28,793 bases of DNA from Acidimicrobiia bacterium (GTDB lineage Bacteria; Actinomycetota; Acidimicrobiia; IMCC26256; JACDBD01), in NCBI GenBank assembly GCA_031177445.1, contig JAPSGP010000001.1, positions 1 to 28,793 on the forward strand. Direction: 5' to 3'. The notes beneath the pieces are model-generated. The model was given only the letters and a program-made list of their open reading frames with translations. It did not search any database and was not told the origin of the DNA. Of the stretch, positions 1 to 28,793 are shown piece by piece (position 1 is the stretch's first letter; every line of letters begins with the position of its first letter). The position numbers and the translations under genes are program-made.

Positions 1-323
1 GAGATGCCATACATGCCCTCGACCACCACCTGATGTGACAGGCCGATGCCGAGGGCCAGCCGCCCGCCGCTGATCGCCTGGGTGGTGAGCGCCTGCTGGG
101 CGAGCATCACGGGGTGCCTGGGATACGTCGGTACGACCGCGGTGCCGAGCTCGATCCGCGGCACCTGCGCTCCGACCACCGCGAGCGCCGTGATCGCGTC
201 GTAGCCGAAGATCTGGGGAAGCCAGAACGACGCGTACCCGGCGTCGTTCGCCTTGCCCGCGGCGTCGACGATCTTGTCGATCGTCCCGTTGGCGGTGTCG
301 CCCCGAAAGATCCCGATGCGCAT
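1..323 (-). CDS. LLM-class F420-dependent oxidoreductase (TIGR03564/MSMEG_4879-like), 3' part outside window
   Basis: Translated by hand (absent from the ORF track): MRIGIFRGDTANGTIDKIVDAAGKANDAGYASFWLPQIFGYDAITALAVVGAQVPRIELGTAVVPTYPRHPVMLAQQALTTQAISGGRLALGIGLSHQVVVEGMYGI... Motifs WLPQ, GTAVVPTYPRHP and LGIGLSH are typical; SD GAGGGG precedes ATG at 323. Confidence 0.85.
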   Translation of the reverse strand, partial: MRIGIFRGDTANGTIDKIVDAAGKANDAGYASFWLPQIFGYDAITALAVVGAQVPRIELGTAVVPTYPRHPVMLAQQALTTQAISGGRLALGIGLSHQVVVEGMYGI

Positions 324-346
324 ATGGTCCCCTCGTTCGACGACAA

Positions 347-384
347 GGGTCATTCGACCACAGCCACGATGGGTCGATCGACCC
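347..384. promoter_or_regulatory. Candidate paired operator in the LLM/VOC divergent intergenic region
   Basis: Perfect 14-bp palindrome GGGTCGATCGACCC (371-384) plus a degenerate copy GGGTCATTCGACC (347-359, 11/13 identical). Confidence 0.4.
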
Positions 385-400
385 CCGCTCGGCGAGCGCA

Positions 401-414
401 TACTGTCTGACGCC
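401..414 (+). promoter_or_regulatory. Putative leaderless -10 element for VOC gene
   Basis: TACTGT (TANNNT) at 401-406, 8 nt before ATG 415; no SD. Confidence 0.5.
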
Positions 415-873
415 ATGCTGCTCGACGGAATCAACCACGTTGCCGTCCTGACGAACGACACCGACCGGCTGCACGCCTTCTACCGGGAAGTCTTCGACGC
501 CAAGGTCTTCAGCGATCAGGTGATTGACGCGGGGCGCCTCTCCCTCGTCGAGATCGGGCCGAAGACGCACCTGAACGTGTTCGAGATCGAGGGAAACACC
601 GAGGCCGAACGCCAGACACCGATGTTCAGCCGCGGTCGGATCGACCACATCGGCCTCGAAGCGGCCTCACACGAAGCGTTCGACGAGATCCGCGACCGGC
701 TCATCGCGCGGGGCGCGACCGACGGCTTCGTCACCGACTTCGGCGCCGCCATCAGCCTGTTCTTCATCGATCCGGACGGGCTCGAGTGCGAGGTCCTGCT
801 GTTCAACCCGGCGGCGACGCCCGACGACCTGCAACCTCCCGGCACGCCGGCCGCCGGCTACGAGCGGGTGTGA
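415..873 (+). CDS. VOC/glyoxalase family protein (152 aa)
   Basis: GINHVAVLT...FY..VF and RIDHIGL...ISLFFIDPDGLECEV metal-binding VOC motifs; start placed at ATG 415 rather than the ORF-track start. Confidence 0.9.
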   Translation: MLLDGINHVAVLTNDTDRLHAFYREVFDAKVFSDQVIDAGRLSLVEIGPKTHLNVFEIEGNTEAERQTPMFSRGRIDHIGLEAASHEAFDEIRDRLIARGATDGFVTDFGAAISLFFIDPDGLECEVLLFNPAATPDDLQPPGTPAAGYERV

Positions 874-2078
874 CCACCTTCGATCCGTTCGACCCCGGCC
901 AGGCCCAGCGCGCCTGGCCGCTGCTCGAGCAGCTCCGCGACACGGGCCCGGTGGCCCCGATCGCCGGCGGCATGCACTACGTCACCCGCCATGCCGAGTG
1001 CCGGGAGGCGCTGCGCGACACAGCGTCGTTCTCGAACGCGTCGGGGATGAAGGCGCCGGGGGTCGAGGTGCCGTTCGAGGACCGCATCCTGGGCGAGCTC
1101 GACCCGCCGCAGCACACGGCCGTGCGGCGCGTGATGGTCACCGCGCTCACACCCAAGGTCGTGCACGCGGCGGAGCCATTCATGCGCGACACCGCGCTGC
1201 AGCTCCTACGGCAGATCCCCGTGCCGGGCACCGCCGACCTCGTGCCCGCGTTCACGGTGCCGCTCCCCAACCGCATCACCGTGCACCTGCTCGGCTTCCC
1301 GGCCGAGGACGCCGAGGAGCTCGCTGGATGGGCGAAGGCGCTCATGGAGAGCGAGTTCCCGCGCCTGAACCGCACGGAGCGCGGCGAAGGGTTCGCGGGC
1401 GCGTTCCCGGAGTTCGCCGGCTACATCGACGAGAAGGTCACGCTGCGGTCGGAGGAAATCGCGCGTGGCGCGCCGGTTCCGGATGACGTGTTGACGCGCC
1501 TCATCCGCCTCGAGGTCGACGACGTACGGCTGTCGCCGCGCCAGCTGCGTGCGCTCACCCGGAACCTCATCACCGGCGGCCTGACCACAACGAGCCAGCT
1601 GCTCGGCAACCTGCTCCATCAGATACTCGCCGATCCCGACCTCGAGACCCGCCTTCGGCGCGATGACACCGCGCTGAACCCGGCAATCGAGGAGAGCCTG
1701 CGCCTGGCTCCGCCGATCCTGTTCGTCGCCCGCGGCTGCGTGCACGCCACGGCGATCGGGGGCACCGAGATCGGCGAAGGCGAGCGCGTGGTCGTGGGTA
1801 CGGGCTCGGCGAACCGCGACGAGCGGGTCTTCGACGGCGGCGACGCCTTCGACCTCGACCGGCCCAACGCCGACCAGCACCTCACGTTCGGCTACGGGCC
1901 GCACGTGTGCCCGGGTGCGGCGCTGGCGCGGGTCGAAGCGCGTCTCGCGCTCACCGCCTTCTTCGACCACTTCGTGCACGGTTCCGTAGCGCTCGAGCCC
2001 GGCTACGAGTTCGAGAACGTGTCCACGTTCTTCGAGATCGGGCCCCGACGCCTCCCGGTGGTCACGACCGCAGCGTGA
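870..2078 (+). CDS. Cytochrome P450 (402 aa)
   Basis: K-helix EESLR, heme motif HLTFGYGPHVCPG, DPPQH..VRR; GTG start overlaps the VOC stop (GTGA). Confidence 0.95.
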   Translation: MTTFDPFDPGQAQRAWPLLEQLRDTGPVAPIAGGMHYVTRHAECREALRDTASFSNASGMKAPGVEVPFEDRILGELDPPQHTAVRRVMVTALTPKVVHAAEPFMRDTALQLLRQIPVPGTADLVPAFTVPLPNRITVHLLGFPAEDAEELAGWAKALMESEFPRLNRTERGEGFAGAFPEFAGYIDEKVTLRSEEIARGAPVPDDVLTRLIRLEVDDVRLSPRQLRALTRNLITGGLTTTSQLLGNLLHQILADPDLETRLRRDDTALNPAIEESLRLAPPILFVARGCVHATAIGGTEIGEGERVVVGTGSANRDERVFDGGDAFDLDRPNADQHLTFGYGPHVCPGAALARVEARLALTAFFDHFVHGSVALEPGYEFENVSTFFEIGPRRLPVVTTAA

Positions 2079-2086
2079 CGAGGCAG

Positions 2087-3049
2087 TCAGGGCAGAAGCA
2101 CGACTCGCCCCACGGCCTGACGGCTCTCGAGGAAGGCGTGGGCAGCGGCCGCCTCGGCGAGCGGATACGTACGGTCGACCAGTACCCGCAGGCGACCGGC
2201 GACGACGTCGTCGACGAGCCGGGCGATCATCGTCCGCGCCCGCTCGGTCCCGATCTCGGCGCCGAGGAAGACGCCCGTGAGCGACTGGTTCCCCGCGCTG
2301 AGCACCGAGACGTCGAGCGGCTGCGGATCGCGGCCGGCCCTGCCGACCGTGATCGCGCGACCTCGGGAGGCGAGACAGGCGATGCTGCCCTGCAGCACCT
2401 TGCCGCCAACGGAGTCGACCGCGAGGTCGACACCCCGCCCGTCGGTGTGGGTACGCACCTCGTCGACCCACCCGGGCTGCGCGTAGTTGATGCCGTGATC
2501 GAGGCCGAACTCGCGCAGCCGTTCGAGCCGCTCGTCGCTCGATGCCGTGGCCAGCACCGTCGCGCCGGCGCGCTTGGCGAGCTGGATGGCGGCGAGGCCC
2601 ACACCCCCCGCACCCGCCTGGATCAGGACGGTCTCGCCCGGCTGCAGGTGCCCGAACTCGAACAAGCAGTCGTCGGCGGTGCCGAAGGCGACGGGCACGC
2701 ACGCGCACGTCACGACGTCGGCGCCATCGGGGAGCACCCAGGTCGTGGCCGCCGGCACCACGAAACGCTCGGCGTGTGACCCCCACAGCATCGTGCCGAC
2801 GACTCGCTGGCCGATCTCACGGTCGGTGACACCGTCACCCACCTCCCGGATCGTCCCCGCTGCCTGGTAGCCCACGATGTGTGGCGTCGTCGCCATCTCA
2901 CCACCGAGGCGATTGAGCGTGTCGCCGCCCTCGATGCTGATGGCCTCGACGTCGATCACGACGCTTCCCGGGAACGGCGCCGGGTCGGGCACGTCCTCGT
3001 ACCGGAACACGTCGGGCGCGCCCGTCTCGTAGTACACGGCGGCTTTCAC
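2087..3049 (-). CDS. NADPH:quinone oxidoreductase, MDR/zeta-crystallin family (320 aa)
   Basis: MKAAVYYETGAPDVFRYEDVPDP start, IQAGAGGVGLAAIQLAK nucleotide motif, GRVVLLP end; no catalytic Zn ligands seen; GTG at 3049 with purine-rich SD. Confidence 0.9.
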   Translation of the reverse strand: MKAAVYYETGAPDVFRYEDVPDPAPFPGSVVIDVEAISIEGGDTLNRLGGEMATTPHIVGYQAAGTIREVGDGVTDREIGQRVVGTMLWGSHAERFVVPAATTWVLPDGADVVTCACVPVAFGTADDCLFEFGHLQPGETVLIQAGAGGVGLAAIQLAKRAGATVLATASSDERLERLREFGLDHGINYAQPGWVDEVRTHTDGRGVDLAVDSVGGKVLQGSIACLASRGRAITVGRAGRDPQPLDVSVLSAGNQSLTGVFLGAEIGTERARTMIARLVDDVVAGRLRVLVDRTYPLAEAAAAHAFLESRQAVGRVVLLP

Positions 3050-3068
3050 TCCCTGCCCCCTTCCAATC

Positions 3069-4241
3069 TCACGGCAGCGGTTCGGTGGCGACGTCGAAGT
3101 ACTCGCAGTAGCGCTTCGCCTTCTCCATGACCTCGCCCGCGTCGAGGCCGGTATCGGCCCACGTGTAGCCGTGCCTCCCGAACTTCTGGGCGTCGTTGTC
3201 GGCGAAAAAGCTGCGCATGCGCGACTCGAGCGCAGGCGTGAGCTCGGCGCCGAGATGGGAATAGATCGCCCGCAGAGTGGCGACCGGGTCGGCGAGGAAC
3301 TCGGTGTACTGCACGTCGAGCACTCGGCCCGGCGGAATGGTGCCGTCCTCACGTGCGGTCACTGACCGATCAAGGGCGTCGAGGACCGGATCGGCCCACT
3401 CGGCGGCTACGCCGGCGACGGTCACCCCGTCGCTCGCGGTCGCGTGTACCACCGCGAACAGCGAGGTGAGCGAGGCGATGATGCGCCGCGGGTCGCGATG
3501 CGTCTGCACGAGCACGGCTCCCGGGTACTCGGCCATGAGGGCGGGCAGGGCCCACAGGTGGGCACCGGATTTGAGGATCCACCGCTCGCCCGGGTGGCGC
3601 CACTGCAGCAGCTGCAGGAACCCGCGGTGCCAGCGATAGGCGGTCGCCATGTCGGCCTCGTGGTTCAGCCAGTACATGTACGCGGGCAGGTTGTACTGGC
3701 TCAGGAAGATGCCGCTCTTGAACTCGCTGCCCATGAACACGATGCATTCCTGCCCCAGCCGCGCCCCCATCGGGTGCATCGACCGCATCACCGGGCGAGC
3801 CTCGTACGCCATGTCGATGCGAGCCTGCGACTCGGCGATGCGCGGATCCGTCTCGTACGTGGCGGTCTCGGGCGGTGGACACGGCTGGTCCACCTCCCAG
3901 GTACGCGGGATGCGGTTGTCCGGGTCCTGGCCGAGGAGGTCGTGCAGGATCGTCGTTCCGGTGCGACCCATACCGATCATGACGACGGGCGGGGTCACGT
4001 CGGTGGCGGCGATCTCGGGATGCCGCCGATGCCAGTCGACGATCTGCAGCCGGTTCGCCAGGTGCGCGACCAGCCCCTCGGGCGCGATGACCCGGCCGAG
4101 GTCGTTCAGCCGCGCCTCGGTGCTCAGCCCGTCGACGAGCCGGTCGAGCCCGTCCCGGAAGGTCGGGTCGCCGAAGTCGTCGAGCCCGGTGCGATCCTGT
4201 GCAGCCTGCAGGAGCAGGCCGGCGTCGAGATCGGATGGCAT
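3069..4241 (-). CDS. PAPS-dependent sulfotransferase family protein (390 aa)
   Basis: 5'-PSB loop GMGRTGTTILHDLL, WILKSGAH, 3'-PB THRDP; N-terminal GLDDFGD..F.DGL typical of actinobacterial sulfotransferases; ATG overlaps the USP stop (TGATG). Confidence 0.9.
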   Translation of the reverse strand: MPSDLDAGLLLQAAQDRTGLDDFGDPTFRDGLDRLVDGLSTEARLNDLGRVIAPEGLVAHLANRLQIVDWHRRHPEIAATDVTPPVVMIGMGRTGTTILHDLLGQDPDNRIPRTWEVDQPCPPPETATYETDPRIAESQARIDMAYEARPVMRSMHPMGARLGQECIVFMGSEFKSGIFLSQYNLPAYMYWLNHEADMATAYRWHRGFLQLLQWRHPGERWILKSGAHLWALPALMAEYPGAVLVQTHRDPRRIIASLTSLFAVVHATASDGVTVAGVAAEWADPVLDALDRSVTAREDGTIPPGRVLDVQYTEFLADPVATLRAIYSHLGAELTPALESRMRSFFADNDAQKFGRHGYTWADTGLDAGEVMEKAKRYCEYFDVATEPLP

Positions 4242-4699
4242 CAGGTGGTCGCGTCGGCGCGCGTGACCATCACCGTGCACGGTGCGTTGCGGACGACATA
4301 GTCCGACACCGAGCCGAGCAGCGCACGCTTGATCCCACCTCGGCCACGGGACCCCATGACGAGCGCGGTCGCGTCGAGCTCCGACGCGAGAGCGCAGATC
4401 GCCGAACCGGGATCGCCGTCGAGGACGCGCTGCTCGGCGTCGTCGACGCCGAGCGCGGTCGCGGTCTGGTCGAGGATCTGCCCGGCTTCCACCTGCTGTT
4501 GCCGGCGCTGCTCGTCGAACTCCTCCGGCGACATCACCCCGCCGGCGAACCCCGTCCCGGTCACGTCCATCTCGTCGACGCCGTCGATCACCGTCACGAC
4601 GACGGTCCGTTCCGCGGGTCTCAGGAGCGCCAACCCAGCTGCCAGGGCACGGAGCGCCGGCTCCGAGCCGTCGGTGCACAGGACGGTGGTCGTGGTCAT
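4241..4699 (-). CDS. Universal stress protein (152 aa)
   Basis: TDGSEPA N-terminus, GDPGSAI, and VMGSRGRGGIKRALLGSVSDYVVRNAPCTV with the GxxG-9x-GS nucleotide-binding motif. Confidence 0.93.
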   Translation of the reverse strand: MTTTTVLCTDGSEPALRALAAGLALLRPAERTVVVTVIDGVDEMDVTGTGFAGGVMSPEEFDEQRRQQQVEAGQILDQTATALGVDDAEQRVLDGDPGSAICALASELDATALVMGSRGRGGIKRALLGSVSDYVVRNAPCTVMVTRADATT

Positions 4700-4711
4700 G
4701 GGCCGAGTTTC
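4700..4711 (-). promoter_or_regulatory. Possible variant leaderless -10 (GAAACT-N6-ATG) for USP
   Basis: Minus strand GAAACT-CGGCCC-ATG; no SD; same 6-nt spacing as canonical leaderless sites in this window. Confidence 0.3.
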
Positions 4712-4787
4712 CCACCCGACGGACGCCGCACGCGGGCCAGACTTTCGGCTTGCGCTCCCGGCTGGCGATCATTCACACGCTGCGACG

Positions 4788-4814
4788 ATCTGCCGGCATC
4801 GTCAGCCGGTAGAT
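4788..4814. terminator. Stem-loop downstream of the HATPase-GNAT gene
   Basis: ATCTGCCGGC-ATCGTCA-GCCGGTAGAT, 10-bp stem with one imperfect pair, 18 nt after the stop at 4833; no U-tract. Confidence 0.4.
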
Positions 4815-4832
4815 GCGACGGCGCCGGCGGCG

Positions 4833-6296
4833 TCAGCTGACCGCGTCGCGTCGATCGAGGATGAAGGCGAGCAGCTCCTTTGCCATCGTGCTCACGAGCT
4901 CGATCTCACTCGGGTCGACGTCGAGCTCGCCGACGTGTTGCAGGCGCAACACGTCGCCGTGGTCGCGCAGCAGCGGGATCACGCCGCCGAACGAGAACCC
5001 GAGCCGGTTGAGCACCGCGCCCGCGGCCGGTGTGACGGGGTGGGCGAGGGGGAGGTCGGCATAGACGACCTCCACGCCCGCACCCCGGATCGAACGCAGG
5101 CGAGAGCGCACCGCGTCGTGGAGGTCACCGCCGGGCTCGTGCACGATGAGCAGGGCGGCGCCCAGGTCGCGCCACACTCGAGACTCCAGCGTGCTCGTGG
5201 TGACCGCGGCGAGATCGTCGCTGTCACCGAACGGGCGGGGTAGGTCGTGCGCTTGATAGATGCGGCGCAGCACCTCGCGGGAAGCCTCGGGAGGGAACAC
5301 CGTGAGCGCGTCGTGTGGGCGGCGCGGGTGGTAGCTCATCACGACGGCCTGGCGGCGCGCCGGCGCCGACGCGGCGTCGATCCGCCGGAACGTGACGGTC
5401 GGTGGGAGGTAGCCGAGAAGCAAACCGGTCACCGGCTGGTCGGCGCCTCCGTACAACATCTGGCTCCGGGTGTGCGCGGTCACGGCGTCGGCGTAGAAGC
5501 CGAAGAGCCCACCGTCGTCGGCATGCTGGGCGCGCAACCGGGCGATGTCCTTCATCACGTGGTGGCCGCGGAACCGAGGATCGACCATCGCCCGTCCGCC
5601 CTCGGCCACCAGCGCATCGGGCTGATCGAACACGAGGGACGTGTGTCCGACGACCTCTCCGCCCGGCGTCGCCGCGATCCACGAACGCATCGTGCCGTCG
5701 CTCAGGACCTGCCGCAGCAGGTCGGGTCGGTAGAACTCCTGGTGCTGGTACGTGTAGCCGTAGGTGCGCCAGGTCAGCCGGGCCACGCCGTCGGCGTCGT
5801 CCGGATCCATGGCCCGGATCGTGAGCTCGATGCTCGCGTCGGCCGGCGGGGCCCCGAGGGTCTCGGTGTGCTCGTCGGGATCGGCATTCGTGCGGATGTC
5901 GAGGTGCGTGGCAGCACAGTGGCGGACGAGCTCGGTCCGGTTGCCCTCGGCTCCCCGGGACTCGTGGTGGGCCTCGTCCACCGCCCCCGCCGCCAGCACC
6001 TGCGCGAAGGCATCGCCCTCGTCGCGGAATGCCAGCGGCAGCCCGCGGTCGTCGACACGGACGACCACCGCGTCGTCCCGTCGCAGGAGCTGCACCTCGA
6101 GCTCGACCTCTTCGGGATCGTCGAACGCGTGCTCCGCGATCGACTGCACGACGACCTCGGCCGCGTCGCCGAGCCCCGGCGCGCTCGCGGCATCGAGCCC
6201 GAGCTCGAGTGCGCCGGCCACAGCGGCCGCGCGCGCGATCGCGCCGACCCTCCCTGCGCCGGTCAACCGCAATGCCGCGATCGTCCGTTCGGCCAT
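4833..6296 (-). CDS. RsbW-like HATPase domain fused to GNAT acetyltransferase plus probable second degenerate GNAT-like domain (487 aa)
   Basis: N-terminal AAEVVVQSIAEHAF...VVVRVDDRGLP (anti-sigma HATPase fold); central IRAMDPDD...GEVVGH...GRAMVDPRFRGHHVMK (GNAT motif A); C-terminal LNRLGFSFGGVIP; SD GGGGGA. Confidence 0.75.
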   Translation of the reverse strand: MAERTIAALRLTGAGRVGAIARAAAVAGALELGLDAASAPGLGDAAEVVVQSIAEHAFDDPEEVELEVQLLRRDDAVVVRVDDRGLPLAFRDEGDAFAQVLAAGAVDEAHHESRGAEGNRTELVRHCAATHLDIRTNADPDEHTETLGAPPADASIELTIRAMDPDDADGVARLTWRTYGYTYQHQEFYRPDLLRQVLSDGTMRSWIAATPGGEVVGHTSLVFDQPDALVAEGGRAMVDPRFRGHHVMKDIARLRAQHADDGGLFGFYADAVTAHTRSQMLYGGADQPVTGLLLGYLPPTVTFRRIDAASAPARRQAVVMSYHPRRPHDALTVFPPEASREVLRRIYQAHDLPRPFGDSDDLAAVTTSTLESRVWRDLGAALLIVHEPGGDLHDAVRSRLRSIRGAGVEVVYADLPLAHPVTPAAGAVLNRLGFSFGGVIPLLRDHGDVLRLQHVGELDVDPSEIELVSTMAKELLAFILDRRDAVS

Positions 6297-6406
6297 GCGG
6301 TTCCCCCGATCGCAACACGCCGATCGCCGAGCTTATGGGGCAGGTCGGTCCTTGACCTTGCCGCGCACTGAGCGGACCATGACCCGCAGGCAAACGAGGA
6401 GGGGGC

Positions 6407-7066
6407 ATGGGCGACGGGCAGTGGCAGCGCTACGGCGCGTTTGGCGGGATCGTGTTCGTGGTGCTGGCGGTGGTGAGCAGCTTCATCGCCGGGCAGCCAC
6501 CGGAATCGACCGACCGAGGGGTCGAGATCCTCGAGTACCTGGACGACAACGACGGTGCGATCCGCGTCGGCGCCTACCTGTCAGCGCTCGCGATCTTCCC
6601 GCTGCTGTGGTGGGCCGGCAGCCTCTGGAGCACGCTCCGACGGGCGGAAGGGGGCGCGCCGCGACTCACGGTCGTGGCCGGGCTCGGCCTTGCGGTCGCG
6701 GCCGGCGGCGCCGGCGTCTCGTTCGCGATCACGTCGATGATGGCGCTGCGCCAGAACGAGCTCGGTCCGGGCGGCGCCAAGGTCTTCTACTCGCTCACCT
6801 TCACCATGCTCGGTGTCAGCGCTGCCGGGCTCGCGGCGCTCGTCCTCGCCACCTCGGTGATCCTGCTGCGAAGCCGGCTCTACCCCGCGTGGGTCGGCTG
6901 GCTCGGCGCCGCGCTCGGCGTCCTGTGGCTGGTCGCGGCGGTGAACGTGGCCACCGACAACAGCGCCGTCAGCACGCTCGGCTTCGTCGCGTTCCTGTTG
7001 TGGGGCGCCTGGATCATCGTCATCAGCGTGCTGATGCTGCGAGAACGCGAGTCGGTCACGACGTAG
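6407..7066 (+). CDS. Multi-pass membrane protein, possibly DUF4386-like (219 aa)
   Basis: Five to six hydrophobic segments, YPAWVGWLG motif, strong SD GAGGAGGGGGG. Confidence 0.75.
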   Translation: MGDGQWQRYGAFGGIVFVVLAVVSSFIAGQPPESTDRGVEILEYLDDNDGAIRVGAYLSALAIFPLLWWAGSLWSTLRRAEGGAPRLTVVAGLGLAVAAGGAGVSFAITSMMALRQNELGPGGAKVFYSLTFTMLGVSAAGLAALVLATSVILLRSRLYPAWVGWLGAALGVLWLVAAVNVATDNSAVSTLGFVAFLLWGAWIIVISVLMLRERESVTT

Positions 7067-7078
7067 ATCTTGCGGCGA

Positions 7079-10000
7079 TCATCGGAGCTCGAGTCCTGCA
7101 CTCGTCGCGAGGTCGTGCGCCTGATCCACGACGCGGTGCATCCCCATCGCGCCGCCATCGGTGACACACTCGCGAAGCAGCTCGCGCAGCCGCGTGGTGT
7201 TCGTCGGATCACCATGACGGATCATGGCCAAGGCGTATTCGTACCTCCCGTGCACGCTCCAAGCGCGGCAGCCGACCTCGGCGTTGCGGGCCAGCGCTCG
7301 CTCGAAGTGCTCCTCGGCGAGGTCCCAGCGTCCGGCGGTCGCCGCGGCCGTGCCGAGCGGAAGCTCGGCTGATCCGATGGTGAGCGCGGGCATGCCCGCG
7401 GTCACGCAGAACTCGCGGTAGGGCAAGAGGAGCTCGTACAGCCGCGCCGAGCGCTCGCGTTCGCGCAGCGATGCGCAGGCCAAGATGAGGACGGCGATGC
7501 CGACGGTCCAGTTGGCATCCATCGGGAGCGCCTCGAAGTCGTTGGCGGCAAGGAGCTCGAAGTGGGGCCGGAGGTCTTCGATCCGGTCGAGCAGGCCATA
7601 GAGATAGACCAGTCCGGCCCGCCACGCCGGTATGAGCGGATACTGCTCCACCATCGCGGCGACCACCGGCTCGAGCGCCTCGAGCCCGCCGCGAGACCGC
7701 GCGAGCTCGACGTGTGTGACGCCATACATCTGCAACGACGTCTCGGACTGCGCCGCCTGCCCGTACGCCAGTGTCTCCTCGGCGAGCACGGCCGCCTCGT
7801 CGTAGTGACCGTCCATCATCACCCGGCAACACCGGTGCACGTTGGCCTGCCAGTAGTAGTCGGGACGGCGGAGCTCGTCCGCAATGGTCGACTCGATGGC
7901 CAGGACCTCGTCGGCGCGCTCGGTCTCGCCCAGCTCCATGAGATCGCCGAACGCCCACGATGCACCGCTGAACTCGAGCTCTCGGTTCCCCGCAACTCGG
8001 CCGTGCGACAGGATCTCCTCGGCAATCGCGAGTCGCTCACGCGCGTTGCCCGGCACCCACATCCCCCAATGGGCACTCCCCAGGACATACGCGATCGTGG
8101 CCGGATCCCCGAGGCGCCGGGCCATCGCGACCGCATCGTCGGTGAGTGCCCGTCGCCGCTCGCCGGCGCTCGGCTCGAAGTAGAGCTCGCCACCGAGGCG
8201 TGCCGCCACGTTGGCTCGAGCGGCAGAGTCGGTTGCCGGCAACACCTCGAGTGCCTCCTCGCAGAGCTCGACGAGCTCCGCGTTCACCAGCCCGGCCTCG
8301 GTCCACGCCCGTACCCCGCCGATGGCGAGCGCTGCCTCGGCGAGGAGCTCGGGCCGCCCGGTGTCGCGACCATGCTGCGCTGCCATGTAGGCGGCGCGGT
8401 GTCCCTCCTCCCGGTTCCCGGAAGCCTGGCGCGCCGCAGACAGCGCGACGAGCAGGTCGCCGCGGTGCTGCCGCTCGTCATCGCTCCGAGGTTCGAGCAC
8501 GGAGAGCGCCAGTTCGTAGAGGTTCGCCGCCTCCTCGTAGGCGAGGCGCTCGACGGCATGCTCGGCAGCTGCGGTCGCGTACCGGATCGCCTTCGGCGAC
8601 TCCCCGAGCCCGGCGGCCTCGCAGTAGTGCCGCGCCAGGCTCGGCAGGACGGCGTCGTCGCCAGTTTCGGCTCGTGGCTCGAGTGCCTTCGCGACGCGCC
8701 GATGGAGGCGCAACCGGCGGGTCGTCGGGATCTCTTCGTACAGCGTCGACCGGACGAGCGCATGTACGAACGTGAACTGCCCGTGCTTCTCTGTTGCTTC
8801 GACGAGCCGGGAACCTTCTGCGACTTCGAGCGCGTCGAGCACGACGTCGAGCCCGACTTCACTGGCCACCTCGAGCAGACTGGTGTCGAACTCGCGGCCG
8901 ATCACCGACGCGACCGCCAGGACCTCGTTCGTCGGGTCGTCGAGGGTCGCCAGACGGCGGCTGATCACCTCGCGCACGCCCTCGGGGATCCCGATGCGGG
9001 CGGCGCTCGGACTCCGAACCCACCGTCCGTCCTCCTGCCTCACCGCGCCCGACTCCACGAGGTGGCGGAGCACTTGGCCGACGAAGAACGGGTTGCCTTC
9101 GGTCTCCGCATACACGGCCCGGGCGAGCCCCACGATCTCCGCGTCGAGCGACTGCGAGGCGGCGACGCCGACGAACTCGGTGACCTCCTCCTCGTCGAGG
9201 CCACGCAGCACGATGCGCTCGACGGCTCCGTCCCGTCGCAGATCCGCCAGGATCTCGGAGAGTGGGTGGCGGCGGTCGAGCTCGGTGTCACGGTACGTGC
9301 CGATGACGAGGAGCGGTCGGTCGTTCTTCGATCGCACCAGGTGGCGAAGGAGCAGCAGCGTCGGCTTCGCGCCCCAATGCAGATCGTCGAGGACCACGAG
9401 GAGCGGAGTACCGGTCGCGATGCCGTCGAAGAAGCCGGTCACCGCCTCGAACAGCCGGTACCGCTCGGTCTCGGGATCGGCGCGCAGCGGCTCGGGAAGA
9501 TCGTGCAGGCGGGTGGCGAGCTCGGGGACGACGCGGGCGACATCGCCGCCGTACGCACCGACTTGGTCACCGAGGTCGTCCGGCACAGAGGCGACAACGT
9601 ACGAACGGAGGGCTTCCACGAACGGCTGATAGGGGACCGCGAGCTCCTCGTCGCACCGGCCGAAGAGCACTGTGGCTCCCTCGTCGTAGGCGCGACGGGC
9701 GATCTCGGCCGCGAGCCGCGTCTTTCCGACGCCGGGCTCGCCCGAGATGAGGATGGCGCGCTGCTCGCCTGTGCGTGAGTGCTTCCACGCCGACCAGAGC
9801 TGCTCGAGCTCTTCGACCCTGCCGACGAAGCCGACCGACGGCGCGCCGGCGAGTGCAGCGGGGAGCGGGATGCGGCCGCCGTCCTCCTCCCGCCACGTCA
9901 CTTCGGCCGCGGGAATCGGGGTCGTGAGGCCTTTGAGCTCGAGCTCGCCGACCGAACGGAAGTCGTGGCCGCCGCGAGTGCCGGCGAGCAGTCGCACGAT

Positions 10001-10414
10001 CTCGCTGACCAAGATCTGCCCACTCTGCGCGGCGTCGCACAGCCTGCGAGCTTCCACGACCGGCGTCCCGAAGCAGTCGTCGCCTTCCCATACGACGTCG
10101 CCTGCGCTGACGCCGAGGCGGATCGCTACCGGCGCGGGGGCGCGACGGCTCAGGCGGGCCATTCCGCGCTGCATGGTCTCGGCCGCGGCGACCGCCTGTT
10201 CAGCAGATCCGAACACGACCATGAGGCCGTCGCCGGTGCCCTTCACCTCACGACCGCTGTGTGCGGCGAGCGCCTCACGGAGGACTCGATCGTGCGATCG
10301 ACGAAGGTCGTCAGCCGCGTCGTCGCCGACTGCCTGGCGGAGCGCGGTGGAACCGACGAGGTCCGAGAACAGCACGGTCGCCGTCTCCGGGCGGCCCCCC
10401 ACCCCGGCGGTCAC
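7079..10414 (-). CDS. Class III adenylate/guanylate cyclase - STAND AAA ATPase - TPR-like protein (1111 aa)
   Basis: Cyclase motifs LFSDLVGST, VKGTGDG, DCFGTPVVEARRL; Walker A GEPGVGKT; Walker B VVLDDLHW; GNPFFV; FVHALVR; helical repeat C-terminus; no LuxR HTH seen. Confidence 0.93.
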   Translation of the reverse strand: MTAGVGGRPETATVLFSDLVGSTALRQAVGDDAADDLRRSHDRVLREALAAHSGREVKGTGDGLMVVFGSAEQAVAAAETMQRGMARLSRRAPAPVAIRLGVSAGDVVWEGDDCFGTPVVEARRLCDAAQSGQILVSEIVRLLAGTRGGHDFRSVGELELKGLTTPIPAAEVTWREEDGGRIPLPAALAGAPSVGFVGRVEELEQLWSAWKHSRTGEQRAILISGEPGVGKTRLAAEIARRAYDEGATVLFGRCDEELAVPYQPFVEALRSYVVASVPDDLGDQVGAYGGDVARVVPELATRLHDLPEPLRADPETERYRLFEAVTGFFDGIATGTPLLVVLDDLHWGAKPTLLLLRHLVRSKNDRPLLVIGTYRDTELDRRHPLSEILADLRRDGAVERIVLRGLDEEEVTEFVGVAASQSLDAEIVGLARAVYAETEGNPFFVGQVLRHLVESGAVRQEDGRWVRSPSAARIGIPEGVREVISRRLATLDDPTNEVLAVASVIGREFDTSLLEVASEVGLDVVLDALEVAEGSRLVEATEKHGQFTFVHALVRSTLYEEIPTTRRLRLHRRVAKALEPRAETGDDAVLPSLARHYCEAAGLGESPKAIRYATAAAEHAVERLAYEEAANLYELALSVLEPRSDDERQHRGDLLVALSAARQASGNREEGHRAAYMAAQHGRDTGRPELLAEAALAIGGVRAWTEAGLVNAELVELCEEALEVLPATDSAARANVAARLGGELYFEPSAGERRRALTDDAVAMARRLGDPATIAYVLGSAHWGMWVPGNARERLAIAEEILSHGRVAGNRELEFSGASWAFGDLMELGETERADEVLAIESTIADELRRPDYYWQANVHRCCRVMMDGHYDEAAVLAEETLAYGQAAQSETSLQMYGVTHVELARSRGGLEALEPVVAAMVEQYPLIPAWRAGLVYLYGLLDRIEDLRPHFELLAANDFEALPMDANWTVGIAVLILACASLRERERSARLYELLLPYREFCVTAGMPALTIGSAELPLGTAAATAGRWDLAEEHFERALARNAEVGCRAWSVHGRYEYALAMIRHGDPTNTTRLRELLRECVTDGGAMGMHRVVDQAHDLATSAGLELR

Positions 10415-10426
10415 GGGCTCATGGTA
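10415..10426 (-). promoter_or_regulatory. Leaderless -10 for cyclase-STAND gene
   Basis: Minus strand TACCAT-GAGCCC-GTG (TANNNT-N6-start); no SD. Confidence 0.6.
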
Positions 10427-10435
10427 GGGCGGCGG

Positions 10436-10449
10436 TACTGTCCGGCCTC
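10436..10449 (+). promoter_or_regulatory. Leaderless -10 for chaperone-like gene
   Basis: TACTGT-CCGGCCTC-GTG (TANNNT-N8-start); no SD. Confidence 0.5.
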
Positions 10450-10818
10450 GTGGAATCCCCCTCGGAGATCGCCGACGCGCTCGCAGAGCTCGTCCGCGGA
10501 AAGCACGACCTCGTGCTGTTCCGCTCGAGTCGCGACAACCGGCTCTGGGTCCAGGTCTCGCGCATCGACGGCGAGGACCGGCTGCTCTGCGAGGCGGTGA
10601 GCGACGAGTACGTCGGCCGGCACGAGCAGCTCACGGATCGCGTGCACACGCGACTCGCCGATCTCGGCTGGGGCGATGCCGCCGGCGCCGACTACACCCG
10701 CTGGGAGGCCGGCTCGACCGACGAGGAACGCGCCGCGCTGGCGGAGCTCGTGTGGCGAACGCTCGTCGAGGCGTACGGGCAGGACGCTAGCCAGCCGCCT
10801 TCGGTCGAGTATCCATGA
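10450..10818 (+). CDS. Small protein resembling TY-Chap (CesT/YbjN-like chaperone fold) domain (122 aa)
   Basis: Pattern WVQV...LLCEAVSDEYV...L.DLGW...AELVWRTLVEAYG recalls actinobacterial T3SS-chaperone-like domains; recognition by eye only; high-GC3 codon usage supports coding. Confidence 0.5.
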   Translation: MESPSEIADALAELVRGKHDLVLFRSSRDNRLWVQVSRIDGEDRLLCEAVSDEYVGRHEQLTDRVHTRLADLGWGDAAGADYTRWEAGSTDEERAALAELVWRTLVEAYGQDASQPPSVEYP

Positions 10819-10978
10819 GCGGGCGCGTCGCCGCGTTCGGGAATTCTCGGCGATCTCGCCGACGTTCGTCCCACTAGGCAGTGCCTCTGACCAGGCGTAT
10901 CGTCCGAAGTGGCAGTGCTCGTTTGGCGGCCGACTCACCACGGGGAGGCTGGAGGGCAACGGACGGAGGAGGGCTGCC

Positions 10979-11293
10979 GTGGCACACGCGATGGGACGGG
11001 ATCCGGCCCGGACACAAGCGGGCTTCGAGCGGGCGGAAGCGGTCGAGTCACTGGTCGAACCAGTCCACTACGACCACGCCACCGAGATCCGCGATCTCCT
11101 GAACATGGCCGACTTCCTCGCGCCCGAGGTGCACCGCGACCACGGCGCCGAGGAGGCGGCGGCCGAGATCGCCGAGTGGGCCGACCGGAATTCGGAGCTC
11201 TTGGCCGAAGCCGAGCGGCTCGCACGCCGCCGCCATCACGTCGACTCGGCGCAGATCCTGCATCTGGCGCAGAACTTCGCCCACGCCGCCTGA
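10979..11293 (+). CDS. Hypothetical helical, His/Glu-rich protein (104 aa)
   Basis: Strong SD GGAGGAGGG 5 nt before GTG 10979; coding-like codon usage; fills the gap between genes; no family recognised. Confidence 0.7.
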   Translation: MAHAMGRDPARTQAGFERAEAVESLVEPVHYDHATEIRDLLNMADFLAPEVHRDHGAEEAAAEIAEWADRNSELLAEAERLARRRHHVDSAQILHLAQNFAHAA

Positions 11294-11337
11294 GCTCCGG
11301 CGCGACGCTTTCCCGAATTCGCCGGCTGATCGTCGCT

Positions 11338-12270
11338 TCAGGACGCGAGCAGCTCGTCGACCTCGCCGCGCTCGGGCTCCGACACGGTCCAGGCAACGGT
11401 CGCGGCCGCATTGGCCCGCACCTGCTCGGGGGTCGTGGCACCCGCGATCACGGTGGCCACGATCGGGTTGCTCGCCAGCCACGACAGGGCGAGCTCCTGC
11501 AGCGTGTGGCCCTTGCCGCGAGCGAACGCGTCGAGCCGCTCCACCACCTCCATCTGCTCGTCGCCAAGCAGCTGCGCGCCCCGTTCGCCCCACGCTGCCA
11601 ACCGGGTCCCGGCCGGAGGCTCTTCCCCGCGCCGGTACTTCCCAGTGAGCAGCCCACTGGCGAGGGGGAAGTAGGGTGTGAGCGTCATCGCATGACGCTC
11701 GAGCGCCGGGATCACGTTCCGCTCGGGCCGCCGTTGGAGCAGGCTGTACTCGTTCTGCACATTCACGAAGGGACGCACGCCGCGCGCTGCCGCCTCGCCG
11801 GCAGCCTCGTCGATCAGCGCTGACGTGAAGTTGGAGCATCCGATCTCGCGCACCTTGCCGGCGGTCACGAGCGCGTCGAGTGCCTCGAGCGTGTCGCCGA
11901 TCGGCGTGTCCGTGTCCGGTTGGTGGAGGACGTAGAGGTCGATGCGATCGGTGCCGAGCCGGCGCAGGCTGTTCTCCGCGGCCCGTGGCACCCAGTCGGG
12001 GCTCCCGCCGGTCAGCCCATCCGGCGGCGCCATCATCCCGAACTTGGTGGCGATCACGACGTCGTCGCGCCGGGAGCCGAGGGCGCGTCCGAGATACTCC
12101 TCCGACTTCGTCCGCCCGTAGAGGTCGGCGGTGTCGAAGCACGTGATCCCGGCGTCGAGCGCCGCATGTACGACAGCCTGCGATCCAAGCTCGTCGATGC
12201 GCATGCCGAAGTTGTTGCATCCGAGCCCCGCGACCGAGACCGTGAGCTCGCCGAGTTGTCTCGATTCCAT
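11338..12270 (-). CDS. Aldo/keto reductase (310 aa)
   Basis: GLGCNNFG; catalytic tetrad in FDTADLYG (D,Y), ATKFG (K), LYVLHQPD (H); IGCSNF; PYFPLASGLLTGKY; IAGAT..EQV. Confidence 0.95.
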   Translation of the reverse strand: MESRQLGELTVSVAGLGCNNFGMRIDELGSQAVVHAALDAGITCFDTADLYGRTKSEEYLGRALGSRRDDVVIATKFGMMAPPDGLTGGSPDWVPRAAENSLRRLGTDRIDLYVLHQPDTDTPIGDTLEALDALVTAGKVREIGCSNFTSALIDEAAGEAAARGVRPFVNVQNEYSLLQRRPERNVIPALERHAMTLTPYFPLASGLLTGKYRRGEEPPAGTRLAAWGERGAQLLGDEQMEVVERLDAFARGKGHTLQELALSWLASNPIVATVIAGATTPEQVRANAAATVAWTVSEPERGEVDELLAS

Positions 12271-12282
12271 GGACGCAGCTTC
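12271..12282 (-). promoter_or_regulatory. Possible variant leaderless -10 (GAAGCT-N6-ATG) for AKR
   Basis: Minus strand GAAGCT-GCGTCC-ATG; no SD. Confidence 0.3.
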
Positions 12283-12302
12283 GCGCGGGCGCTCGTCCCG
12301 GT

Positions 12303-12314
12303 TAGCCTCCGGAC
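12303..12314 (+). promoter_or_regulatory. Leaderless -10 for cyclase-family hydrolase
   Basis: TAGCCT-CCGGAC-GTG (TANNNT-N6-start); no SD. Confidence 0.6.
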
Positions 12315-13274
12315 GTGAGCCCGCATCCGCGTTACCACGAGCTTCCCGACGGCTGTGCGTGGGATGTGCTCGATCCCGCGCTCGGGTCCCTGGAGCGGTT
12401 GACACCCGAACGGGTTGCGTCGGCGGGCAAGCTCGTGCGCACGGGCCGCCGGTTCTCGCTGAACCTTCCCCTCGACCTTCCCGACCCGCCGTTCTTCGGC
12501 CGTGAGGCGATGCGCCACGAGGTCTTCGACATGCTCCCGGGGCAAGTGCTCGACGACCGCCTCGACAACTTTTATCCGCAGGCCTCGACGCAGTGGGACA
12601 GCTTCGGGCACTACGCGCACGGGTCACGCGGCTTCTTCGGCGGGATCGACGCCGACGGGGTGAAGGCGGGCCGGCTCGGCATCGACGCGTGGGCGCGAAC
12701 CGGGATCGCCGGGCGAGGCGTGCTGCTCGACGTCGCGCGGCACAGCGAATCCACGGGCGAACCGCTGGCGGTCGACGAGGCCACCGTCGTGCCACCCGAG
12801 CTGCTGGCCAGCACGGCCGACGCTCAGGGCGTCGAGCTGCGCGAGGGCGACGTCCTCTGCGTGCGCCTGGGGTGGGTCACCTACTACCGCGGGCTCGACG
12901 AGGACGGTCGGATCGGGCTGTCGAACGGGAGCCGCGACTTCAGCTTCGAGCACTTCAAGATCCCGGGTCTCGGGCCCGGCCCAGCACTCGCCGAGTTCCT
13001 CTGGGACCACGGCGTCGCCGCGCTCGCGGTCGACAATCCGGGCGTCGAGCCGTTCCCGCCGTGGGTGGCGACCGGGGGCGAGATGGTGCCCGACGACGCC
13101 GTGCACACGCGCGTCCTCGCACTGCTCGGTATCCCGCTGGGCGAGTTCTTCGACTTCGACGCCCTCGCCGAGGACTGCGCGGCCGACGGGGTGTACGAGT
13201 TCCTGTTCACGAGTGCACCGCTGACGATCCCTGGCGGCATCGGCTCGCCGCCCAACGCGCTCGCGATCAAGTAG
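12315..13274 (+). CDS. Cyclase family (kynurenine formamidase-like) metal hydrolase (319 aa)
   Basis: QASTQWDSFGH, GIAGRGVLLDV, AVDNPGVE, GIPLGEFFDFDALAEDC and YEFLFTSAPL.IPGGIGSPPNALAIK are typical of this family. Confidence 0.9.
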   Translation: MSPHPRYHELPDGCAWDVLDPALGSLERLTPERVASAGKLVRTGRRFSLNLPLDLPDPPFFGREAMRHEVFDMLPGQVLDDRLDNFYPQASTQWDSFGHYAHGSRGFFGGIDADGVKAGRLGIDAWARTGIAGRGVLLDVARHSESTGEPLAVDEATVVPPELLASTADAQGVELREGDVLCVRLGWVTYYRGLDEDGRIGLSNGSRDFSFEHFKIPGLGPGPALAEFLWDHGVAALAVDNPGVEPFPPWVATGGEMVPDDAVHTRVLALLGIPLGEFFDFDALAEDCAADGVYEFLFTSAPLTIPGGIGSPPNALAIK

Positions 13275-13289
13275 GCGGGCCTGCTTCGC

Positions 13290-14159
13290 TCACGTTGCCC
13301 GGGCCGCCGCCAGGACAGCACGGGTGGCGTCGCCCACCCGCCGCGCGACCTCCACCGCCGGCAAGTCGTTGAGCTCGTCGGAGAACACCTCGACCCCGAT
13401 GGGGGCGCGACAGCCACCGTCGTCGAGCAGGCGCACGAGCCCGACGAGGTCGATGGCACCGTCGCCGGGGACGAGTCGCCGGTGCAAGGTCTCGTCGACG
13501 AGGTCGGCCTCGGCGGCGGCCGACGCGTCGTTGAGCTGGACGGCGATCACTCGCTCGCCCGGCACCTCCCCGAGCTGGTCGTCGCCGGCCTGGTTGCGGA
13601 ACTCGTGCCAGCTGTCGACGAGCACCCCGGCGTTGGGGCGGTCGGCGGTGCGCACGATCCGCCAGGCGGTGCGAGCGTCGGGCACCGACGACCACGGGAG
13701 GTACTCGAGATGCACGAGCAGCCCGTGTTCGGCGGCGCGATCGCAAAGGCCGGCGAACACCTCGGCGGCGGCGTCGAGCTCGAGCGGTTCCCCGGTGATC
13801 TCGACCGCGTTGAGCGACCGGGCACCGATGGCGTCGGCGACGTCGTAGAAGTCGTGCTCGGAGAACGCCACGAACGTCGCCCCGTCGTCGACCTCGGCTC
13901 CCGGCAGGTCGATCACCGGGCTCGCCGACCACGGCATCACCGCGTCGAGCTCGGCCACCACCAGCCCGTGGTCGTCGAGCAGGGTACGCAGGTCGGCGTC
14001 GGAGAGGTCTTCGTCGCGGCGGGCGCCGGCGTAGTCCTTGCCCCACAACGAGATCGCGGAGAACCCGCCGGCGGCGGCGGCCTCGACCCGTTCGCGAAAC
14101 CCGGCGGCCGGGATCGTGCCCGAGCACAGCACGAGGTCGTCCGGCCCCAGCTCGGCCAT
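13290..14159 (-). CDS. Sugar phosphate isomerase/epimerase, xylose-isomerase-like TIM barrel (289 aa)
   Basis: Metal ligands LEYLPWS (E), VDSWH (D,H), VQLND, R..PGDG.IDL, IGVEVFS (E). Confidence 0.9.
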   Translation of the reverse strand: MAELGPDDLVLCSGTIPAAGFRERVEAAAAGGFSAISLWGKDYAGARRDEDLSDADLRTLLDDHGLVVAELDAVMPWSASPVIDLPGAEVDDGATFVAFSEHDFYDVADAIGARSLNAVEITGEPLELDAAAEVFAGLCDRAAEHGLLVHLEYLPWSSVPDARTAWRIVRTADRPNAGVLVDSWHEFRNQAGDDQLGEVPGERVIAVQLNDASAAAEADLVDETLHRRLVPGDGAIDLVGLVRLLDDGGCRAPIGVEVFSDELNDLPAVEVARRVGDATRAVLAAARAT

Positions 14160-14164
14160 CGCAG

Positions 14165-14596
14165 CTACCGGCCCGACGGGGCGAGCGGCTCTGCCTGGTC
14201 GAGCGCGGGGCCGAACAGGAGCTCGAGCAGCCGGTCGCTGGCGTAGAGCCGTTCACCCGACAGCGCGGTCGAGCCGAACGTGAGGATCGCCATGACGGGA
14301 TGGCTCTCGCGGGTTCCGTCGGGAAGCTCGAAGTGAATGACGTACTCCTGGGCGAGCCCGTTGTCGTTCACCCATTCGTTGCGAAGCTCGTAGCCCGCGA
14401 TCATCGCCTTGACCCTGCCGAAGAAATGCTCGTAGTAGGCGCGCGCCGCGTCGCGCCCGCGGAAGGCAACACCACGCGGATGAAGCTCGTAGACCGGATC
14501 GTCTTCGAGCGTCGCCATCACCGTGTCGAAGTCATCGGCCGCCTCCGCCGCGGCGTGCGCATGCGCGATCTCGACGAGCTCGGGACGCGCGGACAC
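14165..14596 (-). CDS. SnoaL/NTF2-like protein (143 aa)
   Basis: HAAAEAADDFDTVMATL...FRGRDAARAYYEHFF...LSGERLY pattern; ends 5 nt upstream of the next gene. Confidence 0.8.
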   Translation of the reverse strand: MSARPELVEIAHAHAAAEAADDFDTVMATLEDDPVYELHPRGVAFRGRDAARAYYEHFFGRVKAMIAGYELRNEWVNDNGLAQEYVIHFELPDGTRESHPVMAILTFGSTALSGERLYASDRLLELLFGPALDQAEPLAPSGR

Positions 14597-14608
14597 AAGT
14601 CGACACTA
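14597..14608 (-). promoter_or_regulatory. Leaderless -10 for SnoaL-epimerase pair
   Basis: Minus strand TAGTGT-CGACTT-GTG (TANNNT-N6-start); no SD. Confidence 0.6.
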
Positions 14609-14646
14609 CGCCCATGCCGGTTCGCGTGCTCGCCGGCCGATCCGCT

Positions 14647-16215
14647 TCACGCCTCGACCCGGGTAGACGCGGGCGCGGGCGGCCGCGCGATTGGGCTCGC
14701 CCACCAGCGGTGGCGCCGAACGCGACGCAGATGCGGAAGCCACGCCATCACCAGTGCGGTCACGGCGAACAGCAACACCACCGAGACGACGACCGCCAGC
14801 GTGAAGCCGCTCGTGAACGCAGCGCGCGCCGCGTCCGCCAGGGTCTCGCCGGAGGAACCGCCCACTTCGTCGGCGACGTTCAGCGCGTCAGCGACGTTGT
14901 TCCGCGCCGCCTCCTGCTGGCCGGCCGAGAGCGACGATGTCGCGTCGGTGAGCTGCGCTGAATAGCGAAACGCGAGCACCGACCCCAGCACCGCGATGCC
15001 GAACGCGGTGCCGAACTCCCGGGTCACGTCGTTCATCGCCGAGCCCACGCCCGCTTTCTCCGGGGGCAGCTCGGACACGAGCATGCTGGTCGCGGGGGTC
15101 GTCGCGGTGCCCATGCCCAACCCGATGACGAACAGCCCGAGGATCACCCACCACGTGCTCTGCGACGTGCCGACGAACAGGAAGCACGCGGCACCGGCCG
15201 CGGTGACGAGCAACCCGGCCCCGATCGTCGCCCGCTCGCCGATGCGCCGGACGACGATGGACACGCTCGTCGCGCTGGCACACCACGAGATCGAGATCAC
15301 CGAGACCACCATGCCGACCCAAAGTGCGGAGTGGCCCTCGACGATCTGCAGGAACTGGGGAATCAGGAAGTACACGCCCCACGCCACGAAGTTGCCGACG
15401 GTGATGACCAGCGCCGGCGCCGTGAACGTCGACCGTCGAAAGAGGCGCACGTCGAGCATGGGGCGTTTGCGGCCGAGCTCCCACCTCGCGTACGCGAGGA
15501 ACGCCAGCGCTGCGATCGCGACGGCGATGAGCACGGGGGCGCCGGTCCAGCCCGTCGAAGGCGCCTCGATGAACGCGAACACCAGCGCGGAGATGCCGAG
15601 GGTCGAGAGGGCGGCACCGCCGAGATCGAGTGGTGTCTTCTCCGGGTCGCGCGATTCGGGCACGATGCGGGCACCGGCCACCAAGGCGATGACGACCACC
15701 GGCAGGTTGACCAGGAGCACCGAACCCCACCAGAAGTGGGTGAGCAGCACCCCGCCGATCGGCGGTCCGAGGATGAACCCGAGGCCGCCCACGCCCGACC
15801 AGATCCCGATCGCCTTGACCCGCTCCTCGGGCGGGAAGACGTGGGTGATGATCGACAGCGTCCCGGGCATCAGCATCGCGGCACCGAGTCCCATGAGGGC
15901 TCGCGCCGCGATCAACAGCGCCGGGTCGGGCGAGAACGCCCCGAGCGTCGCCGCGACGCCGAACACCACCAGCCCGGCGTCGAGCACCAGCTTGCGCCCG
16001 AAGCGATCGCCGGCGGCGCCACCGGTGACGACCAGCCCCGCGAACACGATCCCGTACGTGGAGAAGATCCACTGCAGGTCGCTGGCGTCGGCGCCGAGCT
16101 CGCGGGTCAGGTCGGGGATCGCGACGTTGAGGATGGTGATCGCCATCCCGACGAGCGTCAGCGAGACGCACAGGACGGCCAGGATCCAGTAGCGGCCTCG
16201 GTACTCGGTCGGCAC
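14647..16215 (-). CDS. MFS efflux transporter, DHA2 (EmrB/QacA) family (522 aa)
   Basis: About 14 TM segments; ILNVAIPDL, GAAGDRFGRK (motif A), ARALMGLGAA, GPPIGG.L...W..V.LVNLPV, AGVGSAMNDVTREFG. Confidence 0.93.
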   Translation of the reverse strand: MPTEYRGRYWILAVLCVSLTLVGMAITILNVAIPDLTRELGADASDLQWIFSTYGIVFAGLVVTGGAAGDRFGRKLVLDAGLVVFGVAATLGAFSPDPALLIAARALMGLGAAMLMPGTLSIITHVFPPEERVKAIGIWSGVGGLGFILGPPIGGVLLTHFWWGSVLLVNLPVVVIALVAGARIVPESRDPEKTPLDLGGAALSTLGISALVFAFIEAPSTGWTGAPVLIAVAIAALAFLAYARWELGRKRPMLDVRLFRRSTFTAPALVITVGNFVAWGVYFLIPQFLQIVEGHSALWVGMVVSVISISWCASATSVSIVVRRIGERATIGAGLLVTAAGAACFLFVGTSQSTWWVILGLFVIGLGMGTATTPATSMLVSELPPEKAGVGSAMNDVTREFGTAFGIAVLGSVLAFRYSAQLTDATSSLSAGQQEAARNNVADALNVADEVGGSSGETLADAARAAFTSGFTLAVVVSVVLLFAVTALVMAWLPHLRRVRRHRWWASPIARPPAPASTRVEA

Positions 16216-16239
16216 GGGCCGGCCCGACGAGGATGCCGG

Positions 16240-16566
16240 TCAGTCCTTGAGCTCGACCACGATCTCGTAGAACGTCTCGTTGCCCGTGTTGATCGCGGTC
16301 TCGATGCCGCCCCGCTCGGCGTAGATCACGTTGCCGGGCGAGATGTCGCCCTCGACCCGTCCGAGCCTGCCCCACGGCCCACCGGAGTCGGGCTCGAAGT
16401 CGGCGGCCATCTTGTCGCCCGCGATCTGGATCATCACGTAGTCGTTCTCGTGACGATGGAGGTCCGACTTCTCACCGGGCTCGAGCCGCATCTCCCAGAT
16501 GCGCACCCGGTCGTTCTCCATCAGCAGCTTGGTGGCGATGTCGCCGAACTGGCGAATGTCGGCCAT
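16240..16566 (-). CDS. Cupin domain protein (108 aa)
   Basis: ENDRVRIWEMRLEPGEKSDLHRHENDY cupin motif; SD GAGGGGG before ATG 16566. Confidence 0.88.
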   Translation of the reverse strand: MADIRQFGDIATKLLMENDRVRIWEMRLEPGEKSDLHRHENDYVMIQIAGDKMAADFEPDSGGPWGRLGRVEGDISPGNVIYAERGGIETAINTGNETFYEIVVELKD

Positions 16567-16584
16567 CCGTCCCCCTCGGTTCCA

Positions 16585-16606
16585 CGCTCCGATGCACATC
16601 TGAGCG
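16585..16606. promoter_or_regulatory. Candidate operator between divergent cupin and dehydrogenase genes
   Basis: CGCTCCGATG-CA-CATCTGAGCG, arms 9/10 complementary, next to GATAAT (16609-16614). Confidence 0.4.
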
Positions 16607-16648
16607 GCGATAATTCGGCTCCAGACACGCATCGTAGAGGGGGAGAGC

Positions 16649-17707
16649 ATGGCGGACACGGTGGTCGTCGGGGTGCTGTACCCGCCGCAGTGGTACGGCG
16701 ACCTCGACGGGTTCGGTCATGAGCTCGAGCGGATCGAGCAGCTCGACCCCCGCATCGAGGTCGTCGCCGAGTCCTACGACGAACCCCACGAGCTGCGCAG
16801 CGCACGGGGCAAGCCCGGGGTCGGCGAGCTGCGCGACCGCGCCCCGGCGCTCACCGACACCCAGCGCGCCGCCTTCGCCCGCGTCGAGGTCGCGCTCGCG
16901 ATCGACCTGCCGTTCGATGTCGGGGCGATCGCGCCCGAGCTGCGGTGGGTGCAGGCGGTCGGCGCCGGGACCGGGCAGCTCCAGTCGGCCGGGCTCGCCG
17001 AGGCCGGCATCCGGCTGACCTCGGCCGCGGGCGCCAACGCCGTGGGCATCGCCGAGTTCGCGCTCGCGCGCGTACTCGCGCACTGGAAGCAGTTCCGCGA
17101 GCTCGACGAGGCGCAGCGCCGCCACGAATGGGAACCGCGTTTCGGCCGCCAGCTCGCCGGCTGCACACTGGGGCTGCTCGGGCTCGGTGCGATCAACAGC
17201 GCGGTGGCAGCGCGGGCTCACGCCTTCGGCATGCAGGTGCTCGCGACCCGGCGCTCAGCGACACCGGGCGCGACCGCGCCGCACGTCGACGAGCTGTTCC
17301 CCACGACGGAGCTGCACGCAATGCTCGGTTGCTGCGACGTCGTCATCGCCGCGGTCCCCGAGACGCCCGAGACGCGGGGCCTGATCGACGCCGAGGCCAT
17401 CGCCGCCATGAAGCCGGGCGCGTTCTTCTGCAACGTGGGGCGCGGATCACTCGTCGACGAAGCCGCGCTCATCGACGCGCTCGAACGCGGTCACCTCAGC
17501 GCCGCCGCCCTCGACGTCGCCAGCATCGAGCCGCTCCCGCCCGACCACCCTCTGTGGGACACCCGCAACCTCTATCTCTCGCCCCACGCGGCGACGTCGC
17601 CGTCGGCCCTGTTCGTGAACCTGCACGAGCTCTTCCTCGACAACCTCCGCCGCTACCTCGCCGGTGAGCCCCTCGCCAACGAGGTCGAGCTGACGCGCGG
17701 CTACTAG
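16649..17707 (+). CDS. D-2-hydroxyacid dehydrogenase family protein (352 aa)
   Basis: WVQAVGAG, NAVGIAEF, LGLLGLGAI, PETPETRGLID, catalytic NVGRG (R), DV..IEPL (E), SPH (H); SD GAGGGGGG. Confidence 0.93.
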   Translation: MADTVVVGVLYPPQWYGDLDGFGHELERIEQLDPRIEVVAESYDEPHELRSARGKPGVGELRDRAPALTDTQRAAFARVEVALAIDLPFDVGAIAPELRWVQAVGAGTGQLQSAGLAEAGIRLTSAAGANAVGIAEFALARVLAHWKQFRELDEAQRRHEWEPRFGRQLAGCTLGLLGLGAINSAVAARAHAFGMQVLATRRSATPGATAPHVDELFPTTELHAMLGCCDVVIAAVPETPETRGLIDAEAIAAMKPGAFFCNVGRGSLVDEAALIDALERGHLSAAALDVASIEPLPPDHPLWDTRNLYLSPHAATSPSALFVNLHELFLDNLRRYLAGEPLANEVELTRGY

Positions 17708-17752
17708 AAACGAGCTCAGCCGCGACCGAGGACGGCGTCGGGCCGCGGCGGC

Positions 17753-18736
17753 TCAGGGGACGAGCATGACTTTGCCCACGGTGGCGCGGGACTCAAGGGC
17801 CCAGTGTGCGGCAGCGGCGTCGGCGAGGGGGAAGTGCTGTCCGATCACGGGCACGAGCCGGCCGGCGGCGAGGGCTGCGAGTGCCTCCTCCTCGAGCCCG
17901 CGCAACCCACCGGGTCGCTGCTGGATGCGCGCGCCGATGGCGCCCGAGACGGTGACGCCCTTGGAGAAGATGTCGCTCGCAGAGAGCTCGGTCAACACGC
18001 CGGACGAGTAGCCGAAGAGGATGAGCCGTCCACCCGGGCCGAGCAGCTCGAGCGCGGTTCGTCCGACGTCGCCGCCAACGCCGTCGAGCGCCACCGTCAC
18101 GTCGCGACCGTCGAGCGCGTCGCGCATCAGCTTGCTCCAGTCGGGCGAGAGGTAGTCGACGGCGAAGTGCGCGCCGAGCGCACGAGCTCGCTCGACCTTG
18201 GCCCCGCCGCCGGCGACGCCGACGACGGTGGCGCCGGCATTGCGACCTGCCTGCACGAGCAGGGAGCCGAGCCCGCCGGCGGCCGCGGTGACCAGCACCA
18301 CGTCGTCGGTAGTCAGCTGCGCGACCTCGAGGAGCGCCAGTGCAGTGCGCCCGGTCCCGATCATCGCCACCGCCGCGTCGGTGGCGACGCCGTCCCGCAG
18401 CACATGGAGCGACGTGACGTTGGCCACCGCGAGCTCCGCGTAGCCGCCGCTCGCCATGCCGAGGTGCGCCACCACCCGGCGATCGAGCCAGTCGTCGCCG
18501 ACCTGATCCCCGACCCTCTCCACCACGCCTGCGACCTCGCGTCCGGGCGTCATGGGCAGCTCCGACCGCGGGAACGGCCCGCCCTCGATGCCGGCGCGGA
18601 TGTTGGTGTCGACGAGGTGCACGCCCGCGGCCGCGACCCGGATCAGCACCTGGCCGGCGCCGGGCACCGGATCGGCGACCTCCTCGTAGCGCAGCGTCTC
18701 GGGCGGCCCGAACTCGTGCTGGCGAATGGCGTGCAT
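17753..18736 (-). CDS. NADPH:quinone oxidoreductase, MDR family (327 aa)
   Basis: MHAIRQHEFGPPETLRYEEV, GVHLVDT, TPGREVAG, VTAAAGGLGSLLVQ, GKVMLVP; SD GAGGAGG before ATG 18736. Confidence 0.92.
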   Translation of the reverse strand: MHAIRQHEFGPPETLRYEEVADPVPGAGQVLIRVAAAGVHLVDTNIRAGIEGGPFPRSELPMTPGREVAGVVERVGDQVGDDWLDRRVVAHLGMASGGYAELAVANVTSLHVLRDGVATDAAVAMIGTGRTALALLEVAQLTTDDVVLVTAAAGGLGSLLVQAGRNAGATVVGVAGGGAKVERARALGAHFAVDYLSPDWSKLMRDALDGRDVTVALDGVGGDVGRTALELLGPGGRLILFGYSSGVLTELSASDIFSKGVTVSGAIGARIQQRPGGLRGLEEEALAALAAGRLVPVIGQHFPLADAAAAHWALESRATVGKVMLVP

Positions 18737-18772
18737 CGTCGTCGCCTCCTCGCGGCGGAATGCTCGGAGCCG

Positions 18773-18803
18773 ACCGTATGACCTCAAGCGAACTCGAGGT
18801 CAA
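18773..18803 (-). promoter_or_regulatory. SoxR-type MerR promoter and operator upstream of the quinone oxidoreductase
   Basis: Minus strand TTGACC-19 bp-TACGGT; dyad TGACCTCAAG-CGAA-CTCGAGGTCA (18779-18802); ACCTCAAGCGAACTCGAGGT matches the SoxR box ACCTCAAGTTAACTTGAGGT at 17/20. Confidence 0.85.
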
Positions 18804-18936
18804 GCCGATGGGCGTCGATCGGACCTGATTCGATCCGGTACATCTGGGCGTTGATCTGTACCCCGTGACGTCGGAGCACGGGAGGCTCCCGCGCGCGAGG
18901 AGCCGCAAAGCTGCCCTGCGGCGGTTCCGCGATCAG

Positions 18937-19007
18937 CCCGTCGAACGTGTTGTTGCTCCGTTCACCACACATTTCGGTGTCGATGGAGCAATAGCACGTT
19001 CGACGGG
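18937..19007 (+). repeat. Long inverted repeat (REP/MITE-like or structured RNA)
   Basis: 23-bp arms CCCGTCGAACGTGTTGTTGCTCC / GGAGCAATAGCACGTTCGACGGG with two G-T imperfections; 25-nt loop. Confidence 0.75.
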
Positions 19008-19026
19008 AAGTCGCGCGACGAGCGGC

Positions 19027-19833
19027 TCACATCGGGTTCCAGCGCGGGGCGCGCTTCTCCCGAAACGCGGCCGCCGCCTCGGTCATGTTCCCGGTGAACG
19101 TGCCGAGCACCTGCTGGCGGTTCTCGAGCTCGATGGCGTGCCGCAAGCTGGGCGCGTCGACGTTCGTCCACAGGCCCTTCTTGGTCATCCAGATCCCGTA
19201 ATCGCTGTGCTCGGCGATCTGGTCCACCAACCTGATCGCGGCGTCGACGTGTTCGCCTTCGGGCACCAGGTCGTTCAGCATCCCGAATGCCAACGCCTCC
19301 TCGCCGGAGAAATGGCGCCCGGTGAGCATGAGCTCGGCGGCGCGGCTGGCGCCGACGATGCGGGGCAGGAAGTAGCTCACGCCGACGTCGCACGACGACA
19401 GGCCCACCCGGATGAAGACCGCACCGAACCGGGCCGTCGGCGTCGCGACCCGAAGGTCGCAGGCGAGCGCCAGCGCCAGTCCCCCGCCGACGGCGGCGCC
19501 GTGCACGGCCGCGATTACCGGCTTCTCGCACTCGTGCACCGCCAGGACGAGCTCGGCCAGGTGCTCCTGGAACCGGTACACGAGCCCGACCGGGCCGCGC
19601 CCGTCGGTGTCGGGCGCGGGATCGTCCTCGCCCGACAGGTCGGCGCCGGCGCAGAAGCCCTTGCCGGCGCCGGTGAGCACGATCGCGGCGACGCCGCGGG
19701 CGCGGTTCAGCGACGCGAACGCTTCCTTGGCGTCCGTCACCAGCGACGCCGACAGGGCGTTGAGGTGTTCGGGCCGGTTCAGGGTGACGACCGGCACCGA
19801 CGGCCGGGCGGTGTCGACGTCGACGTAGGGCAT
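19027..19833 (-). CDS. Crotonase/enoyl-CoA hydratase-isomerase family protein (268 aa)
   Basis: VTLNRPEHLNAL, LTGAGKGFCAGADL, KPVIAAVHG.AVGGG, ELMLTGR, F.EKRAP.W; start placed at ATG 19833. Confidence 0.93.
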   Translation of the reverse strand: MPYVDVDTARPSVPVVTLNRPEHLNALSASLVTDAKEAFASLNRARGVAAIVLTGAGKGFCAGADLSGEDDPAPDTDGRGPVGLVYRFQEHLAELVLAVHECEKPVIAAVHGAAVGGGLALALACDLRVATPTARFGAVFIRVGLSSCDVGVSYFLPRIVGASRAAELMLTGRHFSGEEALAFGMLNDLVPEGEHVDAAIRLVDQIAEHSDYGIWMTKKGLWTNVDAPSLRHAIELENRQQVLGTFTGNMTEAAAAFREKRAPRWNPM

Positions 19834-19853
19834 CCGGACCCCCAGGGTGGACG

Positions 19854-19873
19854 CTTGCATGTATACATGCAAG
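19854..19873. promoter_or_regulatory. MarR-type operator, perfect 20-bp palindrome
   Basis: CTTGCATGTATACATGCAAG between the divergent crotonase and MarR genes; overlaps a minus-strand TTGCAT-17bp-CACCCT promoter candidate. Confidence 0.8.
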
Positions 19874-19882
19874 AGTTGGCGG

Positions 19883-20365
19883 GTGACGACGAGCCCCGAT
19901 CCTGCTCCCCATGTGCACGAGATCGCCAGCTTCATGGAGCTGGTGACCGACATGGCCCGCACGCCCGGCTATCGCGACCGGCTCCTCCAGCGGGCGCGGG
20001 TCCCGCTGACCCGGTCGGGCTCCGCGGTCCTGTCGACGGTCGAGCGGGCCGGGCCGCTCGCGGTCTCGGAGCTCGCCGAGCGTCTCGGCGTCGACCAGTC
20101 CACCGCCAGCCGTCAGGTCAAGCCGCTCCAGGAGCGAGGCCTCATCAGCCGCACCAGCGACCCGGCTGACCGCCGCTCGAGCCTCCTGTCGATCACCGCC
20201 GCCGGACGGCGCGTGCGCAGCCGGGTGCGCGACGCGGTGCTCGACGACATCGACACCGCGCTGCGCGACTGGCCGCTCGAGGAGCGCACTCGGCTCGGCA
20301 CCCTGCTCGACCGCTTCGGGGCTGCACTGCGCGAGACGGTCGACTCGGTGCCCGCGCATCCGTGA
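19883..20365 (+). CDS. MarR family transcriptional regulator (about 160 aa)
   Basis: wHTH VSELAERLGVDQSTASRQVKPL.ERGLI.R..DP.DRR..L.IT.AG; start GTG 19883 inferred because upstream in-frame ATGs lie in or before the operator. Confidence 0.92.
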   Translation: MTTSPDPAPHVHEIASFMELVTDMARTPGYRDRLLQRARVPLTRSGSAVLSTVERAGPLAVSELAERLGVDQSTASRQVKPLQERGLISRTSDPADRRSSLLSITAAGRRVRSRVRDAVLDDIDTALRDWPLEERTRLGTLLDRFGAALRETVDSVPAHP

Positions 20366-21840
20366 CGGCGGCCCCGACGTCGACTGGGGCGCGGCCGGTC
20401 GGGGGACGACGCCTCGTCGTCATCTTCGTCGGGCTCCAGCTCGGGATGATGCTGAGCACGCTCGACAACACGATCGTCGCCACCGCGCTGCCGACGATCT
20501 CGCGCGAGCTCGGCGGGATCTCGCGGCTCTCGTGGGTCATCACCGCCTATCTGCTGGCGCAGGTCACGTCGATGCCGTTGTTCGGCAAGCTCGGCGACCT
20601 CTACGGGCGCAAGCGCGTGTTCCTCGTCGCGGTCACGCTCTTCGTCGCCGGTTCGGTCGCCTGTGGTGCCGCCCAGTCCATCGACCAGCTCATCGTGTTC
20701 CGGGGCTTGCAAGGCCTGGGTGCGGGCGGAATCGGACCGCTGGCCATGGCGATCGTCGCCGACATCGTGCCGGCGCGGCAACTGGGACGCTGGCTGGGAT
20801 ACCAGGGGGCGCTGTTCGCGATCGCCAGCGTCGCCGGGCCGCTCGTCGGCGGCGTGTTCGTCGACCAGCTCAGCTGGCGGTGGGCGTTCTACGTGAACAT
20901 CCCGGTGGCCGCCGTCGGGCTCGTGATCGTCGGCACCTCGTTGCACCTGCCGTATCGCCGCATCCCGCACTCGATCGACTACCTGGGGTCGGCGCTGCTC
21001 GTCGGCGCGCTGTCGTCGCTCGTCCTGCTCGTGAGCGGGGGCGGCGAGTCGTGGCCATGGCTGTCGCCGATGACCGTTGGCCTCGCGGTCACGGCTGTGC
21101 TCCTCGGCCTGCTCTTCGTGCGCCGGCAGCGTTGTGCCGTCGAACCGGTCCTCCCCCTGCGACTGCTCGCCAATCCCATCGTGCGGGTGATCAACCCGAT
21201 CAACTTCGCCAGCGGCATGCTCCTGCTCTGCGGTGTCTTCTTCATCCCCGTGTTCCTGCAGGAGGTGTCCGGGGTCAGCGCGTTCGAGTCCGGGCTGCTG
21301 CTCTCGCCGCTGATGTTCGGAGCAGCCATCGGAACGCTGATCGCCGGGCAACGGGTGGAGCGCACGGGCCGCTACCGGCGCTGGCCGATCGTGGGCTCGC
21401 TCCTGATGACCCTGGGTGTCGCGATGCTGGCGACGCTGCGCGAGACCACGCCCGTCGGCCTCGCGATCGCGTTCGGCGGGGTGCTCGGCCTCGGCGTCGG
21501 CTTCGTCATGCAGACGACGTTGCTGGCGGTGCAGAACAGCGTCGAGCACCGGGAGCTCGGGATCGCGACGTCCACCGCGCTCCTGCACCGCCTCCTCGGC
21601 CCGACGGTGGGCACCCCGATCTTCGGCGCGGTGCTGAACGCCGGGCTCCCTGACGGCGGTCCGCGGACGGCCGCCGACTTCGCCCACGCGCTCCCACCGG
21701 TGTTCCTCGCCGCGGTGCCCGTCGGCATCCTGTCGTTCCTCGTCGCGCTGCGGCTCCGGGAGCGGCCGCTGCGCGAGCACGCCCACTTCGGCCCCGACAC
21801 CATTGACGTCCCGGTTTTTGGCGTCGCAGGACCCGAATAA
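20362..21840 (+). CDS. MFS efflux transporter, DHA2/MDR family (492 aa)
   Basis: LSTLDNTIVATALPTI, WVITAYLL, GKLGDLYGRK, RGLQGLGAGG, GPLVGG...SWRWAFYVNIP; GTGA overlap with marR. Confidence 0.93.
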   Translation: MTAAPTSTGARPVGGRRLVVIFVGLQLGMMLSTLDNTIVATALPTISRELGGISRLSWVITAYLLAQVTSMPLFGKLGDLYGRKRVFLVAVTLFVAGSVACGAAQSIDQLIVFRGLQGLGAGGIGPLAMAIVADIVPARQLGRWLGYQGALFAIASVAGPLVGGVFVDQLSWRWAFYVNIPVAAVGLVIVGTSLHLPYRRIPHSIDYLGSALLVGALSSLVLLVSGGGESWPWLSPMTVGLAVTAVLLGLLFVRRQRCAVEPVLPLRLLANPIVRVINPINFASGMLLLCGVFFIPVFLQEVSGVSAFESGLLLSPLMFGAAIGTLIAGQRVERTGRYRRWPIVGSLLMTLGVAMLATLRETTPVGLAIAFGGVLGLGVGFVMQTTLLAVQNSVEHRELGIATSTALLHRLLGPTVGTPIFGAVLNAGLPDGGPRTAADFAHALPPVFLAAVPVGILSFLVALRLRERPLREHAHFGPDTIDVPVFGVAGPE

Positions 21841-21862
21841 TCCGGGTTCTGCGACGCCAGAA
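21816..21862. repeat. 20-bp-stem hairpin overlapping the MFS stop codon (bidirectional terminator or REP-like)
   Basis: TTTTGGCGTCGCAGGACCCG-AATAATC-CGGGTTCTGCGACGCCAGAA between convergent genes. Confidence 0.7.
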
Positions 21863-21881
21863 CGGTGCGCGTCGGCGCGGC

Positions 21882-23270
21882 TCAGGGCTCGAGGGCGTAG
21901 AACGACCGGCCCGGCTTGGTGCTGATGTACGACAGGCCGCTGCCGAAGTAGACGCGCTTGCCGACGAGCACCGGCGCGCTCGACACCGTGCCGTCGGTGG
22001 CGAACCGGAACAGCTCCCGCCCGGTCCTCGTGTCGAACGCCTGGACCTCGTCGTCGGGTGCGACGAACCCGACGCCGTTGCCGAGCGTGATCGGGGCCCA
22101 CACGAACGCCGGCAGGTCGCGCTGCCACCTGACCCTCCCGGTACTGGGATCGAGCGCCATCAGCACCGCCTCCGGCGCGCCCTCGGCGCGGCGCTGCCGG
22201 CCCGGGCCGTTGTTGCCGGCGACGATGATGCTGCGACCGTCGTAGGCGCCGTTGTTGAACACGCCGCCGACGAGCGCGCTCCCGCCGCTCACCTGTCGCT
22301 GCCAGACGACCTCGCCCGTCTCTCGGTCGAGGACCCAGAACATGCCCGACTTCTGTCCCGCCCCGAGGAGCTTGCGCCCCGCGCCGCCGATCCGCGCCTC
22401 GAACAGGATCGGGTTCGTGCCGAGATCCGAGTCCTCGGACACCGGGTTCCGAATCGTGAACACGTCACCCTGGGTGACCTGCCGGATCCAGCGGGGCGTG
22501 CCGGTGGCGACGTCGAGGGCGATGATCGAGTCGGAGGTCGGCCCCGCCGTCTCGGTGTAGTTGTTGCCGGTGGTGATGAACACGGTGCCGGTCTCGGCGT
22601 CGTACGACGGCGTCGACCACACGCCGACCCCGTTGTAGGGCGGCTCCGCGGTGCGAAAGCGCCACCGCTCGGATCCGGTGCGCCGGTCGAAGGCAACCGC
22701 GCCCCCACGGAACATGGCGTGCTCCTCTGCCGCCACCTCCTCGATCGACGACAGGCCGACCACGACCACGCTCCCCGCGACCACCGGTGACGAGAATCCG
22801 ACACTGAACTCCTGGTCGTCGGTCACCGCCGTCCAACGGTCCTCGCCCGTCCGCGGGTCGAGCGCCCACAGCTCGGCGTCGCTGGTGTGCACGTAGAGCA
22901 CGCGCCGGAAGTACGTCGGCGAGGACGTGCCCTGGATGTCCTCGCGCTTCCACAGCTCGTCGCCGTTGTCGGCGTCGAGCGCGACCAAACCCTCGCCGGA
23001 GAGCGCGAACACGGTGCCGCCGGCGACCGCGGGTGCCCCGTTCACGGGCCCCGGCGGCGTGTACTTCCAGGCCTCACCGAGCTCGGTCGCCTCGCGGGCG
23101 GTGAGCGAGGCCCCACGGTTGTGGAACGAGGAACCGGCGTCGTACCCGAGTTGGGGCCACGAGTCCCGCCCCCCGCCGCCCCGGTCACCGGCGGCAGCCG
23201 GGCCTCCGACCAGAGCGGTCAGCGTGAGCGCGCTCGCGACCGCGACGGCACGCCTGCCCCCCGACAGCAC
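21882..23270 (-). CDS. Secreted PQQ-binding beta-propeller protein, polyvinyl-alcohol-dehydrogenase-like (462 aa)
   Basis: Signal peptide; repeated A.D..TG...W blades; GVWSTPSYD, TTGNNY, D.DLGTNP, AGQKSG..W.LD..TG motifs; no heme c CxxCH. Confidence 0.8.
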   Translation of the reverse strand: MLSGGRRAVAVASALTLTALVGGPAAAGDRGGGGRDSWPQLGYDAGSSFHNRGASLTAREATELGEAWKYTPPGPVNGAPAVAGGTVFALSGEGLVALDADNGDELWKREDIQGTSSPTYFRRVLYVHTSDAELWALDPRTGEDRWTAVTDDQEFSVGFSSPVVAGSVVVVGLSSIEEVAAEEHAMFRGGAVAFDRRTGSERWRFRTAEPPYNGVGVWSTPSYDAETGTVFITTGNNYTETAGPTSDSIIALDVATGTPRWIRQVTQGDVFTIRNPVSEDSDLGTNPILFEARIGGAGRKLLGAGQKSGMFWVLDRETGEVVWQRQVSGGSALVGGVFNNGAYDGRSIIVAGNNGPGRQRRAEGAPEAVLMALDPSTGRVRWQRDLPAFVWAPITLGNGVGFVAPDDEVQAFDTRTGRELFRFATDGTVSSAPVLVGKRVYFGSGLSYISTKPGRSFYALEP

Positions 23271-23282
23271 ACACGGACGTTA
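23271..23282 (-). promoter_or_regulatory. Leaderless -10 for PQQ protein
   Basis: Minus strand TAACGT-CCGTGT-GTG (TANNNT-N6-start); no SD. Confidence 0.6.
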
Positions 23283-23292
23283 GATCGATCGG

Positions 23293-23643
23293 TTACGGCC
23301 GTGTCGCTGCCATCGGCTCGGCGGCCCGGACGCCGTCGCCGAACACGTCGGGCGCGGGGCCGGCCTCGCTCGGCTGGGAGTCGGACTGCTTCGTGCGGAA
23401 GAAGTAGTACGCCGCCGCGCCGCCCAGCACCACGATCACCAGGCTTCCACGGCCGGCGCGGCGCGTGGTGCGCTTCCGGCGGTGCCTGTCGAGCGGCGTG
23501 TCGACGGGGAGCTTCTTCGCCCGCTTCTCGAGCTTCCGCTCGAGCTTCTTGGCGTGCTTGGCGTACTTCTTGGCGTACTTCTTGCCCTTCCGGCCGTACT
23601 GCGAGCCGGCGTCTTCCACGAACTCTTTCACGTCCAGTGCCAT
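23293..23643 (-). CDS. Small Lys/Arg-rich single-pass membrane protein (116 aa)
   Basis: SD GAGGAG before GTG-ATG; KKYAKKYAKHAKKLERKLEKRAKK basic tract, then hydrophobic SLVIVVLGGAAAYYFF. Confidence 0.75.
   Translation of the reverse strand: MALDVKEFVEDAGSQYGRKGKKYAKKYAKHAKKLERKLEKRAKKLPVDTPLDRHRRKRTTRRAGRGSLVIVVLGGAAAYYFFRTKQSDSQPSEAGPAPDVFGDGVRAAEPMAATRP
23525..23589. repeat. Short coding tandem repeats encoding KKYA/KHA/KLE units
   Basis: CTTCTTGGCGT(G/A), CTTGGCGTA and CTCGAGCTT units repeated on the + strand. Confidence 0.6.
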
Positions 23644-23673
23644 CACCGCTCCTCGGATCCGAGATCGATTGCC

Positions 23674-23698
23674 TACCCGCACGAGCAGAGACGGAAAC
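23674..23698 (-). promoter_or_regulatory. SigF/SigB-type general stress promoter
   Basis: Minus strand GTTT-16 bp-GGGTA, matching the mycobacterial SigF consensus GTTT-N15-17-GGGTA, about 30 nt upstream of the Lys-rich gene. Confidence 0.65.
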
Positions 23699-24433
23699 TC
23701 AACCGCTGCCGTCGGAGGTGACTGCAGCGACCGCGGGCTCCTCGCCGAGGTACGACGCCACCAGCGTCTGGCGGTCGGCGAGCTCGGCGGCCGATCCCTC
23801 GAGCACGATGCGCCCGTTCACGATCACCGACGCCCGGCTGCACACCTTCAACGCCATGACCGTGTTCTGCTCGACCAGCAGCAGCGGGGTGCGAACAGCG
23901 ATCTTGCGCAGCGCCGCGAACAGCGACCGCGCGACCTTCGGCGCCAGGCCGAGCGAAGGCTCGTCCAGCAGCAGCAGGCGCGGCCCGGCGACGAGGGCTC
24001 GGCCGATGGCGACCATCTGCTGCTCGCCGCCGGAGAGCGCGCCGCCGAGCCGCCTGCGCAGCGGGGCCAACCCGGAGAACAGCTCGTACACCTCATCGAG
24101 GCTGTAGGCGTCGGCGCGGCCCCGGCGTGCGGTCGTGCCGACGAGGAGGTTCTCGTGCACTGTGAGCGTGGTGAACACCCGGCGTCCCTCGGGCACGTGG
24201 ATGAGCCCCCGGCGGGCGGCACCCTGGACACTGAGCCGGCGGCAGTCGATGCCGTCGAAGCGGATCGAGCCCCGGAACCCGGTGAGGCCCGAGATCGCCC
24301 GCAGCGTCGACGTCTTGCCGGCGCCGTTGGGACCGATGAGCGCGACGACTTCACCTTCGAGCACGTCGAGGTCGATGCCGCGCACCGCTTCGACGGCCCC
24401 GTAGGACACTTCGACGCCCCGCAGCTCGAGCAC
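23699..24433 (-). CDS. livF: Branched-chain amino acid-type ABC transporter ATPase (244 aa)
   Basis: GPNGAGKTS, HVPEGRRVF..LTV.ENL, LSGGEQQM, LLLDEPSLGLAP, LLVEQN; SD GAGGAGG before GTG 24433. Confidence 0.92.
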   Translation of the reverse strand: MLELRGVEVSYGAVEAVRGIDLDVLEGEVVALIGPNGAGKTSTLRAISGLTGFRGSIRFDGIDCRRLSVQGAARRGLIHVPEGRRVFTTLTVHENLLVGTTARRGRADAYSLDEVYELFSGLAPLRRRLGGALSGGEQQMVAIGRALVAGPRLLLLDEPSLGLAPKVARSLFAALRKIAVRTPLLLVEQNTVMALKVCSRASVIVNGRIVLEGSAAELADRQTLVASYLGEEPAVAAVTSDGSG

Positions 24434-24435
24434 GG

Positions 24436-26508
24436 CTAGAGATCCTCCTCGTCGACGCCCAGGTACGCATCCACGACTCGCTGGTCCTCGAAGACGGTGT
24501 CGGCCGCACCGACGGCGACGAGCTGCCCGAGCTCGAGTACGGCGATGCGATCGCACAGGGAGGTGATGAAGTCGAGCTTGTGGTCGACGAGGAGCATCGA
24601 CACACCCTCGCGCTGCAGGTTGCGCAGGTGCTCCGCCAGCTGCTCGGTCTCGCTGGCATCGAGGCCGGCCGACGGCTCGTCGAGCAACAGGATGCGCGGC
24701 TGGGCGTTGATCGCGCGCGCGAGCTCGAGCAGCCGGCGCTGGCCGTACGACAGCCGCGCCGTCGGGTCCTCGGCGACATCGCCCAGCCCGACCTGCTCGA
24801 GCGCAGCGGCGGCATCGTCCCAGCGGGCGCGCTCACGACTGATCATCGCGGGGCGCACCGAGCACGCCGCTGTCATGCCGGATAGCGTGCGATCGGGCGC
24901 CGACAGGAGCACGTCTTCGAGGCAGGTGAGGTGGATGTAGGTCTGGGGCGCCTGGAACGTCCGCACCACGCCCAGCCGGCGCACCCGCCAAGGCTTGCCG
25001 AACGGCACGCCGGCGCCGTGCACCTCGACGGAGCCCGACGCCGGCACGACGCCCGTGAGCGCGTTCAGGAACGTGGTCTTCCCGCTGCCGTTGGGCCCCA
25101 CGAGCCCGAGGATCTCGTCCTCCAGCACCGAGAGGCTCACGCCATCCACCGCCCGCACCCCACCGAACTGCACCCGGATGTCGTCGGCAACCAGCACCGC
25201 GGGCGCGGCACCGTCCGGGTCCGGCGCTCTGTTCCCTTCGACCGTTGGCGCAGACGAGCCGGTAACAGGGGGGTGTTCTGCACCAACGCTGCCGGGAGGC
25301 CGGCCGTCGTCGCGGGGTGGGGGTGGCTGTCGATCGCGCTCCTTCTTCCGCGGGGTGATGCCGAACAGGTCGCTGAGCCAGGTGCGCTGGGCCGGGTGCA
25401 CCCGCCCGAGGAGGAGCGACTTCACCCGCCGTCCGATGCCGACCAGCCCTTCGGGGAAGGCGATCATCGTGATGACGAGCAGCGACCCGAAGAAGATGTC
25501 GCGGAAGTCGCCCAGCCTGTGCTCTTGGCCGAACGCGTCGACCGTGAACTCGACCCCGGGAATCCCGAGCACGCCACCCTGCAGCCACTGGGGGACGAAC
25601 ACGTAGAAGGCGGCGCCCACGATCGGGCCCCAGCGCGACTCGAGACCGCCGAGGATCAGCATCACGAAGATGCCGAGGCCGAGGTCGATACCGAACGACT
25701 CGGGGGTGGCGAAGGTCTTCGTGTGCACGAAGATGGTCCCCGCGACACCGGCGATGACCGAGCCGAGCACGAACATCGCTACGCGTACGCGAAGCGTCGG
25801 CACGCCGACCGTCGCGGCCACGACCTCCTGGTCACGCCCGGCCATCGCCTCCCGCTGCACCGGTGAGCGCGCCAGCCAGATCGTAAGCAGGAGCACGACG
25901 GCCAGCGCCGACAGCCACAACCAGAACTGGCGGTACGAGTCGTCGAACGGAAAGCCGAAGATCGAGGCCCGCCGGATGCCGGCGGTGGTGTCGCCACTGG
26001 CGTTCGTGAACTCGGTCCACCGCCGCAGCAACACGAGCACGATCTCGCTCAGGCCGAGCGTGCCGATGGCGAAGTAGAAGTGCGACGCCCGCCGCATGAG
26101 CAGCGAGAACACCACCGCGATCACGGCGGTGACCACGATGCCGACGACCAGACCCATCCAGAACGAGTCGACGCCGAACAGCGCGATGCGCGTCGCCCAC
26201 GCCGAGGTGTAGCCGCCGATCGCGGCGAAGGCTGCCTGCGAGAACGCGAACTGCCCCGACACTCCGAATACGAGGTAGAAGCCGACGACGATGACGCTGT
26301 AGTAGAGCCACGTGTTGATGAGGTCCTGGTCGCCGAGCCCGGTCACGCCGTACTGCCGGTACAGCGCCACGCCGAGCAGGAACAGACCCAGCCACAGGTA
26401 GGGCTGGCCTCGCATCGCCGGCGGCCGCGCCCGCGCTCGCGCCCTCCCATCGCTTGCCACGCGAGCCGGCGCCGGCGCCGCCTGCGTCTCGACCGCGGTC
26501 CGGCTCAC
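24436..26508 (-). CDS. Fused LivM-type permease and LivG-type ATPase (690 aa)
   Basis: N-terminal SGQFAFSQAAF, YFAIGTL, LGGL...GPIVGA; Pro-rich linker; C-terminal GPNGSGKTT, LSYGQRRLLELARA, LLDEPSAG, LVDH; GTG 26508 overlaps the livH stop. Confidence 0.92.
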   Translation of the reverse strand: MSRTAVETQAAPAPARVASDGRARARARPPAMRGQPYLWLGLFLLGVALYRQYGVTGLGDQDLINTWLYYSVIVVGFYLVFGVSGQFAFSQAAFAAIGGYTSAWATRIALFGVDSFWMGLVVGIVVTAVIAVVFSLLMRRASHFYFAIGTLGLSEIVLVLLRRWTEFTNASGDTTAGIRRASIFGFPFDDSYRQFWLWLSALAVVLLLTIWLARSPVQREAMAGRDQEVVAATVGVPTLRVRVAMFVLGSVIAGVAGTIFVHTKTFATPESFGIDLGLGIFVMLILGGLESRWGPIVGAAFYVFVPQWLQGGVLGIPGVEFTVDAFGQEHRLGDFRDIFFGSLLVITMIAFPEGLVGIGRRVKSLLLGRVHPAQRTWLSDLFGITPRKKERDRQPPPPRDDGRPPGSVGAEHPPVTGSSAPTVEGNRAPDPDGAAPAVLVADDIRVQFGGVRAVDGVSLSVLEDEILGLVGPNGSGKTTFLNALTGVVPASGSVEVHGAGVPFGKPWRVRRLGVVRTFQAPQTYIHLTCLEDVLLSAPDRTLSGMTAACSVRPAMISRERARWDDAAAALEQVGLGDVAEDPTARLSYGQRRLLELARAINAQPRILLLDEPSAGLDASETEQLAEHLRNLQREGVSMLLVDHKLDFITSLCDRIAVLELGQLVAVGAADTVFEDQRVVDAYLGVDEEDL
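25243..25288 (-). repeat. Imperfect inverted repeat in frame within the LivM-LivG linker
   Basis: CGTTGGCGCAGA (25243-25254) / TCTGCACCAACG (25277-25288), 11/12 complementary; the imperfect pair is G-U on the mRNA strand. Confidence 0.5.
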
Positions 26509-27398
26509 AGTCGCTGCACGCTTCCCCGCGTGAACAGCCCCTGGGGCCGCAACGCGATGATCAGCAGCATCAGGATGAACGGGTACATCGCCTTGAAGTC
26601 GCGCCCCACGTAGCCGCCGAAGAGGTGCTCGACCAGCCCAATGGCCACGCCGCCGACGACGACGCCGCCGATGCTGCCGAACCCGCCCAGCACCGCCGCC
26701 GCGAAGCCCAGAAGCATGAAGTTGAAGCCCAGGGTCAGATCGACGCTGCCGAGGGGCGCGAGCAGGATGCCGGCGACGCCGGCGAGCGCCGCCGACAGGC
26801 CGAACGCCAGCATCGACAGCCAGTTCACCGGGACGCCGCACAGCTTGGCGGTGTCACGGTCGTTGGCGGTCGCCCGCAGCTGACGTCCGAACTGCGTGAA
26901 CGCGAACAACGCGATCGTCGCCGAAACGACCACGATGGTGACGACGACGATCAGCACGCGCTGCTGGCTGATGTTCGCACCGGCGATCCCGACGACCTCT
27001 CCTCGCAGCGGGCTGTCGAGGAACTTGGGCGTCGTGCCCTGCCACAGCCCGATGAAGGCACGCAGCACGAGTGCTGCTCCCAGGGTGGTGATGACGATCA
27101 CGTGGATCGAGCGGCCGCGCAGCGGCGCGTAGGCCAGCCGCTCGAGCACCATGCCGATGGCGAACATGATGAGCACCGTGACGATGTACCCGGGCACGAG
27201 ATCGAGCGCGCCGAGCCCGAACATGCCCTCCTTCTGGGTCACCCAGATCGCGATGTAGGCGCCGAGGGTGATGAGGTCGCCTTGGGCGAAGTTCACCACC
27301 CCCGTCGCCTTGTAGGTCAGGAGGAAGCCGACGGCCGCGAGCGCCGCAATGGCGCCCGCGGCCAGTCCGCTCGCGGTGAGCGCGACGAACGTGCTCAC
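26505..27398 (-). CDS. livH: Branched-chain amino acid-type ABC permease (297 aa)
   Basis: GFLLTYKATGVVNFAQGD, ERLAYAPLR, FGRQLRATA, AAVLGGFGSIGG, RPQGLF. Confidence 0.93.
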   Translation of the reverse strand: MSTFVALTASGLAAGAIAALAAVGFLLTYKATGVVNFAQGDLITLGAYIAIWVTQKEGMFGLGALDLVPGYIVTVLIMFAIGMVLERLAYAPLRGRSIHVIVITTLGAALVLRAFIGLWQGTTPKFLDSPLRGEVVGIAGANISQQRVLIVVVTIVVVSATIALFAFTQFGRQLRATANDRDTAKLCGVPVNWLSMLAFGLSAALAGVAGILLAPLGSVDLTLGFNFMLLGFAAAVLGGFGSIGGVVVGGVAIGLVEHLFGGYVGRDFKAMYPFILMLLIIALRPQGLFTRGSVQRL

Positions 27399-27401
27399 GC
27401 G

Positions 27402-28625
27402 TTACGAAGGCGGCGGCGCCGGGGCCACCGTCGTGGGCGGGATCGTGGTCTCCGGCACGACACCCGCGAGCTCGTTGGGCGCGAACCGGAAGCGCTTCGC
27501 CACCCTGATCTCACCCTCGGCGTTCCATCGGGTCAGGTCGGCGGTGTGCTGGAGCACGTTCAGGTCGTCGGACTGGTACCGGGCACAGATGCCGTTGTAC
27601 GTCATCCCTGCGATCGTGCGGATGAGCCGCCTCGGAGCGACCGACTCTGCCTGCCGCGCCGCGGCCGCGATCAGCTTGACCATGTCGTACGCCTGCGCTG
27701 CCGAGTAGATCGGTGGTTCGCCCCCGGACACGCCCTCGTAGTCGGAGACCCAGTTCCTCACCTTTCTCGACTTCGAGACCGTGGGGACGCAATCGTCGAC
27801 GCCGCGCAGGTTCACGGCCGCGTCGCCGGTCACCGCACCGCTGGCGACGGCGATGCCGGCGCTGGCACCGTCGACGTGCGGGACGTCGATGCCGTTGTCG
27901 ATGAGCTGTTGGGCGAACACGCCGATCGGGTTGGGGAAGTTGAAGTCGATGATGGCGTCGGCGCCGTCCATCGCTCGGGCCTGCTCGGTGAGGTCGGTGG
28001 CGGTGGTCGAGTTGGTGCGCTCGGCCACGATCTCGACCCCGCGAGCCGCGTCGAACACCTCCCTCGCGGCATTGCAGCCGTTCACGCCGGTGGCATTGTC
28101 GACACAGAGCATGCCGATCCGCTTCGCGTCGAGGTCGTCGACCACGTACTCGGCTTCCTTGGTGGCGACGTTGGTGTCGACCGGGCGAATCAGGAAGATG
28201 TTGTCGCCGCCGTTCGGGCCGTTCTTCACCAGCTGCTCACCCGAGGACAGCGAGAAGAACGGGATGCCGGAGTCCACGATGCGCTGGGAGATCGCGATGG
28301 TCTGCGAGCTCGCCGGGAACCCGATGATCGCGTCGGGGTCCTCATCGAGCGCCTGGTTCAACGCCGTCTCGGCCGCCGCGGGTGTGAGCGGCGCCGCGAT
28401 GCGCGAGTACTCGACCCTGCTCCCCAGCTCGTCGGCCGCCAGCTGCGCCCCGTTGGCGTAGTAGGGCACGGCGGCCGGGCTCTCTCCGGTGGTCTCGGCG
28501 AGCAGGATGATCTTGACCGTCGGGGCTCCGCCACCGCCGGCCCCAGCCGTTCCGGCGCCCACCGCGGTGGCGCCGGCGGCGACCCCCACGGCGAGCAACG
28601 CACACACGGACCTCTTGAGTCTCAC
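27402..28625 (-). CDS. ABC substrate-binding protein, LivK/LivJ-like (407 aa)
   Basis: Type I periplasmic-binding pattern, AQAYD.V.LIA.AA; SD AAGGGGGAG before GTG 28625; signal peptide; first gene of the liv cluster seen in full. Confidence 0.85.
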   Translation of the reverse strand: MRLKRSVCALLAVGVAAGATAVGAGTAGAGGGGAPTVKIILLAETTGESPAAVPYYANGAQLAADELGSRVEYSRIAAPLTPAAAETALNQALDEDPDAIIGFPASSQTIAISQRIVDSGIPFFSLSSGEQLVKNGPNGGDNIFLIRPVDTNVATKEAEYVVDDLDAKRIGMLCVDNATGVNGCNAAREVFDAARGVEIVAERTNSTTATDLTEQARAMDGADAIIDFNFPNPIGVFAQQLIDNGIDVPHVDGASAGIAVASGAVTGDAAVNLRGVDDCVPTVSKSRKVRNWVSDYEGVSGGEPPIYSAAQAYDMVKLIAAAARQAESVAPRRLIRTIAGMTYNGICARYQSDDLNVLQHTADLTRWNAEGEIRVAKRFRFAPNELAGVVPETTIPPTTVAPAPPPS

Positions 28626-28793
28626 TGGCTCTCCCCCTTGTTGACGCCGGACATCCCCCGTCCGACTGGATGTACCCCTTCGCAACCCTGCCCCTGGCTT
28701 CTCGCTGTCGGCGCCCGCGCGGCGGCGCGGTATGTGGCGCGCGCCTGCTCCGCCATGTCGTGCACCTCGATCAGCGTTTGATCGATGAGCCCG
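28622..28793 (-). CDS. Probable 3' end of an upstream gene, product unknown
   Basis: Open frame GLIDQTLIEVHDMAEQARATYRAAA...GESQ* whose TGA overlaps the SBP GTG (GTGA coupling); too little sequence to assign. Confidence 0.5.
   Translation of the reverse strand, partial: GLIDQTLIEVHDMAEQARATYRAAARAPTARSQGQGCEGVHPVGRGMSGVNKGESQ

Follow-up and report, generated by a model that had tools for sequence, protein, structure and literature searches.

A single oxidoreductase gene in an uncultured soil actinobacterium is very probably driven by a MerR-class promoter that is bound by the organism's own SoxR, the regulator being oxidised by redox-active molecules and the gene belonging to a small regulon that operates without soxS. 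The promoter lies at 18803-18773 on the minus strand of the window, i.e. the whole stretch of 28,793 nucleotides of DNA analysed here, which is contig C551 of a soil MAG of 3.48 Mb (79% complete, 621 contigs, 69.6% G+C, contamination 4.5%). The sequencing runs that contain the locus are DNA runs of soil metagenomes only. An earlier note on this DNA had read the site as a SoxR-type promoter; this reading is supported, and all the computational tests proposed with it came out favourable. As far as its sequence goes, the promoter is a well-preserved, ordinary case of a circuit known from Streptomyces and Pseudomonas.

Read directly on the minus strand, the site consists of TTGACC, the 19-bp spacer TCGAGTTCGCTTGAGGTCA and TACGGT, with the following elements:

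18798..18803, minus strand: -35 hexamer TTGACC, of which TTGAC is invariant across 26 aligned orthologous promoters
18779..18802, minus strand: predicted SoxR operator (soxbox), overlapping the -35 hexamer by 5 bp and occupying the 19-bp spacer (18797-18779)
18802-18793, minus strand: operator arm 1, TGACCTCGAG
18792-18789, minus strand: operator centre TTCG, 4 bp
18788-18779, minus strand: operator arm 2, CTTGAGGTCA
18773..18778, minus strand: -10 hexamer TACGGT (TAnnnT type), 19 bp from the -35 hexamer
18764..18768, minus strand: predicted transcription start zone, about 6-9 nt 3' of the -10 hexamer, placed from promoter geometry
18745..18749, minus strand: Shine-Dalgarno sequence GGAGG, 8 nt 5' of the ATG, read directly

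The over-long spacer between the two hexamers is that of a MerR-class promoter, and the inverted repeat centred in it is of the CCTCAAG-N4-CTTGAGG type that characterizes a soxbox. The arms of this 10-4-10 dyad pair at nine of their ten positions, the single mismatch being a G in place of the consensus A. The -10 hexamer is GC-rich; in the orthologous promoters its first and sixth positions are invariably T, while the A at the second position is found in 22 of 26. A scan for conventional sigma-70 promoters with spacers of 16-18 bp between 17600 and 19100 finds no promoter. From the predicted start zone, the mRNA would carry a leader of about 30 nt. The window copy, with its Shine-Dalgarno sequence and a gap of 36 nt between the -10 hexamer and the ATG (18736), is unlike most orthologues from Acidimicrobiales MAGs, in whose upstream regions (L041-L081) the start codon follows the -10 hexamer by 6-8 nt, implying leaderless mRNAs.

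The surroundings of the promoter are as follows:

17753..18736, minus strand: gene of a QOR-like MDR oxidoreductase (P0001), 327 aa by translation, monocistronic
17715..17730, minus strand: weak terminator-like hairpin just past the stop codon of P0001, only suggestive since one was found against 0.4 expected
16649-17707, plus strand: 2-hydroxyacid dehydrogenase, convergent, downstream of P0001 and unrelated
19027-19962, minus strand: enoyl-CoA hydratase, upstream of P0001 and unrelated
18937-19007: near-perfect hairpin of 71 nt that separates the SoxR promoter from the enoyl-CoA hydratase stop (19027)

The 71-nt hairpin is an observation in its own right. It is very stable, and folded as RNA it does better on the plus strand, at -54.7 kcal/mol (z = -9.0), than in the gene sense on the minus strand, at -42.8 kcal/mol (z = -6.0). 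It may shield the SoxR promoter from read-through.

Dyads can arise by chance or act at the RNA level, and a 41-nt stretch at the site does fold as RNA (-20.6 kcal/mol, z = -4.4). The probability that the repeat is a chance palindrome, or a hairpin or terminator of the upstream enoyl-CoA hydratase transcript, is nevertheless negligible. When up to two mismatches are allowed, the pattern of the whole architecture has a single match in the window and none in 100 dinucleotide-preserving shuffles, which bears out the earlier description of TTGACC-19-TACGGT with a 10-4-10 dyad. The dyad has no U-tract, and the far stronger hairpin at 18937-19007 already stands 3' of the upstream gene. Across the genome, ACCTCAAG-N4-CTTGAGGT with at most one mismatch occurs twice, against about 0.01 occurrences expected by our own estimate from base composition. 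Finally, the spacing between -35 and -10 is fixed in at least 26 orthologues despite differing upstream neighbours, and these conservation data effectively refute the reading as a chance palindrome or terminator. The observed promoter and dyad architecture is thus confirmed as real.

Conservation has been followed in 47 related loci drawn from a collection of species-representative genomes. In at least 26 of them, TTGAC(C)-19-T(A)nnnT with the soxbox dyad lies directly upstream of the orthologue. The proteins behind these boxes share 47-72% identity overall, and 65-72% at MAG loci labelled Acidimicrobiales or Actinomycetota. Box-bearing loci are also found in Pseudonocardiaceae (Allokutzneria, Saccharopolyspora, Saccharothrix, Actinosynnema, Actinophytocola and Saccharomonospora) and Nocardioidaceae (Nocardioides and Aeromicrobium). 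A maximum-likelihood tree shows the box in every clade save the monophyletic Glycomyces and three single rows, namely G023 (a genome from the same family), a Solirubrobacteraceae MAG and a remote Patulibacter sequence. Given this distribution, the operator is ancestral and conserved in the orthogroup. Closer to the window the gene itself is rare: at a threshold of E <= 1e-75, an orthologue is present in 2 of the 264 genomes of the order, the other copy being that of G023 (58% identity, boxless). The best homologues in 40 same-order relatives, at up to 58% identity, lack the box as well, so that conservation is shown in more distant genomes.

The distribution of SoxR itself is less informative. 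The regulator is encoded in all five box-bearing genomes tested, and also in four of five genomes whose orthologue is boxless, so its presence does not discriminate for the box. Within the same order it is patchy (9 of 41 sampled genomes, this one included). None of the orthologues has soxR within 1.5 kb, apart from that of Aeromicrobium stalagmiti (NZ_JABSTZ010000002.1, L073/L090), where about 1.1 kb, containing other ORFs, separates soxR from the orthologue with its box. This is a weak linkage, and the sole near one among the 47 loci.

The cognate regulator is present in the same genome as the site. The earlier note had suggested a search for a MerR protein with a CIGCGCxSxxxC motif, and such a SoxR is encoded at C162:3488-3940 on the minus strand (150 aa), on a contig separate from the window. 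It scores 204.7 bits on the TIGR01950 equivalog model (cut-off 116.9), matches the Pfam families MerR, MerR_1 and MerR-DNA-bind with an N-terminal MerR HTH, and combines this HTH with the dimerisation helix and the cluster motif of SoxR proteins, the sequence CIGCGCLSLRVC representing the CX2CXCX5C motif of the [2Fe-2S] cluster. Its identity to SoxRs in genomes of the same family is 74-76%, which argues that C162 is not a contaminant contig. With E. coli SoxR it shares 54% identity over 139 residues, gap-free, including the same CIGCGCLS cluster motif. Between the third and fourth cysteines, it has LRV where E. coli SoxR has RSD, and a Leu opens this triplet in 15 of 15 actinobacterial SoxRs examined. 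This region is said, after Sheplock in 2013 and Lee in 2015, to tune the inducer range. None of the eight MerR-type matches of the genome lies on the contig of the window, in keeping with the earlier statement that the window holds no soxR. The gene being monocistronic and distant from soxR, its description as a distal regulon member is apt.

The number of MerR-type matches leaves room for another regulator of this family, answering to another signal, to use the box. At least seven matches besides SoxR are available, and one of them, a SoxR-like paralogue on contig C468 (7957-8358, 157 aa; L002:1480-1953, plus strand), reaches 80 bits with the SoxR model and has retained all but one of the four cluster cysteines (DCRCASLDVC). 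One of the other predicted boxes of the genome, TGAAGCACGCTTGAAG on contig C80, is also the most divergent from the canonical soxbox. The possibility seems very unlikely: the paralogue does not reach the SoxR cut-off and is missing the first cluster cysteine, it has its own, differing dyad directly upstream (TTGAACTCAGGTTCAA, C468:7928, minus strand, 18.4 bits), and the window dyad is a canonical CCTCRAG..CTYGAGG in a genome that encodes a true SoxR. The C468 site is of the 19-bp-spacer type, TTGACT-TGAACTCAGGTTCAAGCCC-GAGGAT, and the paralogue may be a separate redox- or metal-sensing MerR.

Control by the C162 SoxR is also consistent with the other sites of the genome. A weight matrix derived from 23 unique promoters of orthologues in other genomes, with the window excluded, ranks the window site first (44.2 bits), followed by sites on C321 (34.9 bits), C58 (33.4 bits) and C80 (27.0 bits); the reversed genome, used as control, gives none at or above 16 bits. 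These four strong sites were first found by a consensus scan and then by the matrix, and all four have TTGAYC-19-TAnnnT. Behind them, in addition to the window gene, stand a small PF17648 protein (C321), an NADPH-dependent FMN reductase (FMN_red; C58) and a DrrAB-like ABC exporter with ABC_tran plus a DrrA C-terminal domain and ABC2_membrane (C80). More boxes thus exist in front of typical non-enteric SoxR targets, and conservation of the site at orthologues is accompanied by further sites at typical regulon genes. Pattern scans of relatives with three mismatches do not rise above the reversed-pattern control, and only matches to the full promoter architecture have been used.

A further possibility is that the box was inherited or transferred with the gene and is now a decaying relic, uncoupled from SoxR. 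The rarity of the gene in the order is compatible with horizontal acquisition, promoter included, and in Glycomyces the orthologues have lost the box while SoxR is retained. Decay does happen in this genome, since the box beside soxR (C162:3971) is degenerate, its -10 hexamer being destroyed. A relic would be expected to drift as that box did, whereas the window site tops the soxbox promoters of the genome, with its -35 and -10 intact and spaced by exactly 19 bp. The relic explanation is accordingly held to be very unlikely, and an operator in working relation with the C162 SoxR is preferred. The degenerate box itself, TTAACT-TCAAGTGAGCTTCAGATCA-GCCCGG (C162, 3968-3998), stands 30 bp from the start codon of soxR and faces a gene for an Abhydrolase_9 membrane protein. 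It looks like the relic of a soxR-divergent promoter that serves the PF17648 gene in relatives, and might still be used in soxR autoregulation.

The PF17648 ('Luciferase domain') proteins are located as follows:

C321 (L009), 3112-3142, plus strand: soxbox promoter of this genome
C321 (L009), 3186-3527, plus strand: PF17648 gene of this genome
L100, 1101-1451, minus strand: relative behind a soxbox
L102, 1561-1908, plus strand: relative behind a soxbox
L104, 1568-1921, plus strand: relative behind a soxbox
L106, 245-610, minus strand: relative behind a soxbox

This genome and four others of its family have these proteins of 113-121 aa directly behind canonical soxbox promoters. All five have an invariant G-H-x-H-G, and the relatives share 36-45% identity with the copy of this genome. 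The soxbox of the PF17648 gene adjoins soxR, divergently, in three of the four box-bearing relatives (G002, G005 and G010), a layout that resembles soxS/soxR of E. coli. The PF17648 gene may thus be the most conserved SoxR target in this family, and a literature search found PF17648 mentioned in no paper. PF03284 (PhzA/B) is not matched in the 79%-complete genome, and the control genomes are likewise without a match.

The protein encoded by the window gene is best named from its family. Its Pfam domains are ADH_N, ADH_zinc_N and ADH_zinc_N_2 of the MDR superfamily. None of its 327 residues is a cysteine, and it is consequently devoid of a zinc site, while AAAGGLG is present as dinucleotide-binding motif. 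It is thus a two-domain MDR protein that lacks zinc ligands and has the AxxGxxG motif for NADPH. The best curated models are those of the PIG3 and Qor subfamilies, with scores far under their cut-offs (176.8 against 296.8 bits for TIGR02824, PIG3; 134.2 against 348 bits for NF008024, Qor), which is why the name QOR-like MDR is preferred to Qor. The earlier term 'quinone reductase' stands as far as the QOR-like MDR family is concerned, and below the curated Qor and PIG3 cut-offs it is a guess at family level. Homologues in the PDB are quinone oxidoreductases and a 2-haloacrylate reductase, matched over the full length with E = 1e-33 to 1e-47, the top match being 9VXK, labelled 'oxidoreductase'. 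The fold signature, the lack of zinc ligands and the AxxGxxG motif are shared with the zeta-crystallin/QOR branch (1QOR, E. coli Qor; 4RVU, M. tuberculosis Qor; 3JYL, P. syringae; 1WLY, 2-haloacrylate reductase), from which the window protein differs in lying under the curated Qor and PIG3 cut-offs. Possible substrates are quinones and activated C=C bonds, and the annotation offered is 'SoxR-regulated QOR-like oxidoreductase'.

The events at the promoter can be outlined by analogy with the family. The C162 SoxR would occupy, as a dimer, the CCTCGAG-N4-CTTGAGG dyad that lies within the spacer; the -35 and -10 hexamers, 19 bp apart, would be too far from each other for efficient use by RNA polymerase. 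Redox-active molecules such as quinones and phenazines would oxidise both [2Fe-2S] clusters of SoxR, and the oxidised dimer, still bound, would distort and under-wind the spacer, bring the hexamers into register and permit transcription of the single gene. The product would be an NAD(P)H-dependent, zinc-free QOR-type MDR oxidoreductase that presumably reduces or modifies the inducing compound. Along with this gene, the small direct regulon without soxS would comprise those of the FMN reductase (C58), the DrrAB-type exporter (C80) and the PF17648 protein (C321). Every feature seen at the window site fits the established SoxR model in the summary given by PMC5288332 (citing Watanabe 2008, Singh 2013 and Lee 2015), in which a dimer sits on a dyad in an over-long spacer and oxidation of the cluster alters its hold on the DNA, leading to the open complex. 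Quinones and phenazines oxidise SoxR directly (PMC5288332). From the behaviour of the family we infer SoxR binding, DNA distortion, the inducers and the enzyme substrate, and transcription start and induction at the window promoter are likewise presumed.

The novelty of these results is one of lineage only, as SoxR-controlled quinone or enoyl-type oxidoreductases are established in Actinobacteria (SCO4266/ecaD and SCO0320ext; PMC4146615) and in-silico soxbox surveys over 176 genomes have been published (Dietrich 2008, as cited in PMC4146615). No SoxR regulon described for Acidimicrobiia came up in a literature search, in agreement with what the earlier note had supposed. The lineage is itself a tentative assignment, based on the labels of the nearest orthologues and on RpoB, which is 89-92% identical within the family of this genome, 79-88% within its order, 72-81% to one copy in an 'Acidimicrobiales' bin and 72% to Allokutzneria, values that suggest Acidimicrobiia. 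The direct, soxS-less SoxR regulon is thereby extended to an uncultured soil actinobacterial lineage, and a compact regulon of four promoters is defined that is testable in a heterologous actinobacterial host. Two aspects appear mildly new: the recurrence of PF17648 proteins as predicted SoxR targets in this family, and the retention of the soxbox by one MDR orthogroup over several actinobacterial orders, which makes this orthogroup a reliable marker of SoxR regulons. The understanding of SoxR and MerR-type activation is unchanged, and existing models stand unchallenged.

A broader interpretation is put forward tentatively. The cysteine-free MDR orthogroup, always with its own soxbox, and the PF17648 protein could form the core of the SoxR targets in Acidimicrobiia-like actinobacteria of soil, uncultured organisms in which no pathway for a redox-active antibiotic is obvious; the regulon would handle the quinones and phenazines of neighbours and would have spread partly as gene-plus-operator cassettes. 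If this were true, the regulon would constitute a system of defence against, or processing of, compounds made by neighbours.

Among known systems, the soxS promoter of E. coli, read from NC_000913 as TTTACC-TCAAGTTAACTTGAGGAAT-TATACT, has the same 19-bp spacer and an identically placed dyad. The window site agrees with it at 15 of 18 positions in the CCTCAAGTTAACTTGAGG core, at 16 of 20 over the 20-mer and at 21 of 31 over the whole promoter. The identity of 17/20 to the SoxR box, as originally given, holds against an idealised perfect palindrome and becomes 16/20 against the soxS 20-mer, a trivial difference. The sole direct target in enterics is the divergent regulator gene soxS, whereas the target in the window is an enzyme gene on a contig other than that of soxR.

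The regulon of P. aeruginosa (mexGHI-opmD, PA3718 and PA2274), as outlined in PMC4146615, is closer in kind, being small and direct, composed of transporters and a small-molecule-modifying enzyme, and induced by redox-active metabolites. Its transporters are of the RND and MFS types, in contrast to the ABC-2 type of the MAG, and unlike the MAG regulon it is without an MDR oxidoreductase.

The closest counterpart is found in S. coelicolor, where the SoxR regulon consists of SCO7008/ecaA, SCO1909/ecaB, SCO1178/ecaC, SCO4266/ecaD, SCO2478 and SCO0320ext, all targets having soxboxes in a common promoter architecture (PMC4146615). The orthogroup of the window gene and PF17648 are absent among the S. 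coelicolor and P. aeruginosa targets named in that paper. The present regulon differs in belonging to an uncultured soil organism outside Streptomyces, represented by a MAG of about 3.5-4.4 Mb, the closest named orthologues of the window gene carrying Acidimicrobiales labels, in having a PF17648 target instead of the monooxygenase and epimerase targets, which are not seen, and in that no endogenous redox-active antibiotic is known for the MAG organism. Direct targets that SoxR activates in S. coelicolor include an ABC transporter, SCO2478 (a flavin reductase) and two oxidoreductases, SCO4266 and the quinone oxidoreductase SCO0320ext (PMC4146615). The two regulons overlap by kind of gene (ABC exporter, NADPH flavin reductase, MDR-type and quinone oxidoreductases), and as the gene set mirrors that of S. 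coelicolor, the regulon of the MAG is of an already known type. Both organisms belong to the Actinomycetota, and both display direct control by SoxR without SoxS, through a soxbox placed between -35 and -10.
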